From: a virus
Lineage: Duplodnaviria; Heunggongvirae; Uroviricota; Caudoviricetes
IMG/VR virus record: IMGVR_UViG_2711768013_000020
Direction: 5' to 3' (one strand)
DNA length: 35,394 nt
The notes under the pieces: model-generated
The model's input: only the letters and a program-made list of their open reading frames with translations
Databases searched by the model: none
What the model was told of the DNA's origin: nothing
Made by a program: the position numbers and the translations under genes
Shown here: one piece after another, positions 1 through 35,394 of the stretch
Layout of the letters: each line of letters starts with the position of its first letter
How positions within the stretch are numbered: the stretch's first letter is position 1

Positions 1-311
1 CGCCAGAGACGTGTTGCTGTGGCGACCGTCATCACTTCCGGTCAGCACATCGTGCGTTTTCCCCTTGTTGTCAGTTACGCGAAGATAATCCCCGGAGAAA
101 GTCGACACACGGCTGTAAGCCACACCCGCCATCGCATACGCGCTGAACCATTCATTCACGCGCACAGACGGCCCCGCCATTACGCTGAACCAGCGGTTAC
201 GAACGGAATCTTCATGCCAGCGGGTATCGCTGTAACGGGTCAGCTGGCGATTCTTGTCTCCTGCATAGCTGAATGACGTCACCAGCCCCAGTGTGTCCGT
301 AAACTCATAAC
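1..311 (-). CDS. lom: Outer membrane protein Lom (Ail/PagC family), internal fragment; N-terminus lost in the gap, C-terminus beyond the window start
   Basis: Minus-strand translation YEFTDTLGLVTSFSYAGDKNRQLTRYSDTRWHEDSVRNRWFSVMAGPSVRVNEWFSAYAMAGVAYSRV... resembles lambda Lom; position directly downstream of J as in lambda. Confidence 0.7.
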
Positions 312-332
312 NNNNNNNNNNNNNNNNNNNNN
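312..332. other. Assembly gap (21 N) spanning the J 3' end and lom 5' end
   Basis: Run of N in the sequence. Confidence 1.
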
Positions 333-3300
333 TTTTGGTCACAATCACCGTACAGTCGGTGATATTGCCTGCCCCCTGATTGCCTTTCTGGAAAATCTTA
401 AACTCCAGAGTGACGCTTCCCCTGCCACTCGGCATATCAATAACTGCACTGTAACTACCGGGAATGGCCCCTTTAGTTTCTCTGGATGCGATTAATACGC
501 CGTTTTTGCGAACTTCAAAACCATAACCCGTGTATCGCGTGCCTCCTGGGTTATTTCCGCTCCCCGGATCGTCATACGCTATACCGTTAAAAATAATGGG
601 CGGAATAATAATCTGGCGGTCAAAGTTATGATCATCGCTGATGGTGACTGTAACCGTACCGTTTGGTGTTTCCGTGTTACCCCACGTACCGACTTTTTTC
701 GGGAAGGCTTTTGATACAGCTTTAACGAAATCTCCTCTGACCTGGGTCGCCTCCAGCATGCCCTTAATCGTACAGTTCTGGTTAATCGTGACATTGTTGA
801 GCGTCCCTGAATTTGCATTCACATTACCGCTGATATCCGCATTTTTAGCGGTCAGCTTTCCGTCTGGTGTCAGGGAAAATGCCGGCGGATTTCCACCGCT
901 GGTAATGGTGGGAGCCGTCAGGCGTTTCAGGAACACGTCATTCATGAATATCTGGTTGCCCTGCGCCACAAACATCGGCGTTTCATTCCCGTTTGCCGGG
1001 TCAATAAACGCGATACGGTTAGCGGCAACCAGAAACTGGCTCAGTTTGCCTTCCTCCGTGTCCTCCATGCTGAGGCCAATACCCGCGACATAATGTTTGC
1101 CGTCTTTGGTCTGCTCAATTTTGACGCCCCACATGGCATTCCACTTATCGTTGGCGTCCTTCCACTCTTTCGAAAACTCCTCCAGTCTGCTGGCGTTATC
1201 CTCCGTCAGGTCGACTTTTTCCAGCAGCTCCTGGCCGAGATGGGATTCGGTTATCTGGCCTTTGAAAAAATCCAGGTAACCTTCCGCATCATCGCTCGCC
1301 CGACCGACAGCCTCCACGAATGCTGATTTGCCGACGGTGTTCACACTGCGGATATAAAAGTAATAATCATGGCCCGGCTTAATATTGATACTGGCGGCTA
1401 TCCAGTACAGCCCCGTGCCAAGGTAGCGGGCTGTGGTTTCAACCTGCCTGATATCCGCAATCCGTTTTTCCGAGAACCAGAACTCAAACTGTACCGTCGG
1501 GTCATAAACCGCAAGATGCGGCGTGGCGGTTATCTGAAAATAGCCCGGCGTCAGCTCAATCCGCGACGGCGCTGCCGGTGCGGCAATCCGGAACGATACC
1601 GACGCCGGATCGCCCTGCTGCCCCCACGCATTTACTGCCCGGACTGTCAGCCTGTAGTTCCCCAGAGCCAGTTGTGTGAAGCGGTAAGTGGTTTCCGTCG
1701 TCCGGGCCGTGCTGACCAGCCGCTCACGGCCGTCATCCGCTGCCACGGTCAGGCGAAGCAGGAAGCTCACGCCCTTCACCACCTTCGGCGTGTCCCAGCG
1801 GGCCAGCACCTGGTATTCCCCGCTGTCTGCGGTGACTTCTGCGGTCAGGTGCTGCACCGCTGGCGGCGTGACACCATTTACCGTGCCGCTCTGGTCGCCG
1901 TCAAAGTGCGCCCCGTTATCCACGATGGCCTCTTTTTCCGGTACATGCTGCACGGCAGTGATGGCATACGTGCCGTCGTCGTTCTCACGGATACTCACGC
2001 AGCGGAACAGGCGCTGGCGCAGCGTCGGCAGCTTCAGCCCCCATACGCTGTATTCAGCAACGCCGTCAGGAACACGGCTCACTTTCACCTTCACGCCGTC
2101 GGTGACGGACTGAACCTCCACGCTGACCGGACTCCCCTGCCCGTCAACCAGGCTTATCAGCGTGGTGCCGGAAGATGGCAGCGTGATTTCACGGTCGAGC
2201 GTCAGCGTCCGGGTCTGGCTGTTTACCGCCAGCACGCGCCCGCCGGTGCGGATACCGGCATAGTCATCATCGCAGATTTCAATGACATCGCCCGGTACAT
2301 GGCGAAGCCCTTCGGCACCCACGCTGAAGTCCACGGTCTGCGTTTCCAGCAGTTCTGTTTTAATCAGCCACAGCCCGGCGCGGTGTGCCTGCCCCCGGCT
2401 GGTACAGCCAAAAGCATCCATCTTCGTGACGTTACGACCGTAACGGGCAATGGCCTGCGTGTCCTCCACAAGCTCTGTCGCCGTCTCCCAGCCGTTATTC
2501 GGGTCAATCCAGTTCACCTCAACGGCATTATGGCGGTCCTTCAGGGCGCTGAAGCTGTAGCGGAACGGCGCGCCATCATCCGGCATCACCACATTACTGC
2601 GGTTATAGGTCCACACCTTATCTGATGGTCGGTCCTGCACGAACGTCAGCGTCTGCCCGTTCCATACCGGCATACAGCGCATCGCCGAGCAGAAATCACT
2701 GAGCACATCCCACGCCTTGCGCTGTGTGGTCAGGTACGCATTACAGGTGATGCGCGGCTCCGTGCCGCCAAAACCGTCCGGCACCGACTGATCGCAATGC
2801 TGGCCGATGACATACAGCGCCCATTTGTCCACATCCGCCGCACCAAGACGTTTCCCCATGCCGTAGCGCGGATGGGTCAGCATATCCCACAGACACCAGG
2901 CCATGTTGTTGCTGTATGCTGGCTTAAACGTTCCGTCCCAGATACCGCTGTATTGCCGCGTCTGCGGGTTATAGCTCGACGGCACCTGCAGAATGCGCCC
3001 GCGCAGATGATAATTACGGCTCACCTGCTGGCTGCCGAACTGCTCCGAATCCACCTGCACGCCGACCAGTGCCGTGTTCGGGTAGCACTGTTTCACATCG
3101 ATGATTTCGGTGTATGACGACCAGAGCGTTTTGTTCTGCAGCTGGTCTGTGGTGCTGTCTGGCGTCATCCTGCGCATCCGGATATTAAACGGGCGCGGCG
3201 GCAGGTTATCCACCACCACCGAGGCCAGATACTGCGAGGTGGTTTTGCCCTTAATGGTGATGTCTTTTTCCGTCACCCAGCCACCATTACGTTGTATCTG

Positions 3301-3717
3301 AACCAGCAGGCGGACTTCCGACGGATTCCTGTCCCCCTTTGAGGTGGTTTCCACCAGTGCCTGCACACCGAAGGTAAAGCGCAGACGGTCAATGTTTGCC
3401 GACGTGATGGTCCGGGTGATCGGCGTGTCGTATTTCACTTCCGTACCCAGTACCGTCTCGGAACCTGATGATTCAAATCCCTCCGGCGGTGTCTGTTCCT
3501 GCTCACCTGCCCGGAACACCACCGTGACACCAGAGATGTTGGTATTCCCCTCACTGTCCAGCACCGGTGTACTGTTCAGCAGCACGCTTTTTAATCCATC
3601 CACCGGACCTTCAACCGGCCCTTCGCTGATGGTATCGATCACACTCAGCAACTGCGTGGACTTCAGGTTGTCCTTTGCTTCGCGCGGGGTATGCCCCTTA
3701 CTGCTGCCTTTACCCAT
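333..3717 (-). CDS. J: Tail tip / host specificity protein J; last few C-terminal codons lost in the gap
   Basis: Minus-strand translation from ATG at 3717 begins [54 protein letters not shown], matching lambda J; open frame continues to the gap. Not in the ORF track only because the frame has no stop inside the window. Confidence 0.9.
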
Positions 3718-3777
3718 TCCTCACGCTCCATAAACGACAAAACCGCCCGCAGGCGGTTTCACATAAAACATTTTGCA

Positions 3778-4425
3778 TCAGCGACCAATCACCACAACCT
3801 GACCACCATCCCCTTCGTCTGCCGTGCTGATCTCCTGAGAAACCACACGTGACCCCACGCGCATTTCCCCGTACAGAACAGGCAGAACATTACCCTGGGC
3901 AACCATGTTATCCAGTGACGAGAAATACGTGTTCTGTTTGCCGTTATCTGTACTGGCTGCCGTGGGCGTCCTGGCTTTCGGTGCCAGCATCTGCGCCACT
4001 CCGCCCAGGATCATACTGGCCCCTGCCGCATACATGCCCGATACAGCCGCGGCCCCCAGCCAGCCCACAGGGTTCCACCATGCCACCGCAATCAGCGCCG
4101 CCCCAAGCACCACCTGAAACACACCGCCACTTTTAGCTCCCGCCAGACGCGGCACGATGTGGATCACGGCACCATTTGCCAGCGGCTCATTAAGACGGGC
4201 AGATAATTCATTTTCGCCTGCATCACGCCCGGCAATGCGCACCTGATACCAGCCCTCATTCAGTTTCTGACGAAACGCCGGGATCTGCATGGCCAGCGCC
4301 CGGATGGCTTCGGACCCCGTTTTCACTCGAAGGTCGATGCGGCGGCCAAATCGTTGTAAATCCCCGTAAAGGCAGATGCGTGCCATGCCCGGTGACGCCA
4401 GAGGGAGTGTGTGCGTCGCTGCCAT
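3778..4425 (-). CDS. I: Tail assembly protein I
   Basis: 215-aa ORF, MAATHTLPLASPGMARICLYGDLQRFGRRIDLRVKTG... and C-terminal ...NVLPVLYGEMRVGSRVVSQEISTADEGDGGQVVVIGR match lambda I. Confidence 0.9.
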   Translation of the reverse strand: MAATHTLPLASPGMARICLYGDLQRFGRRIDLRVKTGSEAIRALAMQIPAFRQKLNEGWYQVRIAGRDAGENELSARLNEPLANGAVIHIVPRLAGAKSGGVFQVVLGAALIAVAWWNPVGWLGAAAVSGMYAAGASMILGGVAQMLAPKARTPTAASTDNGKQNTYFSSLDNMVAQGNVLPVLYGEMRVGSRVVSQEISTADEGDGGQVVVIGR

Positions 4426-5066
4426 TTGTCGGTATACCTCTCTCGTTTGCTCAGTTGTTCAGGAATATGGTGCAGCAGCTCGCCGTCACCACAGTAAATG
4501 GCGGCATGATTCGGCACCGATGAACCAAAACAGCACAGCAGCACATCGCCCGGCTGCGCCGCTGACAACGGCACCTGATACAGCCCTGTAGCCTCCAGAT
4601 TATCCAGATAGAGATTCTGACCGTGACGCCACCAGTCATCCCCGCGATGAAAATCCGGCATCTCAATCCCCGCCAGATGGTAAGCATCCCGGAACAGCGT
4701 GTAACAGTCCGTCACCCCGTGCTCAAAGCGCCGCCCGGTAAGATGTGGCACACAGCGGAACTTGTGAATCGCCCCCCGGCAGACCAGCCACCACGGCAAA
4801 TCACTCTGCACCTGCAGCCGCCGGTCGGCCTCACTCAGCCAGGGCAGACCACCGGGGTGGCTGTGGACCAGCGCCACAATCTCACCCTGCATCTCTGCCC
4901 GCAGCCAGTCCTCCGGCGACATCCGGAAATACTCCTCCGGCTCACCGGAGATATTCACGCAGGGAAAATATCTTTCCCCCTCCGGTGTTCTCACCACGAA
5001 GCCGCACGACTCCGCTGGCGCACATCGCCGGGCGTGCGCCAGAATCGCTGATTCTGTCTCTGTCAT
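4323..5066 (-). CDS. K: Tail assembly protein K (JAB/MPN metalloprotease plus NlpC/P60-like domain); 3' end overlaps I by about 100 nt
   Basis: 247-aa ORF with HSHPGG (JAMM-type) motif and lambda K-like N-terminus MTETESAILAHARRCAPAESCGFVV. Confidence 0.8.
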   Translation of the reverse strand: MTETESAILAHARRCAPAESCGFVVRTPEGERYFPCVNISGEPEEYFRMSPEDWLRAEMQGEIVALVHSHPGGLPWLSEADRRLQVQSDLPWWLVCRGAIHKFRCVPHLTGRRFEHGVTDCYTLFRDAYHLAGIEMPDFHRGDDWWRHGQNLYLDNLEATGLYQVPLSAAQPGDVLLCCFGSSVPNHAAIYCGDGELLHHIPEQLSKRERYTDKWQRRTHSLWRHRAWHASAFTGIYNDLAAASTFE

Positions 5067-5071
5067 GGGAT

Positions 5072-5736
5072 TTACTGCGAAAGTTTGTTAATGGAAAGGA
5101 AGCCGCCAAAGTTGCCGACGTTATTGCGAAACTTACAGCCGCTCAGGCATTTGCTGCATTTATCCTTCGTGATATCGGACGTCGGCTGATCATATTCATC
5201 CGCGACCGCCGGACCGTGATAACCGCACTCATCGCCGCGATAGGTCCAGGTGCAGGTGTTGGCCAGCATGATGCGCCCCGGAAAAACAGCGCCATCCGTT
5301 TCCGTCGGCGTGGACAGTACAAANNNNNNNNNNNNNNNNNNNNNNNNNNNNNNNNNNNNNNNNNNNNNNNNNNNNNNNNNNNNNNNNNNNNNNNNNNNNN
5401 NNNNNNNNNNNNNNNNNNNNNNNNNNNNNNNNNNNNNNNNNNNNNNNNNNNNNNNNNNNNNNNNNNNNNNNNNNNNNNNNNNNNNNNNNNNNNNNNNNNN
5501 NNNNNNNNNNNNNNNNNNNNNNNNNNNNNNNNNNNNNNNNNNNNNNNNNNNNNNNNNNNNNNNNNNNNNNNNNGTCGCCCCTGCCAGGTGACCGGCTCAC
5601 CTTTTTCGTTCTGCTCATTACAGAAAAAATAACGTTCTCCACCGACCTCTGTCAGATCGATTTCCCAGAGCACCACCTGGGCTGACTGAGTGAGGCGTGT
5701 CGTCTCATGATGTGTTTCCTGTGGAATATCCTGCAT
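5072..5736 (-). CDS. L: Minor tail protein L, interrupted by a 250-N assembly gap (frame across the gap unknown)
   Basis: N-terminal part MQDIPQETHHETTRLTQSAQVVLWEIDLTEVGGERYFFCNEQNEKGEPVTWQGR (5575-5736) and C-terminal part ...CTWTYRGDECGYHGPAVADEYDQPTSDITKDKCSKCLSGCKFRNNVGNFGGFLSINKLSQ (5072-5269) both lambda L-like. Confidence 0.8.
5324..5573. other. Assembly gap (250 N) inside gene L
   Basis: Run of N. Confidence 1.
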
Positions 5737-5745
5737 CAGAGACTC

Positions 5746-6075
5746 CTATGCCACGACCTGTTCAAAATCTGCCGTTATGGTTACCCACAACGCCCCCACG
5801 CTTGCCGACCATTTACGACAAACCACCCTGATCGGCTTCCAGTCATAAGGTGGCGTCCACTGAAATGCGCGGACGCCACCGTGCCGTTCCAGAAAGGCTT
5901 TTAAAGATGGGTGTTCACATTTACGAACACGTATCGTCACGCTGTAAGTCGACAACTGGTTATTCAGTCCCGCCGCACGACGCTGTTCATAACCATCGCC
6001 CAGCTTCACTGTCACCACTTTCGGCTCTGATACCACATTCATATCCGGGCGCACTTTCCAGTGAAACGTCTCCAT
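5746..6075 (-). CDS. M: Minor tail protein M
   Basis: 109-aa ORF, position between H and L, lambda M-like. Confidence 0.85.
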   Translation of the reverse strand: METFHWKVRPDMNVVSEPKVVTVKLGDGYEQRRAAGLNNQLSTYSVTIRVRKCEHPSLKAFLERHGGVRAFQWTPPYDWKPIRVVCRKWSASVGALWVTITADFEQVVA

Positions 6076-9000
6076 TACCGATATGCTCCACTTAACCGAC
6101 CACCATCACGGGCCTGCTGTTGCATAAAGTCCGCTGCCGCTTTTTTCCCAAGGTCATAAACCACCTTCAGGGCAGCCGGACCTATCTGCCCGTTCGTGCC
6201 ATCGTTATTGATCTCGATGTTGTACTGCGGGGCAAACATCGCCATACCTGAACCACCAATATCCGCCACAACCCCCAGCTTACCGTCAGCACCACGACGC
6301 AGTGGCAGAATGGCTTCAGGTCCCGCTTCCCCCATCACACCCGCGCCTTTTGCAAAAGCAAAAAACGTCGGACGGTTAACCACCGTGCCACTGTAACGAC
6401 TCAAATCAGCAGACTGATAAATCCCCCCATTGGCATTCAGGGAAAGGCTGCTGAGATCAAATCCCAGTACACTGCCAATCCCTTTTATCGATTTCATCAT
6501 GGTTGCCTGCGCCAGGATTTTCGCCATATCTGACAGCACAGAAGAGGTGAAGGATTTGAAATTGAGTTTGCCGGTAGTGACAAAAGTTGCCAGGCCATTT
6601 CCCATGTTGCTGAAGGCTGACGAGAACACCTGTTCTGCTGTTCCTGCCGTATTATCTGCATCCACGGTAAAATCCTGAAATGCACGCAGGACTCCGTTTT
6701 TCCAGTTACCCTGCACAACTTCAAGCTGTTGCCAGTAACGGCGATTCTCATTCAGTTGTCGGTTCAGGCTCTCCGTCAGCGCCTGCTCGGCCTTTCTGTA
6801 GTCATCCGTGTTATATGTTCCTTTCTGCTCACTATCCCGCCTCAACTGCTCCAGCTGTTGCTGGTATTTCTGGCGAAGACTCAGTTGTACCTGATATCGC
6901 TGCCGCTGCTGATCACCCATACCCACCGTGGCGATATCCAGGTCATGTTGCTGACGCTGAGCGCGCTCTTCTTCAGCCAGTTGACTGGTCAGCTGAATTG
7001 TTTTTTTCTTCAGCTCGTTGAGTGCCGTCTGTTTCTGAAGCTCCTGCTGTTTTACATCCAGCAGCGTCAGTGCCTGAATCAGTTCATCTTTACGGGCCAG
7101 CACACTCTTTTCATCTGCCGTCAGTTTTTTCCCGTCCAGGTCGCTGATGCGCTGCTGCAGAGCCAGAAGCTGTTTATGCGCTTCTGTCATCCTTTCCGTG
7201 GCAATGCCTGCTGACTGTCTGGCAGCAGCAATCTGTCCTTCCACCTGTGCCTGTTGCTGACTGTACTGCAGCAATAACCGGGTGGCCTCATCATTACGGG
7301 GTTCGCGTGTTTTTTTCTTACCGGATGCCAGGGCTTTCTCGTAACGTTCATTTTCACGTTGTATCGCCGCATCCCTGACAGCCTGATCGGCGTACTGCAT
7401 GGAATTAATACGCGCAATTTCACGCTGATGTCGTGCTGCTTCCGTTTCATTCATCCGGTTCAGTGCAGCATTTTCAGCATTACGGCGTTTCTGTTGCTCC
7501 TGATAATTCCGCTCTGCCTGCTCTTTTGCATCCTGCAAATCCTTCTGGCGTTTTTTCTCCTGAAGCTCGTTAAGACGCTGCTGATCGTACTCAACCTGAG
7601 AAGATGATGCCGTCCAGGGGAGTCTTTTCGCCCGCGACACTTTCTCCTGTAAAGCGGAAATCTGTTCATCCAGCGAGTCTTCACGACCAATATTCATGGC
7701 CGCATCCCAGAAACGACTCCATAAATCAGACAGATACTTCAGCGTACTGCCCAGCGCATTGAGGTTATTATCAATATCCGCAGTACGCCGACCGGTTTCC
7801 TCTGCCAGTGCAGACATGGCTATCCGTGCCGCATCACTGGACCGCCCCTGTTCCCCAAGGACGCGTATCTGCTCAAGCTGAGTGGCAGTAAGAAAATGCA
7901 GCTCATTGTCCAGAGCCTTCGCGGCATTTACAGGATCATCCTTCAGCCGCTTAAACTGATTTATGGTATCGCTGACCGACTGGCCAACCGATCGCTCCAT
8001 CTGTGCGGCAGCTCTCGCCACCATACCGATATCGTTTCCACGAAATGCACCACTCCCCACCACCTGAGCCAGCGCACCGGCTGCAGCATGTTGCGTAATA
8101 CCATTCCCGGAAATAGCACGACTGAGCGTCCACAGCTGCCCGGCAGTGACTCCGGCATAATGCCCCGTCAGCGACAACTGGCGGTTAAATTCTTCCCCCT
8201 CCTTCTGACCGTCATACCAGGCTTTACCCAGACCATAGACAGCCGCGGCAATACCGCCAATAACCCCGCCCAGCATCATGCCTTTCGGTGACATCAGTGT
8301 GTCTATCCATCCGGCACGGTTAGCCAGCGTTATTCCGGACCCCCTCAGCGCCCCTAAATTGCCGCGGGCCAGTTCACCTATCAGAACGCCTATCTCCTGG
8401 CGGGCTGCTGCACTTTTCAGACCCAGCGAATGCGTGGCTTTTCCTGCCTGCTCCATTTTGCGGATATACACTTCTGCAGCACTGCTTACCCCCAGCTGGG
8501 CAGCCTTAGCACGAAGCAACTCAGAAGATGAAAGATTCTGGCGGGTTGCCTGCTCTTTAAGCTGACGGATAAACGCCACTTTCTGTCGGGTAGCCTCTTC
8601 CTCAGCCTGTGTAAGAACACGGGTTTTCGCCGTAACCTCAGAAATCAGCGCCAGATAATCCTGCTGACCAATCCCGCCACTGTTTCTGGCCTGTCGGATC
8701 TGCTGCTGAATACGCTGTAATTCCTGCAGCCCCGCACTGGCCTGTTTCACACTGTCAATCTGACGATAAAACGCAGCAGCCGCTTTATCCTGAGCCTCCG
8801 CCAGAGCCATGGCCTGCGCCTGTTCCTCGCGCATTTTCTGGCTCAGTGCCTCCATGCGCTGGCGGGTTTTCTCCACCTCGCGGGACATGCGTTCATGAGC
8901 CTGTGCGTTCTTCTCCACCGTCTGCGCATGGACGGATGCGGCTGTTGCAGCCGAAGAAGCCGCCTGCGTTGTCTGCCGGGCGGCCTGAGTCTGACGCTCC

Positions 9001-9140
9001 ATAAAACGCTGCATACGGGCAGAAGACCGTTCTGCATCGCTGGCTGCACCATTCAGAAGGTTTTTGATACGGGGAATTTCATTTTTAAACTCTGCCGCAT
9101 CAATCCCCAAATCAATGACCAGGTTGGCTATCTGGTCCAT
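6075..9140 (-). CDS. H: Tail tape measure protein H
   Basis: About 1020 aa, coiled-coil-rich, C-terminus ...NNDGTNGQIGPAALKVVYDLGKKAAADFMQQQARDGGRLSGAYR lambda H-like; start at ATG 9140 (MDQIANLVIDL) preceded by GGAGGTG. Confidence 0.9.
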   Translation of the reverse strand: MDQIANLVIDLGIDAAEFKNEIPRIKNLLNGAASDAERSSARMQRFMERQTQAARQTTQAASSAATAASVHAQTVEKNAQAHERMSREVEKTRQRMEALSQKMREEQAQAMALAEAQDKAAAAFYRQIDSVKQASAGLQELQRIQQQIRQARNSGGIGQQDYLALISEVTAKTRVLTQAEEEATRQKVAFIRQLKEQATRQNLSSSELLRAKAAQLGVSSAAEVYIRKMEQAGKATHSLGLKSAAARQEIGVLIGELARGNLGALRGSGITLANRAGWIDTLMSPKGMMLGGVIGGIAAAVYGLGKAWYDGQKEGEEFNRQLSLTGHYAGVTAGQLWTLSRAISGNGITQHAAAGALAQVVGSGAFRGNDIGMVARAAAQMERSVGQSVSDTINQFKRLKDDPVNAAKALDNELHFLTATQLEQIRVLGEQGRSSDAARIAMSALAEETGRRTADIDNNLNALGSTLKYLSDLWSRFWDAAMNIGREDSLDEQISALQEKVSRAKRLPWTASSSQVEYDQQRLNELQEKKRQKDLQDAKEQAERNYQEQQKRRNAENAALNRMNETEAARHQREIARINSMQYADQAVRDAAIQRENERYEKALASGKKKTREPRNDEATRLLLQYSQQQAQVEGQIAAARQSAGIATERMTEAHKQLLALQQRISDLDGKKLTADEKSVLARKDELIQALTLLDVKQQELQKQTALNELKKKTIQLTSQLAEEERAQRQQHDLDIATVGMGDQQRQRYQVQLSLRQKYQQQLEQLRRDSEQKGTYNTDDYRKAEQALTESLNRQLNENRRYWQQLEVVQGNWKNGVLRAFQDFTVDADNTAGTAEQVFSSAFSNMGNGLATFVTTGKLNFKSFTSSVLSDMAKILAQATMMKSIKGIGSVLGFDLSSLSLNANGGIYQSADLSRYSGTVVNRPTFFAFAKGAGVMGEAGPEAILPLRRGADGKLGVVADIGGSGMAMFAPQYNIEINNDGTNGQIGPAALKVVYDLGKKAAADFMQQQARDGGRLSGAYR

Positions 9141-9441
9141 AACGCACACCTCCGGAAATACCTTCCCCAAGATGCATCAGTTCTTCGTCCGTTCGCTCCG
9201 GTATCCCGTTCTCTTCCGGTAAAAGGCTGAAATCAGCCACCGCAGCATCACTGCTGCCGGACACCATTCTCACGATCAATGCCTTCAGCGAGGCAAACTG
9301 CGCATCCATCCACACATCACTGAAGCTCTGCATCCGGAAATAATCGCCCCACTGACCAAGCTCAGTGGCCGACATTTCCGACAGCATCCGCCGCCAGTCT
9401 GCCCGCCGGAACTCCCGGGCAAGCCGCATGACAAACTGCAT
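9112..9441 (-). CDS. T: T portion of the G-T tail assembly chaperone, expected to be expressed by -1 frameshift from G
   Basis: ORF in the -1 frame relative to G, overlapping the G 3' end; fixed position between G and H. Confidence 0.7.
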   Translation of the reverse strand: MQFVMRLAREFRRADWRRMLSEMSATELGQWGDYFRMQSFSDVWMDAQFASLKALIVRMVSGSSDAAVADFSLLPEENGIPERTDEELMHLGEGISGGVRYGPDSQPGH

Positions 9442-9449
9442 TTCCCGCG

Positions 9450-9839
9450 TCAGGACTTTTCCGGCGTCAGCCCCTCATGCTCCAAATCCCCGGCATTATC
9501 AATGGCCCCCATACCGCTCAGCGACAGAACCATCTCCGCCCCCGCACCCAGGGCATCATACGACCATGTTGTAATAACGGATGCGTAAAGCGTCTCAACA
9601 TCCTGAGACTGTTCCGCATTCCACAGTGAGCGGGAAACCAGCCAGGCATTGATATCCATCCCCATCCGCAGAAAAGCAATCTGTCGTTCAGCCTCCGGCA
9701 GTTCTCCCTCCCCGGCATCAAACTTTGCCGTTCGCTGCTGAACAAACGTCAGATATTCAATTCTCTGCAGCCCGGACAGCTCACTGAGCACCACGGACTG
9801 TTTTTCATAATTAAACGTGTCCTGTTTCAGAAACATCAT
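9450..9839 (-). CDS. G: Tail assembly chaperone G
   Basis: Start MMFLKQDTFNYEKQSVVLSELSGLQRIEYL preceded by GGTGGAG; lambda G-like; position between V and T. Confidence 0.8.
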   Translation of the reverse strand: MMFLKQDTFNYEKQSVVLSELSGLQRIEYLTFVQQRTAKFDAGEGELPEAERQIAFLRMGMDINAWLVSRSLWNAEQSQDVETLYASVITTWSYDALGAGAEMVLSLSGMGAIDNAGDLEHEGLTPEKS

Positions 9840-9896
9840 GTTCTCCACCTGTAAAAAAGCCCCGAATAACCGGGGCAAATGATGAGTATCGTCCTG

Positions 9897-10640
9897 TTAA
9901 CCTGCTGCGCTGACAGTCACCGTAGCCACTGCCACAAAATTCCCGTCAGCGGTCATGCCCACAATGCTGACACTGCCCTGCTTCACGCCTTTCACCGTGG
10001 CCACAAGCCCGTTCAGGGTCACCGTGGCAGTCTGTGGATCTGTCGAATGCACACTGATCGCTTTGTCACTGGCTCCGTCAGGTTTTACTGTAAAGGTCAG
10101 CGTGGTGGTTGCTCCCACTTTTACACTGGCAGATGCCGGTGCCACCGTCAGCCCGGTAACGCTCACTGTTTCAGTGCCTTCCTCTGCCAGATACGGACGC
10201 CCCACACCGCTGATTTTCACTGTGCGGGTCATCACGTCTTTTGAGGCAATGGTTTTACCCAGTGAACTCAGCCAGCCACGGAAAACATCAACAGTACCGT
10301 TGGGATATTTGATACGAAACGCGCAGACTTCACCGGAGTCGAACAACTGAACCAGTTTTTTCTGCCCGCTGTCACCCGGACGCCAGGCCAGCGTCGCCGA
10401 AGTATCACCAACGGATTTCTGCCCCTGGGTTGTCGTTTTCCAGTCTGCATCTTCATCATCGAGATAAGTGTCATCTTCTGCATCAGCGGTCATTTCGCCA
10501 GGTTGCAGATCCTTCACCATCGCAAGACGCAGCCAGTCAGTGTCCGATAAAGGGTTCGCAAACGCATCGCCCTTGCCGGTATACATCCAGAACGTCGTTC
10601 CCGCACCTTTCGTTTTTGCCAGTGGATTTGGTGTGGTCAT
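9897..10640 (-). CDS. V: Major tail protein V with C-terminal Ig-like domain
   Basis: From ATG 10640 (MTTPNPLAKTKGAGTTFWMYTGKGD...), strong RBS AAGGAGGTGG; lambda V-like including the threonine/valine-rich Ig-like C-terminus. Confidence 0.9.
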   Translation of the reverse strand: MTTPNPLAKTKGAGTTFWMYTGKGDAFANPLSDTDWLRLAMVKDLQPGEMTADAEDDTYLDDEDADWKTTTQGQKSVGDTSATLAWRPGDSGQKKLVQLFDSGEVCAFRIKYPNGTVDVFRGWLSSLGKTIASKDVMTRTVKISGVGRPYLAEEGTETVSVTGLTVAPASASVKVGATTTLTFTVKPDGASDKAISVHSTDPQTATVTLNGLVATVKGVKQGSVSIVGMTADGNFVAVATVTVSAAG

Positions 10641-10650
10641 TACCACCTCC

Positions 10651-11052
10651 TTAATTCGTGTACGTGATCTGGTACGTGATTTCCGCCATCGCCCAGGTGG
10701 CCATCTCATTATCACGTTGATAGTTAAAACCGAGTGGGATCAGGGTGTCGATGAGTCCGGAAAGTGCTGGTACATCATTCAAGGCCGGGAAAATGGTGCT
10801 CTCCATCCACATATCCAGCTCTGAATCCGGTGCCTGTGCCCGGATGAAGACAGCAATATGCAGAACAGCCTGCCAGTCATCTTCATCCGTCATTTTTCCG
10901 GTGTACTGAGCATCACTCAGCCACACCGCCACGGCAGGCAGTTCCTGCGCATCAACAAATGCCGGAAGCCCGTCAAAAAACGTGGCGCTGTCTCCACACT
11001 GTTCCCGAAGGCGTGCCAGTACGACCTGGCGGATTTGTGTATGTCGGTTCAT
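10651..11052 (-). CDS. U: Tail terminator protein U
   Basis: MNRHTQIRQVVLARLREQCGDSATFFDGLPAFVD... lambda U-like; ATGA overlap with the Z stop. Confidence 0.85.
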   Translation of the reverse strand: MNRHTQIRQVVLARLREQCGDSATFFDGLPAFVDAQELPAVAVWLSDAQYTGKMTDEDDWQAVLHIAVFIRAQAPDSELDMWMESTIFPALNDVPALSGLIDTLIPLGFNYQRDNEMATWAMAEITYQITYTN

Positions 11053-11627
11053 CGGGTCAGCCATAACCTCAGTTGTTGTTTCAGTGCATACCCCAGCTGT
11101 TTCGGCATTTCCGCAGCAATGATGCGGTCGCGGGCATCTTCAAATGCCTGTGTCAGCGGTCCGGACAGCGGGATTTTCACCACATCAATGGGGTAACGAT
11201 TTTTGCCATCAATACGCCGCATCACATGCCAGCGACCATTCGCCAGTTGCTGAATAAACGCATCCCGGAAAAGATATTTACCCACCTTCAGCACACTGCC
11301 ACGGTACTGCAGTTTTCCACCACGCCGGGCCAGTCTGACCCGGGCTGTCCCCAGCTTAATGGCGGGCAGATTGCCCCGGTTAACGCGGATCCTGGCCGTC
11401 ATTTTTCCTGACGGACTGGCTTTAAACACCCGGACACGCTGACGTACCAGTTTCAGGGGGATCCCTTTCACCTGGTTATCTCCCGCAACGGTATTCCCGG
11501 CAACCTGCCGGGTGGCAACCGAGACCGCTTTCTGTGCCACACGGTTTATCGCCCATGCGCTGGCCTGTGGCACCATACGGGTATCAAGGCTGTTCAGATT
11601 GCGGATGGCATTCTCAAGCCCCTTCAT
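11049..11627 (-). CDS. Z: Tail completion protein Z
   Basis: 192-aa ORF, RBS AGAGGTG, position upstream of U; lambda Z-like. Confidence 0.8.
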   Translation of the reverse strand: MKGLENAIRNLNSLDTRMVPQASAWAINRVAQKAVSVATRQVAGNTVAGDNQVKGIPLKLVRQRVRVFKASPSGKMTARIRVNRGNLPAIKLGTARVRLARRGGKLQYRGSVLKVGKYLFRDAFIQQLANGRWHVMRRIDGKNRYPIDVVKIPLSGPLTQAFEDARDRIIAAEMPKQLGYALKQQLRLWLTR

Positions 11628-11638
11628 CCCACACCTCT

Positions 11639-11914
11639 TTACTCAATAAAGATCATTGGCTTACCGTTAAAGCGTTCATGCCGTGTGACCGTCCATTGTT
11701 GTCCGTCATAAACAACGCGATCCCCGCGCCGTGGGCGGTATCCCGAAGAAAACACCACCAGAGAGACCGCAGGTCCGGACAGAGCATTCAGCTCTGCCAG
11801 TGTTTCTCCCGGGATCACAGTCATATCGACATCATTAATCGAGGCTGTCTTTCCCATCTTTCTGACCGTGATCGCATCCATACGCGCTGCCAGCCGGGAA
11901 AAGGGATCAGACAT
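11639..11914 (-). CDS. Head-tail attachment protein (FII-like)
   Basis: 91-aa ORF between the head genes and Z; family call from size and position only. Confidence 0.6.
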   Translation of the reverse strand: MSDPFSRLAARMDAITVRKMGKTASINDVDMTVIPGETLAELNALSGPAVSLVVFSSGYRPRRGDRVVYDGQQWTVTRHERFNGKPMIFIE

Positions 11915-12230
11915 TGAGTTTTACCGGCACTTCTTCTGCACTGGTTCCGGCATCTGCCCAGACAACCCCGACCAGCGGATCAGAGCCGCTGTTAGTCAGC
12001 TGAACTTTTCCGGACTTCAGATAAACCTTCTTACCCGTTTTCATGTCATCCGTTTTCAGCTTAGGCAGCATAAACACACCTTCGGTCAGGCCGTCGCCTG
12101 TTTCACCCTGTGGAATATCGGTCAGTGCCACCGCAAAAACATCACCCACCTGCACCAGATCTCCGCTGCTGATGGCTGCACTGGCAACAATCGCCACCGT
12201 TTTTCCTTCTTCTACAAAATTCTTTGCCAT
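11907..12230 (-). CDS. Small head-associated protein (DUF2190-like, possible decoration protein)
   Basis: 107 aa from ATG 12230 (MAKNFVEEGKTVAIVASAAISSGDLV...), RBS GGAG 8 nt upstream; directly follows the capsid gene. Confidence 0.55.
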   Translation of the reverse strand: MAKNFVEEGKTVAIVASAAISSGDLVQVGDVFAVALTDIPQGETGDGLTEGVFMLPKLKTDDMKTGKKVYLKSGKVQLTNSGSDPLVGVVWADAGTSAEEVPVKLNV

Positions 12231-12273
12231 AACTGTCTCCGCACAGCCCCGTTCAGGGGCTGATTTCAGGTAC

Positions 12274-12292
12274 AAAAAAAGCCCTTACGGGC
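12274..12292 (-). terminator. Intrinsic terminator downstream of the capsid gene
   Basis: On the minus strand: hairpin GCCCGTAAGGGC followed by TTTTTTT. Confidence 0.5.
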
Positions 12293-12316
12293 CATCAGAG
12301 TTGTTGTCTGCGACGT

Positions 12317-14275
12317 TTACGCCGTACATTTCACCAGACCGCGGTGATCAACTGGCGCGACACCGGCGTCAATACGCACTTTCGTTGTCACGCCATCCAC
12401 ACTGAAGCCCTCCATCTGATCAATATATGGCGTATCCACACCGTTGAGATAAGCCACTTCAATCGTATCGGAGCCTTTTGACGCAGCCAGGTAGAAGGTG
12501 GTCTGGCTGTTATCATCAAGACGAGGCTCTGCAATAACGGTCGCAAAATCTTTCACCGGGTTAATAATACCGGCGTTAATGTCGGCCCCCTTGACACTTG
12601 AGGAGCGAATGACCTGGTTAGCAACAGACTCCATCGCCGTCGGTACCAGTACGAACGCAGGACGAATATTCAGATGACGCTCCCCCTCTTTCTGAACGCG
12701 CATCAACTGGCGGGCTTTATCCAGCGATGCCACGTCCATTGCAGCGCTATCCAGTACGTTTGCATGTTTCGCTTTATCGAACAGACTTACATTATCTGTG
12801 GAGATTTTCGGGTTAGACGTCAGAATGGCATAAACCAGATCGGCAATAGTGGATTTCGCCGCACGGCCCAGTTTCATCGGGACATCGGTCAGCATATTCA
12901 GATCATCATTGATAATGGCCTGACGGGTGATACTGAACAGCTCGCCATAGGTCGCCAGTGCAATAGTGGCCTGTTTATCTCCGGTGGTGACGTATTTATA
13001 TTCCGCCCCTTCACGCACCTGACGCAGAGCACTGAAGCCCCCCATACCCACACGATGGGCAATTTTAAAATCAGACAACTGACCTTTCCGCGTCCACTGT
13101 TCATAGGTTTCAGGGGCATCTTCCCAGCCCTGCAGAATGGCTTTGTTCGCAACATCCAGCAGAATATTACCGAAGTCAGACGTACTGTGTGTGAACGCCG
13201 CACCGACCATCTGCATCGGGTTATAACTGGAAACCCCAATACCCCGTTCAGTCAGTGACATACGGGCATATTCACGCAGGGTCATCCCGTTGTAGACATT
13301 ATCACGTTCGGTTTTTTCAAATCCGGCACGCGCCATCAGCGCCTGGCGGATCCCGTCCCCCACAAAATTACCGTTTCCGGCATAAATATGAGCCGGGGTA
13401 TTTTTATTGGATGGCGTGGACTCGCGCCCCATCTCGTTCAACAGCTTTTCGCGGGCCTGCTCCAGCGAACATTCAGGATCGGCAAGACACTGAGCCTGCA
13501 GCGTCTGATAACGCCCGCCAAACATGGCAAACAGATCATTAATACCGTTTACACGCGCTTTTTGCTCTGCCAGTACCTGCGCACGGATACTGTTTTCATC
13601 CACCACGGGTGCTGCTGCCTGCACTGGCGTCCGGGAGGCTGCAGGTTCATCATCCTGTACGCGTGGAGCACTGTTGCGTGGCGGAGTAATCATGTTTCGA
13701 ATGGATTCCGGCATCTTTTTAAATTCCTCTGTACGTTTTGACTGAATACATGCCATTGCCTTAACGGCTGGCGTCACCTGATCAGCAAATCCCTGTGCCA
13801 GACATTCGGCACCGGACATCCAGGTCTCATCCGCCAGCATGGCAGCAATTTCATCGGTGGTTTTCCCGGTTTTCTGTGCATAAGCGGGTAACAGAACCGC
13901 CTCAACCTTATCGAGCAGGTCGGCATAGGTGCGCATGTCCTCCGCATCACCGCCCGTAAAGCCAAATGGTTTATGAATCATCATGAAGGTGTTTTCCGGC
14001 ATAATGACCGGGTTTCCCACCATCGCAATGACCGACGCCATTGACGCCGCCACACCGTCGACATAAACGGTAATGGACGCACCATGTGTTTTCAGCGCAT
14101 TAAAAATGGCGATGCCTTCAAAGACATCGCCACCCGGTGAATTAATATGGAGATTAATGTGGGTGATATCGCCCAGTGCATTCAGATCACTGATAAACTG
14201 CTTCGCTGTAACACCCCAGAAACCAATCTCGTCATAAATATAAATATCCGCGTCACTCTGGTGACCAGCCTGCAT
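12317..14275 (-). CDS. Prohead protease (ClpP/S14-like) fused in one frame to an HK97-fold major capsid protein
   Basis: N-terminal ClpP-like region IYIYDEIGFWGVTAKQFISDLNALGDITHINLHINSPGGDVFEGIAIFNALK...; long C-terminal capsid-like region in the same frame without a stop; probable start ATG 14275 (MQAGHQ). Confidence 0.8.
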   Translation of the reverse strand: MQAGHQSDADIYIYDEIGFWGVTAKQFISDLNALGDITHINLHINSPGGDVFEGIAIFNALKTHGASITVYVDGVAASMASVIAMVGNPVIMPENTFMMIHKPFGFTGGDAEDMRTYADLLDKVEAVLLPAYAQKTGKTTDEIAAMLADETWMSGAECLAQGFADQVTPAVKAMACIQSKRTEEFKKMPESIRNMITPPRNSAPRVQDDEPAASRTPVQAAAPVVDENSIRAQVLAEQKARVNGINDLFAMFGGRYQTLQAQCLADPECSLEQAREKLLNEMGRESTPSNKNTPAHIYAGNGNFVGDGIRQALMARAGFEKTERDNVYNGMTLREYARMSLTERGIGVSSYNPMQMVGAAFTHSTSDFGNILLDVANKAILQGWEDAPETYEQWTRKGQLSDFKIAHRVGMGGFSALRQVREGAEYKYVTTGDKQATIALATYGELFSITRQAIINDDLNMLTDVPMKLGRAAKSTIADLVYAILTSNPKISTDNVSLFDKAKHANVLDSAAMDVASLDKARQLMRVQKEGERHLNIRPAFVLVPTAMESVANQVIRSSSVKGADINAGIINPVKDFATVIAEPRLDDNSQTTFYLAASKGSDTIEVAYLNGVDTPYIDQMEGFSVDGVTTKVRIDAGVAPVDHRGLVKCTA

Positions 14276-14288
14276 CCTGAACCAGGAA

Positions 14289-15797
14289 TTATTCTTCGGA
14301 CTGGTCGTCGGTGTGCTGCGGCTCCTGTCGTTTCGTTGCGGCACTGCTGCCTCCTTTATCACTGGCCGGATCGGTATCAAATACCAGATCCAGCTTGCGG
14401 TTTTCATCAATTTCGGCCTTGCGCCGACGTTTGACATCATCCGGATTACGACCACCTGCACGTACCCAGTCTGATTCTGTCGCCGCTCCACCACGAATCT
14501 GGATTTTCCAGGCCTCAGCCTCCTTAACAGGGTCAATCCACGGCATCACCGGTCCGGAATACACCGCGGTATACAGTGAAGAACGGTCAAGATCGCGGGG
14601 TAGCCTGATAACACCGGATGCCACAGCCTGTTTCAGCCATGCACGATACATCGGGCGGGTGACGGCACCAATAAACCAGTCCTGCAGGATCAGGTAGCCA
14701 TCAGTAGATTCAACCAGCTCCTGACGCTGGGCGCTGTAAGTGCCGTTATAGTTGCGCGCTGTACTGGAAAAACTCAGACGACTGCCCGCCGCCACGGCAC
14801 GCAACTGACCATTACGAAAAGTTTCAAGGTTAGGATTGGGGCGATCCGACTTCACCATTCCGATTTCTTCGCCGGGTTTCAGATCGTCGTAAATAATGCC
14901 TGGCTGAATGGTAAGCTCGCGTTCCTTATCCTTGCTGCCATTACCATCCGGTTCATAGCTCTGCCCGTCGCCTTTGCGGATGTACATCCCCAGAGCAGCG
15001 GCGATCCTTGCTGCAGTCAGCTCATAATCTTCATAATCTTTCAGGGCACTGAGGCGGATCAGCACACCGGACAACAAAGACGTCCCGCGCATCTGGTGCA
15101 GACGGCGAACAAATTTAAGATGCAGCATTCGCTCTGCATCCACTTCTTTGGTTTCCATCTGCCGTCCGGATACGGGACGGCTTTTATACACCAGATATTT
15201 TTCGGGACGCCCCCAGTCATCAACAAACACGCCCTGATTCAGCCTGTTGCTCTCATCACTGGTCATGGGAATAAAGTCCGGCTCGAGCGCCTCCAGCCAG
15301 AAATGAACACCGGCAGAAGGCGTCAGGCTGTTTATGCGCCCGGAAACCATCTGGGCAAACACCTCACCATCGCGCAGCCAGGTACGCAGCATCAGACGTT
15401 CCAGCATCGGACGGGTAAACTGCCCGGTGACTTCCGGGCTGACAGACCATTCACTCCATCGGGTGCGAATCTCCGCAGCCAGGTCACGGGCAATGGCCCC
15501 ATTGCGTAATACCGGATGTGGCTCGACAATAATCCCGTTTTTCCCCACCACCCGTTCTTCCAGCTTGTCAAATACACCAATAACCAGATCGTGGTTGTTA
15601 TCAAGGTAACGGGCCTGCTCACGTAACGACACGGCCCCGTACTGGCTTAACTGGTCGGCAGTTCGGTTTTCCCGCCGGCCTTTGTGTGTCCGCGTCGTTT
15701 TTACGGCCTCATAAGCCTGGATCACCGCACGGGAACGCAGCCTTGCCGCTTTCCATCCTGGTGAAAAAACGCCAATCACATCATCAAGAATTGCCAT
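14289..15797 (-). CDS. Portal protein
   Basis: About 500 aa, between W-like and the protease-capsid gene; start ATG 15797 overlapping the W stop. Confidence 0.8.
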   Translation of the reverse strand: MAILDDVIGVFSPGWKAARLRSRAVIQAYEAVKTTRTHKGRRENRTADQLSQYGAVSLREQARYLDNNHDLVIGVFDKLEERVVGKNGIIVEPHPVLRNGAIARDLAAEIRTRWSEWSVSPEVTGQFTRPMLERLMLRTWLRDGEVFAQMVSGRINSLTPSAGVHFWLEALEPDFIPMTSDESNRLNQGVFVDDWGRPEKYLVYKSRPVSGRQMETKEVDAERMLHLKFVRRLHQMRGTSLLSGVLIRLSALKDYEDYELTAARIAAALGMYIRKGDGQSYEPDGNGSKDKERELTIQPGIIYDDLKPGEEIGMVKSDRPNPNLETFRNGQLRAVAAGSRLSFSSTARNYNGTYSAQRQELVESTDGYLILQDWFIGAVTRPMYRAWLKQAVASGVIRLPRDLDRSSLYTAVYSGPVMPWIDPVKEAEAWKIQIRGGAATESDWVRAGGRNPDDVKRRRKAEIDENRKLDLVFDTDPASDKGGSSAATKRQEPQHTDDQSEE

Positions 15798-16009
15798 CAG
15801 AACCTCGCCAGCCGGTACCCGGGATGCCCCCGTCGTCGTGTAATCAGAGCCGCAAGGCGGCGCTCCCACTCCTGCCGTCCCTGCCGGATCTCAGATAAGT
15901 TTTCCATGGTCATCTGCTGACCATTAAAGGTGACGGATTTTCCGTCCAGCACCGCCATTTCAGCTTCCGTATAACGCTGAATCATGGCTTCAATATCATT
16001 CTGGTTCAT
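15797..16009 (-). CDS. Head-tail joining protein (gpW-like)
   Basis: About 70 aa, ATGA overlap with the terminase large-subunit stop; size and position as lambda W. Confidence 0.65.
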   Translation of the reverse strand: MNQNDIEAMIQRYTEAEMAVLDGKSVTFNGQQMTMENLSEIRQGRQEWERRLAALITRRRGHPGYRLARF

Positions 16010-18108
16010 AACCATCCTCCGGAAGTCAGCCAGGGGTTAACATCGTCAGTTACTGTTTTCTTCCGTTTTTGTTTTTTAACAGGCGTGGATACCGGTTCCG
16101 GTGAGGGTGACGGTTCGGTACTGTCCGGGACACACTCCAGCCAGGTTTCCCGGCTCGCCCACTCCGGTGCATCCGGCCAGCGGATCTTTTCGTATCCATG
16201 CAGAATGACCAGAGCCTCGGCATACACCATCAGGTCAAAAGCTTCGTTGGCACCGCGACCCGGCTTACTCCATTTCCCGTCACTGCTCCGCTCTTCATAC
16301 GTCAGTTCGTCGTAAAACCAGCTCCCCAGCCAGTCAGGGAAATGCACATAGCCGGGACCTGGCGAGTCACGCCATAACGCGTTATTCACCCGGTCTTTCA
16401 GTGCATCCGTCTGAAGAAGCCAGAGCGGCACATCACCTGCGGCCTGCGCCCGTCGGCCCGTTCGTCCGGTGTTATCAGGGAATGTACGGGTGATCAGTTT
16501 TGCGCGCCGGATGCTGTCGCCCTTAAACAGGTAAATACGTTTACCAAGGCCATCACGACGGCAACGACGCCAGAATTTATAGGCATTATCAGTGACCCCG
16601 TCTTCACCGCCGGAGTCCACCGCCATTGCCATCAGTCGCATTTGTTGAGAAGGATCGGAGGCCAGCGGCCAGCTTTTATGAAAAACATCCGTCAGCAGGA
16701 CATCCCAGTCTTCCGGATAGCTGGCCGGATCAATTCGCTGGCTCTCCCCGTCGCTGTCACCGCGCAATGACTGCGTGATGTTGTAACGATCAATAATCCA
16801 GCGTTCGCCACGGCTGCCATAGCCCGTTACCTGAACCACAAAACGGCGATGACGTCCCGCCTGCACATCCACTGTCGCCACAAGGAAATTAACGCCATCC
16901 GGCACACTGCGGGAAGGAACTGGCTCTGCCCGCTGCTCAAGCAGTTCACTTTTTCGTTGCTCCATGCTGGCGCGGGGAAGATAAGGTAATCCCCAGTCGG
17001 TATTGATAACCGTCTTGAGTGTTTCTTCACTTCCGGTTGTCTCGTATTCCTGTTCTGCAGTAAGCAGTTTGTAAACGAGTTGCGAGAGTGTCTGGTAAGC
17101 AGCTGCCGGACCCTCCATCCAGAATGACGCAATACGTGAGCGTCGGGGATCACCATAACGACTGCCATCCGCATTGATGGATTCACCATCCCGCAACCAG
17201 ACCCCACGTCCGTTCAGCTCACGTTTGTGTTCAGGCATAATCCGTCCTGAACAGGAAGGACACTGAATATAAGCCGCCTCACTTGCCAGCACGGGATCGG
17301 CAATATCACGGAAACCAGCAACCACATCGCCGCAGGGCTGAAAATACTCACCACAGTGTGGACAGGGCCAGTACCAGCGACGGCGATCGCCACGGTTATA
17401 GAGCGACAGTATCCCCGTGGTTGGTGGAGCCTCATGCGGTGAAGTCCGTCGCCATTTCACATCCTTCACATCCCTGCCGGGGGAACTCTCCACAAGCGTC
17501 ATACCACTGGACATAAATGTTGTGGTACGTTTTGAGGCAAGAGAGAAAGCATCCCCCTCGCCATCAATATCTTCCGGAAAACGGTCATAATCCGTCAGCG
17601 CGACGCATTTATAATCTGATGAGGACATGATATTGACTGACGGCCAGCCGATTTTCAGGTAGTTACCAGCAAGGAATGTTCTGTCATAAACGTTGTTGTC
17701 ATTTTTGTTCGGACTCAGGCGACTGACCACTTCCGGGCTGACGCGAAACGTTCTGGCGAGTCGTTTTTTGGAGTGTTCGCGGGCTTTTTCCTCCGTCATC
17801 TGAATGATCAGCATATCAGCAGGATCGCAAATCACGTTGTAAATCACCCAGCCGTCAATCAGGCCGATAGTCTTGCCGGTTCGTGCCGGGCCAACAAATA
17901 TCACTGCGTCGTATTCACGCGAGGCCAGGCAGTTCATCGGCTCAATAACATACGGTGCCACCAGCGGATCCCACGGGACTGAGTTCCCTGCCCCCATGGG
18001 CACCCGCATATACTGAGCAACGGCATCAGCAACCCGCATTCGTCTCGGTGCGCGAAGGATATAACCTGAATCGGTTCGTGCTGCCTTTGCGGTTTCCTGA
18101 TTCAGCAT
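16006..18108 (-). CDS. Terminase large subunit (GpA family)
   Basis: 700 aa, Walker A-like VIFVGPARTGKT, CPHCGEYF zinc-finger-like motif, immediately downstream of the small subunit. Confidence 0.9.
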   Translation of the reverse strand: MLNQETAKAARTDSGYILRAPRRMRVADAVAQYMRVPMGAGNSVPWDPLVAPYVIEPMNCLASREYDAVIFVGPARTGKTIGLIDGWVIYNVICDPADMLIIQMTEEKAREHSKKRLARTFRVSPEVVSRLSPNKNDNNVYDRTFLAGNYLKIGWPSVNIMSSSDYKCVALTDYDRFPEDIDGEGDAFSLASKRTTTFMSSGMTLVESSPGRDVKDVKWRRTSPHEAPPTTGILSLYNRGDRRRWYWPCPHCGEYFQPCGDVVAGFRDIADPVLASEAAYIQCPSCSGRIMPEHKRELNGRGVWLRDGESINADGSRYGDPRRSRIASFWMEGPAAAYQTLSQLVYKLLTAEQEYETTGSEETLKTVINTDWGLPYLPRASMEQRKSELLEQRAEPVPSRSVPDGVNFLVATVDVQAGRHRRFVVQVTGYGSRGERWIIDRYNITQSLRGDSDGESQRIDPASYPEDWDVLLTDVFHKSWPLASDPSQQMRLMAMAVDSGGEDGVTDNAYKFWRRCRRDGLGKRIYLFKGDSIRRAKLITRTFPDNTGRTGRRAQAAGDVPLWLLQTDALKDRVNNALWRDSPGPGYVHFPDWLGSWFYDELTYEERSSDGKWSKPGRGANEAFDLMVYAEALVILHGYEKIRWPDAPEWASRETWLECVPDSTEPSPSPEPVSTPVKKQKRKKTVTDDVNPWLTSGGWL

Positions 18109-18602
18109 TACTCCTCCTGCTGTAATTCCTCCTCATCATCCGCACCTGCTTCAGTCACCCGCAGGGCTATCTGATCGCGCAGATCATCAATAATGGACTG
18201 AACACGGCTCACAGCGGCAGGCTGCAGACCGCAGTCACGTTCCAGAATATCCGGTAATGTCTCCAGCACCTGCACGACCGCTTTTGCCCAGATGGCAAAC
18301 TCCCGTCTGACATCACTGGCCGGAATGAGTTGTGCCGTTTCCTGTTCGAACTTAAGACGCTCACGTTCAGACTGATACCAGGCTTTGCGCTCATGCGCGT
18401 CCATTTCGCCTTCTGCAACCGGCGGTGGCAATGCCAGAAATGCCGACACAATATCAACCACCCGATAAAGCTTGAGGTTGCTTTCATGCCCCCCTGCAAC
18501 GGGTAGATTTTGCAGCCTTGCCGCAGCAGTCTGGCGATGTACACCTGACAGTGCCGCCAGTTGACTGATATTCAGCGTCAGATTTTTTAACTCTCGATCC
18601 AT
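18108..18602 (-). CDS. Terminase small subunit (Nu1-like)
   Basis: 164 aa, N-terminal HTH (LTLNISQLAALSGVHRQTAAARL), acidic C-terminus, first gene after cos. Confidence 0.85.
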   Translation of the reverse strand: MDRELKNLTLNISQLAALSGVHRQTAAARLQNLPVAGGHESNLKLYRVVDIVSAFLALPPPVAEGEMDAHERKAWYQSERERLKFEQETAQLIPASDVRREFAIWAKAVVQVLETLPDILERDCGLQPAAVSRVQSIIDDLRDQIALRVTEAGADDEEELQQEE

Positions 18603-18609
18603 ACCCGCT

Positions 18610-18800
18610 CCAGAATGTTTTAAACATGCATCTCGCGAACAACTTTAGGCAAACGGTGTTAGTGATGAACAAAAAACAATCAAAATCGACACCATAAAAA
18701 CAAAACCACTGTAATATCAATCTATTACAGTGGTGGTGATGACGAATGAAATTTCAAAAACTAGCCTTTTTCCGCGACGCTCCCGCCCCGTGGCAGGCCA
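18610..18800. other. cos region (cosB and candidate cosN at about 18772-18789)
   Basis: Minus-strand sequence GGGGCGGGAGCGTCGCGG lies about 190 nt upstream of the Nu1-like start, the same spacing as lambda cosN GGGCGGCGACCTCGCGG to Nu1. Confidence 0.55.
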
Positions 18801-19220
18801 CTCCACCGGGAGGACCCGTCAGCCTGACAGACATGACGAACGTCTGATACAGCGCCTTGCATGAATGGCATCGGGATAATCCAGAAAGGAATAGCATCGT
18901 GCCCACAAGAATCTGTGTGAGTATCCTGTTTCTTCCACCCCCGCACAGGACTGGCGAGCATGAGGGACAAACCCGCGAACCATAAACGCGGTAAAAACCC
19001 GGTGTGCATCGTTTTTGATTATTCCCGCACACTCTCGCAGAAGGAGTTCCCCGTCGGGCTACGGTCTCTGTTAATACGGGAATACGGCGACGATACAGCG
19101 CATGATGTGTCAGGCTTGAATACCTTTATCCGTTAAAAGGGATATCAGTTAAGTTATCCCGTGTAGGGTATAAGCCATTATCAAAGCCACTCTGTAGGGA
19201 GTGGCTTTTGTAATGGCAAT

Positions 19221-19243
19221 AAAAAGCCCCGCGAATGCGAGGC
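19221..19243 (-). terminator. Candidate intrinsic terminator after the lysis cassette
   Basis: Imperfect hairpin GCCTCGCATTCGCGGGGC followed by TTTTT on the minus strand. Confidence 0.4.
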
Positions 19244-19417
19244 TAAATCCAGGTATTTTTAATGACTGGCTCTTATTTCAACGCAGCCCCTTACCGCGCG
19301 CCAGATGCTCAACTTCAAGCATCAGCAATGAGATGTTTAATCTGGATTCACTCCAGAAGTGATCACCACCCTGTCTACAGAGCCAAATGTGAAGGATGAT
19401 GAGTAAAATTATCGCTA

Positions 19418-19885
19418 TCATCGAAGGCATTGCGTCCTGATATATTCCTGAAGCGTTCTCAGTGCTGTCTGGTCTCTGATGATTCCGTCCCGGATACCGA
19501 GAACGTTTCGTCCAGCAACTGGAGAGAGTTCGACGGTGGCATCATTGCCCATGCCGGAGGCGCTGGAGGTTTCGGCTGAGGATGGCACAGAGCATTTTCC
19601 TTTGACGAGCACCCGACCACCATTATCAAGCTTGCGCCGAAGAGCATCATTTTCAGCTTTCGCATCAGCCAACTCCTTCGTGTATTTAGCATCGAGTACA
19701 TCAGCAGCACGCTGGCGTTGCTGCATGTCAGTAATGGTGGCGGTCGCCTGCTTCAGCTCACTGACTTTTTTATCACGCTGTTCTTTGTAGGCGATGGCGT
19801 TATCACGGTAATGATTGACCGCCCACGACAGGCAGACGATGATGCAGATAACCAGAGCATAAATAATCGCGGCGACTCTGCTCAC
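19418..19885 (-). CDS. Rz: i-spanin Rz
   Basis: Lambda Rz-like ([38 protein letters not shown]...); probable GTG start at 19885 overlapping the R stop. Confidence 0.9.
19459..19665 (-). CDS. Rz1: o-spanin Rz1 (lipoprotein) nested in the +1 frame of Rz
   Basis: [21 protein letters not shown] lipobox followed by a proline-rich segment, lambda Rz1-like. Confidence 0.8.
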
Positions 19886-20415
19886 TGATCTATCCCCCAA
19901 CAGGCTAATGCGCTTTCCTGGTCACGACGAATAACCTGTCCATAGCAGTTATTTGAACGTATGCGGCAATCGCGCCCACCATCTTTTATCCACCAGCGAA
20001 TCGCCTCGCATGCACCTTTACGATCACCAGCATTCAGCCGCTTATAAAACGTCGACGGAAAACACTTACCGGGGCCAATGTTATAGGGACAAAATGACGC
20101 GATACCCGCTTTTTGTGGCTCGGTCAGTGGTACTTTAATATTGCGCTCCACCCATGCCAGCGCCTTATCACGCTCAATGGCGTTGACCTGGTCGCATTTT
20201 TCCTTCGACAGTTTCATACCGGGAAAAACGGGTTTTCCATCCACCATCGTGGCACCCCGACAGATGGTCCAGATGCCGGACCCATCGCGGTATGCCGTTG
20301 TGTGGTTACCTTCTTTTTCATCCAGAAACTGGTCGAGAATATCAGGCGCGGGCGCACCGACGGCAATCAGTGCCAGAACGGCAGCCGACAGGCCGTATCT
20401 GATTTTTGCGTTCAT
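19882..20415 (-). CDS. R: Endolysin (GH24 lysozyme) with N-terminal signal-anchor-release-like segment
   Basis: 177 aa; hydrophobic N-terminus [16 protein letters not shown] then lysozyme-like [20 protein letters not shown]. Confidence 0.85.
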
Positions 20416-20550
20416 GGATATTTATCAGGATTTATCGGTTTCTGCCCACGGACAGGTTTATCTGTTCCGGTCAGTGACTTAAGGTTGTGATTCCGGAGGA
20501 GTCTTCAGAGAACCAGTAATTCTTCCTGGTAGCTTTCCTTTGTAGGTTAT

Positions 20551-20560
20551 NNNNNNNNNN
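20551..20560. other. Assembly gap (10 N) inside the holin gene
   Basis: Run of N. Confidence 1.
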
Positions 20561-20632
20561 AAACCAGTACCCGGCACTACCTGCTGAGGTGCCATAGGCG
20601 ACACCCGTTGTTAACTTATCCATGGATTTCAT
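20561..20632 (-). CDS. S: Pinholin (phage 21 S-type), N-terminal 24 codons only; remainder lost in or after the gap
   Basis: [24 protein letters not shown] with dual-start MKSM motif and RBS GAGGTGGGG; no holin-like C-terminus in any frame of 20416-20550. Confidence 0.65.
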
Positions 20633-20671
20633 AACCCCACCTCGCAGATGCGGGTGCTGTGTAATGGAAAT

Positions 20672-20693
20672 AAAAAGGCCACCTGACGTGGCC
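20672..20693 (-). terminator. Candidate terminator between the methyltransferase and the lysis genes
   Basis: Hairpin GGCCAC-gtcag-GTGGCC followed by TTTTT on the minus strand. Confidence 0.4.
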
Positions 20694-20699
20694 ACCAGA

Positions 20700-21752
20700 T
20701 TATTTCCCCACCAGCTCGTTTATCTCTTTCACTGTCTGATTAAACCGCTCTGACTCAAGCTCAACACCTAAGGCCCGACGCCCCAGCGCCATTGCTGCTT
20801 TTATTGTGGAACCGGATCCCATAAAAAAATCAGCAACCAGATCACCTGGTCGACTACTGGCATTGATTATTTGCCTGAGCATATCCGCCGGTTTCTCACA
20901 CGGATGTTTCCCCGGGTAGAACTGAACGGGTTTATGCATCCAGACATCGGTATAAGGCACGGAGACTGATACGGAGAAATAGCGCCGGAGAGATTTAAAC
21001 TCATCCAGCAATTCAGAATATTTACGATTCAGTGAATCATAAGATGCCACCAGCTGGTGGTGTGGTTGTTCCAGTTGTTGTTCCTGAAACTTCTCTGCCG
21101 CTATACGGGAAAACAGTGCCTGTAACTTCCGATAGTCAGCCTCATTCGGCAACTGCCACTGACTGGCACCAAACCAGTGGGAAACCATATTTTTCTTACC
21201 TGTGGCTTCGGCAATTTGTTTTGCCGTTATACCCAGTTCGGCACGAGCATCCCTGAAATACGATATCAGCGGTGCCATTATGTGCTGTTTGAGTTCCCTT
21301 TCTTTTGCCGCATAGCCGTCACTTTTGCCGCGATATGGCCCCTGGTAATGTTCAGCAAACAGAACGCGCTCTGTGGCAGGAAAATATGCGCGCAGACTTT
21401 CTTTATTACACCCATTCCAACGTCCGGACGGCTTCGCCCAGATGATATGGTTAAGCACGTTGAAACGTTCACGCATCATGATCTCAATATCAGATGCCAG
21501 GCGATGCCCACAGAACAGGTAAAGGCTTCCGGCAGGTTTCAACACCCGCCAGAACTGGGCCAGACAGTGGTCCAGCCACTTAAGGTAATCTTCGTCCCCT
21601 TTCCACTGATTGTCCCAACCGTTGGGTTTCACCTTGAAGTAAGGCGGATCGGTAACAATCAGGTCAATGGAATCATCAGGCAGGGACTGAATAAAATGCA
21701 GGCAATCAGCGTTGATTAAATCAACACTGTTTATTTTTACAGTATTTTTCAT
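20700..21752 (-). CDS. DNA methyltransferase, beta-class (N6-adenine or N4-cytosine), with no adjacent restriction endonuclease
   Basis: 350 aa; DPPY catalytic motif near the N-terminus (IVTDPPYF) and SAM-binding FFMGSGST near the C-terminus. Confidence 0.85.
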
Positions 21753-21902
21753 GGATCAGTAAGCGTAACTCTGGTAGGCTCACTCTGCTTTTGCGCTAAA
21801 GCAGTGGGCCGTGGTTCGCTTGTGACCAGTAAGCATGAGCGAATGGCTGGCAGGTGCTACCAACACCCACCAGCCGCCCATTTTCACAGCAGGAAACCGC
21901 CA

Positions 21903-22130
21903 TTACTGGCAGCGTCTGAATTTATTCCCGTACCCGCCGTTATCCTTCGCCAGACCCGCCAGAACTAACTGAGTCAGTATTAACTGGCACCGGGCTTCGC
22001 TTACTCCGGTAGTTCTCGTCATCATGCGTGGCGTTACCCACTTGTCAGCAGGTAAGAAATGAAGGACTGCGGCGGCGGTTTCTGTCATATCTTGCTGTTT
22101 TAGCATGTCTTTTTCCCTTCTGGTTAACAT
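21903..22130 (-). CDS. Hypothetical small protein (75 aa)
   Basis: ORF only; no recognised family. Confidence 0.35.
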   Translation of the reverse strand: MLTRREKDMLKQQDMTETAAAVLHFLPADKWVTPRMMTRTTGVSEARCQLILTQLVLAGLAKDNGGYGNKFRRCQ

Positions 22131-22226
22131 GACATACCAATAACTCTTGTCTAAAAAGCCAGCAAGATAAAAAGTCAGTATTCACGACCACCAGCGTGTT
22201 TACTGTACTGCACCAAGTTTACGGGT

Positions 22227-22251
22227 ACAAAAAACCCGCTCAGTGGCGGGT
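22227..22251 (-). terminator. Intrinsic terminator downstream of the lipoprotein gene (copy 1 of a repeated element)
   Basis: ACCCGC-n6-GCGGGT hairpin followed by TTTTTT on the minus strand. Confidence 0.55.
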
Positions 22252-22329
22252 TGCTATCACAGCTATATATTTACTTATTATGCCGTTACTAACATTTATC
22301 TTCGACATATAATCGAAAACAAGGTTTGC

Positions 22330-22755
22330 TTAAAACTCTGCTTTCATTTTATCCGGGAATTTTTTATTTGCAGCATAATAACTACCAAGTACATAAGCGT
22401 TCATTTGCTGCTCTACATCAACCCGACATGCCGCACTAGAACAAGCTCCACTGATAAGCCCAAAAGAACTCCCTTTAGCAGAGAGATCAGCTTTGATTTC
22501 CTCTACAGTGTTTTTCCCCATAGCAACTACACACCCTGTCACAATATATCTAGCTTTCACATCATCCATGCTAAGGATAGTAGTTTTCGCAATTTTGCTG
22601 TATCCATCATTTTTATAAACATCCATGGCAAACGCACGGCAATCTGTATAATACGGACTTGCTTTAACTTGCGAATACTCAGGTAATTTCATACCTGCAC
22701 AACCAACTAAACAAAAACCTATCGCTGCTATTAATACCTTTTTCATTACAGTCAT
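22330..22755 (-). CDS. Lipoprotein of unknown function (moron downstream of Q)
   Basis: MKKVLIAAIGFCLVGCAG signal peptide with lipobox; AT-rich coding sequence; flanked by terminators. Confidence 0.7.
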   Translation of the reverse strand: MTVMKKVLIAAIGFCLVGCAGMKLPEYSQVKASPYYTDCRAFAMDVYKNDGYSKIAKTTILSMDDVKARYIVTGCVVAMGKNTVEEIKADLSAKGSSFGLISGACSSAACRVDVEQQMNAYVLGSYYAANKKFPDKMKAEF

Positions 22756-22902
22756 AACCTAGAAGCATCATTGAAACTAATTTATTAAATAACCATCGAG
22801 TTTCTGGAATACAGACGTTAACCATCTCTCCAAAATCTAAAAGATAATAAGAAAAAATGTTTAACGCACCAATCCATTTCATAGTTTCATGAGACATCAG
22901 GC

Positions 22903-22931
22903 ACAAAAAACCCGCTCAGCGGCGGGTTTTT
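22903..22931 (-). terminator. Intrinsic terminator downstream of Q (tR'-like; copy 2 of the repeated element)
   Basis: AAAAAACCCGCTCAGCGGCGGGTTTTT: same stem as 22227-22251 with U-runs on both strands. Confidence 0.55.
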
Positions 22932-22974
22932 GACATTTACCAACGGTAGACATACAAGGCCCATCGTTGAGAAA

Positions 22975-23003
22975 ATCTTATCCATATTTTTTGAAAAATG
23001 CAA
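22975..23003 (-). promoter_or_regulatory. Candidate late promoter (PR'-like) between Q and the tR'-like terminator
   Basis: Minus strand TTGCAT - 17 nt - TAAGAT. Confidence 0.3.
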
Positions 23004-23034
23004 GTATCACGTCGACATCTTCGGCGAAAATTAT

Positions 23035-23787
23035 CTATCTTGTCACTTTTCTCAATTGCGATTCAGCATACGCTTCTTCCTGCCAGCACTTTGTAACCAG
23101 TTTATTAATAACGTCTGCATATCCTTTGTACCACTGATAATCCGTCAGGTCCGGTACCAGTTTCTGGACATGATGCCGCGCCAGTGTGGTTGGTAAACGG
23201 CTAAACCGGTTGCCATTGCAACGCCCACAAATCTTATAAACAGGCACACCATGAAGCCGGGTTCTTTTTTCATCCAGGACAATACCTTTACCCTTACACC
23301 CTCTGCACGCTGTGCTGACTTCTCCCTTACCATGGCAATGCTGACATAGTTCCTTCACCCACTCTTCCTTGATAACAGATTCCCCGCTTCTGGAGTGTTT
23401 CACCACTTCGCGCAATACATTATGAAATCCAGTACCAGCACAATGCTCACAGCGAGCCTTACTTGCCGCAGACCTGGAATAATCAGCAAAGGCAAAATTC
23501 ACAAGGTAAGGGATGATCTGTAACCGGGTTTCTTCACTCAATTTGTTCAATGTCGGGTTATCCAGTGCCATCGCGTAATTGAGCAGACCTTCAATCGCAA
23601 ATTGAGGATCCTGAACACCAACTTTTGCCAGGAATAAGGCAAACCCAAGCGGTGCTTTCGACTGCACCATCCCCTGCGCAGCCATCACATCCGTAATCGT
23701 TAAACCACCTGAGCCTGTCGCCGGTGCGTCATCGCTCAATTTTGGAGATTTTGGGGAGTAATATTTTGGTAAGGCTTCAAGGTTCAT
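23035..23787 (-). CDS. Q: Late-gene antiterminator Q
   Basis: From ATG 23787 MNLEALPKYYSPKSPKLSDD...; zinc-binding CxxC pairs (CEHCAGTG, CGRCNG), C-terminal ...LRKVTR; lambda Q-like. Confidence 0.85.
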   Translation of the reverse strand: MNLEALPKYYSPKSPKLSDDAPATGSGGLTITDVMAAQGMVQSKAPLGFALFLAKVGVQDPQFAIEGLLNYAMALDNPTLNKLSEETRLQIIPYLVNFAFADYSRSAASKARCEHCAGTGFHNVLREVVKHSRSGESVIKEEWVKELCQHCHGKGEVSTACRGCKGKGIVLDEKRTRLHGVPVYKICGRCNGNRFSRLPTTLARHHVQKLVPDLTDYQWYKGYADVINKLVTKCWQEEAYAESQLRKVTR

Positions 23788-23800
23788 GCTCGTTCTCCAC

Positions 23801-24796
23801 TTACGCCAATACGCCAATTGCCAGCGCACGATCGATAAAACGAAATATCAGCTCCAGCTGGGAGCCATACTTCTCTTCAAATGCCACGGTATCCGCATGC
23901 AGCTCGTCGTGATGCTTTCTGCACAAAGGCAACACAAAGAGGTCATGCGCTTTTGTACCCATTCCACCCTGACCGTGGCCTATCAGGTGGTGGGGATCAT
24001 CAGCAGGCTTTCCACAACATGCACACGGCTGTGTCTTAACCCAGCGCGTGTACTTTTCATTAACCCAGCGGCGGCGTTTTGGGCGTAACATAAAAGACTC
24101 CGGCGACTCCGGATCCACTTTCAGCGCCAGCACCTTTTTTGCCTTATCCTGGATGATGCTGGTGGCAGGAACCGAAGGCACAAGGTCACTTTCCCGGGTG
24201 ACAGACGGCACAACAGGCTTTGGTAATCTCAGTGCCTTACGGGCTGCACTTTCCGGTAAGGCATCCGCCAGGTCATTACGAATCAGCCACCAGCACAGTT
24301 CCGGCATTGTCACAACGTGACTATCATCAAAACCGAGATCCCGACGCACAACAGACAACACCCAGCGGGCACAGTTATCCGTTGCCATTGATTCCAGCCG
24401 TTCCGTGAACTGATCGCGCAGCTGGTTATCGCAGTGCCAGCACAGACGGATTGCGCCCGGAGCGTGTCGCATTGTGGTCATGTTCTCGCTGTGCCAGTCG
24501 GAATGAGGCCACTGGCAGCCTTTTTCACGAAGTAACCAGCTTTCAAGACATTCCACGCCACCAGCACGACGGATCACTGCCTCATTGCGGAACACGGCCC
24601 GAACGGCAGGATCATCCGCCAGCGGTTGTGATGCCGCCGGAACGGCACCACTGGCGAAAGATGAATAACGTTCCGGCTCAGGCTCCAGCAGAACACGCCC
24701 CTGCATAAACAGGGGCATCAGCTCTGAACCTGGCCTGAACAATACGATCCCCATACGCGGGGCAATTTCAGGGGTCAGTAGTGCTCTCACGGTCAC
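23801..24796 (-). CDS. nin-region protein with C-terminal HNH-like zinc-finger motif (DUF968-like)
   Basis: 331 aa; C-terminal CACCGKPADDPHHLIGHG...CRKHHDELH. Confidence 0.5.
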   Translation of the reverse strand: MTVRALLTPEIAPRMGIVLFRPGSELMPLFMQGRVLLEPEPERYSSFASGAVPAASQPLADDPAVRAVFRNEAVIRRAGGVECLESWLLREKGCQWPHSDWHSENMTTMRHAPGAIRLCWHCDNQLRDQFTERLESMATDNCARWVLSVVRRDLGFDDSHVVTMPELCWWLIRNDLADALPESAARKALRLPKPVVPSVTRESDLVPSVPATSIIQDKAKKVLALKVDPESPESFMLRPKRRRWVNEKYTRWVKTQPCACCGKPADDPHHLIGHGQGGMGTKAHDLFVLPLCRKHHDELHADTVAFEEKYGSQLELIFRFIDRALAIGVLA

Positions 24797-24797
24797 C

Positions 24798-25607
24798 TCA
24801 ATGAACGGTATCGAGCAGCTTTAACAGCTCAGGGAATCGGGATTCGAAGAAATGCGGCTGCGTCTCGCGCGGATTTGCAGGACTGGTGATGTTCTTGCCG
24901 AACATGCAGCCTTTCGCCGTCAGCGACCAGAATTTTTTGATGTTGTTAATCGCGGTACGGCTGTATCGTTCGCGTTGTTCAACGATCCCCAGCTTCACCA
25001 TCTGGTGATATGCCTGATTAGCCGTCAGGCGGATACCATACTGCTTCAGCAGTGCACTCAGCGACAGCGTGGGGCGACTTGAGCCATCAGGCGCGTCAGC
25101 AGGAGCATCAATGGCATAGCGCGGTGCCAGATTCGGTAAGCCAACAGCCTCCTGAAGCTTCTGACAGGCTCCAAGCACTGATGAGTTAGACAGATTTAAT
25201 TCCCGGCGCATAAAGTCCAGCAGGATCACGCCAGCCTGCATCTTGTCAGCAGCCTGTCCGGATAATTTTTCCGGTGCGCTGGTTACCATGTCGAAAGTAC
25301 GGATCACCTTCAGATGGAATGACGGGCTGATCCACATTGCATAGGCATACACCAGTTCTTTGCAGACATACGTCCCCTGGTTATTTCCGCCATTAATGAC
25401 GCTAACTGGTTGATTTTGTTCCAGAGGCGGAATTCCACCCTCGGTGAAAAGTTGTTCAATCAATTCACAGGTTTGCTTATTGGAGAGCCAGTATTTCGGG
25501 CGGTTTTTTTGTTCTCCCCCGGCTGCCCTGTGCAGATCGTTCAGGCTGTAACGCCCATAAGCATCACGACGAACTTCAATACCATCAATGACCATCAGAT
25601 TATTCAT
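24798..25607 (-). CDS. KilA-N domain protein
   Basis: From ATG 25607 MNNLMVIDGIEVRRDAYGRYSLNDLHRAAGGEQKNRPKYWL (KilA-N-like), RBS GAGGAG. Confidence 0.7.
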   Translation of the reverse strand: MNNLMVIDGIEVRRDAYGRYSLNDLHRAAGGEQKNRPKYWLSNKQTCELIEQLFTEGGIPPLEQNQPVSVINGGNNQGTYVCKELVYAYAMWISPSFHLKVIRTFDMVTSAPEKLSGQAADKMQAGVILLDFMRRELNLSNSSVLGACQKLQEAVGLPNLAPRYAIDAPADAPDGSSRPTLSLSALLKQYGIRLTANQAYHQMVKLGIVEQRERYSRTAINNIKKFWSLTAKGCMFGKNITSPANPRETQPHFFESRFPELLKLLDTVH

Positions 25608-25626
25608 ACTTCGTTTCTCCTCTTGA

Positions 25627-26016
25627 TCAGGCGGCTGCACCCGCCGGTTTCTCATACTTACTGATAGTGATCTCGACCTTCCCTTTCTGGATAACCGGTC
25701 CCCACTCCACCAGCATTCTTTTCACCTGGCTGTCGTCTTCCCACACCCCCGCGTGGGTCAGGGCGTCAAACAGCGCCTTGTTATAGTTGTCCAGATCGCG
25801 GATCCGGTTATCCGGAGGAAACAACACGATCTCCACTGAAGCAGGTGCCGACGTTGGTTTTGGCAGACGACGTAACTGCTCAACTATTGCTGCGCACGCC
25901 GCGCTCTGAAATTTTCGCCCCGCCGCGCTTATCAGGCTCTTACCAGCAAATGCCCCTTTGTTGGGGTGTCGCCAGTACGTGTTCACGCTGGGCGGGAAAG
26001 GCAGGATCAGCTTCAT
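25627..26016 (-). CDS. rusA: Holliday junction resolvase RusA
   Basis: 129 aa; MKLILPFPPSVNTYWRH...RDLDNYNKALFDALTHAGVWEDDSQV matches RusA motifs. Confidence 0.85.
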   Translation of the reverse strand: MKLILPFPPSVNTYWRHPNKGAFAGKSLISAAGRKFQSAACAAIVEQLRRLPKPTSAPASVEIVLFPPDNRIRDLDNYNKALFDALTHAGVWEDDSQVKRMLVEWGPVIQKGKVEITISKYEKPAGAAA

Positions 26017-26339
26017 ACTTTCAGGCCTCTCTCATGTAACCAGTGGGTTGCACGCAGCCTGGCGTTTTCCTCACCGGCAAGCAGTGAGCGGATAATCCCG
26101 ACCGCCTCGCTGTCGTCGTCCTTCACCGCGGTATGAAGAGTGATACCCCGGGCCATGCCACGCTTTATCGTGATGACGCCTTTTTTCTCCAGTGCGCGAA
26201 GATGTTCCACCGCTGCATTCACTGAACGGTATCCCAGCATGGTTGCCACCTCCTGATTGGTTGGCGGGAAGCCACGTTCTTTCTGGTAAGAAATCAGCAT
26301 ATCCAGCACCTGCTGCTGGCATTGAGTTAACGTCGTCAT
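26013..26339 (-). CDS. LexA N-terminal DNA-binding-domain homologue lacking the S24 peptidase domain
   Basis: 108 aa; MTTLTQCQQQVLDMLISYQKERGFPPTNQEVATMLGYRSVNAAVEHLRALEKKGVITIKRGMARGITL follows the LexA N-terminal domain pattern. Confidence 0.6.
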   Translation of the reverse strand: MTTLTQCQQQVLDMLISYQKERGFPPTNQEVATMLGYRSVNAAVEHLRALEKKGVITIKRGMARGITLHTAVKDDDSEAVGIIRSLLAGEENARLRATHWLHERGLKV

Positions 26340-26989
26340 GCCGCCATCTCCCTGACCAGTTTTTCCGCCTGCTGGCGAACCTGCGCCAGAAACGCCTCAC
26401 CACATGCCTCAAGTTCATCGCGCCCGATGTAGCTGATTGCCGGTCCCTTCCAGGTCTTGTCGAAAACAGCAATAGCACCAGCGAAGAAAGCGCCTGTCGG
26501 CACCTGCTTCTCGTCCTTCGGGATAAACCAGGCAGGCAGTTCAAAACCAATACGCCCGCGAATAAAAGCAATATGATCTGCATCTTCCGGCCACCACACT
26601 TCGCTGGTGGCAGCTTTGATCAGGAAAACATAGCGTCCGCCCTTATCACGCATGGCACTGGCATGTTTCATGATGTAACGCATGCCGGTGATGTATTGCC
26701 CTTCATGCTGACTGGCGCGGCTGTACGGGGGATTACCAAAGGCAGCACCTTTAAGCTCCGCAAGACGTTCAGACCAGTCATGCGCCAGCGCGTTGTCTTC
26801 CGCAGTGTAATAAGCGGCACATTTGGCGTTATCACCATCAGTGAACAGATCCAGAACAAACGGGCCAAACAGGGTGTTAATTCCCCAGAAAATGTTATCC
26901 GGCGTGCGCCACTGATCGCCCACTTCCTTCAGTTCATGGGCTGGTTTGTTCCGCAGCTCCACCAGCGCCTGGCAATATTTATTACTCAT
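26336..26989 (-). CDS. Phage Dam-type DNA N6-adenine methyltransferase
   Basis: NPPY motif (AFGNPPYS); probable start ATG 26989 (MSNKYCQALVELRNKP). Confidence 0.8.
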   Translation of the reverse strand: MSNKYCQALVELRNKPAHELKEVGDQWRTPDNIFWGINTLFGPFVLDLFTDGDNAKCAAYYTAEDNALAHDWSERLAELKGAAFGNPPYSRASQHEGQYITGMRYIMKHASAMRDKGGRYVFLIKAATSEVWWPEDADHIAFIRGRIGFELPAWFIPKDEKQVPTGAFFAGAIAVFDKTWKGPAISYIGRDELEACGEAFLAQVRQQAEKLVREMAA

Positions 26990-27477
26990 TAAGCCCCCAC
27001 GTAATTCCCTGACAGATACCACTCTTCACCCGATGCAGCGCGCTTGCTGCTTTTCCGTAAGCACCGCTCACGACGCGCCAGAAAATTGTTTCGTTCTGGC
27101 TGGGAGTGGCTTTCACGGAATGCCGCCATCCACACCGTTGCAGCACGACGGTATAAGCCCCTGGACTCCAGTTCTTCCGCCTGGCGGGTCAGGCACAAAA
27201 TCACCCGGGGATCGTTAGTGCCGACATAGAAATTGCGCACAGGTCTGGTTTCACGAACTGGTTGTGGTTCCGGCTCCTGCGCTCTCTCAGTCAGGCGTGG
27301 GAAATGTCTGCGTGTATCTCCTTCATAACGGTGAGCCACACGCCCACTCTGACGTAACTTGCTTGCTGACTGCAGAACGCGCTGCCGTGAGTAACCTGCA
27401 AAAGCATCCGCAATGTCTCCGGAAGTACACCCCGGATGGGCTTCAATGAATTTCTGAACTTCATTCAAAAGACTCAT
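26989..27477 (-). CDS. PerC-family transcriptional regulator homologue with N-terminal extension
   Basis: C-terminal LESRGLYRRAATVWMAAF...RRERCL matches the PerC/Pch signature; start ATG 27477 with RBS GGGGGTGA. Confidence 0.55.
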   Translation of the reverse strand: MSLLNEVQKFIEAHPGCTSGDIADAFAGYSRQRVLQSASKLRQSGRVAHRYEGDTRRHFPRLTERAQEPEPQPVRETRPVRNFYVGTNDPRVILCLTRQAEELESRGLYRRAATVWMAAFRESHSQPERNNFLARRERCLRKSSKRAASGEEWYLSGNYVGA

Positions 27478-27479
27478 GA

Positions 27480-28298
27480 TCACCCCCTGAATCCTGCCGG
27501 GATCTGGCTGTAGTCCACGTTGTCGTAACTGGCTTTGAAGTACGGGTCCTCGCGTCTGGCTGCAGATACCGCAGGAACTTCCCAGAATTCTTCGAAATGA
27601 CGATCCGGACCAAAGAACGTGACAGCCTGTTTCACAAATTGTGTGCCGCTGTTACCCATCGCAGATACCCATCCCGCGTAGCGTTTCACACCTTCCAGCA
27701 TGGTTTCGGGGTTTACTCCCTCATTCAAACGGGCTTTCCAGGCTTTGAAGGCTGCAGATTTTGAATTGCCACCAGCACGTTTGGGATATGCCAGCCATGC
27801 CTGCTCAAACTCCGGAGAGTATTCCGGTCGGTTTGAACGAACTCGCACGGACTCATCAACTGATGCACCAACAGCTATTGGTTCATTGACTGGTTCTTTG
27901 ACTGGTTCAAAAGAGTGACTGGTTCTGGGTGAATCTCCTGCACTACCCCCTGGTGCAACTCCTGCACTACCTGGTGAATTTGCTGCACCAGATAGTGAAT
28001 TATTTGCACTACCCCCTAGTGAATCTCCTGCACCATCCAGATGAAGGAGATAGATATTACTTGAGTTACCTTTTTCACCTTTCCGGGTGACTTTTTTTAC
28101 CAGCCCGGACTCACAAAGGGCCGCAATATGATTCATCACAGAACGTTTGCTAATTTCGCACTGGTCAGCAATATGCTGGTAGCTGGGCCAGCACTCACCC
28201 TGATCGCTGGCATTATCAGCCAGCTTGATCAGAACCAGTTTTCGCAATGGATTACCCACTCGAATTTTCATCGCTTTAACCATCAGCTCCATACTCAT
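27480..28298 (-). CDS. Replication initiator (O-like replisome organiser: N-terminal winged HTH, Gly/Ser linker, conserved C-terminal domain)
   Basis: MSMELMVKAMKIRVGNPLRKLVLIKLADNASDQGECWPSYQHIADQCEISKRSVMNHIAALCESGLVKKV; RBS GGAGGTG; iterons inside the gene. Confidence 0.7.
   Translation of the reverse strand: MSMELMVKAMKIRVGNPLRKLVLIKLADNASDQGECWPSYQHIADQCEISKRSVMNHIAALCESGLVKKVTRKGEKGNSSNIYLLHLDGAGDSLGGSANNSLSGAANSPGSAGVAPGGSAGDSPRTSHSFEPVKEPVNEPIAVGASVDESVRVRSNRPEYSPEFEQAWLAYPKRAGGNSKSAAFKAWKARLNEGVNPETMLEGVKRYAGWVSAMGNSGTQFVKQAVTFFGPDRHFEEFWEVPAVSAARREDPYFKASYDNVDYSQIPAGFRG
27927..28038. repeat. Five tandem iteron-like repeats (20-25 bp, consensus GGTGAATCTCCTGCACTACCCCCT): candidate replication origin inside the initiator gene
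   Basis: Direct repeats read from the sequence; they encode the Gly/Ser/Ala-rich linker of the initiator. Confidence 0.6.
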
Positions 28299-28531
28299 GC
28301 TGCACCTCCGAGATGCTTCATGTTTTTTCCGGAGCGAAAGGCTATAAGCGGCATACTGACGCGGTAATTACGGCCCAGCGGTTCACAAATCACCTTCTGG
28401 CATTCACGGTCAACCAGGCTAACACGTAGAACATGCCCTGCAGGCGTGGTGTACCACTGCCCAACTGTAGGAATTGATATTTTTTTACGCTGAAGCAAAC
28501 GGCAAATATTGAGGATCAACGGATTAAGCAT
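28295..28531 (-). CDS. Hypothetical protein (78 aa), translationally coupled to the initiator
   Basis: ATG 28531 with RBS GGAGGG; stop overlaps the initiator start (ATGA). Confidence 0.4.
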   Translation of the reverse strand: MLNPLILNICRLLQRKKISIPTVGQWYTTPAGHVLRVSLVDRECQKVICEPLGRNYRVSMPLIAFRSGKNMKHLGGAA

Positions 28532-29360
28532 GACGATGCCCTCCGCTGATATTCAGGAGACGGTGAATATGAAAATTAGCCTTATCCGCCAGACGAATAC
28601 GTTCAGCTTGCAAGTTAAGAAGGGTTTCTACCAGAACCTGATGTGCCTGCGGATCCGAAAGAGTTACCTTGCGCAGAGCACGTAGTGCAGTTGTTACATA
28701 ACTGAGTTTATGTAAGTCTTCATCATTCAGACGAGTGAGGGCTGGGACAGTAGCCATGATGGCAGCCTCCTTGATCGGTGAAATACTTCCACCACCGGAA
28801 ACGCCAATTTCGCTGGTGGTGAACTGAACGGGGTTGGCGTAACCGGTGATCAAGGAAACCGGCGCATCTTTCGATGCCCCCGCCCAGCCCACCATAACTT
28901 TGATGTGAGCAAATGCGGACGATAAAAAAGACGCTGGCGCGTCATATATCGCCTTGATCAATTCCAGGACGCCAATCCCGGCACCCGCTTTATAAGGTGC
29001 CTGAACAGTGTAACGTCCCGGAATGGCAGAATCAATGTGCTGGTGGTCCTTCACACTCAACAAAATCACGCCTGAATTTCCACAAAGGACTAAAGCACTC
29101 ATGCGGGTAGTCTTTGCGAAGATAGATAACGCGCTGTGTTTCTGGCTCCCAACGAATAACATGAACATAAAGTCCTCTTCCGTCACGAAACCAGCGGTTA
29201 AGTTCCTGCACAACTCGCCCCCCACAGTCAGGTAAAGTTCTCTGTGGTTACTTACAGCCAGGTGATTTGGTAATCTGCATTCATGCCGTAACAACAGGTG
29301 TTCAGCGACGCTGACCACCAGCTGTTGCGACAAACGGTTATTTGCCGTTAAACTGTTCAT
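28524..29360 (-). CDS. Hypothetical protein (278 aa) between the cII analogue and the replication initiator
   Basis: ATG 29360 with RBS GGAGAAA, ATGA overlap with the upstream stop; Gly-rich segment SEIGVSGGGSISPIKEAA; no family recognised. Confidence 0.6.
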   Translation of the reverse strand: MNSLTANNRLSQQLVVSVAEHLLLRHECRLPNHLAVSNHRELYLTVGGELCRNLTAGFVTEEDFMFMLFVGSQKHSALSIFAKTTRMSALVLCGNSGVILLSVKDHQHIDSAIPGRYTVQAPYKAGAGIGVLELIKAIYDAPASFLSSAFAHIKVMVGWAGASKDAPVSLITGYANPVQFTTSEIGVSGGGSISPIKEAAIMATVPALTRLNDEDLHKLSYVTTALRALRKVTLSDPQAHQVLVETLLNLQAERIRLADKANFHIHRLLNISGGHRHA

Positions 29361-29920
29361 GCGTTAGTTTCTCCACAGACACAAAACGCCACGACGCCCG
29401 GAGCTGCACACTCGCGGGCGTCACTCTTTTCTGGAGCGCAAAAGATTTTGTAGACCAGTGCTGCATGCTCCTGGAGCTTCGAAATTGACAGATACAACTC
29501 ATCATTAATTGCTGTCTGCTCGTGTGGCTCCACTACCCCATCTTCGATTGCCGAACGAATCTGCTTTGAGTAACTCCCGATCTGTTCGATGACTTCCAGC
29601 AGGCGCTGGTTTATATCGGCGTTCTCTACTTCCTCAATTTCAGGAAGCGATACAAACACCCCACCAGCAGACTGTGCGACAGCATCCGCAATGTAGTGAG
29701 TGCCAGCCGCGCGCTGTAAAATCATTGCCCATCCCAGCGGGAAAATCTGATCGCCATCTGCACGAAGGCGGTTGAATAAAGCGTTCTCTGTTACATCCAG
29801 CCACTCAGCAGCTTCAGCGTAACCCCCCGGCAACGCCGCGATAGTTTTTCTGACAGCTTTCACGTACCACTCAGGCTGTTTTTCTACTTTCCAGTGATGC
29901 TTACCCACGGTTAGCCTCAT
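29357..29920 (-). CDS. YdaT-family protein, probable cII functional analogue
   Basis: 187 aa directly downstream of a YdaS-type cro; assignment by position and family resemblance. Confidence 0.55.
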   Translation of the reverse strand: MRLTVGKHHWKVEKQPEWYVKAVRKTIAALPGGYAEAAEWLDVTENALFNRLRADGDQIFPLGWAMILQRAAGTHYIADAVAQSAGGVFVSLPEIEEVENADINQRLLEVIEQIGSYSKQIRSAIEDGVVEPHEQTAINDELYLSISKLQEHAALVYKIFCAPEKSDARECAAPGVVAFCVCGETNA

Positions 29921-29951
29921 CGTTCTGTGGTTAAAAATTGAAGGTGTTCTG

Positions 29952-30153
29952 TTAATCTTTCGGATAGATATCCGGTCTTAAGTCAGATTTCGTAATTGCA
30001 CCTGACGTGCATTGCTCAAGTTTTTTAGCCAGCACAAAACTGGCTTTTTTATAACCATTGAAAACCAGCCGTAAGTAGCCTGGTGTTGAGCCAACTTTTC
30101 CGGCCAACTCACCCTGCTGTTCTTTGGTTAAAGAGTCCCAATACGCTTTCATA
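29952..30153 (-). CDS. cro: Cro-like repressor (YdaS/Cro HTH family)
   Basis: 67 aa from ATG 30153 (MKAYWDSLTKEQQGELAGKVGSTPGYLRLVFNGYKKASFVLAKKLEQCTSGAITKSDLRPDIY), RBS GGAGGT; divergent from cI. Confidence 0.8.
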
Positions 30154-30242
30154 CAATATGTACCTCCGGTATACATATTACATGATTGAGATGAACCTTC
30201 AAGATACTTGTACCTTATCGGTACAAAGGTTTTAATTTCTTT
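30154..30242. promoter_or_regulatory. Right operator/promoter region (OR, PR) between cro and cI
   Basis: 19-bp palindrome TTGTACCTTATCGGTACAA at 30208-30226; second partial palindrome ATATGTACC..GGTATACATAT; minus-strand PR candidate TTGAAG - 16 nt - TAATAT. Confidence 0.6.
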
Positions 30243-30917
30243 ATGAAAACAGTCCATGACATCCGGCGGTCTAACGCCAGAAAACTGAGAGATGGTGTTG
30301 GCGGGAATTCTTCCTTTGCCACCATGATTGATCGCGAGCCAACCCAGACCAGCAGGTTTATGGGAGATGGTGCAACTAAAAATATCGGTGACAGCATGGC
30401 ACGGCACATCGAAAAATGTTTCGACCTGCCTGTCGGATGGCTTGATCAAGAACACCAGACAACGAACATCACAAAAAAACCTGACGTTTCAATCACTAAC
30501 AAACAAATAACGTTAGTCCCTGTCATATCATGGGTACAGGCCGGAGCATGGAAAGAAGTTGGCTATTCTGAGGTTGATTTGAGCACAGCAGAAACTTATC
30601 CCTGCCCTGTACCCTGTGGCGAAATGACTTATATCTTGCGGGTGATTGGTGATTCAATGATTGATGAGTACCGCCCGGGAGACATGATTTTTGTTGATCC
30701 TGAAGTCCCTGCCTGCCACGGTGACGACGTTATTGCATTGATGCACGATACAGGCGAAACCACCTTCAAGCGGTTGATAGAAGATGGAACACAGCGTTAT
30801 CTCAAAGCATTAAACCCAAACTGGCCTGAGCCTTACATTAAGATTAACGGTAATTGCTCTATAATTGGTACAGTGATTTTCTCAGGAAAACCAAGAAGAT
30901 ACATAATAAAGGCCTAA
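30243..30917 (+). CDS. cI: CI-type prophage repressor (HTH plus S24 LexA-like autopeptidase)
   Basis: 224 aa; candidate Ala-Gly cleavage site (WVQAGAW), serine motif VIGDSM and downstream lysine (ETTFKRL); no SD upstream. Confidence 0.85.
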   Translation: MKTVHDIRRSNARKLRDGVGGNSSFATMIDREPTQTSRFMGDGATKNIGDSMARHIEKCFDLPVGWLDQEHQTTNITKKPDVSITNKQITLVPVISWVQAGAWKEVGYSEVDLSTAETYPCPVPCGEMTYILRVIGDSMIDEYRPGDMIFVDPEVPACHGDDVIALMHDTGETTFKRLIEDGTQRYLKALNPNWPEPYIKINGNCSIIGTVIFSGKPRRYIIKA

Positions 30918-30930
30918 TCAATATTTATAA

Positions 30931-30951
30931 CCTGCTTCGGCAGGTTTTTTT
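30931..30951 (+). terminator. Intrinsic terminator after cI
   Basis: CCTGC-ttcg-GCAGG followed by TTTTTTT. Confidence 0.7.
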
Positions 30952-30955
30952 ATAC

Positions 30956-30984
30956 TTGACAATGTACCTTTGGGATACATAATG
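30956..30984 (+). promoter_or_regulatory. PL-like early-left promoter with overlapping operator-like dyad
   Basis: TTGACA (30956-30961) - 16 nt - CATAAT; spacer contains ATGTACCTTTGGGATACAT, related to the OR palindrome. Confidence 0.5.
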
Positions 30985-31467
30985 TATCTAAAAGAAACAC
31001 AGCACAGGCAAGATTAAACAAAATTTGGTTGTAACACGGCGTATGGCACATGCGTCGTTAGCGGTCTGGGGACGTTAAAGGGGACAATCCACTCCTTGCT
31101 CGGGCAAACAAACCAGGTAGCCGGAATGTGCAAGTCAATGATGATGCTGATAAGACGCCTAACCAGCGTGGCGATTCGGTTTGACGCCTGGGAAGAGACC
31201 AGGGTGCAACGATGAGGACATTTATGGAACCGCGACAAAGTGTGGTGCCGTAACTGGCTAAGTGCTCTCAGCGTTGTGGTGAATGCGCAGGCTGATGCGC
31301 GAAAGACATTGCAGCTAATGCGGAAAAGAGCTGTTCGGCGGGGCAATTAAACGCCCGTGAGAGTCTGAAATAACCGCAAGCCGGAGATCAGCACCGGTCA
31401 CCACAACAGCCACTGCTTTGGCGGTACCAGTTTGTACACTTGCTTCCGGCTGGTACCGCTCTTTTTA

Positions 31468-31554
31468 CAAAACAGAGAAGAGCATCACCGGACGACGGGC
31501 TCATAACCAAATCCATCCGGGCGGCTGCCACCGCAGGTGTTCTTCTCTGTTTTG
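31468..31554 (+). other. Perfect 14-bp inverted repeat (CAAAACAGAGAAGA / TCTTCTCTGTTTTG) enclosing a 59-nt structured segment in the early-left leader
   Basis: Read directly from the sequence; no U-run after the 3' arm. Confidence 0.45.
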
Positions 31555-31603
31555 TGGAGAAACCAACCGACCTTGCAGGGTCGATATGATTAGGAGCAGC
31601 AAA

Positions 31604-31966
31604 ATGGCTAGCGAACGCAGTACTGATGTGCAGGCATTTATTGGGGAGCTGGACGGCGGCGTATTTGAAACCAAAATCGGCGCAGTTCTCAGTGAAGTCG
31701 CTTCCGGTGTGATGAACACGAAAACCAAAGGTAAGGTCTCACTCAACCTGGAAATCGAACCATTTGATGAGAACCGTGTGAAAATCAAACACAAACTCTC
31801 ATATGTTCGCCCGACTAACCGCGGGAAAATTTCCGAAGAAGACACCACCGAAACGCCGATGTATGTCAATCGCGGTGGTCGCCTGACTATTCTGCAGGAA
31901 GACCAGGGACAATTACTGACTCTTGCCGGTGAACCTGACGGAAAACTCCGCGCAGCAGGTCATTAA
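31604..31966 (+). CDS. yfdP: YfdP-like prophage protein (120 aa)
   Basis: ATG 31604 with RBS AGGAG; length and adjacency to a 274-aa gene match the yfdP-yfdQ pair as I recall it from E. coli CPS-53 (not verified by alignment). Confidence 0.5.
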   Translation: MASERSTDVQAFIGELDGGVFETKIGAVLSEVASGVMNTKTKGKVSLNLEIEPFDENRVKIKHKLSYVRPTNRGKISEEDTTETPMYVNRGGRLTILQEDQGQLLTLAGEPDGKLRAAGH

Positions 31967-32031
31967 TATCGTTCTTAATTAACCGATTATTTATCTCATC
32001 ACTGAATATCTTTATATAGTGAGGACTTATT

Positions 32032-32856
32032 ATGTCTCAGAACTTAGACGCAACCGCAATTAATCAAATCCATGCCCTTATTTCTGCTCAGGGTGTTAAT
32101 GAAATTATCAGTAAGATTGGTGCCGATGCTGTGGCATTGCCTGAGAATTTCCGCATTCATGATCTGGAAAAATTAAATTTAAATCGTTTCCGTTTCCGTG
32201 GTGCGCTTTCCACTGCCAGCATCGATGACTTTACTCGTTATTCTAAAGATCTTGCAGATGAAGGCACCCGCTGCTTTATCGATGCTGATAATATGCGTGC
32301 CGTCAGTGTTCTTAACCTGGGTACTATTGATGAACCAGGTCACGCAGATAACACCGCCACTCTCAAACTGAAAAAGACAGCTCCGTTCTCTGCTCTGTTG
32401 TCTGTTAATGGCGAGCGTAACTCCCAGAAGTCACTGGCAGAATGGATTGAAGACTGGGCCGACTACCTTGTGGGCTTTGATGCTAATGGTGACGCCATTC
32501 AGGCAACCAAAGCGGCTGCGGCGATCCGTAAAATCACAATTGAAGCGAACCAGACCGCTGATTTTGAAGATAATGACTTCAGCGGCAAACGCTCCCTGAT
32601 GGAGTCTGTCGAAGCGAAGACCAAAGACATTATGCCAGTGGCATTTGAATTTAAATGCGTTCCGTTTGAAGGTCTGAAAGAACGTCCGTTTAAATTACGC
32701 CTCAGCATTATCACTGGCGATCGTCCTGTACTGGTTCTGCGCATTATTCAGCTGGAAGCGGTACAGGAAGAAATGGCTAACGAATTTCGTGATCTGCTTG
32801 TTGAGAAATTCAAAGACAGCAAAGTAGAAACCTTTATTGGTACTTTCACCGCCTGA
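32032..32856 (+). CDS. yfdQ: YfdQ-like (DUF2303-family) prophage protein (274 aa)
   Basis: ATG 32032 with RBS GAGGA; length and context as above; identity from memory, not alignment. Confidence 0.5.
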
Positions 32857-32868
32857 TTTCATTACTGC

Positions 32869-32890
32869 AAATGCCCCTGCGGGGGCATTT
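32869..32890 (+). terminator. Strong hairpin after the yfdQ-like gene (possible terminator; no clear U-run)
   Basis: AAATGCCCC-tgcg-GGGGCATTT, 9-bp perfect stem. Confidence 0.4.
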
Positions 32891-33032
32891 ACGGAAGCGA
32901 TAATTTTAACTATTGCCGCCCCTATAAAGAACCATTAAACAATAACGTGACGTAGCTATTGATAGTAAATGAAGCACTTGCAAAATAATTGCATTGCGTA
33001 TATATACACACATGTGTTGTATTACAGCGATA

Positions 33033-33827
33033 ATGGTAAAGCAAATGATTAACTCTGAAGCAATTGAGCAACTAATGTGGCTATGGTCCTTATTTGACAT
33101 TAAATTCTTATCTATTCTTGCCGCTGCCTTCACTATATATTTTGGCGTGCAAAAAATATCAAAAAAGGTGACAGTGTCGTATTCAGCAAATGCAAGTAGA
33201 ATATATGACATGCATATATCAACCATAATCCTGAATAATAAAAGAGATAATGCAATTGCTATATCTTCAATCAATATGGAGGTTGAAGGTAAAGGGATAC
33301 TACAAGTTATTAAATTTGACTCCCCTCTTCTTTTAAAGAACTATGATTCTTTAAAAGTTGAACCACCAAAATTTAGCAGCCTTTACAATAATGATGGCGT
33401 AGTTAAGTTAGATATTTCTGATAAGTTTCATTTTTATATAATCACGACATCTGGAGATGAAATTAAATGTATTTCTGAAAATAAATATGTAGCACCAAAC
33501 ATGGAAAACAAAATAGCTACAGACATAAGAAAATTTAATGGCATTGTCTTAACAAACAGAATGTCTTATATTTTTTTCTATGCAAATGACAACGGAGAGA
33601 AATACTGCATAATAGATGTTTCATTGTTCATAAATGGTGACAACCCATTTCATTTTAATTTTTTAAAAGAAGATGAATTAAGAGATTTTTCTAGCATCCT
33701 TATTAGTTACGGATATCACCAACAGTTTAAAAGTTATGCATTGTTTAAAATAGACAACCATCTTGCTCCTTCTTTGGTTTTAAATAAATCAATGATAGAA
33801 AATAATATTATTGAAATGAATAAGTAA
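33033..33827 (+). CDS. AT-rich membrane-anchored protein of unknown function (start ambiguous: 33012, 33033 or 33045)
   Basis: Predicted N-terminal transmembrane helix LMWLWSLFDIKFLSILAAAFTIYFGV then a roughly 230-aa domain; GC content far below the flanking prophage genes; no SD. Confidence 0.55.
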   Translation: MVKQMINSEAIEQLMWLWSLFDIKFLSILAAAFTIYFGVQKISKKVTVSYSANASRIYDMHISTIILNNKRDNAIAISSINMEVEGKGILQVIKFDSPLLLKNYDSLKVEPPKFSSLYNNDGVVKLDISDKFHFYIITTSGDEIKCISENKYVAPNMENKIATDIRKFNGIVLTNRMSYIFFYANDNGEKYCIIDVSLFINGDNPFHFNFLKEDELRDFSSILISYGYHQQFKSYALFKIDNHLAPSLVLNKSMIENNIIEMNK

Positions 33828-33863
33828 CTCACCGGGTGCAGCCGGTTATGATGGAGAAATGAT

Positions 33864-34145
33864 ATGAATACCTTGTTTTTACTGATGGCTGAATTCAATA
33901 CCCCAAACATTGAACTCTCAGCAGTTAGTCAAAAATACTTTGGTATGAGTCCAGCCACAGCAGAAGCAAAAGCAAACGCTTGTAAGTTGCCTGTACCTAC
34001 ATATCGCATCGGTACATCACAAAAAGCAAAACGTTGCATCAATATTCAGGATCTTGCGGAATACATAGACAAAAGACGAGAAGAAGGACGTATCGAGTGG
34101 GAACAGGTCAGAACAGGCAAACAGAAGGGCAAAGAACATCACTAA
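33864..34145 (+). CDS. PrtN-family (pyocin-activator-like) small DNA-binding protein
   Basis: 93 aa, RBS GGAGAAA, MNTLFLLMAEFNTPNIELSAVSQKYFGMSPATAEAKANACKLPVPTYRIGTSQKAKRCI. Confidence 0.65.
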   Translation: MNTLFLLMAEFNTPNIELSAVSQKYFGMSPATAEAKANACKLPVPTYRIGTSQKAKRCINIQDLAEYIDKRREEGRIEWEQVRTGKQKGKEHH

Positions 34146-34174
34146 AGAAAAAACCCGCCTAAAGGCGGGTTTTC
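34144..34174. terminator. Convergent terminator shared by the plus-strand early-left genes and the minus-strand Panacea operon
   Basis: AAAAACCCGCC-taaa-GGCGGGTTTT: 7-bp GC stem with A/T runs on both sides. Confidence 0.65.
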
Positions 34175-34192
34175 AAAAAGCACCAGCTATGA

Positions 34193-34366
34193 TCATGCTG
34201 CTTTGCGACGACGAAGCTTACCCTGCTGCTCTTTACCAGAGACAGTAGCGTGAGTGAACGCATTAGGAGCAGCCTTCATCAGAACTTCAACAGCAGCACC
34301 CATACCTGCGAATGCTTTCATTGTGTCGAACTTAACCTGTGGCTTGGTTGCTTTTTGATCTTCCAT
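34193..34366 (-). CDS. Hypothetical small basic protein (57 aa), last gene of the Panacea operon
   Basis: ATG 34366 with GGAG 8 nt upstream; MEDQKATKPQVKFDTMKAFAGMGAAVEVLMKAAPNAFTHATVSGKEQQGKLRRRKAA; not in the ORF track (under 60 aa). Confidence 0.35.
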   Translation of the reverse strand: MEDQKATKPQVKFDTMKAFAGMGAAVEVLMKAAPNAFTHATVSGKEQQGKLRRRKAA

Positions 34367-34405
34367 AGAAAACTCCAGAAGCTATACCGAAACAATTCCT
34401 GTTGT

Positions 34406-34825
34406 TTACTCATCATCAATAGATGATACGCAATATTTATTTTTAAATTTAAGGTTCTTTGGCGTAACTTCATCAGATATATCAAAACCGTCCAGAATTC
34501 TATTGAATGTAGCTTCTGGCATATCATCATGAACGGAAATCTCACCCGATCGCTGCTTTCTAACCATGTTATCCACTCGCCAAATTATAGCTTCAGCGTA
34601 AACAACATAACTTGGATGCTTGATAAAGCGATGATCACCAGAATTCAAGACGCAAGACGGATCGTGGGGGACACCATCCTTGATACTAGAAATATTAACA
34701 ACTAAAACACAATAACAATCGTTAACGGGGTAATAAACAGGATCATTACAAATCACATGAAGATGATTGCATGGCCCAGTTGGGGCAAGCACAGTTCCTT
34801 TCCTGTATGGCTGATAATCCGTCAT
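34406..34825 (-). CDS. Hypothetical protein (139 aa), candidate toxin/effector partner of the Panacea-domain protein
   Basis: Start overlaps the upstream stop (ATGA); no recognised family. Confidence 0.6.
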   Translation of the reverse strand: MTDYQPYRKGTVLAPTGPCNHLHVICNDPVYYPVNDCYCVLVVNISSIKDGVPHDPSCVLNSGDHRFIKHPSYVVYAEAIIWRVDNMVRKQRSGEISVHDDMPEATFNRILDGFDISDEVTPKNLKFKNKYCVSSIDDE

Positions 34826-35394
34826 GATAATTGCAAAGAAAATTCCTTAAGTTTCTGAGATTCTTCCATTTTGCCAATTATACGATTAGCCTCATCCTCG
34901 CTTTTACCCTCACTGATCAGCATTTCTTTCAGGTCTATAGGCTTACGAGAATTGCCAGGATTGTGCCACTCTGGACAAACGCTTTCTAAATGCGTCATGT
35001 TTGCGAGATCAAATCGGTTCATATGCCCATACAGAGAATAGATTTCATCTAAAATCCGGATATCTGCACGGCTCAACTCATCAAAGACCTCGTCTGCATC
35101 CATTTCCCTCGGATCTGAACGCAACAACACATCATGCCCGTTCGTCTCTATCAGGTTGTACCAGTAGTCACCAATACCTTCAGCCTTACCACGAATCAAG
35201 TTCAGCGTATTCGACATGACTGGACCAAATTTCATAGAGTAAAGGCTATCTTCGCCGATCATCCTGCCATGCTTCAAAATCGACTTGCGGTTAGACAGAT
35301 AGAGCAGCTTCATCAATTTCAGATATGCCATGCGCCCACCTCGCTTAAGAAGTAGGTATGCAGCCATTTGAGCTACTTTTTCTTCGCAAAACAT
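34822..35394 (-). CDS. Panacea-domain (DUF4065, SocA/GepA-like) protein, candidate antitoxin; start coincides with the window edge
   Basis: MAAYLLLKRGGRMAYLKLMKLLYLSNRKSILKHGRMIGEDSLYSMKFGPVMSN matches the Panacea N-terminal signature (LKLqKLLYyaq ... GPV). Confidence 0.7.
   Translation of the reverse strand: MFCEEKVAQMAAYLLLKRGGRMAYLKLMKLLYLSNRKSILKHGRMIGEDSLYSMKFGPVMSNTLNLIRGKAEGIGDYWYNLIETNGHDVLLRSDPREMDADEVFDELSRADIRILDEIYSLYGHMNRFDLANMTHLESVCPEWHNPGNSRKPIDLKEMLISEGKSEDEANRIIGKMEESQKLKEFSLQLS

Follow-up and report, generated by a model that had tools for sequence, protein, structure and literature searches.

The idea of modular evolution, with conserved linkers at the junctions of lambdoid modules, reportedly goes back to Susskind and Botstein, and boundary sequences have been described for HK620-type comparisons. 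Morons in the definition of Juhala and Hendrix are recognised by their absence from close relatives, a distinct composition, and a terminator and a promoter of their own, the latter enabling the repressed prophage to express the gene, with HK97 gp15, lambda bor and lom, and the stx operons as examples in lambdoid phages (PMC3594210). Short transcripts from the late promoter PR' have been described in lambda, 21, 82, P22 and Stx phages (PMC7547250). Here we describe a locus of a lambda-like E. coli prophage that joins these themes, in a window of 35,394 nucleotides (the whole stretch of DNA analysed, IMG/VR record IMGVR_UViG_2711768013_000020). Directly past the tR' terminator of a lambda-family late unit, the window appears to carry a moron-type cassette consisting of a leader, a lipoprotein gene and a terminator of its own, a reading to which we assign a probability of roughly 70%. 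The original prediction, a lipoprotein moron at tR' bracketed by two copies of the terminator, was essentially right.

The late switch and the two hairpins

All phage genes in the analysed part of the window lie on the minus strand. Read along this strand, rusA (25627-26016; ORF list and profile search) is followed by genes for a KilA-N protein and a DUF968 protein, the late-gene antiterminator gene Q, a hairpin here called U, an ORF of 141 aa and a second hairpin, D. Past D come a 75-aa ORF (orf75), a DNA methyltransferase gene, and genes for holin, lysozyme and Rz. Q (23035-23787, minus strand; 250 aa) belongs to the lambda family (Pfam PF03589 Antiterm, E 6.9e-54) and is 34% identical to lambda Q in BLASTP (E 1e-41). 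It contains a DnaJ-type CXXCXGXG zinc finger and, relative to lambda Q, an insertion of 48 aa in which DnaJ-type zinc-finger motifs are found. In RefSeq the gene has 753 nt and is named ydfT or antitermination protein; the mechanical ORF reaches a GTG at 23829. The first gene past the cassette, orf75 (21903-22130, minus strand), encodes a small winged-helix-like protein of phrog_331, which is labelled as TrmB family in one phage. The following gene encodes a DNA N6/N4 methyltransferase (20700-21752, minus strand; Pfam PF01555, E 2.2e-42), and 3' of it lie the lysis genes, among them those for holin (20471-20695, minus strand; ORF list), lysozyme and Rz.

Alignment with lambda PR' places the late promoter of the prophage at 22963-23003 on the minus strand. 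The sequence 3' of the Q stop codon reads TTGCAT-17 nt-TAAGAT-TTTCTC-AACGATGGG, its lambda counterpart being TTGACT-17 nt-TAAATT-TGACTC-AACGATGGG, with the hexamers in the same alignment columns. The -35 element TTGCAT occupies 23003-22998 and, after the 17-nt spacer, the -10 element TAAGAT occupies 22980-22975. At the position of the lambda +1 and pause element, the block CAACGATGGG is identical in both phages and includes AACGAT (22968-22963), the element that in lambda induces the sigma-70-dependent pause needed for Q loading. With +1 set at 22968 by homology to lambda PR', a short PR'-tR' RNA of about 64 nt is predicted, which would extend to the end of the T-run of U at 22905 (22905-22968, minus strand) and be the constitutive counterpart of lambda 6S RNA and StxS. 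This region folds into the terminator hairpin plus a 5' hairpin (-22.9 kcal/mol, z -2.27). The homology of Q and a PR' with pause element directly past it mark a lambda-type Q unit. Since it is the first terminator past this lambda-type PR' (64 nt) and the accompanying Q is homologous to lambda Q, hairpin U reads as tR', and it is a predicted candidate for a terminator that is passed only by Q-modified polymerase. It lies 111 nt past the Q stop codon, a distance that is the same in 37 IMG/VR contigs.

The two hairpins form a direct repeat of 29 nt (22224-22252 and 22900-22928; 676 nt from start to start) with 27 of 29 positions identical. Exactly two matches to the core pattern occur in the 35-kb window, against 0.00 expected from 100 shuffles. 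Read along the minus strand, each copy has the sequence AACCCGCC(A/G)CTGAGCGGG with six T behind it and folds into a G+C-rich stem of 7-10 bp (about -13 to -14 kcal/mol). Hairpin U (22900-22931, minus strand, containing the repeat copy 22900-22928) has the sequence AAAAACCCGCCGCTGAGCGGGTTTTTT and then GTGCC, and hairpin D (22224-22252, minus strand; fold -13.3 kcal/mol) has AACCCGCCACTGAGCGGGTTTTTT and then GTACC. The terminator scan listed D and missed U because in the latter the A-run pairs with the T-run, which extends the stem and uses up the tail, so that the different outcome is an artefact and reflects no real sequence difference. A search of Rfam (E up to 1) returned sub-threshold matches alone, to Trp and Leu leader models, which reflect the terminator. 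The two near-identical minus-strand terminators of the original prediction are thus present, and because the copies align through loop and flank, the objection that they might prove unrelated on alignment falls away.

Occupied and empty sites

The cassette, taken as the unit between the hairpin copies, measures 647 nt and differs in composition from its neighbours, as is expected of a moron: its GC content is 35.7%, compared with 47-48% in the Q and methylase genes and 51% in the whole window. Megablast searches against phage genomes gave three kinds of match. Firstly, full-length matches were found in mEp460, Ayreon and fifteen Stx2c-converting phages; the GenBank record of Ayreon already annotates both terminators. 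Secondly, matches in SfV and vB_EcoM-720R4 skip the cassette. Thirdly, some matches end exactly at one hairpin, namely at D in the cdtI phage and its relatives and at U in the Stx1 phage Lys8385Vzw. In a four-way alignment, SfV and 720R4 have a single hairpin between the same Q-PR' and orf75-methylase flanks, and the gap comprises the cassette plus one hairpin copy, so that the cassette is absent from these relatives at the same position. Among 5426 complete E. coli genomes, 215 (about 4%) carry the cassette, always on the chromosome and with the gene annotated as 'hypothetical protein'; all 220 E. coli copies match it over at least 80% of its length and none lies on a plasmid. The empty junction, queried as 224 nt and counted if matched over at least 80% of this length, is present in 257 complete E. 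coli genomes. About 1,500 further ones match one half of the query, and the partial matches listed, at query positions 1-124 and 92-224, stop at the edges of the hairpin. Relatives with a single tR' therefore exist, both among phages and among E. coli genomes, and by this comparison the lipoprotein gene is a variable insert, as foreseen from the window, and not a conserved core gene.

The cassette had also been proposed to occupy the place where Stx phages hold their toxin genes. The site itself, between Q and the lysis genes, is as described. Judged from gene order, however, the cassette is no alternative to stx, because Stx2c and Stx2k phages hold both, with the cassette upstream of stx2 and apparently on the same PR' transcript. 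The Stx2c phage EH0430 has Q, U, the lipoprotein gene, D, orf75, methylase, stx2A and stx2B in this order, and the lipoprotein is 100% identical in amino-acid sequence to the copy in the window. In phiSTEC1575-Stx2k, Q, U, the lipoprotein gene and D are followed by an orf75-like gene, an HTH gene, three tRNAs, stx2A and stx2B. In a Stx1 phage that shares this Q/PR', the stem is unchanged but its loop differs, and stx1AB follows directly past tR'.

A Salmonella copy of the gene, 77% identical, is located behind a different Q family and directly before the lysis genes. Upstream of its cassette lies the same hairpin; the one downstream is related but differs in its loop, and because of this difference the original cassette terminator was probably no copy of tR'. 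In sequence, the cassette of the window (with D) and that of Salmonella each possess a terminator of their own, which is another mark of a moron. Homologues of the gene were moreover found in the early region of Rac-like prophages, where they adjoin vapBC, in SSU5-like phage-plasmids of Klebsiella and Buttiauxella, once in mobile-element surroundings that include a group II intron reverse transcriptase, and as chromosomal copies (L009, Serratia), in which the gene plus about 110 nt upstream, and no more, is conserved between loci. The hairpin bracket is absent around the homologues in these Rac-like, phage-plasmid, mobile-element and chromosomal contexts. Such roaming of a single gene is what an accessory gene that brings along its own expression signals should show, and it argues against a role tied to the tail or lysis system of one phage.

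The same comparisons bear on the possibility that the cassette is ancestral and that all 'empty' phages are secondary deletions between the direct repeats, in which case no insertion at tR' would have taken place. Empty sites of the 720R4 type are the expected leftover of a crossover between U and D, and those of the SfV type retain about 12 nt (GTGCCTTGATGT) that resemble the first bases of the cassette leader. This match is short, however, and partly consists of a flank motif common to many hairpin copies. The AT-rich composition of the cassette and the presence of its gene in unrelated elements point to acquisition instead, and other Q modules, in which the cassette is never seen, are also followed by the hairpin with the orf75 flank. 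We therefore regard a purely ancestral cassette as somewhat unlikely.

The lipoprotein gene and its expression

The lipoprotein ORF (22330-22746, minus strand) encodes 138 aa from an MKK start, or 141 aa if read from 22755. Comparison with homologues favours the MKK start, and the ATG at 22746 is likely the true one. The predicted product has the features of a signal peptidase II substrate, with a charged n-region (MKK), a hydrophobic h-region and a lipobox of the pattern [LVI][ASTVI][GAS]C, in the order MKK-VLIAAIGFC-LVGC with cleavage before the Cys; the AT-rich 141-aa lipoprotein gene with LVGC lipobox that had been noticed in the window is thereby borne out. The mature protein would comprise 123 aa (pI 8.6) and start with Cys+1 and Ala+2, followed by four further conserved Cys. 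The lipobox Cys is invariant in 8 homologues, and together with Cys36, Cys72, Cys102 and Cys107 it is invariant across homologues of 55-77% identity. The gene is under purifying selection with a pN/pS of about 0.2 (0.21 between alleles of E. coli; 0.18 in comparison with the Salmonella copy), and AF2 modelled the protein as a helical bundle with good confidence (pLDDT 84, pTM 0.79), the signal peptide alone being disordered. Because of the conserved lipobox and Cys residues, the pN/pS and the confident model, the ORF is a real and constrained gene. A residue other than Asp at position +2 of a lipoprotein leads to sorting to the outer membrane. By this +2 rule the family, which has Ala or Ser/Val and no Asp at this position, is predicted to reside in the outer membrane.

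This is a tiny family of enterobacteria: 5.8 billion proteins gave 11 clusters, 1.84 billion representatives gave 8 members, and among 185,579 species representatives it was found in four Serratia species. The two protein searches yielded no distant annotated relatives. The lipoprotein matches phrog_4748 and, weakly, phrog_8068, neither of which is functionally annotated, and it had no match in Pfam or NCBIfam and hit 0 families among the PADLOC defence models at E up to 0.1. Fold and sequence searches of PDB and BFVD returned nothing informative; the PDB profile search hit uL14m and nothing else (best E 0.04), which was judged spurious. The homology search called for by the original prediction thus delivered a small enterobacterial family and no informative relatives in sequence or fold. 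In the literature, no paper naming WP_000217632 was found, nor did work on mEp460, morons or Stx2k yield anything about the gene.

Upstream of the gene, the leader contains a candidate promoter read from the sequence, TTGGTG-17-TATTAT (22844-22872, minus strand), with TTGGTG at 22872-22867, TATTAT at 22849-22844 and a match of 8/12 to the consensus. At the homologous position Salmonella has TTGGTA-18-TATCAT, which matches at 9/12 and was flagged by the scanner, the two leaders being about 63% identical (hand count from the alignment). No unusual fold was predicted for the leader (z -1.6). In Ayreon and the Stx2k phage it has small ORFs annotated, which were dismissed as non-genes, as they are not conserved in the Salmonella leader. 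Downstream, an AT-rich 3' UTR (22253-22329, minus strand) contains an extra stem-loop of 11 bp at about 22296-22322, and the segment 22222-22335 folds at -30.9 kcal/mol (z -4.05), a value that includes the terminator. The region of this extra stem-loop is missing in the Salmonella cassette, where the terminator lies about 10 nt past the stop codon.

An independent promoter of the cassette is a candidate for which these hexamers are suggestive only. Lipoprotein expression could instead depend on Q read-through alone, with the gene a late passenger lacking its own promoter and D a by-product of recombination that provides no insulation. Several observations agree with such a passenger: at a threshold of at least 9/12 the scan flagged no promoter on the minus strand of the leader in the window, the candidate -35 element matches the consensus at 3/6 positions, the upstream regions of more distant homologues fail to align over the candidate promoter, which is not clearly common to them, and D is native to the orf75 module with or without the cassette. 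The hexamers, however, have been kept at the same position in Salmonella despite a diverged leader, homologues stand alone in non-late contexts where an own promoter would be required, and the Salmonella cassette likewise closes in a terminator of its own. Taken together, this makes a passenger that is expressed late and at no other time unlikely.

For the moron-type cassette the following course of events can be proposed. In the lysogen, PR' would fire constitutively and its transcripts would end at U, giving a short RNA similar to 6S and StxS. If TTGGTG-17-TATTAT is active, the lipoprotein would be made from the repressed prophage, and D would halt cassette transcripts from Q-unmodified polymerase before they reach orf75, the methylase gene, the lysis genes and, in Stx phages, stx2. 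Upon induction, RNA polymerase modified by Q would pass U, the cassette and D, and the lipoprotein would become the first late protein. Its precursor should be exported by Sec, lipidated, and cleaved between the Gly and the Cys of LVGC, and with Ala at +2 the mature lipoprotein would be carried by Lol into the outer membrane (inner leaflet) and might form two periplasmic disulfides there.

Our best guess for its function, held with low confidence, is an envelope-acting accessory role that helps the lysogen, either phage exclusion or envelope protection. The late-expressed surface or exclusion factor of the original prediction stays a candidate, to which the homology and fold searches added nothing. 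A role within this phage's own lytic cycle appears less likely, because related phages can do without the gene and it is found in very different mobile elements. Going further, one might assume a new envelope-acting family that is made in lysogens and again as the first late protein, with the tR' hairpin as the place where cargo is swapped behind Q families; in its entirety this extended scenario is speculative and rather improbable. If true, Stx2c and Stx2k phages would transcribe the lipoprotein gene together with those of Shiga toxin, and its product might modify the outer membrane, with exclusion of other phages or changed properties of the envelope or its vesicles during toxin release as examples.

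The hairpin as a joint and its place among known elements

An exact 23-mer of the hairpin was found in at least 120 IMG/VR contigs, which were classed by their flanks. Among the matches listed, the hairpin lies between the PR' leader and orf75 in 17 contigs, between the PR' leader and an SfV-type variant of the orf75 flank in 6, between the PR' leader and the cassette leader in 11, between the cassette 3' end and orf75 in 14, and between a 'group 2' module (a PF06530 Q plus a 214-aa ORF) and orf75 in 15, while 58 contigs show other flank contexts (48 distinct flank pairs). The exact hairpin is the first terminator past lambda-type Qs of 40-100% identity, including lambda-family Qs that are 40% and 67% identical to that of the window, and also past the unrelated DUF1133/PF06530 Q family. 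D with its right flank follows other upstream modules in cdtI-type and 'group 2' phages. By its distribution the hairpin is a joint common to these phages, where their homology sets in or breaks off, and D is both the cassette's predicted terminator and the fixed left boundary of the orf75-methylase module.

Haplotypes were tabulated for a slightly larger set of loci that includes the window and fetched phage records, for which reason some counts are higher. In this table the 3' flank of the U copy is always GTGCC and its loop has A or G, whereas the D copy has A in the loop and the flank GTACC in 17/18 cases (GTGCC in 1/18). Empty sites are all D-type in 17 cases, all U-type in 1 and SfV-type in 7, and both PR' leader haplotypes were found occupied as well as empty. 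Such mixtures imply crossovers at different positions inside the repeat, more than once, and indicate recurrent homologous exchange at the hairpin; variable crossovers of this kind fit homologous exchange and do not fit a site-specific or transpositional insertion. Gain and loss of the cassette could thus proceed by homologous recombination between hairpin copies of 23-29 nt, a length that is enough homology for phage recombinases of the Red/RecT type. With regard to the predicted insertion by recombination at tR', the exchange inside the repeat stands, whether by insertion or by deletion; since D is the native left end of the orf75 module behind other Qs, 'exchange at a shared hairpin joint' appears to be a more accurate description than 'duplication of tR' on insertion'.

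The stem on which this argument is built is not special. The pattern AACCCGC-N6-GCGGGT6 is very common among enterophage terminators, with at least 120 contigs matched, so that stem similarity alone means little. Among the matches listed for it, 13 of 120 are loci of the exact-hairpin scan with the loop C(A/G)CTGA, and the other 107 comprise 73 distinct loops. The wide spread of the exact 23-mer is for the same reason no proof of a special mobile element, an interpretation that was rejected as its loop is one of many on the same stem. A comparison with integron attC sites was likewise abandoned in view of the lacking transposase or integrase, the variable crossover points and the generic terminator stem. 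The likeness of U and D could be partly convergent, and their kinship is accordingly traced to the common loop, the 3' flank GT(A/G)CC and the comparison with empty sites. In its strict form, convergence would mean two independent terminators that are neither copies of each other nor partners in recombination, and besides the generic stem with its many loops, it agrees with this that unrelated flanks surround the exact 23-mer in at least 48 contexts. The loops of U and D, however, are identical at 5/6 positions and share the flank motif, the indel relative to 720R4 ends inside the hairpin, and hybrid haplotypes exist, namely an empty site with U-type loop and flank and a D copy with a U-type flank. 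Strict convergence is largely refuted by these sequences and is very improbable. Hardly credible is a small transposable element, MITE-like or IS-derived, with the 29-nt repeat as its target-site duplication: direct repeats do flank an AT-rich insert and a 15-nt inverted repeat (87% complementary) lies near the cassette ends (22267-22281 and 22844-22858), but 29 nt is far longer than known target duplications, the cassette lacks a transposase ORF, the inverted repeat consists of AT-rich sequence of low complexity and is internal, 14 and 41 nt from the ends, crossover positions vary within the repeat, and empty sites already possess the 'duplicated' sequence as a terminator.

The cassette past tR' represents an ordinary moron layout, already visible in published phage genome annotations, and leaves the understanding of lambdoid phages unchanged; it is a new, uncharacterised example of a well-known type of element. 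The layout is nevertheless a clear natural example of how a moron can be wired into an antitermination-controlled operon without triggering lysis, and of how a terminator of 23-29 nt can serve as a homology patch for gaining, losing or exchanging cargo behind Q. Work on how Stx2c and Stx2k phages transcribe their late genes or express toxin must also reckon with read-through of the lipoprotein gene.

Like the morons of lambdoid phages, the cassette adds an extra gene between essential elements of the late operon, in the Q-to-lysis interval that also holds stx; it differs from them in that its promoter is a candidate only and that its terminator has a sequence in common with the tR' of the phage, which results in a direct repeat of 29 nt. 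The late unit resembles lambda PR'-6S-tR' and the StxS unit in its lambda-family Q, the spacing of the hexamers, the AACGAT element and a terminator shortly downstream. In contrast, the RNA predicted here has about 64 nt, compared with 194 nt in lambda and 258 nt for StxS (PMC7547250), and Q of the window carries its zinc-finger insertion of 48 aa, which distinguishes it from the lambda unit. Bor of lambda, Cor of phi80, HK022 and N15, and Llp of T5 share with the new protein that they are small phage lipoproteins encoded outside the structural genes, here in a temperate phage, and like them it is a plausible candidate for lysogenic conversion or exclusion. Searches of PHROG, Pfam and NCBIfam revealed no sequence kinship to these proteins, and the cassette differs from them by the helical bundle predicted for its product, by its linkage to the Q region instead of a tail or receptor module, and by its additional occurrence in phage-plasmids and chromosomes. 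With the lambdoid linkers, finally, the hairpin has in common that a short conserved sequence marks the boundary of a transcription unit where mosaic homology starts and stops, but here the linker is itself a terminator hairpin of 23-29 nt and is found with at least two unrelated Q families.

The hairpin behind unrelated Q genes

The hairpin of U and D, the two copies that bracket the lipoprotein cassette, is the first terminator downstream of Q in both PF03589 and DUF1133/PF06530, Q families that are unrelated to each other, and it lies 68–111 nt past the Q stop codon. The same applies to lambda-family Q proteins that share only 40–67% identity with the Q of the window (loci compared: L006 4198–4850; L050, L066, and L080; L035, L093, L103, and L127). 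The window Q itself (23035–23787) carries, relative to lambda Q, an insertion of 48 aa whose extra CXXC motifs match the central zinc-finger domain of DnaJ (PF00684). Among the IMG/VR loci L010–L129, copies of the exact 23-nt hairpin stand in at least 48 unrelated flank contexts. In many of these copies the 3′ flank beyond the T-run is loosely conserved as n-T-(A/G)-CCTG-(A/G)-A, and a ribosome-binding site and start codon often follow within about 20 nt.

A third hairpin of the same stem family with a different loop, AAAAAACCCGCCTAAAGGCGGGTTTT, is located at 34148–34173 of the window. It is bordered on both sides by A- and T-runs and thus has the look of a bidirectional terminator. The window further contains three runs of masked or unknown bases (312–332, 5324–5573, and 20551–20560), the last of which lies inside the holin ORF (20471–20695) and therefore accounts for the X residues in its translation.

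Empty sites and alternative cargo

In SfV-type empty sites, represented by SfV (L002, 3000–3040) and six IMG/VR contigs (L045, L059, L065, L097, L123, and L124), the hairpin is followed by GTGCCTTGATGT, after which the orf75 flank joins. This short stretch is similar to the 12 nt with which the cassette leader begins (GTGCCTGATGT) and may be either a deletion scar or a chance resemblance.

Related phages (L026, L062, and L093) carry other cargo downstream of the same tR′ hairpin, in each case ahead of the lysis genes: a 281-aa unknown protein, a 247-aa protein that may be an AraC-type regulator, and a 133-aa protein. Phage cdtI (L004) has a Q different from that of the window, and between this Q and the hairpin on the orf75 side it harbors two opposite-strand genes, one of them encoding a DUF6731 protein. 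Its hairpin ahead of orf75 (about 3030–3052), CCCGCCGTCGAGC-GG, is degenerate, with a 3′ arm that is one base short.

Additional features of the cassette

In published annotations, the leader of the cassette contains small ORFs labelled "hypothetical protein" (L001 3594–3707; L131 5720–5913). These are probably not genes, because they are not conserved in the Salmonella leader. Within the lipoprotein gene, an antisense promoter-like site (22625–22652, plus strand; ATGGCA-16-TATAAT) matches the consensus at 10 of 12 positions. AT-rich DNA often contains sites of this kind, and the present one may be spurious. The 3′ UTR of the cassette as a whole has a fold z of −4.05 and includes a stem-loop of 11 bp (22296–22322) immediately upstream of hairpin D. 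Since this stem-loop is absent from the Salmonella cassette, a small RNA derived from the 3′ UTR is not supported.

Chromosomal homologues and Stx phages

The chromosomal homologues, L009 and those of Serratia (L244–L247), have only the gene and about 110 nt upstream in common. Their flanks differ, so the lipoprotein gene behaves as a single-gene islet in chromosomes as well. In the Stx phages Stx2c_EH0430 (L130 4392–9131) and phiSTEC1575-Stx2k (L131 2376–6757), the identical cassette with both hairpins is situated between Q/PR′ and stx2A/B. Judging from this arrangement, the lipoprotein gene and the toxin genes should be transcribed together after induction.

Follow-up and report, generated by a model that had tools for sequence, protein, structure and literature searches.

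What does a bacteriophage gain from the DNA-binding head of LexA when the protease that normally accompanies it is missing? The question is raised by a small gene in a stretch of 35,394 nucleotides of Caudoviricetes DNA (IMG/VR record IMGVR_UViG_2711768013_000020), which is referred to below as the window. The product of the gene, here called the LexA-head protein, has 108 amino acids and combines a LexA DNA-binding domain with a C-terminal module of two helices. As a sequence observation this is ordinary, and the feature is known already as an annotated member of the 'LexA family'. The labels found in databases are 'LexA DNA binding domain protein' and 'LexA family transcriptional regulator'; some copies are labelled 'LexA repressor', which is wrong. 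The protein matches PHROG 362, a phage 'transcriptional repressor' family, along its whole length (E=4.3e-59; all 108 residues aligned to all 106 profile positions), and it is probably the pfam01726-only pham 237 of a survey of Stx phages.

Of 5426 complete E. coli genomes, 2233 (41%) carry the gene, mostly in intact form. Near-identical proteins (95-99%) are encoded by phages SfV (orf42), SfII, SfIV, cdtI, mEp460, Ayreon and 1720a-02, as well as by Stx2a and Stx2c phages. Literature searches found no functional study of the protein. The preprint on the 'bully phage' 1720a-02 ascribes interference to Cro and not to the LexA-head gene, and the term 'LexA-like' in the mEpimmI paper refers to the S24 domain of the repressor.

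The gene and its operon

The open reading frame at 26013..26339 on the minus strand is a real gene. Its start codon is ATG, and a GGAG Shine-Dalgarno sequence (26348..26351, minus strand) is positioned 8 nt upstream, within the 3' end of the Dam gene. The stop codon of Dam and the start codon of the LexA-head gene share the tetranucleotide ATGA (26336..26339, minus strand), and a second ATGA (26013..26016, minus strand) is shared by the stop codon of the LexA-head gene and the start codon of RusA. The overlap with Dam suggests translational coupling.

Profile matches and the overlapping or abutting arrangement of the genes define an early, nin-type operon at 23035..28298 on the minus strand. 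Its genes, in the order of transcription, encode a replication-type protein with HTH_36 and DnaD_N matches, a PerC-like protein, Dam, the LexA-head protein, RusA, a KilA-N protein, an HNH-like DUF968 protein (23801-24796, 3' of the LexA-head gene) and a Q-type antiterminator. Beyond Q lie the genes for a 350-residue N6/N4 methylase of the M.EcoGI/GII type, for lysis and for terminase. A first-pass annotation of the window had placed the 108-residue protein in the nin region; the gene order on the minus strand bears this out, and the locus corresponds to the nin region in a lambdoid prophage of E. coli. No sigma-70-like promoter was predicted directly 5' of the LexA-head gene on the same strand, and the operon has essentially no intergenic space that could house a local operator.

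The immunity repressor of the phage (30243-30917) contains a Peptidase_S24 domain (E=1.5e-26) together with the QAG (Ala-Gly), GDSM and FKRL (Lys) motifs. The earlier description of this cI repressor as RecA-cleavable by appearance therefore holds, and the phage looks SOS-inducible.

A LexA-type winged helix without the protease

Residues 1-68 of the LexA-head protein (26136..26339, minus strand) form a winged helix-turn-helix. The Pfam family LexA_DNA_bind (PF01726) covers residues 1-65 with its complete model (positions 1-65 of 65; E=2.1e-19, 69.5 bits). In a BLASTP comparison with E. coli LexA, residues 1-90 align at 43% identity (E=1e-21); the LexA sequence used was confirmed over residues 2-69 by the 1LEA alignment and agrees closely with an enterobacterial LexA retrieved from databases. 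When all PDB sequences were searched with phmmer, the significant matches were to LexA only, 1LEA among them (E=9e-16); the sole match outside LexA had an E-value of 0.39 and was not significant. PDB entries 1JHF and 1JHH were among the matches of the fold search.

An AlphaFold model calculated from 19 family sequences (pLDDT 82) reproduces the LexA winged helix, with its three helices predicted at residues 6-22, 28-35 and 40-52 and its two strands at 56-58 and 66-68. The model superimposes onto the LexA-DNA complex 3JSO with a deviation of 1.0 Å over 68 residues, of which 50% are identical. The LexA N-terminal pattern noticed in the first-pass annotation is thus genuine, and the alignment to LexA that had been proposed as its check turned out to be good. 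A PADLOC match to CARF3 (E=3e-4) was dismissed as a weak similarity of winged-helix type.

The chain stops at residue 108, and a Pfam search of the protein gave no match to Peptidase_S24 (PF00717). TIGR00498 aligns only with its positions 1-91 of 203 and scores 71.3 bits, below the NCBIfam cut-off of 110.95. The protein is a LexA-type winged helix lacking the S24 protease, as had been claimed for it. Because S24 is absent and the TIGR00498 match is both partial and below the cut-off, it is not a LexA orthologue.

The C-terminal helical tail

The tail of the protein (residues 75-108; 26016..26117, minus strand) is predicted to consist of two amphipathic helices, 75-87 and 93-103, both with a pLDDT of about 85. 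The linker that connects it to the head (residues 69-74) is of low confidence, and residues 71-75 fall below 50. In the PDB and BFVD, fold searches recognised the winged helix only; for the tail nothing informative came back.

The tail is kept in full-length relatives that are just 36-50% identical, encoded by prophages of Klebsiella, Citrobacter, Salmonella and Hafnia and by coliphage mEp390. They share the pattern EAVxhhRxLLxxExxARxRAxxhLxxxG, and Ala97 and Leu101 are invariant or nearly so. Nei-Gojobori dN/dS ratios against relatives at 83-87% protein identity lie at 0.05-0.11 in the DNA-binding domain and at 0.10-0.23 in the tail; both parts of the protein are therefore under purifying selection. 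Thirty residues folded into two helices have no stable core of their own, so the tail would be expected to pack onto a second copy of itself or onto another protein. From the monomer model we infer that it is a dimerisation or partner-binding module, which would stand in for the C-terminal domain of LexA in this role.

DNA-reading residues

The main residues with which LexA reads CTGT are Ser39, Asn41, Ala42 and Glu45 (PMC11442139, a review of the 3JSO structure), and Glu44 is also listed as a DNA contact (PMC3091678); the contacts considered here are those given by these two secondary sources. Alignments with LexA place the recognition helix of the LexA-head protein, SVNAAVEHLRALEK (residues 39-52), at 26184..26225 on the minus strand. 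All four main residues are identical to those of E. coli LexA and the wing is similar, but residue 44 is a valine.

The loss of the acidic residue at position 44 is a property of the whole family, in which Val, Ala, Thr, Phe or Leu is found. Of the main reading positions, 42 and 45 have changed in some clades. Klebsiella homologues have Leu44 and Leu45 (E45L), a homologue from Citrobacter freundii has Thr42 and Gly45 (A42T/E45G), and some members have Ser42 (A42S). The four conserved residues make binding of the LexA-head protein to SOS boxes plausible, if indirectly. The substitutions at positions 44, 42 and 45 suggest a specificity on the move and would sit more easily with a phage-specific operator that is itself evolving than with imitation of an unchanging site in the host.

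SOS boxes in the window and in related phages

SOS boxes were scored with a matrix derived from 25 E. coli boxes, for which the training sites range from 11.9 to 27.5 bits. The window contains only one strong box, TACTGTAAAAATAAACAGTG in the minus-strand reading (21725-21744). It scores 22.8 bits, compared to 21.4 for the best of 300 shuffles, and occupies codons 3-9 of the M.EcoGI/GII-type methylase gene. The search for SOS boxes in the prophage, suggested when the gene was first noticed, thus yielded one site of chromosomal quality. Pairs of CTGT and ACAG in inverted and everted orientation, at spacings of 0-20, showed no enrichment over shuffles in the window; CTGT-N8-ACAG with one mismatch occurs 19 times where 12 ± 3.7 are expected. 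No LexA-like intergenic palindrome was found at 20400-23100 or 29850-31500, where the inverted repeats are terminators and immunity operators.

Nine diverged methylase genes, from phages of E. coli, Citrobacter, Klebsiella, Hafnia and Providencia, keep the methylase box at 20.9-24.4 bits. Those synonymous positions on which the box depends are invariant, whereas the adjacent codons vary; the conserved leader of the methylase gene has no match in Rfam. The box is also kept in phages P27, phiNP and LLS, in which no homologue of the LexA-head protein was detected, and host LexA alone can therefore explain it. Host LexA is a candidate to bind the site at 21725-21744, and the LexA-head protein may possibly bind there as well. 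As an obligatory target of the latter the site was rejected, because the gene and the box assort independently: the 5' region of the methylase is found in 1079 complete E. coli genomes, and a contiguous block from the LexA-head gene to the methylase in only 359, against the 2233 that carry the gene.

The surroundings of the gene were also surveyed in 80 IMG/VR loci that carry it. These loci are near-identical and belong to the E. coli clade, so that the figures are counts of neighbourhoods and not of diversity. The methylase box is found in 25 of the 80. A box inside the cI coding sequence, TACTGTTTTTACATACAGTA, of the type present in mEp460, scores 25.7-27.2 bits and occurs in 27 loci, one of which has a 23.6-bit variant. 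Four loci have a 21.9-bit box, TACTGTATTTATGAACAGTG, in the intergenic region between RusA and KilA-N. In total, 44 loci contain one or more boxes scoring at least 20 bits at a distance of up to 6 kb, and 36 contain none. The Klebsiella clade has a dinI homologue 600 nt 5' of the LexA-head homologue, on the same strand, and the promoter of this dinI is covered by an SOS box of 27.8 bits. This group of phages is therefore connected to the LexA regulon in several places, and no single box travels with the gene.

A possible second LexA

The explanation that we tentatively prefer, while regarding it as somewhat less than evenly balanced, is that the LexA-head protein is an early-lytic, RecA-insensitive dimer that binds operators of the SOS type. 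It would have arisen from the N-terminal winged helix of a gammaproteobacterial LexA, the S24 domain responsible for autoproteolysis and dimerisation having been replaced by the 30-residue module of two helices. The protein would be made only after induction or infection and would pair through its helical tail. Its operators would be of the CTGT type and resemble SOS boxes because the four base-reading residues of LexA are kept, and in the absence of a catalytic domain it should be immune to inactivation by RecA*. As these phages use S24-type repressors, the protein would appear at a time when LexA is being cleaved. The recurrence of SOS boxes of chromosomal quality in these phages, the SOS and recombination genes near the gene, and the contrast with GIL01 gp6, described below, also speak for this explanation.

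An outcome is proposed as part of this explanation. After the destruction of host LexA, the LexA-head protein would re-occupy SOS boxes on the host chromosome and in the phages of this group, where the targets could be the 5' end of the methylase gene and, in relatives, the KilA-N promoter and the interior of cI. The result would be a damped SOS regulon, with LexA-controlled rivals or lethal functions held down during phage growth. In a more far-reaching form of the idea the protein would be a RecA-proof 'second LexA' of the phage, paired by its tail, that closes SOS boxes again and shuts both the SOS regulon and the phage nodes gated by LexA. Such nodes might include antirepressor-type KilA-N promoters, the toxic, non-specific methylase of the M.EcoGII type, and SOS-controlled rival prophages or colicins. 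We consider this far-reaching form rather doubtful. The effect on the SOS response or on prophage induction that the first-pass annotation had proposed is accordingly offered here as a hypothesis.

Several observations weigh against an SOS-box binder. The Glu44 contact of LexA (PMC3091678) is replaced throughout the family, and key reading residues are altered in the Klebsiella, Citrobacter freundii and Ser42-bearing members. No box is obligatorily linked to the gene, as the 36 loci without one illustrate; the contiguous block with the methylase is far rarer than the gene; and the methylase box persists in P27, phiNP and LLS.

According to the main alternative, the protein is a phage-specific regulator that has drifted to a non-SOS operator and switches a phage promoter on or off, as an activator or a repressor of timing, with no effect on the SOS regulon. 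A precedent exists in gp6 of phage GIL01, a protein consisting of a LexA head only, which recognises a palindrome of its own and is an activator at a late promoter (PMC6182141). Stand-alone LexA heads are, moreover, frequent in predicted phage proteomes, and the substitutions at positions 42, 44 and 45 suggest a moving specificity. In the clade of the window, however, the four main base-reading residues are unchanged, and no candidate for a non-SOS palindrome emerged, either from half-sites at spacings of 0-20 or from intergenic inverted repeats. Late transcription is already served by the Q antiterminator, and the tightly packed operon leaves hardly any place for a site of its own. We regard a private operator as a possible but not a likely explanation. 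If it were correct, the gene would follow GIL01 gp6 as a second, separately arisen example of a phage capturing a LexA head for use as a timing regulator.

Gene neighbourhood and the DUF968 protein

In every context examined the genes follow the same order: the LexA-head gene, optionally RusA, optionally KilA-N, DUF968, and a Q-type gene or a gene in the position of Q. DUF968 lies 3' of the LexA-head gene in the window, in mEp390, in Klebsiella, in loci L012 and L016-L018, and in 76 of the 80 IMG/VR loci. The neighbourhood is also rich in genes of the SOS response and recombination, namely RusA in the window, dinI in the Klebsiella clade and a phage recA in locus L020. In L020, beside that recA, a LexA head is fused in frame to the C-terminal, HNH-like part of DUF968 (protein P0159); the fusion is a singleton, with one member on one contig of a metagenomic prophage. 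Fusions of the LexA-head protein to Dam or RusA in databases (for example P0022, P0092 and P0260) are apparently artefacts, caused by frameshift or readthrough between overlapping genes, and were not used.

This association raises the possibility that the tail docks onto the HNH-like DUF968 protein and that the pair acts at DNA sites chosen by the LexA head. DUF968 follows the gene in clades that have diverged to about 40% identity, nature has joined the two in one reading frame in P0159, and a short tail of two helices that has no stable core alone needs a partner. Nevertheless, a single fusion could equally be a deletion in a decaying prophage, and databases also contain the fusions to Dam or RusA that look like artefacts. 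Pairs of DUF968 and Q are common where the LexA-head gene is absent, for example ydfU-ydfT in the Qin prophage of K-12, and the gene order of lambdoid nin regions often reflects modular inheritance and not interaction. A partnership with DUF968 is improbable and is kept as a minor alternative.

The Ala-Gly dipeptide

The first-pass annotation had stated that the Ala-Gly cleavage site of LexA is missing from the protein. This is incorrect. Ala88-Gly89 (26073..26078, minus strand) aligns with Ala84-Gly85 of LexA, and both BLASTP and HMMER pair the LLAGE of the LexA-head protein with the VAAGE of LexA. As a cleavage site the dipeptide was rejected, since it is not conserved, its place being taken by AN, VG, TG, AE, ER or DD in relatives, and since the AlphaFold model puts it in a turn between two helices and not in an extended loop. 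We take it to be a remnant from a full-length lexA ancestor. The accompanying claim that the protein is a non-cleavable LexA-domain protein is supported by the missing catalytic domain and by the vestigial, non-conserved nature of the Ala-Gly.

It could be argued that the tail is instead a vestigial cleavage region, with which the protein would engage RecA* or the active site of host LexA as a trans-substrate or pseudo-substrate and either be destroyed upon SOS induction or slow the cleavage of LexA. Intermolecular cleavage of LexA is known, and to the matching Ala-Gly pair may be added that MAFFT places RATHWLHERG, at the end of the tail, opposite residues 108-117 of LexA, NADFLLRVSG. The dipeptide, however, is lost even in close relatives, and the region is predicted to be helical, with conserved residues that fit the pattern of an amphipathic helix, which makes this explanation very improbable. 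Least credible of all is a decaying, functionless remnant of a truncated lexA-like gene: the short length, the missing catalytic domain and the apparent relic Ala-Gly would fit, but not dN/dS ratios of 0.05-0.23 in both halves, conservation over the full length down to 36-50% identity in prophages of four other genera, mostly intact copies in the E. coli genomes, and a good Shine-Dalgarno sequence with apparent translational coupling to the neighbours.

Significance

The LexA-head gene is very common, being carried by Shigella serotype-converting phages, cdtI and Stx2a and Stx2c phages in addition to the E. coli genomes counted above. Its interest lies in this wide spread and in the fact that simple experiments can decide between the explanations. 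If the protein is an uncleavable binder of SOS boxes, the phage would bring its own brake on SOS, and such a brake would bear on the induction of Shiga-toxin phages, on competition between co-resident prophages and on SOS-driven mutagenesis under antibiotics. As a 'second LexA', if that is true, the gene would control how prophages compete and when toxin phages develop.

Comparison with known systems

E. coli LexA (1LEA, 1JHH, 3JSO) has the same head fold, with 43-51% identity and an rmsd of 1.0 Å. The LexA-head protein differs from it in lacking the S24 domain, the catalytic pair Ser119/Lys156 and a conserved cleavage site, and in the replacement of Glu44 by Val. The dimerising C-terminal domain of LexA has been exchanged for the two-helix tail, and the LexA-head protein is encoded by a phage, in an early lytic operon.

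Non-inducible LexA mutants such as G85D and S119A are heads that RecA* cannot remove, although they keep the dimerising C-terminal domain. The cleavage fragment LexA 1-84 binds weakly and is degraded by ClpXP. These mutants and the fragment are, functionally, what the first-pass annotation had proposed for the phage protein, but the latter has a dedicated, conserved tail, and thus a C-terminus different from that of the fragment. GIL01 gp7, the DinI homologues and plasmid PsiB are likewise modulators of the SOS response carried by mobile elements. They act on the LexA or RecA proteins and not on DNA, and their sequences are unrelated to that of the LexA-head protein.

The only characterised phage protein that consists of a LexA head, and hence the only characterised analogue, is gp6 of GIL01, a tectivirus of Bacillus thuringiensis. 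Gp6 has 66 residues, is 44% identical to the LexA of its host and binds GaCACAn nTGTGaC at the late promoter, which it activates (PMC6182141). Like the LexA-head protein, it is the product of an early phage gene, a LexA DNA-binding domain that has no protease, is not cleavable and was taken over from a LexA of the host type. BLASTP found no local alignment between the two proteins at E <= 100, and there were no Bacillus phages among the tblastn matches of the LexA-head protein; the lack of BLASTP similarity indicates that the two are independent captures, each from the LexA lineage of its own host. Gp6 has no C-terminal module, whereas the LexA-head protein does. In the alignment with a Bacillus LexA sequence, gp6 differs at two of the four readout positions, including the essential Lys38. 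In the LexA-head protein all four readout residues match those of the host LexA, and the late genes of its phage, unlike those controlled by gp6, use the Q antiterminator.

The methylase gene and its SOS box

An SOS box of chromosomal quality, TACTGTAAAAATAAACAGTG on the coding strand, is located inside the methylase open reading frame (20700-21752, minus strand), at positions 21725-21744, where it coincides with codons 3-9. The product is a 350-residue protein of the N6/N4 type and appears to be a member of the M.EcoGI/GII family of non-specific adenine methylases. Sequence comparison showed that the box has been retained, synonymous positions included, in nine diverged phage methylase genes. 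Methylases of the M.EcoGI/GII family are reported to be toxic on expression and silent in lysogens (PMC5778455). The same paper contains no discussion of LexA control over this family.

A non-coding leader of about 150 nt (21753-21905, minus strand) lies directly 5' of the methylase ATG and is conserved between phages of E. coli, Hafnia and Providencia. Two hairpins are predicted in it, in which six pairs are still paired despite changes on both sides. The leader had no match in Rfam at the gathering threshold; it may represent a structured RNA leader.

SOS boxes in related prophages

In phage mEp460 (locus L078), a near-perfect SOS box, TACTGTTTTTACATACAGTA, occupies positions 1546-1565 within the coding sequence of a cI-type repressor, and it is found there in 26 other IMG/VR loci as well, with scores of 25.7-27.2 bits on a matrix built from 25 E. 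coli boxes (training sites, 11.9-27.5 bits). At the protein level, this box falls in the segment linking the HTH domain to the S24 domain (peptide ...KSNTVCKNSI...). Another box, of 21.9 bits, is positioned 5' of the KilA-N gene in L067 (6765-6784), and likewise in L040, L080 and L084. In all four relatives it falls within an intergenic spacer of some 150 nt immediately following the RusA gene and that of the LexA head, the LexA DNA-binding domain devoid of the S24 protease. The window lacks this spacer. The arrangement suggests that the KilA-N gene of these relatives would be antirepressor-like and LexA-gated.

Klebsiella prophages (L013-L015) carry dinI 600 nt upstream of the LexA-head homolog, and an SOS box of 27.8 bits (5385-5404) covers the dinI promoter. 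A gene pair of the AAA_15 and DUF4435 families (1-1542) is found near these genes, a pairing that resembles the PARIS defense system. The Klebsiella LexA-head protein is annotated as having 130 residues, but its true start is probably further downstream, because the 109-residue homolog P0259 begins with MLSSSKLT. The putative N-terminal extension contains a hairpin. In locus L020, a LexA DNA-binding domain continues in frame into the C-terminal, HNH-like portion of DUF968, giving a protein of 240 residues (P0159, 6001-6723). This fusion is a singleton and is preceded by a phage recA split into two open reading frames (4576-5584).

Integration site and sequence quality

E. coli A14 (NZ_CP028760.1) contains a prophage with an identical LexA-head gene. 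The insertion point is marked by a truncated gene for a tRNA-dihydrouridine synthase (probably dusA), and zur, yjbJ and dinF adjoin the prophage; on the E. coli map, this would place it near the lexA-dinF operon of the host. Across 21600-26339, the window is 100% identical to E. coli PK8217 (NZ_CP080121.1). The window is interrupted by N runs at 312-332, 5324-5573 and 20551-20560 (281 bases in total), the last of which falls shortly downstream of the methylase, in the region of the lysis genes.

RNA elements of the early region

Two Rfam matches on the minus strand, to the C4 antisense RNA (28812-28899, 82 bits) and to the Hfq-binding RNA isrK (28924-29000, 64 bits), both lie inside a long open reading frame (28524-29360), which therefore may have been over-called; the frame itself has a match to the Ash family. 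The matches suggest that the early region holds an RNA-controlled antirepressor or regulatory module of the P1/P7 or Gifsy type.

Follow-up and report, generated by a model that had tools for sequence, protein, structure and literature searches.

The segment from 29360 to 28524 on the minus strand, which had been read as the gene for a 278-aa protein, is judged from its sequence to be probably a P4-type RNA immunity cassette within a long "eta-like" reading frame. By analogy with characterised systems, the cassette likely functions as an RNA gate on the three genes that follow, orf77, orf78 and the replication gene (rep). Since the 278-aa gene is mostly a known antisense-RNA cassette placed in a carrier frame, what it presents is an annotation problem and a regulatory switch, not a new protein.

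The window, that is, the whole stretch of 35,394 nucleotides that was analysed, is 99.1% identical to Shigella phage SfV. The 278-aa ORF (29360..28524) and a 78-aa ORF (28531..28295), both on the minus strand, lie between a CII/YmfL-like gene (29920..29357) and the replication protein gene (28298..27480). An earlier note had described extra material separating the replication initiator from the cII analogue, chained by stop and start codons within the early-right operon and with a good Shine-Dalgarno sequence at each ORF, and these points are borne out by the ORF coordinates and the family matches of the flanking genes. Both ATGA overlaps are real, that at 29357-29360 joining the ymfL stop to the start of the 278-aa ORF and that at 28295-28298 joining the orf78 stop to the rep start; GGAG-type Shine-Dalgarno sequences precede both ORFs, which share 8 nt (ATGCTTAA). 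The possibility that the ORFs are unconserved in related phages is contradicted by the retention of the ymfL-ORF278-orf78-rep block in 80 of the 80 IMG/VR loci examined and in many phage records, and a survey of 5426 complete E. coli genomes found at least part of the region in 1633 (about 30%). The stretch does not consist of two genes, as had been supposed: besides the 78-aa ORF it contains two RNA elements, a nested 77-aa ORF and, in another frame, a DUF4222 gene. On the minus strand the order is long ORF start, DUF4222 gene, isrK-like RNA, C4-like RNA, orf77, orf78 and rep, with the last three chained through overlapping stop and start codons. The features, all on the minus strand, are as follows.

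29357..29920, minus: CII/YmfL-like regulator gene, SfV orf36 (Pfam Phage_CP76, 8.5e-15; NCBIfam YmfL, 4.7e-50)
28524..29360, minus: long 278-codon carrier ORF, SfV orf37, "ash family protein"; positional analogue of P4 eta
29032..29211, minus: orf59, DUF4222 protein gene in a different frame within the N-terminal half of the long ORF; GTG start
29007..29035, minus: predicted internal sigma-70 promoter for isrK/C4, read from sequence
28924..29000, minus: isrK / P4 seqA-like RNA (Rfam isrK, RF01394; 64.2 bits, gathering 50, E 1.1e-11)
28812..28899, minus: C4 / P4 CI-like antisense RNA (Rfam C4, RF01695; 82.3 bits, gathering 45, E 6.9e-15)
28755..28822, minus: downstream target region, analogue of P4 seqC and P1 a2b2, from complementarity and three-way covariation
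28524..28757, minus: orf77, nested in-frame 77-aa ORF from M202 (MATVPALTR...); positional analogue of P4 kil and P1 icd
28295..28531, minus: orf78, SfV orf38, small protein (phrog_1153, 4.8e-42)
27480..28298, minus: replication initiator, SfV orf39 (phrog_270, 2.4e-88; Pfam HTH_36, 1.8e-11)

Inside the long ORF, on its coding strand, both RNA families score above their Rfam gathering thresholds. The isrK-like RNA consists of hairpin 1, then hairpin 2, whose loop carries target a1 (28975-28969), then target b1 (28960-28952), and a terminator scan placed an intrinsic terminator at its 3' end (stem 28943-28930, U6 28929-28924); the marks of an isrK RNA, namely a score over gathering, two 5' hairpins and a Rho-independent terminator, were thus all found. 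The c4-a1b1 model fell on the same bases with 21.4 bits versus 46.7 (E 0.025). Ahead of isrK we infer an internal promoter from conservation and homology, with a candidate -35 element TTGATT (29035-29030), a 17-nt spacer, a -10 element TACACT (29012-29007) and 6 nt to the +1 at 29000; positions T9, A10, A12 and T14 of the -10 region are invariant or nearly so across 12 diverse alleles. A generic promoter scan with a threshold of 9/12 called no promoter, the proposed site being an 8/12 match to the consensus. This predicted promoter would be the analogue of P4 PLE and of Gifsy-1 PisrK, the latter demonstrated experimentally (PMC4825925).

The C4 match is full-length (model 1-87), and the RNA has a 17-bp closing stem and two hairpins, with a recognition loop b' at 28858-28847 (UUUCCUUGAUCA) and a recognition stretch a' at 28840-28834 (ACGCCAA). 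These are complementary both to a1/b1 in isrK and to a2/b2 in the downstream target region, where an alternative hairpin (28822-28789) presents a2 (28807-28801). The b2 site (28776-28766, GAUCAAGGAGG) covers a ribosome-binding site, as it is also the Shine-Dalgarno sequence of orf77, 8 nt before the ATG at 28757.

Covariation was assessed in 12 alleles, with 500 shuffles per test and with slid helices as controls. The internal helices of isrK and C4 (43 pairs) were 96.3% paired with 17 compensatory pairs, a result reached by 0 of 500 shuffles, versus 38-46% for the slid helices. Pairing of a1b1 with a'b' reached 94.6% (14 of 16 pairs compensatory; 0/500 shuffles), and that of a'b' with a2b2, taken together with the alternative hairpin, reached 93% (14 of 26 pairs compensatory; 0/500 shuffles); over all tests the slid controls were 33-55% paired. 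The b'-b2 duplexes were calculated at -13.1 kcal/mol for a phage's own target versus -5.6 kcal/mol for cross pairs, with the own target best in 11 of the 12 alleles, and folding of the full cis RNA gave a z of -5.3. Within any one phage the covariation among all three copies of a recognition site is perfect, and this requires ongoing selection for self-recognition. Four b alleles were found with the same cI at >=95% identity, GCAUACGG being an example of another C4 allele, and sequence comparison indicates that the specificity alleles likely vary independently of cI.

Downstream of the RNAs lie proteins under constraint. The orf77 start codon (ATG 28757-28755) stands in a conserved context, KEAAIMAT, encoded by AAGGAGGCUGCCAUCAUG, and the product, with a pN/pS of 0.16 and a pLDDT of 86-90, is predicted by AF2 to form a helical hairpin (helices 213-230 and 237-271); BLASTP gave no alignment with P1 Icd or P4 Kil, with which only about the first 8 residues are common. 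The 78-aa ORF, whose start overlaps the orf77 stop by 8 nt, is a real protein gene, as had been proposed: its pN/pS is 0.17 among close relatives (residues 21-78) and 0.41 against the 60%-identical homologue in Stx1_14040, with values above 1 in the other frames. It was found in 420 IMG/VR loci, and its homologues form only 42 clusters, all Enterobacteriaceae and all hypothetical, a narrow distribution. AF2 predicts a small beta-barrel for it (pLDDT 76.5), and the fold search against the PDB returned only generic KOW/SH3/Tudor matches, the best of which (Spt5 KOW, E 0.013) was not significant. For a relation to orf59 as a DUF4222 paralogue there were weak hints only (phrog_1153 E 0.008, BLASTP 0.014, hhalign probability 3%). 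The replication gene combines HTH_36 with a DnaD-like C-terminal part and carries iteron-like repeats within the gene, and at the other end of the block the CII/YmfL-like gene has a pN/pS of 0.13.

The mechanism that we propose takes its steps by homology from P4, P1/P7 and Gifsy-1. In the lysogen, PR would be shut by CI, and a weak promoter just upstream of isrK would yield mostly a short IsrK-like RNA, with read-through transcripts presumably processed to C4 RNA as in those systems; an RNA of the C4 class is a stable small RNA cut by RNase P from a longer transcript and represses in trans. C4 would pair with a2/b2 and block orf77 translation, and orf78, rep and the distal early genes would be silenced through lost translational coupling, Rho polarity and the isrK terminator; an incoming phage with the same C4 allele would be blocked in trans by the same pairing. 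During lytic growth, translation of PR transcripts would begin at the long ORF's own upstream ATG, in coupling with ymfL, so that ribosomes would traverse isrK, its terminator, C4 and b2 into orf77. Because ribosomes would be running through this region, PR transcripts could escape both termination and C4, and rep would be expressed; passage beyond the isrK terminator is suggested by P4, in which eta translation prevents termination (mechanism summarised in PMC10111431). The abundant a1/b1 copies may additionally titrate C4. A broader proposal, which we put forward tentatively as a possibility and no firmer than that, is that SfV-type lambdoid phages (many of them Stx-converting phages and E. 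coli prophages) run a second, P4-like RNA immunity that gates the replication module independently of CI, with at least four interchangeable specificity alleles circulating among same-cI prophages. It would also make the Ash ORF purely a ribosome track, dual-coded with the DUF4222 gene, that lets PR transcripts override the gate, and would make PF10554 and thousands of "ash family protein" annotations translated RNA genes.

The reach of the gate is the point on which a second explanation must be weighed, although we regard it as rather unlikely. Under a P1 immI-like anti-immunity, the cassette would control only the adjacent gene (orf77, or a Rha-type antirepressor in mEp460-like relatives) and the replication genes would be independent of it; the SfV cassette would then be the relic of an antirepressor switch whose effector was replaced by a small helical protein. 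Most other phages have the cassette in control of an antirepressor (Ant or Rha) and not of replication genes: in 933W/1717-type phages, phi296, Tyrion and APSE-2 it is intergenic and directly upstream of ant, in mEp460, Stx2a_1447, Stx1_14040 and F039 a Phage_pRha protein begins at the conserved ATG, and P1 c4 controls icd-ant (Citron & Schuster 1990). In the close relatives mEp460 and Stx1_14040 the place of orf77 is taken by Rha, so the gene at this position may be the primary target instead of rep. However, the overlaps between orf77 and orf78 (8 nt) and between orf78 and rep (ATGA) argue for coupling as far as rep, the cassette stands immediately upstream of the replication module in five different operon-embedded phage contexts, among them phiP27, whose initiator is different and is accompanied by DnaC and DnaB, and P4 gates its replication gene with the same cassette.

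Very improbable is a third explanation, in which the phage's own genes are not what the cassette regulates: it would be either an inactive remnant or chiefly a decoy or defence aimed at P4-like satellites. The anti-satellite idea was raised by Barquist et al. for lambdoid prophages with IsrK-C4 (PMC3632133), but the perfect within-phage covariation of the three site copies speaks against this explanation, as does the maintenance of four alleles within otherwise 98-99% identical prophages.

The remaining explanation is the conventional one, that orf37 encodes a 278-aa (or 181-aa, in RefSeq) Ash-family regulator or antirepressor and that the RNA matches are coincidental or secondary. The earlier statement that the 278-aa product matches no family was wrong, as Pfam Phage_ASH (PF10554) matches residues 117-210 well above the cutoff (67.8 bits versus 26, E 1.3e-18), several PHROGs match as well, and NCBI names an "ash family protein"; PHROGs labels the Ash family "transcriptional regulator", and the GenBank record of SfV labels orf37 "immunity region". 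Additionally, all 278 codons are open and coupled to ymfL, and the AUG at the M156 position (orf45) is translated in Gifsy-1. Against this, the long ORF has a pN/pS of 1.13 for codons 1-128, 1.25 for codons 129-210 and 0.16 only for codons 211-278, and AF2 pLDDT is about 40-45 for residues 1-210, rising to 86-90 only for residues 211-272. For the Ash region neither the purifying selection (pN/pS 1.25) nor the foldability (pLDDT about 40-45) of a true protein domain was found, AF2 predicting no fold and no secondary structure with a 126-sequence alignment, and an intrinsic terminator lies inside the ORF. The Ash frame is broken by stops in 3 of 12 alleles (1717, APSE-2 and Tyrion) in which the RNA is conserved, and its variation is accounted for pair by pair through RNA complementarity. 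The domain coincides with isrK and C4 in SfV and with the CI RNA in P4; there the homologous ORF corresponds to the old "cI protein", and it is the CI RNA that is known to carry the function. The Pfam "Ash" domain here is the translation of the isrK and C4 RNA genes, and the conventional reading is largely refuted and hardly credible.

Further protein-level readings were set aside. Protein-level diversifying selection on a hypervariable Ash domain, or a DGR target, was rejected since three-way RNA complementarity fully explains the variation, and no reverse transcriptase is noted in the SfV annotation of the early region; the "hypervariable Ash domain", as the compared alleles read, is a switching of RNA specificity alleles and not protein evolution. 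A Gly-rich stretch (SEIGVSGGGSISPIKEAA, nt 28814-28761) had been compared with nucleotide-binding motifs, but it is the translated C4 RNA 3' tail, the GGUGGUGG arm of the conserved hairpin and the AAGGAGG Shine-Dalgarno/b2 target site, and the region is predicted to be unstructured, with no beta-alpha-beta fold around a Rossmann-type Gly loop. Rossmann, helicase-loader, primase and defence assignments found no matches in Pfam, PHROGs, NCBIfam, PADLOC or PDB sequences (for helicase-loader or primase homology of the 278-aa or 78-aa product, in Pfam, PHROGs, NCBIfam or PDB sequences), and the suggested anti-defence, replication-accessory or host-takeover protein is unsupported, there being no match to a helicase-loader, primase, defence or nucleotide-binding family, a pN/pS of 1.25 and no predicted fold. 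The earlier finding is superseded rather than refuted.

The long frame stays open, yet its amino-acid sequence is unconstrained upstream of codon 202. In its N-terminal half the coding constraint belongs to orf59, a real protein gene under purifying selection in its own frame: it matches Pfam DUF4222 (9.5e-14; 51.1 bits versus a cutoff of 27) and phrog_1343 (1.1e-36), is annotated in RefSeq, and between SfV and Stx1_14040 shows a pS of 0.649 and a pN of 0.094 (ratio 0.15), whereas the ORF278 frame there gives 1.34. The SfV-Stx1_14040 homology begins exactly at the orf59 start codon, which is GTG here and ATG in Stx1_14040. The long frame across orf59 is open in both phages but in only about 4% of synonymous shuffles; a nonsense-depletion test of the long frame, with 2.1 stops expected and 0 seen, was not significant (P 0.125). 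The long ORF extends over isrK in all operon-embedded contexts examined (SfV, mEp460/Stx2a_1447, Stx2c_2409, Stx1_14040 and phiP27) and is missing from 7 of 7 stand-alone contexts, five of which have only 8-10 open codons; in F039 and the P1-like phage, which make up the other two, the open frame starts no earlier than an AUG inside C4. The view that the 278-aa ORF is a pure artefact was therefore softened: wherever the cassette is embedded in an operon the frame stays open, as with P4 eta, which gives indirect support to the idea that translation of the long ORF would prevent termination.

The cassette in SfV is a further case of a known P4/P1-type system and brings no new protein function. 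It matters for annotation, as the "ash family protein" (PF10554) label touches many phage records and a locus shared at least in part by about 30% of complete E. coli genomes, and as PF10554 serves as a P4 "epsilon" marker in satellite detection, whereas it marks the P4 CI-RNA region and not epsilon. The same cassette stands ahead of replication genes in several Stx-converting phages, whose "Rha/Ash" genes were reported to be of unknown role; if the RNA gate operates in such phages, it would bear on induction, replication and toxin output, and on whether co-resident prophages with a common cI and different C4 alleles exclude each other.

Among known systems, the P4 immunity region (PLL/PLE, nested eta-kil genes, seqA-CI RNA-seqC) shares with the cassette both Rfam families and their order (isrK as seqA, C4 as CI), a long ORF that spans both RNAs, a Pfam Ash match, which in P4 falls on the former "cI" ORF where it covers the CI RNA, and the EAAIMAT/Shine-Dalgarno context in which the nested ORF starts (Kil in P4, orf77 here); in both, the long ORF abuts the upstream gene and replication genes lie downstream (the epsilon and alpha region in P4). 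The eta/kil-type layout is present here in the ymfL ATGA overlap, the 201 open codons upstream of M202 and the in-frame nested ORF, together with the predicted internal promoter. Ash has been taken for the P4 epsilon antirepressor domain (a preprint statement, and "antirepressor" annotations), a reading we rejected: epsilon is PF25738, and PF10554 matches the neighbouring old "cI" ORF. In contrast to the P4 satellite, SfV is a lambdoid phage with a CI/Cro switch, the upstream partner is CII/YmfL-like and not AlpA, the product at the Kil position is unrelated in sequence, the long ORF is dual-coded with a DUF4222 gene, and the downstream gene is an O/DnaD-like initiator and not the alpha primase-helicase.

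The immI region of P1/P7 is likewise close: the c4-icd region of a P1-like Punavirus is about 70% identical in DNA, the a/b recognition scheme is identical, b2 lying over the Shine-Dalgarno sequence of the first downstream ORF, and the specificity alleles are analogous to P1 versus P7 heteroimmunity. However, immI is a stand-alone operon that controls an antirepressor, the P1-like phage has no long ORF over isrK, its frame being open only from the AUG in C4, and the homology between Icd and orf77 goes no further than 8 residues.

Rfam isrK is named for the Salmonella IsrK sRNA studied in Gifsy-1 by Hershko-Shalev et al. (2016), who demonstrated promoter, terminator read-through and translational coupling at the isrK-orf45(STnc1160)-anrP locus (PMC4825925). 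The likeness to the present cassette takes in the promoter, read-through at the terminator, a downstream RNA made by processing, and coupled translation of the next gene, and by our inference from the published coordinates the first orf45 AUG, at +107, would correspond to the invariant AUG at +106 here (M156). The Gifsy-1 locus differs in that it adjoins antQ and controls an antirepressor-like protein, that orf45 stops before anrP whereas here the frame runs on into orf77, and that the published model puts its stress on IsrK activation over C4 repression and does not wholly fit the P4 model. Finally, the "Rha/Ash" genes of Eru-type Stx phages (BMC Genomics 2022, PMC8951638) resemble the present locus in position, with cI/cro as neighbours and non-lambda replication genes downstream, and in having the same Pfam domains; Ash was treated there as a protein domain of unknown function, whereas here the Ash part is the isrK-C4 cassette ahead of the real Rha (or orf77) coding sequence.

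Shigella phage SfV matches the region at 27400-30000 with 99.1% identity, and several E. coli phages match it with 97%; the minus-strand gene order is cro, CII/YmfL-like gene, 278-codon ORF, 78-codon ORF, replication initiator, PerC-like gene and dam. The genes considered here are as follows:

29920..29357, minus strand, CII/YmfL-like gene (ymfL)
29360..28524, minus strand, 278-codon ORF (SfV orf37), the long ORF
28531..28295, minus strand, 78-codon ORF (SfV orf38), orf78
28298..27480, minus strand, replication initiator (SfV orf39), rep

The chaining of the 278- and 78-codon ORFs proposed in the earlier note was confirmed: ATGA overlaps were seen at either end, the two ORFs share 8 nt, and the good Shine-Dalgarno sequences it described are present as GGAG-type ribosome-binding sites. 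As to conservation in related phages, the block is kept in 80 of 80 IMG/VR loci, which were retrieved through orf78, and 1633 of the 5426 complete E. coli genomes carry at least part of it. Taken together, the overlaps, the ribosome-binding sites and the conservation of the block mean that the physical observation stands.

The description of the 278-aa product as matching no family could not be upheld, as residues 117-210 match Pfam Phage_ASH (E 1.3e-18) and the NCBI product name is 'ash family protein'. Its Gly-rich 'motif' (nt 28814-28761) proved to be the translated tail of a C4 RNA plus a GGUGGUGG hairpin arm and a Shine-Dalgarno sequence. The product occurred in 60 versions across 80 near-identical prophages, with changes concentrated at residues ~134-207, and pooled pN/pS was 1.13 for codons 1-128, 1.25 for codons 129-210 and 0.16 for codons 211-278, compared with 0.13 for ymfL and 0.17 for the orf78 core. 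AlphaFold2 (126-sequence alignment) left residues 1-210 without structure (pLDDT about 25-50) and gave a confident helical hairpin only at residues 213-271. Only 230 matching proteins were found among 1.84 billion cluster representatives; the segment common to the matches is always Ash, at variable positions, with a Rha fusion in 22 of 75 cases.

Scanned against Rfam, the window gave exactly two matches above gathering, both on the minus strand inside the 278-codon ORF, while a c4-a1b1 match overlapping isrK fell below threshold:

29000-28924, minus strand, isrK, Rfam 64.2 bits, ending in a hairpin and U6 terminator
28899-28812, minus strand, C4 antisense RNA, Rfam 82.3 bits

The isrK terminator was also detected by a generic terminator scan. 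C4 has two recognition stretches, a b' loop (UUUCCUUGAUCA in SfV) and an a' stretch (ACGCCAA), each complementary to two sites, a1/b1 within isrK and a2/b2 downstream of C4, and b2 (GAUCAAGGAGG) is the Shine-Dalgarno sequence for the ATG at 28757, M202 of the long ORF. We aligned 12 distinct alleles from SfV-like prophages, Stx1/Stx2 phages, a P1-like Punavirus, APSE-2 and Tyrion, in which the internal helices were paired in 96.3% of cells (compensatory changes in 17 of 43 pairs), a1b1 with a'b' in 94.6% (14 of 16 pairs), and a'b' with a2b2 plus the alternative hairpin in 93.0% (14 of 26 pairs); for these three tests 0 of 500 shuffles were as high as observed and a slid partner was 33-55% paired. 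The read-through RNA from isrK +1 to the start of orf77, the in-frame ORF nested from M202 (28740-29000, minus strand), folds at -113 kcal/mol (z = -5.3 vs shuffles). Its minimum-free-energy structure has b2/Shine-Dalgarno base-paired in cis to the region of the C4 b' loop, similar to the 'translationally inactive structure A' of Gifsy-1. We have very little doubt about this anatomy, comprising the RNA elements, their targets, nested orf77 and orf59, a gene in another frame.

Across the 12 alleles, a change in b' is accompanied by changes in b1 and b2, and likewise for a', a1 and a2. The b alleles include GUUAUCGG, GCAUACGG, GUCAACGG, CAACAUAG and CACCAAAG, among others. Mean b'-b2 duplex energy was -13.1 kcal/mol for own targets vs -5.6 for cross pairs, the own target ranking best in 11 of 12. 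Because four b alleles were found with the same cI (at least 95% identity), RNA specificity is an independent determinant, and the shuffling of cassette specificity alleles under a constant cI seems under-appreciated.

The Pfam/NCBI 'Ash' protein family is translated isrK/C4 RNAs. In P4, whose seqA is the counterpart of isrK, the Phage_ASH match on the historical ORF for 'cI gene product (137 aa)' coincides exactly with the C4/CI RNA. The Ash frame is stop-interrupted in 1717, APSE-2 and Tyrion with the RNA conserved in all three, and in other phages the isrK-C4 pair is intergenic, immediately upstream of ant. One GenBank record carries isrK and C4 as ncRNAs. At 8168-8584 and 7888-8175 of P4 (L093), PF10554 lies over the old 'cI protein' ORF and the epsilon derepression protein is PF25738; we rejected Ash as the epsilon antirepressor, since epsilon belongs to this different Pfam family and Ash lies over the CI RNA. 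A published P4-satellite detection scheme gives PF10554 as its epsilon profile, and this marker therefore detects the immunity-RNA region. The 'Rha/Ash' genes beside cI in Stx phages, whose function has been reported as unknown (PMC8951638), contain the isrK-C4 cassette. Both this and the origin of the Ash family in RNA translation appear to have had little recognition.

Within the long ORF lie a gene in another frame and a nested in-frame ORF, the gene being:

29211..29032, minus strand, orf59, over the N-terminal half of the long ORF, Pfam DUF4222, 51.1 bits

Between SfV and Stx1_14040 the orf59 frame shows pS 0.649 and pN 0.094 (ratio 0.15), the ratio in the long-ORF frame is 1.34, and homology starts exactly at the orf59 start codon; orf59 is a real gene. 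RefSeq annotates here the DUF4222 gene and a shortened 181-aa 'ash family protein', with no ncRNA. Three overlapping frames (29023-29235, plus; 29032-29211, minus; 29001-29360, minus) have their own PHROGs (phrog_14536, phrog_1343, phrog_821/1170), matches that reflect ORF calling by others and are no guide to the real frame; purifying selection was seen in the DUF4222 frame only. The 145 nt separating the stop of ymfL from the start of orf59 (29212-29356), covered by the long ORF alone, have clear coding constraint in no frame (S6/N12 in two frames) and no homology in Stx1_14040, whose spanning ORF begins 17 nt before orf59. The nested ORF, orf77, consists of the C-terminal 77 codons from M202, is under purifying selection and has a predicted helical hairpin fold; a Rha protein begins at the same ATG in mEp460, Stx2a_1447, Stx1_14040 and F039.

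Judged from substitution patterns, orf78 is a real gene (pN/pS 0.17, and 0.41 vs a 60%-identical homologue; other frames >1). It is limited to Enterobacteriaceae prophages and, in the examined phages that carry it (SfV-like loci, mEp460, Stx2a_1447 and Stx1_14040), follows the first ORF of the cassette and precedes a replication protein whose C-terminal domain is the same throughout. Its AF2 model (pLDDT 76.5) combines a small beta-barrel and an N-terminal helix, for which a fold search against the PDB returned KOW, SH3 and Tudor matches, none significant; any role for it as the initiator's coupling or adaptor protein is no more than a guess. Residues 1-20 (28472-28531) are variable (pN/pS 0.83), differ between SfV-type and mEp460-type loci, and overlap the C-termini of the upstream ORF, which also differ between these loci. 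Internal frameshift-like segments occur in some database members (variants P0149, P0159).

Inside rep, iteron-like direct repeats at 27887-28033 (minus-strand coding) fall in a Gly/Ser/Ala-rich linker of the protein: a unit of roughly 20-40 nt (GTGAATCTCCTGCACTACCCCCTGGTGCAAC...) occurs three times at 27929-28033, and TGACTGGTTCT another three times at 27887-27926. By analogy with lambda O, these repeats probably mark the origin. A PerC/ANR-like small regulator (26989-27483) and a Dam-type N6-adenine methyltransferase (26336-27022) follow rep directly with overlapping ends, and this early-right operon has no helicase or helicase loader gene, in which Stx1_14040 and phiP27, with the same cassette, differ. 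At the other end, a 167-aa GTG ORF from a mechanical ORF list (29952-30455, minus), whose C-terminal part is a YdaS/Cro-like HTH, extends back over the operator region and overlaps the cI start (30243); this form is probably spurious, because the SfV annotation has only the 66-aa cro (201 nt).

How the cassette may govern rep can be outlined from a predicted weak internal promoter:

29035-29030 (-35, TTGATT), 29012-29007 (-10, TACACT) and 29000 (+1), minus strand, internal promoter

Its -10 is conserved in all aligned alleles, and it is the positional homologue of the experimentally defined PisrK of Gifsy-1 (PMC4825925). In a lysogen, this promoter would yield an IsrK-like RNA and, through read-through and processing, C4 RNA. 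C4 would cover the orf77 ribosome-binding site, the loss of coupling together with polarity and the terminator would keep orf78 and rep silent, and a phage with the same C4 allele would be excluded in trans. PR transcripts would escape the gate by translation across the cassette from the ymfL-coupled start. We regard this logic, from cassette down to rep, as somewhat more probable than otherwise.

Maintenance of the long frame is supported by a comparison of cassette contexts. All the operon-embedded ones examined (SfV, mEp460/Stx2a_1447, Stx2c_2409, Stx1_14040, phiP27) have a spanning ORF that starts at or beside the stop of the upstream gene. An ORF spanning isrK was found in 0 of 7 stand-alone contexts; in 5 of these just 8-10 codons are open ahead of the downstream ATG, and in the other two, F039 and the P1-like phage, the frame is open only from an AUG inside C4. 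The long frame is open across orf59 in two sequences differing at 65% of synonymous sites; when orf59 is shuffled synonymously, it stays open in only about 4% of cases. Among close relatives, a test for nonsense depletion counted 0 stops in the long frame against 2.1 expected, a difference that is not significant (P 0.125). The long ORF is probably not meaningless, and it might act as a ribosome track, to which we give slightly less than even weight.

IsrK-C4 systems have been described from P4, P1/P7, N15 and Gifsy-1, and earlier work has also noted them in lambdoid prophages. The SfV cassette has the same a/b recognition arrangement as the published P1/P7 c4 scheme and matches the published P4 seqA-CI-seqC scheme, with about 70% DNA identity between the cassette region and the c4-icd region of the P1-like phage. 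P4 kil and P1 icd occupy the position of orf77 and have in common with it the EAAIMAT context and the first ~8 codons, past which orf77 is unrelated in sequence to Kil and Icd; the equivalent ATG is the start of P4 Kil. According to Forti et al. (1999), as cited in PMC10111431, the P4 long ORF is translated from the upstream promoter and termination is thereby prevented, and SfV orf37 agrees point by point with P4 eta. The cassette stands ahead of the replication module in P4 and likewise in SfV-like phages, a position that in the latter seems to have been under-appreciated.

Follow-up and report, generated by a model that had tools for sequence, protein, structure and literature searches.

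A conserved three-way-junction RNA with an initiator-tRNA-like hairpin in the early-left leader of phages that lack N

Described leader elements and the locus under study

The closest described system is the put element of phages HK022 and HK639. These N-less lambdoid phages carry a cis-encoded structured RNA in the PL leader, and the identity of the downstream genes is immaterial to it. The put RNA is about 70 nt long, forms a two-stem V shape with sequence blocks such as AAACCAUGCGUCGG and GGCAAU, and lies upstream of the terminators that it suppresses; HK022 has a second copy in the PR operon. The element described here, a three-way-junction RNA (3WJ), has the same setting, but it is about 90 nt long with a 20-bp basal stem, it follows a terminator-like hairpin, and it is present in a single copy. 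Unlike put, it has relatives in the leaders of Q-controlled late operons.

Several other systems resemble the locus in part. The STnc100 (RF02076)/PasD small RNAs consist of a stem UGGUGAAU...CACCA, internal hairpins, a linker and a Rho-independent terminator, an architecture also found at 31273-31466 of the sequence analysed here. The family is prophage-borne and is associated with tRNA, Q and lysis regions (bioRxiv 10.64898/2026.05.13.724894). The RNase III sites of the lambda N leader and of the T7 early region are likewise long duplexes that separate the leader of an early operon from its first ribosome-binding site; in the 3WJ, by contrast, the duplex forms the base of a junction from which an invariant tRNA-like arm projects, and cleavage of the duplex is putative. 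Modules resembling small RNAs or tRNAs occur within repressor-controlled early operons in the case of dicF (dicB operon of Qin) and of the phage P1 ban leader, with its dicF-like region and tRNAs, but the modules described here are not DicF. The thrS operator of E. coli mimics the anticodon arm of tRNAThr, and thrS regulates the synthetase for its own tRNA. It has in common with the 3WJ a 5′-leader hairpin that copies the anticodon stem-loop of one tRNA; unlike the thrS operator, the 3WJ precedes unrelated phage genes, and copies are also found away from open reading frames.

The DNA analysed (the window) is a 35,394-nt stretch of a member of the Caudoviricetes, IMG/VR record IMGVR_UViG_2711768013_000020. 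Its early-left region has the following features.

30929..30952, plus strand: intrinsic terminator after cI, found by a terminator scan; hairpin AACCTGCTTCGGCAGGTT (30929-30946) and T-run
30956..30983, plus strand: PL promoter, TTGACA-16-CATAAT
30963-30979, plus strand: cI operator-like dyad TGTACCTTTGGGATACA within the PL spacer
31031..31222, plus strand: module A, a conserved structured RNA, from blastn homologues and alignments
31273..31407, plus strand: module B, an sRNA-like domain closed by a 10-bp stem GUUGUGGUGA/UCACCACAAC (inverted repeat)
31408..31420, plus strand: single-stranded linker from module B to the terminator-like hairpin, from homologue comparison
31421..31466, plus strand: intrinsic-terminator-like hairpin, GCGGUACCAG, 19-nt loop, CUGGUACCGC, then the U-tract UCUUUUU
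31467..31555, plus strand: 3WJ, from alignment A2, covariation and covariance model R1
31467-31486 / 31536-31555, plus strand: stem P1 of the 3WJ, 20 bp
31488-31520, plus strand: arm P2 of the 3WJ, with the apical hairpin GGGCUCAUAACCA at 31497-31509
31521-31534, plus strand: arm P3 of the 3WJ, from alignment A2
31556..31567, plus strand: conserved single-stranded tail GGAGAAAC(C/U)AAC, Shine-Dalgarno-like, able to pair with the upstream U-tract
31568..31583, plus strand: small hairpin CGACC-UUGCAG-GGUCG in the predicted fold, just 5′ of the ribosome-binding site
31592..31966, plus strand: Shine-Dalgarno AGGAG (31592-31596) and yfdP-like first gene (ATG 31604, stop 31964-31966), from the list of open reading frames

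The PL promoter and the absence of an N system

An earlier note, made from the sequence alone, had placed a promoter overlapping an operator-like dyad downstream of the cI terminator, and both are borne out. The promoter agrees with the consensus at 11 of 12 positions, and the dyad in its spacer is a match to the perfect operator TGTACCTTATCGGTACA (30209-30225) in the cI-cro interval. The pattern TGTACC-N5-GGTACA is found in the window at OR (30159-30175 and 30209-30225), at PL and, with two mismatches, at 2390-2406, which is far from the immunity region. Sequence matches of this kind support the identification of the promoter as a repressor-controlled PL. Ayreon and SfV have an equivalent of the terminator after cI, and it carries a terminator annotation there.

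Leaving aside the yfdP frame, which extends 5′ into this interval, no plus-strand open reading frame between 30990 and 31604 exceeds 49 amino acids, which agrees with the earlier description of about 620 nt after PL with no credible open reading frame. The first gene belongs to phrog_204, a family with no function assigned in PHROGs, and is called yfdP in the RefSeq E. coli genome annotation. Its start, formerly put at 31605, is the ATG at 31604. There is also an upstream ATG at 31586 in frame with the gene, and the UGA stop (31587-31589) of a mini-ORF in the window overlaps this ATG.

The note had reported no N-like gene, and the list of open reading frames together with a PHROGs search confirms this: no N-like protein was found among the open reading frames of the left operon and immunity region, and the first two left-operon genes, yfdP and yfdQ (phrog_210), belong to no N family; the short open reading frames of the leader are not N-like either. 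A lambda N/nut system is rejected, as a conserved boxA (CGCUCUUA-like) followed by a boxB hairpin is absent and the first PL gene is not N-like. An Rfam scan of the leader, both at the gathering threshold and at E <= 10, gave no match, module A included; elsewhere in the window the only Rfam matches are C4 and isrK. ARAGORN predicted no tRNA in the window, and the tRNA model RF00005 had no match in the leader at E <= 10.

Modules A and B and the terminator-like hairpin

The leader is transcribed from the cI-repressed PL and, as comparison with homologues shows, strings together non-coding RNA modules: module A, then the STnc100-like module B with its terminator-like hairpin, then the 3WJ. After the 3WJ come the tail, a small hairpin and the ribosome-binding site of the first gene. 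Homologues of module A are located between tRNA-Ile2 and ban in phage P1 and P1-like plasmids, and in prophage leaders of Phytobacter and Kosakonia. Their alignments reveal invariant blocks and a hairpin with compensatory changes (CCUGG/CCAGG, GCCGG/CCGGC and CCUCG/CGAGG). Module A alone has no thermodynamic folding signal (z = 0.17).

A copy of module B that is 98% identical follows tRNA-Thr in a P1-like plasmid and has a compensatory GUGAUGA/UCAUCAC change. The module is STnc100/PasD-like in architecture, with the closing stem GUUGUGGUGAAU...CACCACAAC, the linker, and the hairpin plus UCUUUUU, but it is not a member of the family by Rfam score. The variant of SfV, taken with its terminator, is matched end to end by RF02076 at 39.5 bits and a P1-like module scores 39.2 bits, both below the gathering threshold of 47, whereas the window copy (251 nt searched) had no match at E <= 10. 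In SfV the STnc100 model covers module B, the linker and the terminator, so that an sRNA cassette precedes the 3WJ. The linker has its counterpart in an unpaired stretch of the STnc100 model and differs among phages, with AGCCACUGCUU in the window and GCUGUGUGUAGUC in most others; it is possibly an sRNA seed region.

The terminator-like hairpin folds at -21.2 kcal/mol (z = -4.3), its stem covaries across genera, and in SfV it is the part matched by the terminator of the STnc100 model. Directly 5′ of the 3WJ, 82 of 88 unique flanks have a hairpin (median dG -23.8) with at least four U residues after it. The earlier note had described two features here. Its dyad at 31427-31457 exists, but with other coordinates: GCGGTACCAG / CTGGTACCGC is at 31421-31430 / 31450-31459, and the hairpin that carries the U-tract is this GGTACCAG/CTGGTACC dyad. 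Its boxA-like CGCTCTTTTT is present at 31457-31466 but is not conserved, and represents the 3′ end of the hairpin plus the U-tract; homologues show CCGCCCTTTTT, CGCACTTTTTT and CGCAATTTTTT, and a boxA is rejected.

Other candidate motifs of this region fare similarly. An rrn boxA core-like UGCUCUU(C/U) is found in the 3′ arm of stem P1 of most homologues; its bases are paired and covary (pairs 26-113 and 27-112), which makes a free NusB/E site unlikely. The RfaH ops/JUMPstart element (GGCGGTAGnnTG, non-template strand) was considered for GGCGGTACCAG and rejected, as the sequence varies and covaries as a hairpin stem; GGCGGTACCAGT resembles ops over the first 7 nt only, and homologues have GGCGGCGTC, AGCGGCACC and GGTGGCGAC. 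Two attenuator-type pairings, one of 31447-31463 with 31478-31494 and the other of an upstream UGUGUGU with ACACACA in stem P1, are not kept in homologues and are also rejected.

Structure and conservation of the three-way junction

The perfect 14-bp inverted repeat noted earlier (31468-31481 / 31541-31554) is present as described and is contained in stem P1. It extends to 25 nt with 84% complementarity (31467-31491 / 31531-31555); by calculation about 2e-4 such repeats are expected per 650 nt. The repeat is located downstream of the sRNA terminator, and is not part of an STnc100/PasD-type sRNA. Its conservation in homologous leaders, on which the note had made its proposal depend, was checked: the repeat is kept, with compensatory changes, in many genera.

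With a predicted energy of -49.8 kcal/mol (z = -6.3), the 114-nt element is more stable than any of 200 shuffled sequences. Alignment A2, which holds 53 non-redundant sequences from more than 10 genera, has 95.5% of cells paired. Double compensatory changes occur in 13 pairs, compared with 1-6 in slid controls, and the covariation score is 0.213 against 0.02-0.08 in these controls. Within stem P1, 95% of cells in the 20 pairs are paired, and pair 22-117 is non-canonical in 34 of the 53 sequences. RNAalifold agrees on stem P1, P3 and the base of P2 (33-35/63-66), but pairs upper P2 differently (39-58, 40-57, 43-54 and 44-53). The minimum free energy (MFE) fold of the single sequence also yields the three-way junction described here, except for a slightly shifted register in the apical hairpin of P2. 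Both RNAalifold and the MFE fold lengthen stem P1 by pairs between the U-tract and GGAGA, to 25 pairs in the MFE fold. The window 3WJ scores 123.8 bits against covariance model R1.

The tail is kept as GGAGAAACUAAC in all PL-type copies, even those that have no upstream U-tract, and recombination joints to differing first genes are found just 3′ of it. In the tail, a 1-nt deletion and a 2-nt insertion leave the nucleotides conserved but not the reading frame. These indels, and P3 length differences that are not multiples of three, argue that the 3WJ is non-coding. A conserved upstream open reading frame starting at a GUG or AUG before GAGAAA is rejected: the peptides are of 3-46 codons or fused to the downstream gene, and a 1-nt deletion keeps CUAAC but shifts the frame. 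The small hairpin before the ribosome-binding site is formed by other stems in homologues, and its z-score is not significant. A pairing of the P3 loop with the loop of this hairpin (UUGCAG/CUGCCA) was rejected, its covariation not being consistent, as was P3 as a second anticodon-like loop in general, which fits some variants only (CUUCCUAA, CUGGUAA).

The initiator-tRNA-like hairpin

The family consensus of the tip of arm P2, GGGCUCAUAACCC, which is invariant in A2, is identical to the anticodon stem-loop of E. coli initiator tRNA (metY/metZWV) at 13 of 13 positions, and at 15 of 17 with flanks. The window hairpin matches tRNAfMet at 12 of 13 positions; a C to A change at 31509 has cost it one G-C pair. 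The loop CUCAUAA is replaced in some genera by CUCAUUC or UUCAUAU, with positions 37-38 changed. Strict mimicry of tRNAfMet is therefore not kept everywhere. The two base pairs below GGG/CCC of tRNAfMet are represented in the 3WJ by conserved mismatches.

The tip recurs on other scaffolds, namely in the copies designated L116, L128 and L147 and in phage P1. A 21-nt motif GACGGGCUCAUAACCCAAUCC at a helix tip is all that the PL-type, late-type, phage P1-type and L147 variants have in common. Homology to the metY-rimP-nusA leader is rejected because the match is confined to the 13-nt anticodon arm. Pairing between the anticodon loop and the start-codon region of the first gene is also rejected: AUGAG is found with some first genes and is missing with others, including that of the window.

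Where the copies are found

PL-type copies follow cI-type repressors of many immunity types at a distance of 130-1175 nt, and 40-110 nt separate them from the first start codon downstream. The first genes differ (yfdP-like, RdgC-like, HD-phosphatase-like and Xis-like), with the junction just after the tail. In the copy L187, the 3WJ starts about 25 nt after a promoter-like sequence. Late-type copies, with a stem P1 of only 6-7 bp and no GGAG tail, are found between Q and holin genes, approximately 5-60 nt after the late terminator, and precede at least four holin types. Both PL-type and late-type copies are always directly upstream of the first open reading frame.

The ban operon of phage P1 and of P1-like plasmids has copies interspersed among its tRNA-Asn, tRNA-Thr and tRNA-Ile2 genes, and one P1-like module has a T-arm-like GAGGGUUCGAAUCCCUA instead. 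The phage P1 ban operon carries homologues of module A, module B and the 3WJ. The L147 copy is 230 nt from a tRNA-Gln gene. Neither the copies of the ban-operon array nor that of L147 adjoin an open reading frame.

Possible functions

We tentatively favour a role for the 3WJ as a cis-acting post-transcriptional leader element, a portable module that marks the start of the translated operon. Covariation, portability, position, the adjacent terminator, the tRNA likeness, the non-coding nature of the element and the sRNA cassette upstream all point in this direction. Transcription from PL would partly stop at the terminator hairpin and yield an Hfq-type sRNA, and read-through transcripts would bear the 3WJ at the boundary of leader and message, where it would work in cis after transcription. 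The long duplex beside the U-rich linker may mark where RNase III or RNase E processes the transcript; a cut there would split the sRNA from the mRNA, which would keep a very stable 5′ stem. The initiator-tRNA-like hairpin and the Shine-Dalgarno-like tail might bind a host factor that recognizes the tRNAfMet anticodon arm, most plausibly the 30S subunit or the initiation machinery, and binding would aid ribosome loading on whichever gene comes first. Under this cis-acting scheme the 3WJ would not be the device that carries RNA polymerase past terminators. It should be pointed out that the late-type copies have neither the long duplex nor the tail, and thus these two are not a universal functional core; the universal part is the tRNA-like hairpin only.

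The main rival is a tRNA-mimic decoy, which we consider rather unlikely. The 3WJ would be released by cleavage from the leaders of early and late operons and persist as a small stable RNA, the long stem P1 being a possible RNase III excision site, and its anticodon arm would act in trans, either as an inhibitor or decoy for a factor that targets the tRNAfMet anticodon loop or as a P-site competitor. Examples of such a factor are the PIN toxins of the VapC/MvpT type in enteric bacteria, for which cleavage of tRNAfMet at the anticodon loop is reported. That the 21-nt motif is the sole feature common to all variants speaks for a decoy, as do the T-arm-like sequence and the copies among or near tRNA genes in phage P1 and L147; the 3WJ would then fill genomic slots that hold real tRNA genes in other phages. 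The ban-array and L147 copies, having no adjoining open reading frame, also fit a stand-alone RNA better than a cis translation element. However, the constant position of PL- and late-type copies just 5′ of the first open reading frame and the Shine-Dalgarno-like tail of the PL type indicate a cis role, and the loop variants that alter positions 37-38 and the conserved mismatches below GGG/CCC do not suit a decoy. A broader proposal spans both readings: the 3WJ may be an initiator-tRNA anticodon-arm mimic that heads early and late operons and is found in the phage P1 ban operon, acting through translation initiation (docking in the 30S P site) or as a decoy for VapC/MvpT-type nucleases. We regard it as unlikely. 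If P-site docking were true, immediate ribosome loading on a long untranslated leader would protect it from Rho, and N would be replaced without modification of RNA polymerase.

The note had also raised a put-like antitermination RNA, an RNase III site and a riboregulator. In the put-like case the nascent 3WJ would bind RNA polymerase, make it resistant to terminators and Rho in the early-left operon, and so replace N. The phage and its relatives have no N; a 2025 survey of lambdoid phages reports the same for LLS, a relative of ST64B and phiNP in its early-left operon. The 3WJ is in the PL leader whatever the downstream gene, in L187 it follows the promoter-like sequence as closely as putL does, and its invariant loops would suit binding of a conserved host machine. 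Against this, there is no sequence or structural similarity to putL and putR of HK022 or putL of HK639. A profile built from these three (HK639 putL taken from its GenBank annotation) found nothing in the window with nhmmer --max, the best score being 1.7 bits, and covariance model R1 had no match in HK022 or HK639; membership of the put family is rejected. The octamer CGGGCUCA, which is common to HK639 putL, is treated as chance, as it forms a different hairpin there (GCUC/GAGC). No second, putR-like copy of the 3WJ was found in the window or its PR operon at full sensitivity, and no strong plus-strand intrinsic terminator is predicted between yfdP and xis in the window. The terminator-like hairpin is immediately 5′ of the 3WJ in most flanks, where the 3WJ cannot help, and the late-type relatives follow the late terminator and belong to operons already served by Q. 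Antitermination of the put type is for these last two reasons among the least favoured readings, and we hold it to be improbable. Quite improbable, too, is an RNase III site alone, with stem P1 serving in processing or retroregulation and the remaining structure incidental. Stem P1 is a near-continuous duplex of the length expected for RNase III (about 20 bp or more), reaches 25 bp with the U-tract:GGAGA pairs, and has at pair 22-117 an internal mismatch conserved in many homologues, as in T7 sites. Its place also matches that of the lambda N-leader site, which sits between the leader and the first Shine-Dalgarno sequence. RNase III sites are, however, not normally so conserved in sequence, and neither this reading nor that of a riboregulator explains the invariant tRNA-like hairpin or, for the RNase III site, its recurrence on scaffolds with a stem P1 of 6-7 bp.

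Significance for N-less phages

The 3WJ did not turn up in a literature search that covered leaders of yfdP, prophage RNAs that mimic tRNAs, and termination in SfV. Judged by sequence comparison, it is a conserved RNA hitherto undescribed, and not a put, nut or Rfam family member. Open reading frames annotated under the modules in several phage records, among them hypothetical proteins of mEp460 and Ayreon, and plp and upl of phage P1, are probably not genes. That the initiator-tRNA anticodon hairpin is copied exactly was unexpected, as was finding it again in late leaders under Q control and among the phage P1 tRNA genes; taken together, these observations suggest that phage leaders carry a class of tRNA-arm mimics not represented in Rfam.

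Lambda-like phages with neither N nor a recognizable put form a large group, including SfV, SfII, SfIV, ST64B, mEp460, cdtI, several Stx2 phages and LLS, and how their early operons are expressed is stated as an open question in the 2025 literature. The 3WJ is the one constant element of the early-left leaders of this group, and with the covariation-supported structure given here, the question of early-operon expression without N can now be tested directly by defined mutations.

The early-left operon and its leader

The window is a lambdoid prophage with the following features, of which the leader is the non-coding stretch between PL and the yfdP-like gene.

23038–23829, minus: Q-like antiterminator gene
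minus: cro, a CII-like gene and an O-like replication gene
minus: lysis and morphogenesis genes
30243–30917, plus: cI-type repressor gene (ORF list and annotation)
about 31031–31222, plus: module A, with invariant blocks and a compensatory hairpin
31273–31407, plus: module B, closing stem GUUGUGGUGA/UCACCACAAC
31421–31466, plus: linker and hairpin GCGGUACCAG...CUGGUACCGC, then UCUUUUU
31467–31486/31536–31555, plus: helix P1 of the three-way junction, 20 bp
31488–31520, plus: P2, an interrupted helix with an apical hairpin
31521–31534, plus: P3, a hairpin of variable length
31556–31567, plus: conserved tail GGAGAAAC(C/U)AAC
31604–31966, plus: yfdP-like gene, first after the leader
32032–32856, plus: yfdQ-like gene
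plus, after the yfdQ-like gene: a low-GC ORF, then excisionase

All of the sequence elements listed in the earlier note are found in the window. The good promoter with an operator-like dyad described downstream of cI (TTGACA-16-CATAAT, 30956–30983) matches 11 of 12 consensus positions, and its spacer contains TGTACCTTTGGGATACA, one mismatch from the pattern TGTACC-N5-GGTACA. A perfect copy of this pattern is located between cI and cro; the promoter is a repressor-controlled PL. The absence of an N-like gene also holds, as no N-family match was found among ORFs of the left operon and immunity region.

The 615-nt leader folds more stably on the plus strand than do shuffled sequences (z = −3.5), and this strand is purine- and G-rich (GC skew +0.15 to +0.22), which suits a structured, Rho-poor transcript of that strand. 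BLAST comparisons with phages and with E. coli genomes give separate, independent matches for different sub-blocks of the leader; some part is present in 2663 of 5426 complete E. coli genomes (about half), and P1-like plasmids of about 95 kb carry parts as well. The leader is a mosaic of modules, and four parts are resolved from the loci read.

Elsewhere in the prophage, a 277-aa ORF (phrog_14996) lies between yfdQ and xis, where GC content is 0.27–0.34 across 32900–33860 and promoter-like sites occur; this stretch looks like a moron acquired within the left operon. A strong bidirectional terminator-like hairpin is directly 3′ of xis (34149–34174), and beyond it are two convergent minus-strand genes (34406–35394; phrog_19071 and phrog_1281). 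The early-right operon carries a C4 antisense RNA (RF01695, 82.3 bits; 28812–28899, minus) and an isrK RNA (RF01394, 64.2 bits; 28924–29000, minus), both inside a 278-aa ORF (28524–29360) whose call may be partly spurious. In SfV and Ayreon the homologous ORFs carry the annotation ‘immunity region’, and SfV has a weak c4-a1b1 target match. A published RNA-mediated transcription-termination immunity system of SfV is located in this region.

A conserved three-way-junction RNA

The perfect 14-bp inverted repeat (31468–31481/31541–31554) is confirmed and extends to 25 nt. It is part of P1, the basal stem of a conserved three-way junction, and the surrounding segment of 114 nt has a folding energy of −49.8 kcal/mol (z = −6.3). 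Comparison loci were gathered by two routes: through homologues of YfdP, in bacterial contigs (one genome per species) and in viral contigs, and through an exact 19-mer of the junction. The folding and covariation check proposed earlier was thus run on related prophages, with 53 non-redundant copies aligned: the repeat is conserved, 95.5% of cells are standard pairs, and 13 pairs have changes on both sides, versus 1–6 after sliding the partners. Covariation scores 0.213, versus 0.02–0.08 for controls, and no shuffle reaches the pairing, double-change or covariation values. RNAalifold and the single-sequence MFE fold both give P1, P3 and the base of P2, and both pair the upper P2 in another register than the proposed structure; its exact pairing is beyond the reach of covariation because the stretch is invariant.

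P3 lengths differ by non-multiples of three, and in the tail a 1-nt deletion and a 2-nt insertion keep the nucleotides and break the reading frame. The junction is therefore an RNA and does not code for protein. The window also has an 11-codon mini-ORF, from GUG at 31554 to UGA at 31587–31589, whose end overlaps (AUGA) an ATG at 31586 that is in frame and precedes the start of yfdP (31604); neither its length nor its frame is conserved across homologues.

The family consensus GACGGGCUCAUAACCCAAUCC includes GGGCUCAUAACCC, and the E. coli initiator tRNA reads GUCGGGCUCAUAACCCGAAG. Identity is 13/13 (15/17 with flanks) and spans the 7-nt loop and three G-C pairs, the pairs that distinguish initiator tRNA. 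The initiator-tRNA query has a 100% match in all 5426 genomes, at a median of four places per genome, and metY, read directly, is annotated ‘tRNA-initiator Met(CAU)’. In sequence, the invariant P2 tip is a copy of the initiator-tRNA anticodon arm. Conserved mismatches stand where the tRNA has two base pairs below GGG/CCC, and the junction as a whole is not tRNA-like by ARAGORN or the Rfam tRNA model. Loop variants are CUCAUUC in some genera and UUCAUAU or GUCAUAU in P1-type copies. The window's own tip reads GGGCUCAUAACCA: a C to A change at 31509 has removed one G-C pair, where all other fetched copies have CCC (the 5′ GGG side varies in L012, L016, L026 and L092). This is either a rare substitution or a sign that this prophage is decaying.

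Genomic contexts of the junction

PL-type copies, which have the long P1, lie 130–1175 nt 3′ of cI-type repressor genes, which represent many immunity types. The first genes after them are unrelated (yfdP-like, RdgC-like, HD-phosphatase-like and Xis-like), and a recombination joint lies just 3′ of the conserved tail. Late-type copies, found with R1 (a covariance model of the junction built here) and a second exact-pattern scan, have neither the long stem nor the tail (L197 12006–12060; L116 104–187; L128 1928–2014; L241–L250). Their order is Q-like antiterminator gene, strong terminator, a spacer of about 5–60 nt, junction and a holin of one of at least four types. The phage of L197 carries one copy of each type, PL and late. 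The window has no second copy with all search filters off, and its late leader has just PR′ and then a terminator.

In phage P1 (L238, NC_005856), R1 matches the ban operon at 2006–2084 (40.8 bits) and 1717–1839 (33.7 bits). Here the order is Pban/Op72, a dicF-like region, tRNA-Asn, tRNA-Thr, modules, tciABC, tRNA-Ile2, module A and ban, and the copies in the array are not adjacent to ORFs. The matches underlie the antisense-annotated ORFs plp and upl (1473–2042), which overlap tandem structured RNA modules, junction-like and B-like, of kinds conserved in lambdoid leaders; both ORFs may be mis-annotations. In a P1-like array (L003 3944–4012), one module has a T-arm-like tip, GAGGGUUCGAAUCCCUA, in place of the anticodon-like hairpin, which suggests that various portions of tRNAs are copied in, or gave rise to, the modules of the array. 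The 21-nt motif GACGGGCUCAUAACCCAAUCC recurs unchanged on a plain hairpin in a GC-rich viral contig (L147 10407–10510), with an ORF stop on one side and a tRNA-Gln gene, 230 nt away, on the other, and thus reaches beyond enterobacterial scaffolds.

Modules upstream of the junction

Another conserved structured RNA is module A, which has the invariant blocks GGUAGCCGGAAUGUGCAAG and CACCAUCGUGGCGAUUCGGUGUGAC and a GGAAGAG-loop hairpin whose stem covaries with compensatory changes. In the window it stands directly 3′ of PL; P1 and P1-like plasmids have it between tRNA-Ile2 and ban, and it is also present in prophage leaders of Phytobacter and Kosakonia (copies: L238 about 3010–3200; L003 5636–5820; L019 2128–2277; L021 2143–2293).

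A 98%-identical copy of module B, with a compensatory GUGAUGA/UCAUCAC change, is 3′ of tRNA-Thr in a P1-like plasmid and is followed by diverged copies in tandem. The SfV homologue, taken from module B to the U-tract with the hairpin included, aligns over the full length of Rfam STnc100 (RF02076). Its 39.5 bits fall short of the gathering score (47), and the window's copy gives no score; 31273–31466 is therefore classed as STnc100-like in predicted architecture and not as a member. Both STnc100 and PasD belong to the Hfq-associated sRNAs of prophages (bioRxiv 10.64898/2026.05.13.724894). In B1-type modules the hairpin loops GCUGAU and AUCAGC are complementary in every copy seen (window 31285–31296 and 31385–31397), which suggests a possible kissing interaction; the sites show no variation.

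The hairpin at 31421–31466 (−21.2 kcal/mol, z = −4.3) covaries in its stem across genera (GGCGGCGUC/GGCGCCGC, GGUGGCGAC/GUAGCCACC and others). The dyad noted earlier is present, and its identity is the stem of this terminator-like hairpin. A hairpin (median −23.8 kcal/mol) and, after it, at least four U are immediately 5′ of the junction in 82 of 88 unique flanks. The supposed boxA, CGCTCTTTTT, is the hairpin 3′ end plus U-tract, and what stands before the U-run varies among homologues. No conserved boxA was found in the leader across the homologues compared.

Possible functions

The analysis establishes the anatomy of the junction, its covariation, its portability, its position beside terminators and its tRNAfMet-like hairpin; its function is inferred throughout. 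Our tentative preference, held with less than even confidence, is for a cis-acting, post-transcriptional role. The junction would mark the point where a terminated sRNA-type leader gives way to a translated message, in early-left and late operons alike. The long P1 duplex beside a U-rich linker could allow endonucleolytic separation and leave a protective 5′ stem, and the tRNA-like hairpin with the SD-like tail might make contact with the initiation machinery. This reading is weakened by the fact that the tRNA-like hairpin is the one feature common to all copies. Copies of the late type, without the long stem and tail, and P1-array copies away from ORFs, keep in play a decoy that would act in trans by tRNA mimicry, although we consider this rather unlikely.

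Less likely than either is put-like antitermination, which the earlier note had suggested and which we regard as improbable. The idea is nevertheless current in the literature: a 2025 survey (PMC12315714) describes LLS, a phage with an early-left operon related to those of ST64B and phiNP, as being without N and says that it ‘may have’ antitermination of the put-like kind. The P2 region of the junction has an 88.7% match in LLS. HK022 putL and putR (genome record) and HK639 putL (GenBank misc_feature) align with one another, but their profile has no match in the window, nor does R1 match HK022 or HK639, and the junction is therefore rejected as a put family member. A put-like device is expected to precede a terminator, whereas the junction follows one, and to have a copy in the PR operon, which the window lacks. 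The N/nut system differs as well, the window having neither N nor a conserved boxA. RNase III processing alone, also suggested earlier, likewise ranks below both the cis role and the decoy and seems a poor candidate.

Module A, the junction and module B as it stands in the window all lack an Rfam family, and no paper describing them was found in the literature. Conceptual relatives are phage early-operon leader RNAs, RNAs that mimic a tRNA arm (the thrS operator, for example) and sRNAs released by processing of early-operon transcripts. Should the mimicry of tRNAfMet turn out to be functional, the novelty would be considerably greater.

What the first reader, a model, noticed from the sequence alone, without database searches (positions are those of the whole stretch)
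32994..33827. AT-rich single-pass membrane protein inserted in the early-left operon
The ORF is far more AT-rich than everything around it, lacks an SD, encodes an N-terminal transmembrane helix plus a roughly 230-aa domain without recognisable motifs, and is bracketed by hairpins (32869-32890 upstream, 34144-34174 downstream of the adjacent prtN-like gene). In lambdoid phages this neighbourhood is where superinfection-exclusion and abortive-infection genes (rexAB, sieB and the like) sit. Composition says it was acquired horizontally.
Basis: partly seen in the sequence, partly recalled or inferred. Interest (0 to 1): 0.65.

Follow-up and report, generated by a model that had tools for sequence, protein, structure and literature searches.

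The report
AT-rich membrane-protein cargo gene in prophage
A real, horizontally exchanged ~930-bp AT-rich cassette in an E. coli lambdoid prophage encodes a 260-aa membrane-anchored protein from an uncharacterised family found in the cargo slots of many kinds of mobile elements, which makes it a reasonable but untested candidate for a new single-gene anti-phage protein.

Summary
The gene is 33045-33827 (260 aa, ATG start), not 32994. At 29% GC it is the lowest-GC stretch of the window (mean 51%). It has one N-terminal hydrophobic helix and a beta-rich body with no Pfam, NCBIfam, PADLOC or PDB match.

It is a replacement, not a simple insertion. Relatives at the same dusA site, with the same yfdQ and excisionase, carry about 3.1 kb of ordinary early-left genes where this prophage has a ~930-bp cassette (32899-33831). 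Only 99 of 5,426 complete E. coli genomes carry it. The two hairpins belong to the backbone, not the cassette.

The family has about 221 50%-identity clusters in Gammaproteobacteria. It is always solitary and always 29-36% GC, even in 60%-GC Aeromonas. It sits in cargo slots of lambdoid, P2-like and filamentous prophages, P4-like satellites or islands, a conjugative element and small plasmids.

Charge distribution predicts N-out/C-in, so the globular part faces the cytoplasm. The best reading is a prophage-borne phage-exclusion or abortive-infection protein with the architecture of PdpSau/AbiP (confidence about 0.45). This rests on context only; no function was tested. It is a candidate of moderate interest, not a demonstrated system.

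The parts
30956..30983 (+). Promoter-like site TTGACA-16-CATAAT just after the terminator of the cI-like gene ymfK. Probably the early-left (PL-type) promoter that reads through yfdP, yfdQ, the cassette and xis.
   Evidence: 11 of 12 hexamer matches, and a terminator-like stem at 30929-30946. Its function is inferred.
32032..32856 (+). yfdQ (DUF2303), the conserved backbone gene that anchors the left side of the variable interval.
   Evidence: Pfam DUF2303 at 7.9e-93. RefSeq annotates it as YfdQ.
32869..32890 (.). GC-rich hairpin after yfdQ. It is part of the backbone, not of the cassette, and has no T-run on the + strand.
   Evidence: Fold dG -19.4 kcal/mol, z -3.4. The sequence is identical in K-12, W224N and H10407, which lack the gene.
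32899..33044 (+). AT-rich leader of the cassette (33% GC). It carries weak promoter-like hexamers at 32959-32986 and 33005-33034 and is partly alignable with the Citrobacter homologue's leader. The left recombination junction lies at ~32899.
   Evidence: Promoter activity was not shown.
33045..33827 (+). CDS of the 260-aa protein (WP_047654657, phrog_14996), 29.9 kDa, 29% GC.
33078..33149 (+). Codons for residues 12-35, the single hydrophobic (transmembrane) helix. It ends in the family-wide Y32-F33-x-x-Q36-K37 juxtamembrane motif.
   Evidence: Hydropathy and flank charges. Conservation. Modelled as a helix over residues 4-38.
33168..33467 (+). Residues 42-141, an Ig-like beta-sandwich domain. 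It carries the conserved motifs N65-K-R-D68-N, P94-L-x-L97-K98 and C142.
33501..33824 (+). Residues 153-260, a second alpha/beta domain with no structural match. Allelic amino-acid changes concentrate at 148-162 and 192-227.
33832..33863 (+). Right junction. Backbone homology resumes 4 nt after the stop codon, and this stretch includes the ribosome-binding region of xis. There is no terminator here.
33864..34145 (+). PrtN-family/phrog_1300 excisionase gene, the right-hand backbone anchor.
   Evidence: Pfam PF11112 at 3e-23. phrog_1300 'excisionase' at 1e-39.
34149..34174 (.). Bidirectional intrinsic-terminator-like hairpin between xis (+) and a convergent 57-aa ORF (-).

Best explanation
The region 32899-33831 is a horizontally exchanged single-gene cargo cassette. 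It has replaced the usual yfdR-to-exonuclease block of the early-left operon in a dusA-integrated, KplE1/ST64B-type lambdoid prophage.

Its product is a 260-aa inner-membrane protein. A single N-terminal helix anchors it, with the short acidic N-tail outside. Two beta-rich domains (an Ig-like sandwich and a novel alpha/beta domain) hang on the cytoplasmic face.

The most likely role is prophage-borne protection of the lysogen against other phages. In this model the cytoplasmic domains recognise an incoming phage component at or near the membrane, and the membrane helix with its conserved juxtamembrane face acts as the effector by self-association and loss of membrane integrity. This is abortive infection, as with S. 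aureus PdpSau and lactococcal AbiP.

Shown here: the gene, its boundaries, its mobility, its conservation, its solitary state, its MGE cargo contexts, and the fold class.
Inferred: topology, expression in the lysogen, the anti-phage role, and the membrane-effector step.
For: - Real and constrained gene: 221 cluster representatives at E<=1e-3, nearly all 235-275 aa with the same architecture. Divergent E. coli alleles are intact, with dN/dS 0.24-0.55.
- Mobile cargo: sharp junctions, and relatives with the same flanks carry 3.1 kb of other genes. Present in 99 of 5,426 genomes. GC is 29-36% in hosts ranging from 40 to 60% GC. One >=90%-identity cluster spans Vibrio, Providencia and Marinomonas.
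- Cargo slots of at least six MGE types:
  - immediately upstream of three unrelated xis or xis-int modules;
  - the nin region of Klebsiella and Raoultella prophages;
  - the gpA-to-portal slot of an Aeromonas P2-like prophage, which is the tin/old defence hotspot of PMC9122126;
  - directly after zot in filamentous prophages of two Vibrio species, a variable locus reported as enriched for defence in PMC11630473;
  - a T4SS/relaxase element;
  - small Acinetobacter plasmids, in one case near MazEF.
- Known defence or TA genes lie nearby in several contexts: PanA-type TA here; a dCTP deaminase defence gene (4e-142) and PDC-M36A; RnlAB; CbtA/CbeA.
- Solitary: the upstream neighbours are unrelated to one another.
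- Topology: the C-flank averages 2.5 K+R against 0.6 on the N-flank, and 111 of 127 members follow this rule. Cysteine counts show no even-number bias.
- Protein-level evolution is about 10-fold faster than in the flanking genes at similar dS: 0.33-0.36 against 0.03-0.04.
- The architecture matches PdpSau (278 aa, N-terminal membrane helix, cytoplasmic C-domain, depolarisation on infection; PMC10127798).
Against: - No functional test exists, and no homology to any known defence, exclusion or Abi protein.
- No paper mentions the accessions or the PHROG, and they are absent from the DefensePredictor supplements.
- In this window the gene lies in an operon expected to be repressed in the lysogen. 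Its own promoter is only a weak consensus match.
- It has no terminator of its own, unlike a classic moron.
- In other E. coli prophages the yfdQ-xis interval holds ordinary early genes, not known defence systems.
- The hydrophobic helix is only moderately hydrophobic (KD 1.68), so true membrane insertion is predicted, not shown.
- N-anchored Ig-like sandwiches are more often extracytoplasmic.
- A raised dN/dS could simply reflect weak constraint.
- The gene is pseudogenised in JSMCR1 and IS1-interrupted in E89.
Confidence: 0.45

Rival explanations
1. Injection-blocking superinfection exclusion. [quoted passage not shown]
For: It is an inner-membrane anchor on a prophage-borne single gene with no enzymatic motifs. 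[quoted passage not shown] An Ig-like domain is a typical protein-binding module.
Against: There is no similarity to SieA, SieB or Imm families in Pfam, PHROGs or PADLOC. Known injection blockers are specific to one phage type, whereas this family rides on lambdoid, P2-like and filamentous phages, satellites and plasmids. The predicted cytoplasmic location of the bulk of the protein fits interception of periplasmic ejection proteins less well.
Confidence: 0.2
2. A non-defence accessory function for the carrier element or host. Examples: a membrane-associated factor used during the element's own cycle (modulating host division, envelope or energy state), entry exclusion against related conjugative elements, or a lysogenic-conversion trait unrelated to phage.
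For: Here it sits in the lytic early-left operon with no terminator before xis, so it would be co-expressed at induction. It replaces genes that serve phage DNA metabolism (yfdR, exonuclease). It also occurs in the replication/nin region of other prophages and in a T4SS element. Most cargo genes have no known function.
Against: A function tied to one life cycle is hard to reconcile with carriage by six mechanistically different element types and by non-mobilisable small plasmids. It has no signal peptide or lipobox, unlike the usual envelope conversion factors (Bor, Lom, Cor). In Aeromonas it is transcribed divergently from its neighbours, so it must have its own promoter.
Confidence: 0.3
3. 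Non-functional AT-rich spacer with a chance or decaying ORF.
For: Low GC inflates the chance of long ORFs. One strain has frameshifts and one an IS1 insertion. The Shine-Dalgarno sequence is weak.
Against: Hundreds of homologues share length, architecture and conserved motifs down to ~20% identity. dN/dS is below 1. The AF2 model is confident, with pLDDT 86 and pTM 0.70.
Confidence: 0.03

Closest known systems
PdpSau (S. aureus Sa2-type prophages) and lactococcal AbiP: single-gene, membrane-anchored abortive-infection proteins (PMC10127798)
   Same: A single prophage accessory gene that replaces other cargo at a fixed slot. Size is ~260-280 aa, with an N-terminal membrane helix followed by a cytoplasmic C-terminal domain and no enzymatic motif.
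   Different: No sequence similarity. PdpSau and AbiP carry an OB-fold-like, positively charged nucleic-acid-binding domain and are predicted N-in. This protein has an Ig-like sandwich plus a novel alpha/beta domain (pI ~6 in E. coli) and is predicted N-out. Activity is demonstrated for PdpSau and untested here.
P22 SieA / T4 Imm / HK97 gp15: inner-membrane injection blockers (PMC10883804)
   Same: Prophage- or phage-encoded inner-membrane proteins that are sufficient alone, highly divergent in sequence, and have no catalytic domain.
   Different: No homology. Those proteins are smaller or polytopic and act on one phage group. This family has one helix and a ~220-aa globular part, and it is spread over many element types.
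Lambda RexAB and P22/lambda SieB
   Same: Cargo of lambdoid prophages thought to protect the lysogen. Membrane involvement (RexB, SieB).
   Different: Rex is a two-gene system co-transcribed with cI, and RexB has four TM helices. This is one gene with one helix, ~2 kb from the repressor gene, behind a terminator and next to xis. There is no Pfam or PADLOC match.
Lactococcal Sie2009-type proteins (from my own knowledge, not checked in a paper here)
   Same: An N-terminal membrane anchor plus one globular part, encoded near the integration/immunity end of temperate phages.
   Different: Sie2009 proteins are ~160-170 aa with the globular part outside the cell. They occur in Gram-positive hosts, and no similarity was tested or known.
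Classic phage 'moron' (promoter + gene + terminator with deviant GC)
   Same: Deviant composition, presence/absence polymorphism between otherwise near-identical prophages, and sharp intergenic junctions.
   Different: It has no terminator of its own, and its promoter is only a weak consensus match. It replaces 3.1 kb rather than adding DNA.
Archaeal type IV pilins/archaellins (best structural hits)
   Different: The scores are below significance, with TM ~0.25. There is no class III signal peptide or prepilin cleavage motif, there is a second C-terminal domain, and the predicted orientation is opposite. This is a shape analogy only.

Membership tests
Lambda RexAB | Two adjacent genes, rexA and rexB, with sequence families RexA and RexB | tested here: not met
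   A single gene with no conserved partner. No Pfam or PADLOC hit.
Lambda RexAB | Co-transcribed with the repressor gene from the maintenance promoter | tested here: not met
   A terminator-like stem at 30929-30946 and ~2.1 kb (yfdP, yfdQ) separate it from ymfK.
SieA / SieB superinfection exclusion proteins | Sequence membership in the SieA or SieB families | tested here: not met
   There is no Pfam or PADLOC match. PHROGs gives only phrog_14996, of unknown function.
SieA / SieB superinfection exclusion proteins | Blocks DNA injection, or aborts infection of related phages | not testable with these tools
   This needs phage challenge and DNA-entry assays.
Any catalogued defence system (PADLOC-DB v2.0.0) | HMM match to a component of a known or candidate system | tested here: not met
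   The window protein has 0 hits. Among 32 family members there is 1 chance-level hit at E 0.016. Newer DefenseFinder models were not available.
PdpSau/AbiP-type membrane-anchored Abi | Single gene with an N-terminal membrane helix and a cytoplasmic C-terminal domain | tested here: met
   One hydrophobic segment at residues 12-35. The positive-inside rule places the C-terminal part in the cytoplasm in 111 of 127 members. This is a prediction only.
PdpSau/AbiP-type membrane-anchored Abi | OB-fold-like nucleic-acid-binding C-domain, or sequence or structure similarity to AbiP | tested here: not met
PdpSau/AbiP-type membrane-anchored Abi | Membrane depolarisation and cell death on infection | not testable with these tools
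   This is an experimental question.
Phage moron | Composition distinct from neighbours, and present/absent between related phages | tested here: met
   29% against 45-51% GC. Present in 99 of 5,426 genomes with conserved flanks.
Phage moron | Own promoter and own terminator | tested here: inconclusive
   Only 9/12 promoter-like matches in the leader, and the number of such sites in the region is no higher than in shuffles. There is no terminator between the stop codon and xis. The divergent orientation in Aeromonas implies that homologues have their own promoter.
CBASS/Pycsar-type TM-beta effector (e.g. Cap15) | Encoded next to a cyclase, with an HMM match | tested here: not met
   No cyclase in any of the ~15 contexts examined. 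No PADLOC hit.
Type IV pilin / archaellin | Class III signal peptide: a short basic leader, a G/A cleavage site and a hydrophobic helix | tested here: not met
   The N-terminus is acidic (MINSEAIEQ...), with no cleavage motif. Structural scores are sub-threshold.

The most novel reading that the evidence does not exclude
This is the founding member, for annotation purposes, of a previously unrecognised single-gene anti-phage family of Gammaproteobacteria. The protein is a persistently AT-rich, ~250-aa, N-out/C-in membrane-tethered protein with a novel two-domain cytoplasmic sensor. It is disseminated as a solitary cassette among lambdoid, P2-like and filamentous prophages, P4-like satellites or islands, conjugative elements and small plasmids, and it acts by a membrane-level abortive or exclusion mechanism.
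Probability: 0.45. Interest if true: 0.65.

Novelty: new variant of a known kind. Interest (0 to 1): 0.5.

Why it matters
If the cloned gene protects against phages, it would add a compact (783-bp) single-gene system with a fold combination not seen in known defence proteins. It is carried by an unusually wide range of mobile elements, including filamentous prophages and small plasmids. That would give a simple handle on how a membrane-tethered, non-enzymatic protein senses infection.

It would also mark the position immediately upstream of xis as a cargo slot worth mining. Even without that, the case shows cleanly that cassette replacement, not insertion, reshapes the early-left operon of the very common yfdQ-type E. 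coli prophages.

If the gene has no anti-phage phenotype, it remains an ordinary uncharacterised prophage cargo gene.

Tried and rejected
1. Two-gene system. Upstream genes of 477 aa (Citrobacter), 427 aa (Acinetobacter) and 473 aa (Vibrio) looked like a possible conserved partner. Pairwise BLASTP shows no relationship, so this was rejected.
2. Known-family assignment. Pfam, NCBIfam, PADLOC, PHROGs and PDB sequence searches, with the single protein and with profiles, gave nothing beyond phrog_14996 of unknown function.
4. Transposon-like mobility. There are no flanking direct or inverted repeats.
5. Regulatory RNA in the leader or flanks. No Rfam match reaches the gathering score.
6. Hairpins as cassette boundaries. 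Rejected by alignment to relatives.
7. A second very low-GC patch at 5300-5600 turned out to be a run of N.
8. Plus-strand ORFs at 641-3733 are spurious; that stretch is gpJ on the minus strand.
9. The search for related loci with the broad alignments failed because no stretch was conserved enough. With A1, the genome collection gave one locus, in Buttiauxella.
10. Literature searches for the accessions and the PHROG id, and the DefensePredictor supplements, found nothing.
11. Periplasmic disulfide signature. Cysteine parity is flat, 72 odd against 76 even.

Full report
**What is in the sequence**

An open frame runs from 32994 to 33827 on the + strand. RefSeq annotation of identical DNA (WP_047654657), the PHROG profile phrog_14996 (E 2.9e-178, profile positions 1-260 aligned to residues 18-277) and every homologue start the protein at ATG 33045 with M-I/L-N. 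The gene is therefore 33045-33827 and encodes 260 aa (29.9 kDa). The Shine-Dalgarno sequence before it is weak, with GG at -10/-9.

The CDS is 29.0% GC (GC3 26%). yfdQ is 45.5% GC, the excisionase gene 41% and the whole window 50.8%. It is the lowest 783-nt stretch of the window once runs of N are excluded (mean 0.512, sd 0.059, next lowest 0.365).

**Context**

The window is a lambdoid prophage of the KplE1/ST64B type, lying next to a dusA fragment. The local order on the + strand is:
- cI-like ymfK (30243-30917);
- a terminator-like stem, then a strong promoter-like site at 30956-30983;
- yfdP, then yfdQ (DUF2303);
- the AT-rich gene;
- a PrtN-family/phrog_1300 excisionase gene;
- a bidirectional terminator.

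On the - strand follow a 57-aa ORF, a 139-aa ORF and a Panacea-domain gene. A paper on lambdoid phages describes yfdP-yfdQ-yfdR as a common early-left-operon cluster (PMC12315714).

**Boundaries: replacement, not insertion**

Megablast against 5,426 complete E. coli genomes finds the flanks in about half of them, but the gene in only 99. In those it is always single-copy and always in this slot.

Homology to genomes without the gene ends at ~32899, after the yfdQ hairpin, and resumes at 33832, four bases after the stop codon. Prophages at the same chromosomal site with the same excisionase gene (W224N, H10407, O157 SS17) hold about 3.1 kb in that interval: yfdR 5'-deoxynucleotidase, a yfdS-like gene, ead/Ea22-like, DUF551 and a 3'-5' exonuclease. 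K-12 has yfdR-yfdS-yfdT.

So a ~930-bp cassette (a 146-bp AT-rich leader plus the CDS) has replaced a block of ordinary early genes.

The left hairpin is backbone sequence shared by all yfdQ prophages and has no T-run. The right hairpin is the terminator after xis. Neither delimits the cassette. No repeats flank the cassette. No terminator lies between it and xis, so read-through to xis at induction remains possible.

**Is it a real gene?**

Yes.
- A word-indexed search of 5.8 billion proteins found 11 clusters at 40-92% identity in Escherichia/Shigella, Citrobacter and Klebsiella.
- An exhaustive profile search of 1.84 billion representatives found 221 at E<=1e-3 (141 at <=1e-10). Nearly all are 235-275 aa and align end to end.
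- A second indexed search added Vibrio, Photobacterium, Aeromonas, Pseudoalteromonas and Raoultella. tblastn found Acinetobacter plasmid copies.
- Family-wide conserved positions include Y32, F33, Q36 and K37 at the end of the helix, N65 and D68 (the N-K/R-K/R-D-K/N motif), P94, L97, K98, C142, Y179, G223, Y231 and K248.
- Three divergent E. coli alleles are intact, with dN/dS 0.24-0.55.
- One strain has two frameshifts and one an IS1 insertion.

Against a 93%-identical allele in otherwise near-identical prophages, dN/dS is 0.33-0.36. For yfdQ it is 0.026 and for xis 0.04, at similar dS. The gene is under purifying selection but changes about ten times faster at the protein level than its neighbours. 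The changes concentrate at residues 148-162 and 192-227.

**Protein anatomy**

There is one hydrophobic segment, at residues ~12-35 (Kyte-Doolittle 1.68), and no other.

Over 127 full-length family members, the 15 residues before the helix average 0.58 K+R and 1.5 D+E. The 15 residues after it average 2.54 K+R and 0.43 D+E. In 111 of 127 members the C-side is the more positive. By the positive-inside rule (established knowledge), the short acidic N-tail is outside and the ~220-aa body is cytoplasmic. There is no signal peptide. Cysteine counts show no even-number bias (72 odd, 76 even), which fits a cytoplasmic domain. This topology is a prediction.

AlphaFold2 with a 32-sequence alignment gives pLDDT 86.1 and pTM 0.70. 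The model shows:
- a helix at residues 4-38;
- a nine-strand sandwich at 42-141;
- a disordered linker at 144-152;
- a second alpha/beta domain at 156-259.

**Where the family lives**

Every context examined is a mobile element or sits next to one, and the gene is always solitary.
1. E. coli: between yfdQ and xis, as described above.
2. Citrobacter: immediately upstream of a 68-aa gene plus a P4-type integrase, in at least three different islands. One carries a P4-like primase and two carry CbtA/CbeA.
3. IMG/VR prophages: immediately upstream of an Exc excisionase plus lambda-type integrase, and of a 68-aa gene plus P4-type integrase.
4. Klebsiella, Raoultella and another viral contig: between the replication genes and the nin region.
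5. Aeromonas veronii: in a P2-like prophage between gpA/umuDC and ogr-portal, transcribed divergently from umuD. This is the gpA-gpQ slot that holds tin/old and many defence systems in E. coli P2-like phages (PMC9122126).
6. Vibrio tasmaniensis and V. cyclitrophicus: directly after zot of filamentous prophages. This is a variable locus reported as enriched for defence genes (PMC11630473). In V. tasmaniensis a dCTP deaminase defence gene (PADLOC 4e-142) and PDC-M36A lie within 6 kb.
7. V. parahaemolyticus: cargo of a T4SS/relaxase element. Proteins at least 90% identical occur in Providencia and Marinomonas.
8. A Vibrio contig with RnlAB nearby.
9. Two small Acinetobacter plasmids, one with MazEF close by.

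Neighbouring genes are not conserved, and three similarly sized upstream genes are unrelated to one another.

The gene is 29-36% GC in all of these hosts, including Aeromonas, where the flanks are 60% GC.

**Interpretation**

The following are shown:
- a conserved, mobile, solitary, persistently AT-rich gene;
- a product with one N-terminal helix and two beta-rich domains;
- placement in the cargo slots of at least six kinds of mobile element;
- exchange here by cassette replacement.

The function is inferred. A trait useful to lambdoid, P2-like and filamentous phages, satellites, conjugative elements and small plasmids alike is most simply protection of the shared host against lytic phages or competing elements. 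The slots concerned are known or reported defence hotspots, and defence or TA genes are frequent neighbours.

The closest experimentally characterised architecture is the PdpSau/AbiP type. These are single prophage genes of ~280 aa with an N-terminal membrane helix and a cytoplasmic C-domain. They cause depolarisation and abortive infection (PMC10127798).

I therefore favour a membrane-tethered sensor-effector acting by abortive infection (0.45). The alternatives are an injection block of the SieA type (0.2; PMC10883804), a non-defence accessory role (0.3) and a non-functional ORF (0.03).

Weak points:
- there is no functional data;
- there is no homology to any defence protein;
- in this prophage the gene lies in an operon expected to be repressed in the lysogen, and its leader shows only weak promoter-like matches, no more frequent than in shuffled sequence;
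- the yfdQ-xis interval of other E. coli prophages holds ordinary early genes;
- the helix is only moderately hydrophobic.

**Comparison with known systems**

It is not a member of RexAB, SieA/SieB, any PADLOC system, Cap15-type effectors or type IV pilins. The defining features tested were not met (see the membership table). It meets the architectural definition of a PdpSau/AbiP-like protein but not the domain definition. It meets the composition and polymorphism criteria of a moron but lacks its own terminator.

**Verdict**

The feature is real. It is an uncharacterised family and a plausible new single-gene defence candidate. Interest is moderate (0.5) because finding unknown cargo genes in prophages is expected. 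The unusually broad carrier range, the constant low GC and the novel fold combination make it a good, cheap target for a phage-challenge test.

Noticed in passing
window 34406-34825 (-) and 34822-35394 (-): A Panacea (SocA-like antitoxin) domain gene (Pfam 1.8e-18) overlaps by 4 nt a downstream 139-aa gene (phrog_19071, no Pfam). This looks like a PanA-type toxin-antitoxin pair at the prophage end next to the dusA fragment. RefSeq starts the 139-aa gene later, giving 128 aa.
   Followed up: partly
L015 5506-6540 (ETEC H10407) and L014 5731-6264 (O157 SS17), equivalent to window ~34175-34400: The short interval after the xis terminator also varies between relatives. H10407 has a 1,035-bp 'competence protein CoiA' (nuclease-like) gene inserted there. 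O157 SS17 has a 534-bp hypothetical gene in place of the Panacea pair. The right end of this prophage family behaves as a cargo hotspot.
   Followed up: no
window 312-332, 5324-5573, 20551-20560: These are runs of N (masked or unresolved sequence). The 250-nt run interrupts the tail gene L and gives a false 7% GC signal in composition profiles.
   Followed up: yes
window ~22255-23037: This is the second-lowest GC stretch of the window (36.5%). It overlaps a 141-aa hypothetical ORF (22330-22755, -) between the Q-type antiterminator and a DNA methyltransferase gene, which is the classic late-operon moron position. It was not examined.
   Followed up: no
L005-L008 4015-5448 (Citrobacter islands): A 477-aa gene with no Pfam or PADLOC hit always lies ~550 bp upstream of the Citrobacter homologue, in three different island backbones. 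It is unrelated to the upstream genes in Vibrio and Acinetobacter, and may be an independent cargo or defence candidate.
   Followed up: partly
L017 10441-14478 (Vibrio tasmaniensis): Beside the filamentous prophage that carries the homologue lie a dCTP-deaminase defence gene (PADLOC 4e-142) and a PDC-M36A candidate, so the prophage sits in or next to a defence island.
   Followed up: partly
protein cluster of P0050: Proteins at least 90% identical to the V. parahaemolyticus homologue occur in V. vulnificus, V. diabolicus, V. owensii, Providencia and Marinomonas. This indicates very recent transfer between orders, probably on the T4SS element seen in L020.
   Followed up: no
L029 (strain JSMCR1) and hit H91 (strain E89): In two of the 99 E. 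coli carriers the gene is inactivated, in one by two frameshifts and in the other by an IS1 insertion.
   Followed up: partly
window 33045-33827 compared with L042/L044 6001-6783: Between two prophage lineages with similar dS (~0.09-0.12), dN/dS of the AT-rich gene is 0.33-0.36, against 0.026 for yfdQ. The amino-acid changes cluster at residues 148-162 and 192-227. Counts are small (about 20 nonsynonymous and 13 synonymous changes).
   Followed up: partly

Follow-up and report, generated by a model that had tools for sequence, protein, structure and literature searches.

The genes panA and panT, which close the window (the whole stretch of DNA that was analysed, 35,394 nucleotides long), probably constitute a type II PanAT toxin-antitoxin cassette with a MazF-fold toxin, and the 57-aa gene that follows them is, on the same reading, not a component of it. 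The PanA-PanT pair is a further member of the PanAT toxin family described in 2022 and not a new toxin. The panAT cassette, ~1.2 kb of low-GC DNA at one end of an E. coli prophage, fills a variable slot bordered by xis and by the dusA attachment site. The features concerned are as follows.

34822..35394, minus strand: panA, 190 aa, Pfam PF13274 match, RefSeq WP_000458583.1
34822..34825, minus strand: ATGA stop/start overlap of panA and panT, read directly from the sequence
34406..34825, minus strand: panT, 139 aa, predicted MazF/Kid/CcdB fold, toxin cluster T6 (Kurata et al. 2022)
34376..34380, strand not applicable: left junction of the cargo cassette, where homology to other-cargo prophages stops
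34193..34366, minus strand: basic ORF of 57 aa, phrog_2741 (no annotated function)
34149..34174, minus strand: intrinsic terminator, 11-pair stem (6 G-C pairs), loop of 4, T run
33864..34145, plus strand: xis, PrtN-family excisionase gene (Pfam PF11112, E 3.1e-23; phrog_1300 'excisionase')

The three minus-strand ORFs of 190, 139 and 57 aa reported by the first-pass annotation are present in the sequence, as are the 4-nt ATGA overlap of the panA stop with the panT start (...TTATCATGACGG...) and the GGAG ribosome-binding site of the 57-aa ORF, found 6 nt before its ATG; the latter ORF is indeed basic, with 11 Lys/Arg versus 5 Asp/Glu. The overlap points to translational coupling of panA and panT. 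A Shine-Dalgarno sequence is absent from the 15 nt preceding the panT ATG, and the -4 overlap is shared by 14 of 25 related loci. The terminator that had been placed at the operon end reads GAAAACCCGCC-TTTA-GGCGGGTTTTT followed by a T run (window 34149-34174; locus L001 8350-8375 minus, offset +25799), and sits between the 57-aa ORF and xis, which converge. The operon had been described as pointing away from the early-left genes, but actually converges with the early-left operon, the last gene of which is xis, and the terminator is common to both. The GC content of the operon, 42.2% (38.6% for panT), lies below the 52.0% of window positions 1-32000, as had been proposed, and together with the position at the prophage end it bears out the earlier description of a low-GC cargo. 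The final window position coincides exactly with the panA ATG, so the operon promoter lies outside the window. A promoter-like site, TTGACC-17-TAAACT, is found just beyond this edge and is a weak match to the consensus (9/12). The 300 nt upstream of panA are devoid of inverted or direct repeats of at least 8 nt, and no operator is therefore identified.

The assignment of the 190-aa product to the Panacea family passes an HMM search: PF13274 (SocA_Panacea) reports a hit of 67.9 bits (cut-off 25.7; E 1.8e-18) covering residues 27-137 and profile positions 1-109 of 113, and RefSeq labels WP_000458583.1 a 'Panacea domain-containing protein'. PanA is a standalone Panacea protein, devoid of any N-terminal HTH or PAD1 domain, with a ~50-aa tail after the domain. 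It does not pass the SocA equivalog model NF047745 of NCBIfam (13.5 bits for a cut-off of 190).

The 139-aa PanT does not return any match in Pfam, NCBIfam, PADLOC or the PDB sequences, its sole match being phrog_19071, for which no function is annotated. A PDB profile search found nothing, and weak matches to ICMT, DapC and an IgG hybrid were set aside as noise. Grouped at 50% identity, the PanT family falls into at least 2,718 clusters; none of 76 sampled members (0/76) matches a Pfam toxin model, and hhalign comparison of the 76-member alignment with a small set of five MazF/Kid/ChpBK sequences gives a probability of 0.4%. RefSeq starts PanT at a GTG codon (128 aa), a start that was rejected because the 11 residues upstream of it, which include the invariant G10 of strand 1, are conserved in homologues. 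His21 and Asp55 are invariant (76/76), while Cys58, His65 and a Ser/Thr at position 47 are each found in 75/76 sequences, and all family-invariant residues are intact in the E. coli prophage copy. A structural zinc site made up of H21, H23 and C26 was also considered and was dropped, since H23 and C26 vary across the wider family.

The predicted structure of PanT is confident (pLDDT 89.9) and is that of a MazF/Kid/CcdB SH3-like barrel, MazF and Kid outscoring CcdB in each of the fold searches with this model. PanT thus belongs by predicted structure with the CcdB/MazF SH3-like barrels and, despite the shared fold, is not matched by the PF02452 family profile. The first-pass annotation had recognised no toxin family in the 139-aa partner and had suggested that it may be a new toxin or abortive-infection effector, a view that gives way before this fold and the membership of cluster T6. 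It had also counted placement in a well-described family by a profile search as evidence against its reading: sequence profiles fail to provide such a placement, whereas structure and cross-reference to the literature do place PanT in a described family, that of a toxin.

The toxin cluster T6 has a validated representative from Pseudomonas moraviensis (PanA WP_083354365.1 / PanT WP_083201923.1) in the work of Kurata et al. 2022 (PNAS 119:e2102212119, PMC8832971). In E. coli this PanT proved toxic, an effect relieved by its own PanA; it specifically blocks the incorporation of 35S-methionine and not that of thymidine, and is MazF/PemK/EndoA-like by HHpred. Sequence comparison with the members given in the accessible part of Dataset S1 places the present PanT in T6 by homology: it shares 57% identity (query coverage 93%) with WP_101821906.1, which appears there under T6 for 'Yersiniaceae bacterium 2016Iso4', and 56% with its counterpart in Pantoea septica LMG 5345 (locus L012), also listed there under T6. 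The measured intergenic distances of -1 and -4 agree with the T6 table of Kurata et al. in its accessible part, and the accessible part of the supplement does not contain WP_000458583, WP_014640052 or WP_000390072. A profile search with a diverse PanT alignment returned no Pseudomonas member by name among its best 120 hits; what connects it with P. moraviensis is therefore the shared membership of T6, together with the N-terminus of the PanA of Pseudomonas phage Sirocco (46% identical to the present PanA), MIFSEQKVAQ, which is the decapeptide restored on the P. moraviensis PanA by Kurata et al. The ORF downstream of the Sirocco PanA is 48% identical to PanT and represents the nearest proxy for the P. 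moraviensis toxin. A literature search did not find any biochemical follow-up on T6 toxins.

The same fold could also be that of a CcdB-like gyrase poison, in which case PanT would trap gyrase and block replication instead of acting as a ribonuclease. This is very improbable, given the ranking of MazF and Kid above CcdB in every fold search and the specific inhibition of protein synthesis, and not of thymidine incorporation, by the tested T6 homologue (PMC8832971). Furthermore, the invariant His/Asp/Cys/His/Ser set suggests that PanT has enzymatic activity instead of acting purely by binding.

As to the chemistry of a MazF-fold PanT, the catalytic residues of E. coli MazF are R29, where strand 2 begins, and T52, where strand 3 ends. 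Judged by strand order only, His21 of PanT stands at the R29-equivalent place and Ser/Thr47 at the T52-equivalent one, and the canonical catalytic Arg and Thr are not obvious in PanT. Its His/Asp/Cys/His set could correspond to a different chemistry from that of MazF: the Arg/Thr pair may be replaced in T6 PanT by His21, Asp55, Cys58 and His65 together with Ser/Thr47, carried on a long ordered loop, and this set could form a zinc site or a Cys-His-Asp-type centre. If PanT does possess such a centre, it would display an activity or a target so far unseen in the CcdB/MazF fold. On this reading, to which as a whole we give a small chance, T6 PanT would be devoid of MazF-type RNase chemistry on its CcdB/MazF scaffold, and the xis-dusA slot of these E. 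coli prophages may also serve specifically for the exchange of abortive-infection modules led by Panacea genes, which would protect the lysogen from other phages.

The toxin-antitoxin layout and the suggestion that the pair travels together are both sustained by synteny across Gamma-, Beta- and Alphaproteobacteria, with 28 further pair loci in Enterobacterales, Vibrio, Shewanella, Methylococcales, Burkholderiales, Sphingomonadales and others. A homologous panA is located directly upstream, ending -4 to +62 nt from panT, in 28/28 related loci with enough upstream DNA, and the panA homologues preceding each panT homologue examined encode 184-191 aa. In the FlaGs criteria applied by Kurata et al., a partner gene has to lie within 100 nt and the two-gene arrangement has to recur in two or more species; panA and panT overlap by -4 and keep their arrangement in these 28 loci. 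The divergence of PanA and that of PanT are correlated (r = 0.89), as expected of a co-inherited pair. In E. coli, panAT is present in 193 of 5426 complete genomes (~3.6%) and in two isolated phages, at 97-100% identity.

This conservation bears on whether the E. coli pair is a working toxin-antitoxin system at all, since the 139-aa protein might be non-toxic and fulfil another prophage function, such as regulation or sensing, within a relic layout. Eight of the 25 candidate toxins of Kurata et al., among them that of an E. coli Panacea pair of cluster T1, were non-toxic in E. coli (PMC8832971), and Ernits et al. 2023 proposed Panacea to be mainly a sensor domain, both of which lend this reading some weight. 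We nevertheless judge it unlikely: both genes are full length and tightly coupled in a conserved manner, every family-invariant residue is kept in the E. coli copy, near-identical copies persist in the 193 genomes and two phages, and a toxin of the same cluster is toxic in E. coli itself (PMC8832971).

The first-pass annotation considered the three genes a single operon, with the 57-aa gene as part of the module. This ORF starts 39 nt downstream of panT and, given this short gap, its own GGAG and the absence of an intervening terminator, it is probably carried on the panAT transcript. The same arrangement would suit a system of three components that needs the 57-aa basic protein as regulator, chaperone or co-toxin, and third genes do occur occasionally in the PanAT loci of Kurata et al. 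(PMC8832971). Such a system is nonetheless hardly credible: the 57-aa gene is missing from all 28 non-E. coli PanAT loci, being restricted among the related loci examined to E. coli loci and phages; it occurs in 550 E. coli genomes as compared with 193 for panAT; it stays beside xis under different, unrelated cargo and without panAT in mEp460 and O157:H7; the cassette junction separates it from panT; and its GC content (48.3%) is near that of the backbone. The 57-aa gene is best described as a phage backbone neighbour of xis, probably co-transcribed here, and not as a member of the panAT cassette. A single-sequence model of its product exhibits a short helical core, with low confidence (pLDDT 68).

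The left junction of the cassette is located between the 57-aa gene and panT, 10-13 nt upstream of the 57-aa ATG, where megablast coverage breaks at query positions 513-516 in agreement with pairwise blastn; the mEp460 match stops at window 34379. The right junction falls beyond the edge of the window, 194 nt before the start codon of panA (L001 9789). At least three alternative cargoes, two of which are unrelated PanAT systems, share the xis-dusA slot, which in other strains contains either a different, validated PanAT pair or a 177-aa gene without known function. For the EC130 allele, partner-swapping within one PanA lineage was considered and rejected: its PanA and the present one are only 20% identical, which implies that the whole module was replaced. 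No paper on the dusA-prophage slot was found in the literature. PADLOC-DB 2.0 contains no model matching any of the three proteins or the alternative cargo genes of the slot, and a defence role of panAT is for this reason conjecture.

If panAT is a toxin-antitoxin cassette as proposed, its transcription would run inward from the prophage end, driven either by the cassette's own TTGACC-17-TAAACT site or, in the lysogen, by read-through from the dusA host promoter, and would stop at the terminator common with xis. The two genes would be translationally coupled at the ATGA, with the 57-aa gene simply a co-transcribed backbone neighbour. PanT would stop growth via inhibition of translation, most probably as a sequence-specific endoribonuclease, and PanA would bind and neutralise it, by analogy with homologous pairs, the only ones for which complexing and neutralisation have been demonstrated (PMC8832971). 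The cassette would likely contribute to abortive-infection defence of the lysogen, to prophage stabilisation, or to both.

A probable function is hereby assigned to a gene pair of ~3.6% of complete E. coli genomes, in which PanT is labelled 'hypothetical', often with a wrong start codon. As the T6-type PanT family lacks any Pfam, NCBIfam or PADLOC model, it is missed by annotation pipelines and defence-system finders. The xis-dusA slot represents a convenient natural system in which to test Panacea modules in phage defence. Current understanding is not overturned, the PanT family and its mode of action having been reported earlier (Kurata et al. 2022).

Several known systems resemble the present one in part. 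SocAB, the Caulobacter type VI toxin-antitoxin system and founding Panacea/DUF4065 member, has in its antitoxin the Pfam domain of PanA, but the toxin partner of the present PanA is not SocB-like; the PanAT pairs tested in the literature are reported to act via direct binding and not as ClpXP adaptors (PMC8832971). MazF, PemK (Kid) and EndoA (PF02452) share no detectable sequence similarity with PanT, and in the PanT model the long S1-S2 loop of the MazF type is reduced to a tight turn, while a well-ordered loop (residues 48-71) and a second C-terminal helix are added. The conserved set of PanT is His21, Ser/Thr47, Asp55, Cys58 and His65, as compared with the Arg29/Thr52 pair of MazF, and its antitoxin is a Panacea protein instead of a MazE or AbrB/RHH protein. 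The T6 PanAT systems are alike in several respects: a standalone Panacea antitoxin precedes the toxin, with which it overlaps by -4 or -1, the toxin of ~130-140 aa is MazF/PemK-like solely by structure or HHpred, and the N-terminal part of the present PanA shows homology to the MIFSEQKVAQ lineage; the E. coli pair differs in riding a dusA-integrating phage and in the extra small ORF after panT. Lastly, the PanAT of E. coli STEC O31 (PanA WP_000287252.1), likewise a Panacea-led two-gene cassette, is found in other E. coli strains (L037) in the identical slot, from the PrtN-type xis to the dusA attachment site. Its PanA is just 20% identical to the present one and its toxin, a predicted membrane protein of cluster T3 that depolarises the membrane (Kurata et al. 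2022, Table 1, PMC8832971), is unrelated to the present PanT; in this allele the 57-aa gene and the terminator are replaced as well.

At the end of the prophage, three minus-strand ORFs lead to an intrinsic terminator, which the excisionase gene xis reaches from the opposite side:

34822-35394, minus strand, panA, the 190-aa Panacea antitoxin PanA (ORF call)
34406-34825, minus strand, panT, the 139-aa partner toxin PanT (ORF call)
34193-34366, minus strand, 57-aa ORF (ORF call)
34149-34174, minus strand, intrinsic terminator (11-pair stem with 6 G-C pairs, 4-nt loop, T run; position obtained from locus L001 by adding 25799)
33864-34145, plus strand, xis, PrtN-family excisionase, convergent with the panAT operon

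Direct reading of the sequence indicates that the panA stop and the panT start have an ATGA in common and that the panT ATG has no Shine-Dalgarno sequence nearby, which fits translational coupling of the two genes. The 57-aa ORF starts 39 nt beyond panT and possesses its own GGAG, 6 nt 5' of its ATG. The GC content is 43.1% for panA, 38.6% for panT and 48.3% for the 57-aa ORF, as compared with 52.0% for window positions 1-32000. The computed coordinates and GC values agree with the three minus-strand ORFs, ATGA overlap, GGAG, terminator and low GC described in the first-pass annotation. The window ends exactly at the panA ATG, and the promoter is therefore located outside it.

The Panacea assignment of the 190-aa protein holds in an HMM search, PanA passing the Pfam SocA_Panacea model (67.9 bits, cut-off 25.7, E 1.8e-18, residues 27-137), and RefSeq already names this product 'Panacea domain-containing protein'. 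PanA was also considered as a SocA equivalog and rejected, since it reaches 13.5 of the 190 bits that the NCBIfam model requires. No domain other than Panacea was found in PanA, the Panacea domain being followed by a tail of ~50 residues. The neutralising contacts may reside in this tail or in the conserved TH..PEW.DP.GSS.PI segment; such contacts have a precedent in another PanA (Ernits et al. 2023).

Synteny establishes that panA and panT travel together, a point that the initial reading had left to be checked: in all 28 related loci whose upstream DNA extends far enough, a homologous panA is found directly upstream of panT. They are drawn from Enterobacterales, Vibrio, Shewanella, Methylococcales, Sutterella, Burkholderiales, Sphingomonadales and Rhodobacterales. 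The gap between the two genes ranges from -4 to +62 nt, with the -4 overlap in 14 of 25 loci, and the pairwise identities of PanA and PanT are correlated (Pearson r = 0.89, 300 pairs), as should be expected of a co-inherited interacting pair. The carriers vary: among them are a P4-like island that has AlpA, a P2-like prophage and phages of the lambdoid and Mu-tailed types. By tblastn, the toxin is present in nine records of temperate phages, whose hosts represent six genera. Of the loci that look degenerate, one in a Bathymodiolus symbiont (L032 3044-3330) has its panT homologue broken into two fragments, and another (L029 2560-2923) has a short panA homologue (117 aa) 62 nt from panT.

PanT does not return any Pfam, NCBIfam or PADLOC match, nor any PDB sequence or profile match, its sole match being phrog_19071, of unknown function. 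A first homology search returned 62 relatives, every one named 'hypothetical', and a family profile built from 38 of them matches 2,718 cluster representatives with an E-value of 0.001 or less, 936 of them at 1e-10 or less; Pfam toxin models match 0 of 76 sampled family members. The first 11 PanT residues (MTxYxPYRKGT) are kept in the alignment, G10 being invariant, which makes the ATG start (139 aa) the correct one. RefSeq begins the gene at an internal GTG (128 aa) at window 34792 and not at the ATG at 34825, and so loses part of strand 1. The family is poorly annotated, with homologues deposited at many different lengths; Pseudomonas phage Sirocco carries no annotation for its toxin ORF (L038 1486-1884) and shows a 44-aa antisense ORF there instead. 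In a Proteus cluster (P0017), an identical PanT appears under three GenBank accessions of the same prefix (AYY81064, AYY81154, AYY82117), suggesting a Proteus genome with several copies of the PanAT module.

The AlphaFold model of PanT, built from the family alignment, is confident (pLDDT 89.9, pTM 0.83), and three fold searches with it are in agreement. Foldseek against the PDB reports MazF for all of the top 50 matches (best E 3.7e-3, probability 1.00), and 'PemK-like protein' or 'endoribonuclease' leads the matches in the viral BFVD. Profile-profile comparison with five MazF-family sequences gave a probability of 0.4% and no sequence similarity, and the relationship between PanT and MazF is thus at the fold level only. 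His21 is invariant and Ser/Thr47 is present in 75 of 76 sequences; an ordered loop after position 47 bears an invariant Asp55 as well as Cys58 and His65 (each in 75 of 76). Judged by strand order, His21 would occupy the place of MazF Arg29 and Ser/Thr47 that of Thr52.

Kurata et al. 2022 (PMC8832971) catalogued Panacea partners as numbered toxin clusters, and cluster T6 includes, among others, Proteus vulgaris FDAARGOS_556, Pluralibacter gergoviae, 'Yersiniaceae bacterium 2016Iso4' (toxin WP_101821906.1, distance -1), Pantoea septica LMG 5345 (distance -4) and Pseudomonas moraviensis (toxin WP_083201923.1). One of the PanT homologues, P0298, proves to be WP_101821906.1 itself; it shares 57% identity with the window PanT, over 93% of its length. 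The related loci L012 and L011 are Pantoea septica LMG 5345 and strain 2016-Iso4, and the panA-panT distances measured here, -4 and -1, equal the values in that table. Kurata et al. also state that ten residues, MIFSEQKVAQ, were put back on the N-terminus of the P. moraviensis PanA. The Sirocco PanA, 46% identical to that of the window, starts with this exact segment, and the product of the ORF that follows it shares 48% identity with the window PanT. The P. moraviensis PanT is described there as toxic in E. coli and rescued by its own PanA, as similar to EndoA/PemK/MazF by HHpred, and as specifically inhibiting 35S-methionine incorporation (PMC8832971). The T6 homology together with this validated member places the 'unclassified partner' in a described toxin cluster, and the window PanT is, by homology, a member of a cluster with a validated representative. 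The MazF-like fold and the T6 membership via WP_101821906.1 thus argue against a new toxin. The E. coli copy is absent from the portion of the Kurata et al. data examined, and no test of it was found.

E. coli A14 (100% identical) and phage SKA5 have the genes between xis and the attachment site, which is a 5' fragment of dusA; beyond that site, the phage form has its integrase gene. By pairwise blastn, the cassette's right edge falls at 9789 of locus L001, 194 nt upstream of the panA ATG, so that the cassette covers ~1.2 kb with its own upstream region, which contains a promoter-like site (TTGACC, 17 nt, TAAACT; L001 9750-9722). In the lysogen, the displaced host dusA 5' fragment (L001 9849-9953, minus strand) is on the strand of panA, 253 nt upstream of it, and no terminator is predicted in the interval, making read-through possible, and the host dusA promoter could drive the cassette. 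In E. coli EC130, this slot (L037 3804-4848) encodes the Panacea protein WP_000287252.1 with a partner of 182 aa; in Table 1 of PMC8832971 the former is the antitoxin of a validated pair, the E. coli STEC O31 PanAT, whose toxin acts on the membrane. The STEC O31/EC130 and window PanA proteins share only 20% identity, and their toxins are not related to each other, indicating that whole modules are exchanged there. The slot of O157:H7 (L035 4200-4733) and of mEp460 (gp23, L033 3731-4264) encodes a 177-aa protein without Pfam or PADLOC match, and no slot gene matches PADLOC models.

The first-pass annotation had proposed a three-gene unit, but the 57-aa gene is outside the panAT module. Its product has no homologue at any non-E. 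coli locus and, among phages, is found only in SKA5, Lys8385Vzw and mEp460. In mEp460 and O157:H7 the gene adjoins xis with other cargo, the 177-aa hypothetical gene preceding it at the place of panAT, and, among 5,426 complete E. coli genomes, 550 have the segment that it forms with xis and 193 the segment that also takes in panAT. The junction at which allele homology breaks, window 34376-34379, is just 5' of its ribosome-binding site and separates it from panT. Its GC content is near the backbone value, and its single-sequence model exhibits a short helical core only (pLDDT 68). Of the original proposal, the Panacea-led toxin-antitoxin cargo stands; the new toxin and the three-gene unit do not.

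Between a yfdQ-like gene and xis, an ORF of 260-277 aa (window 32994-33827, plus strand; GC 29.3%) matches phrog_14996, of unknown function (E 2.9e-178), without any Pfam or PADLOC match, and looks like a second foreign cargo piece in the early-left operon. Rfam reports two adjacent RNAs, both exceeding their gathering scores:

28812-28899, minus strand, C4 antisense RNA (82.3 bits)
28924-29000, minus strand, isrK Hfq-binding sRNA (64.2 bits)

Here the prophage may have a region that controls an antirepressor in the P1/P7 style.

Domain identity, fold, coupling, conserved pairing and cluster membership are observed here for panAT; toxicity, PanA neutralisation and translation-specific inhibition are known for homologues from PMC8832971. 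PanT would act as an endoribonuclease, and the pair may plausibly serve to defend by abortive infection or to stabilise the prophage. The useful results are the corrected panT start codon, a large PanT family without a profile model, a prophage slot alternating between unrelated PanAT modules, and the conserved His/Asp/Cys/His set by which the PanT family differs from MazF.
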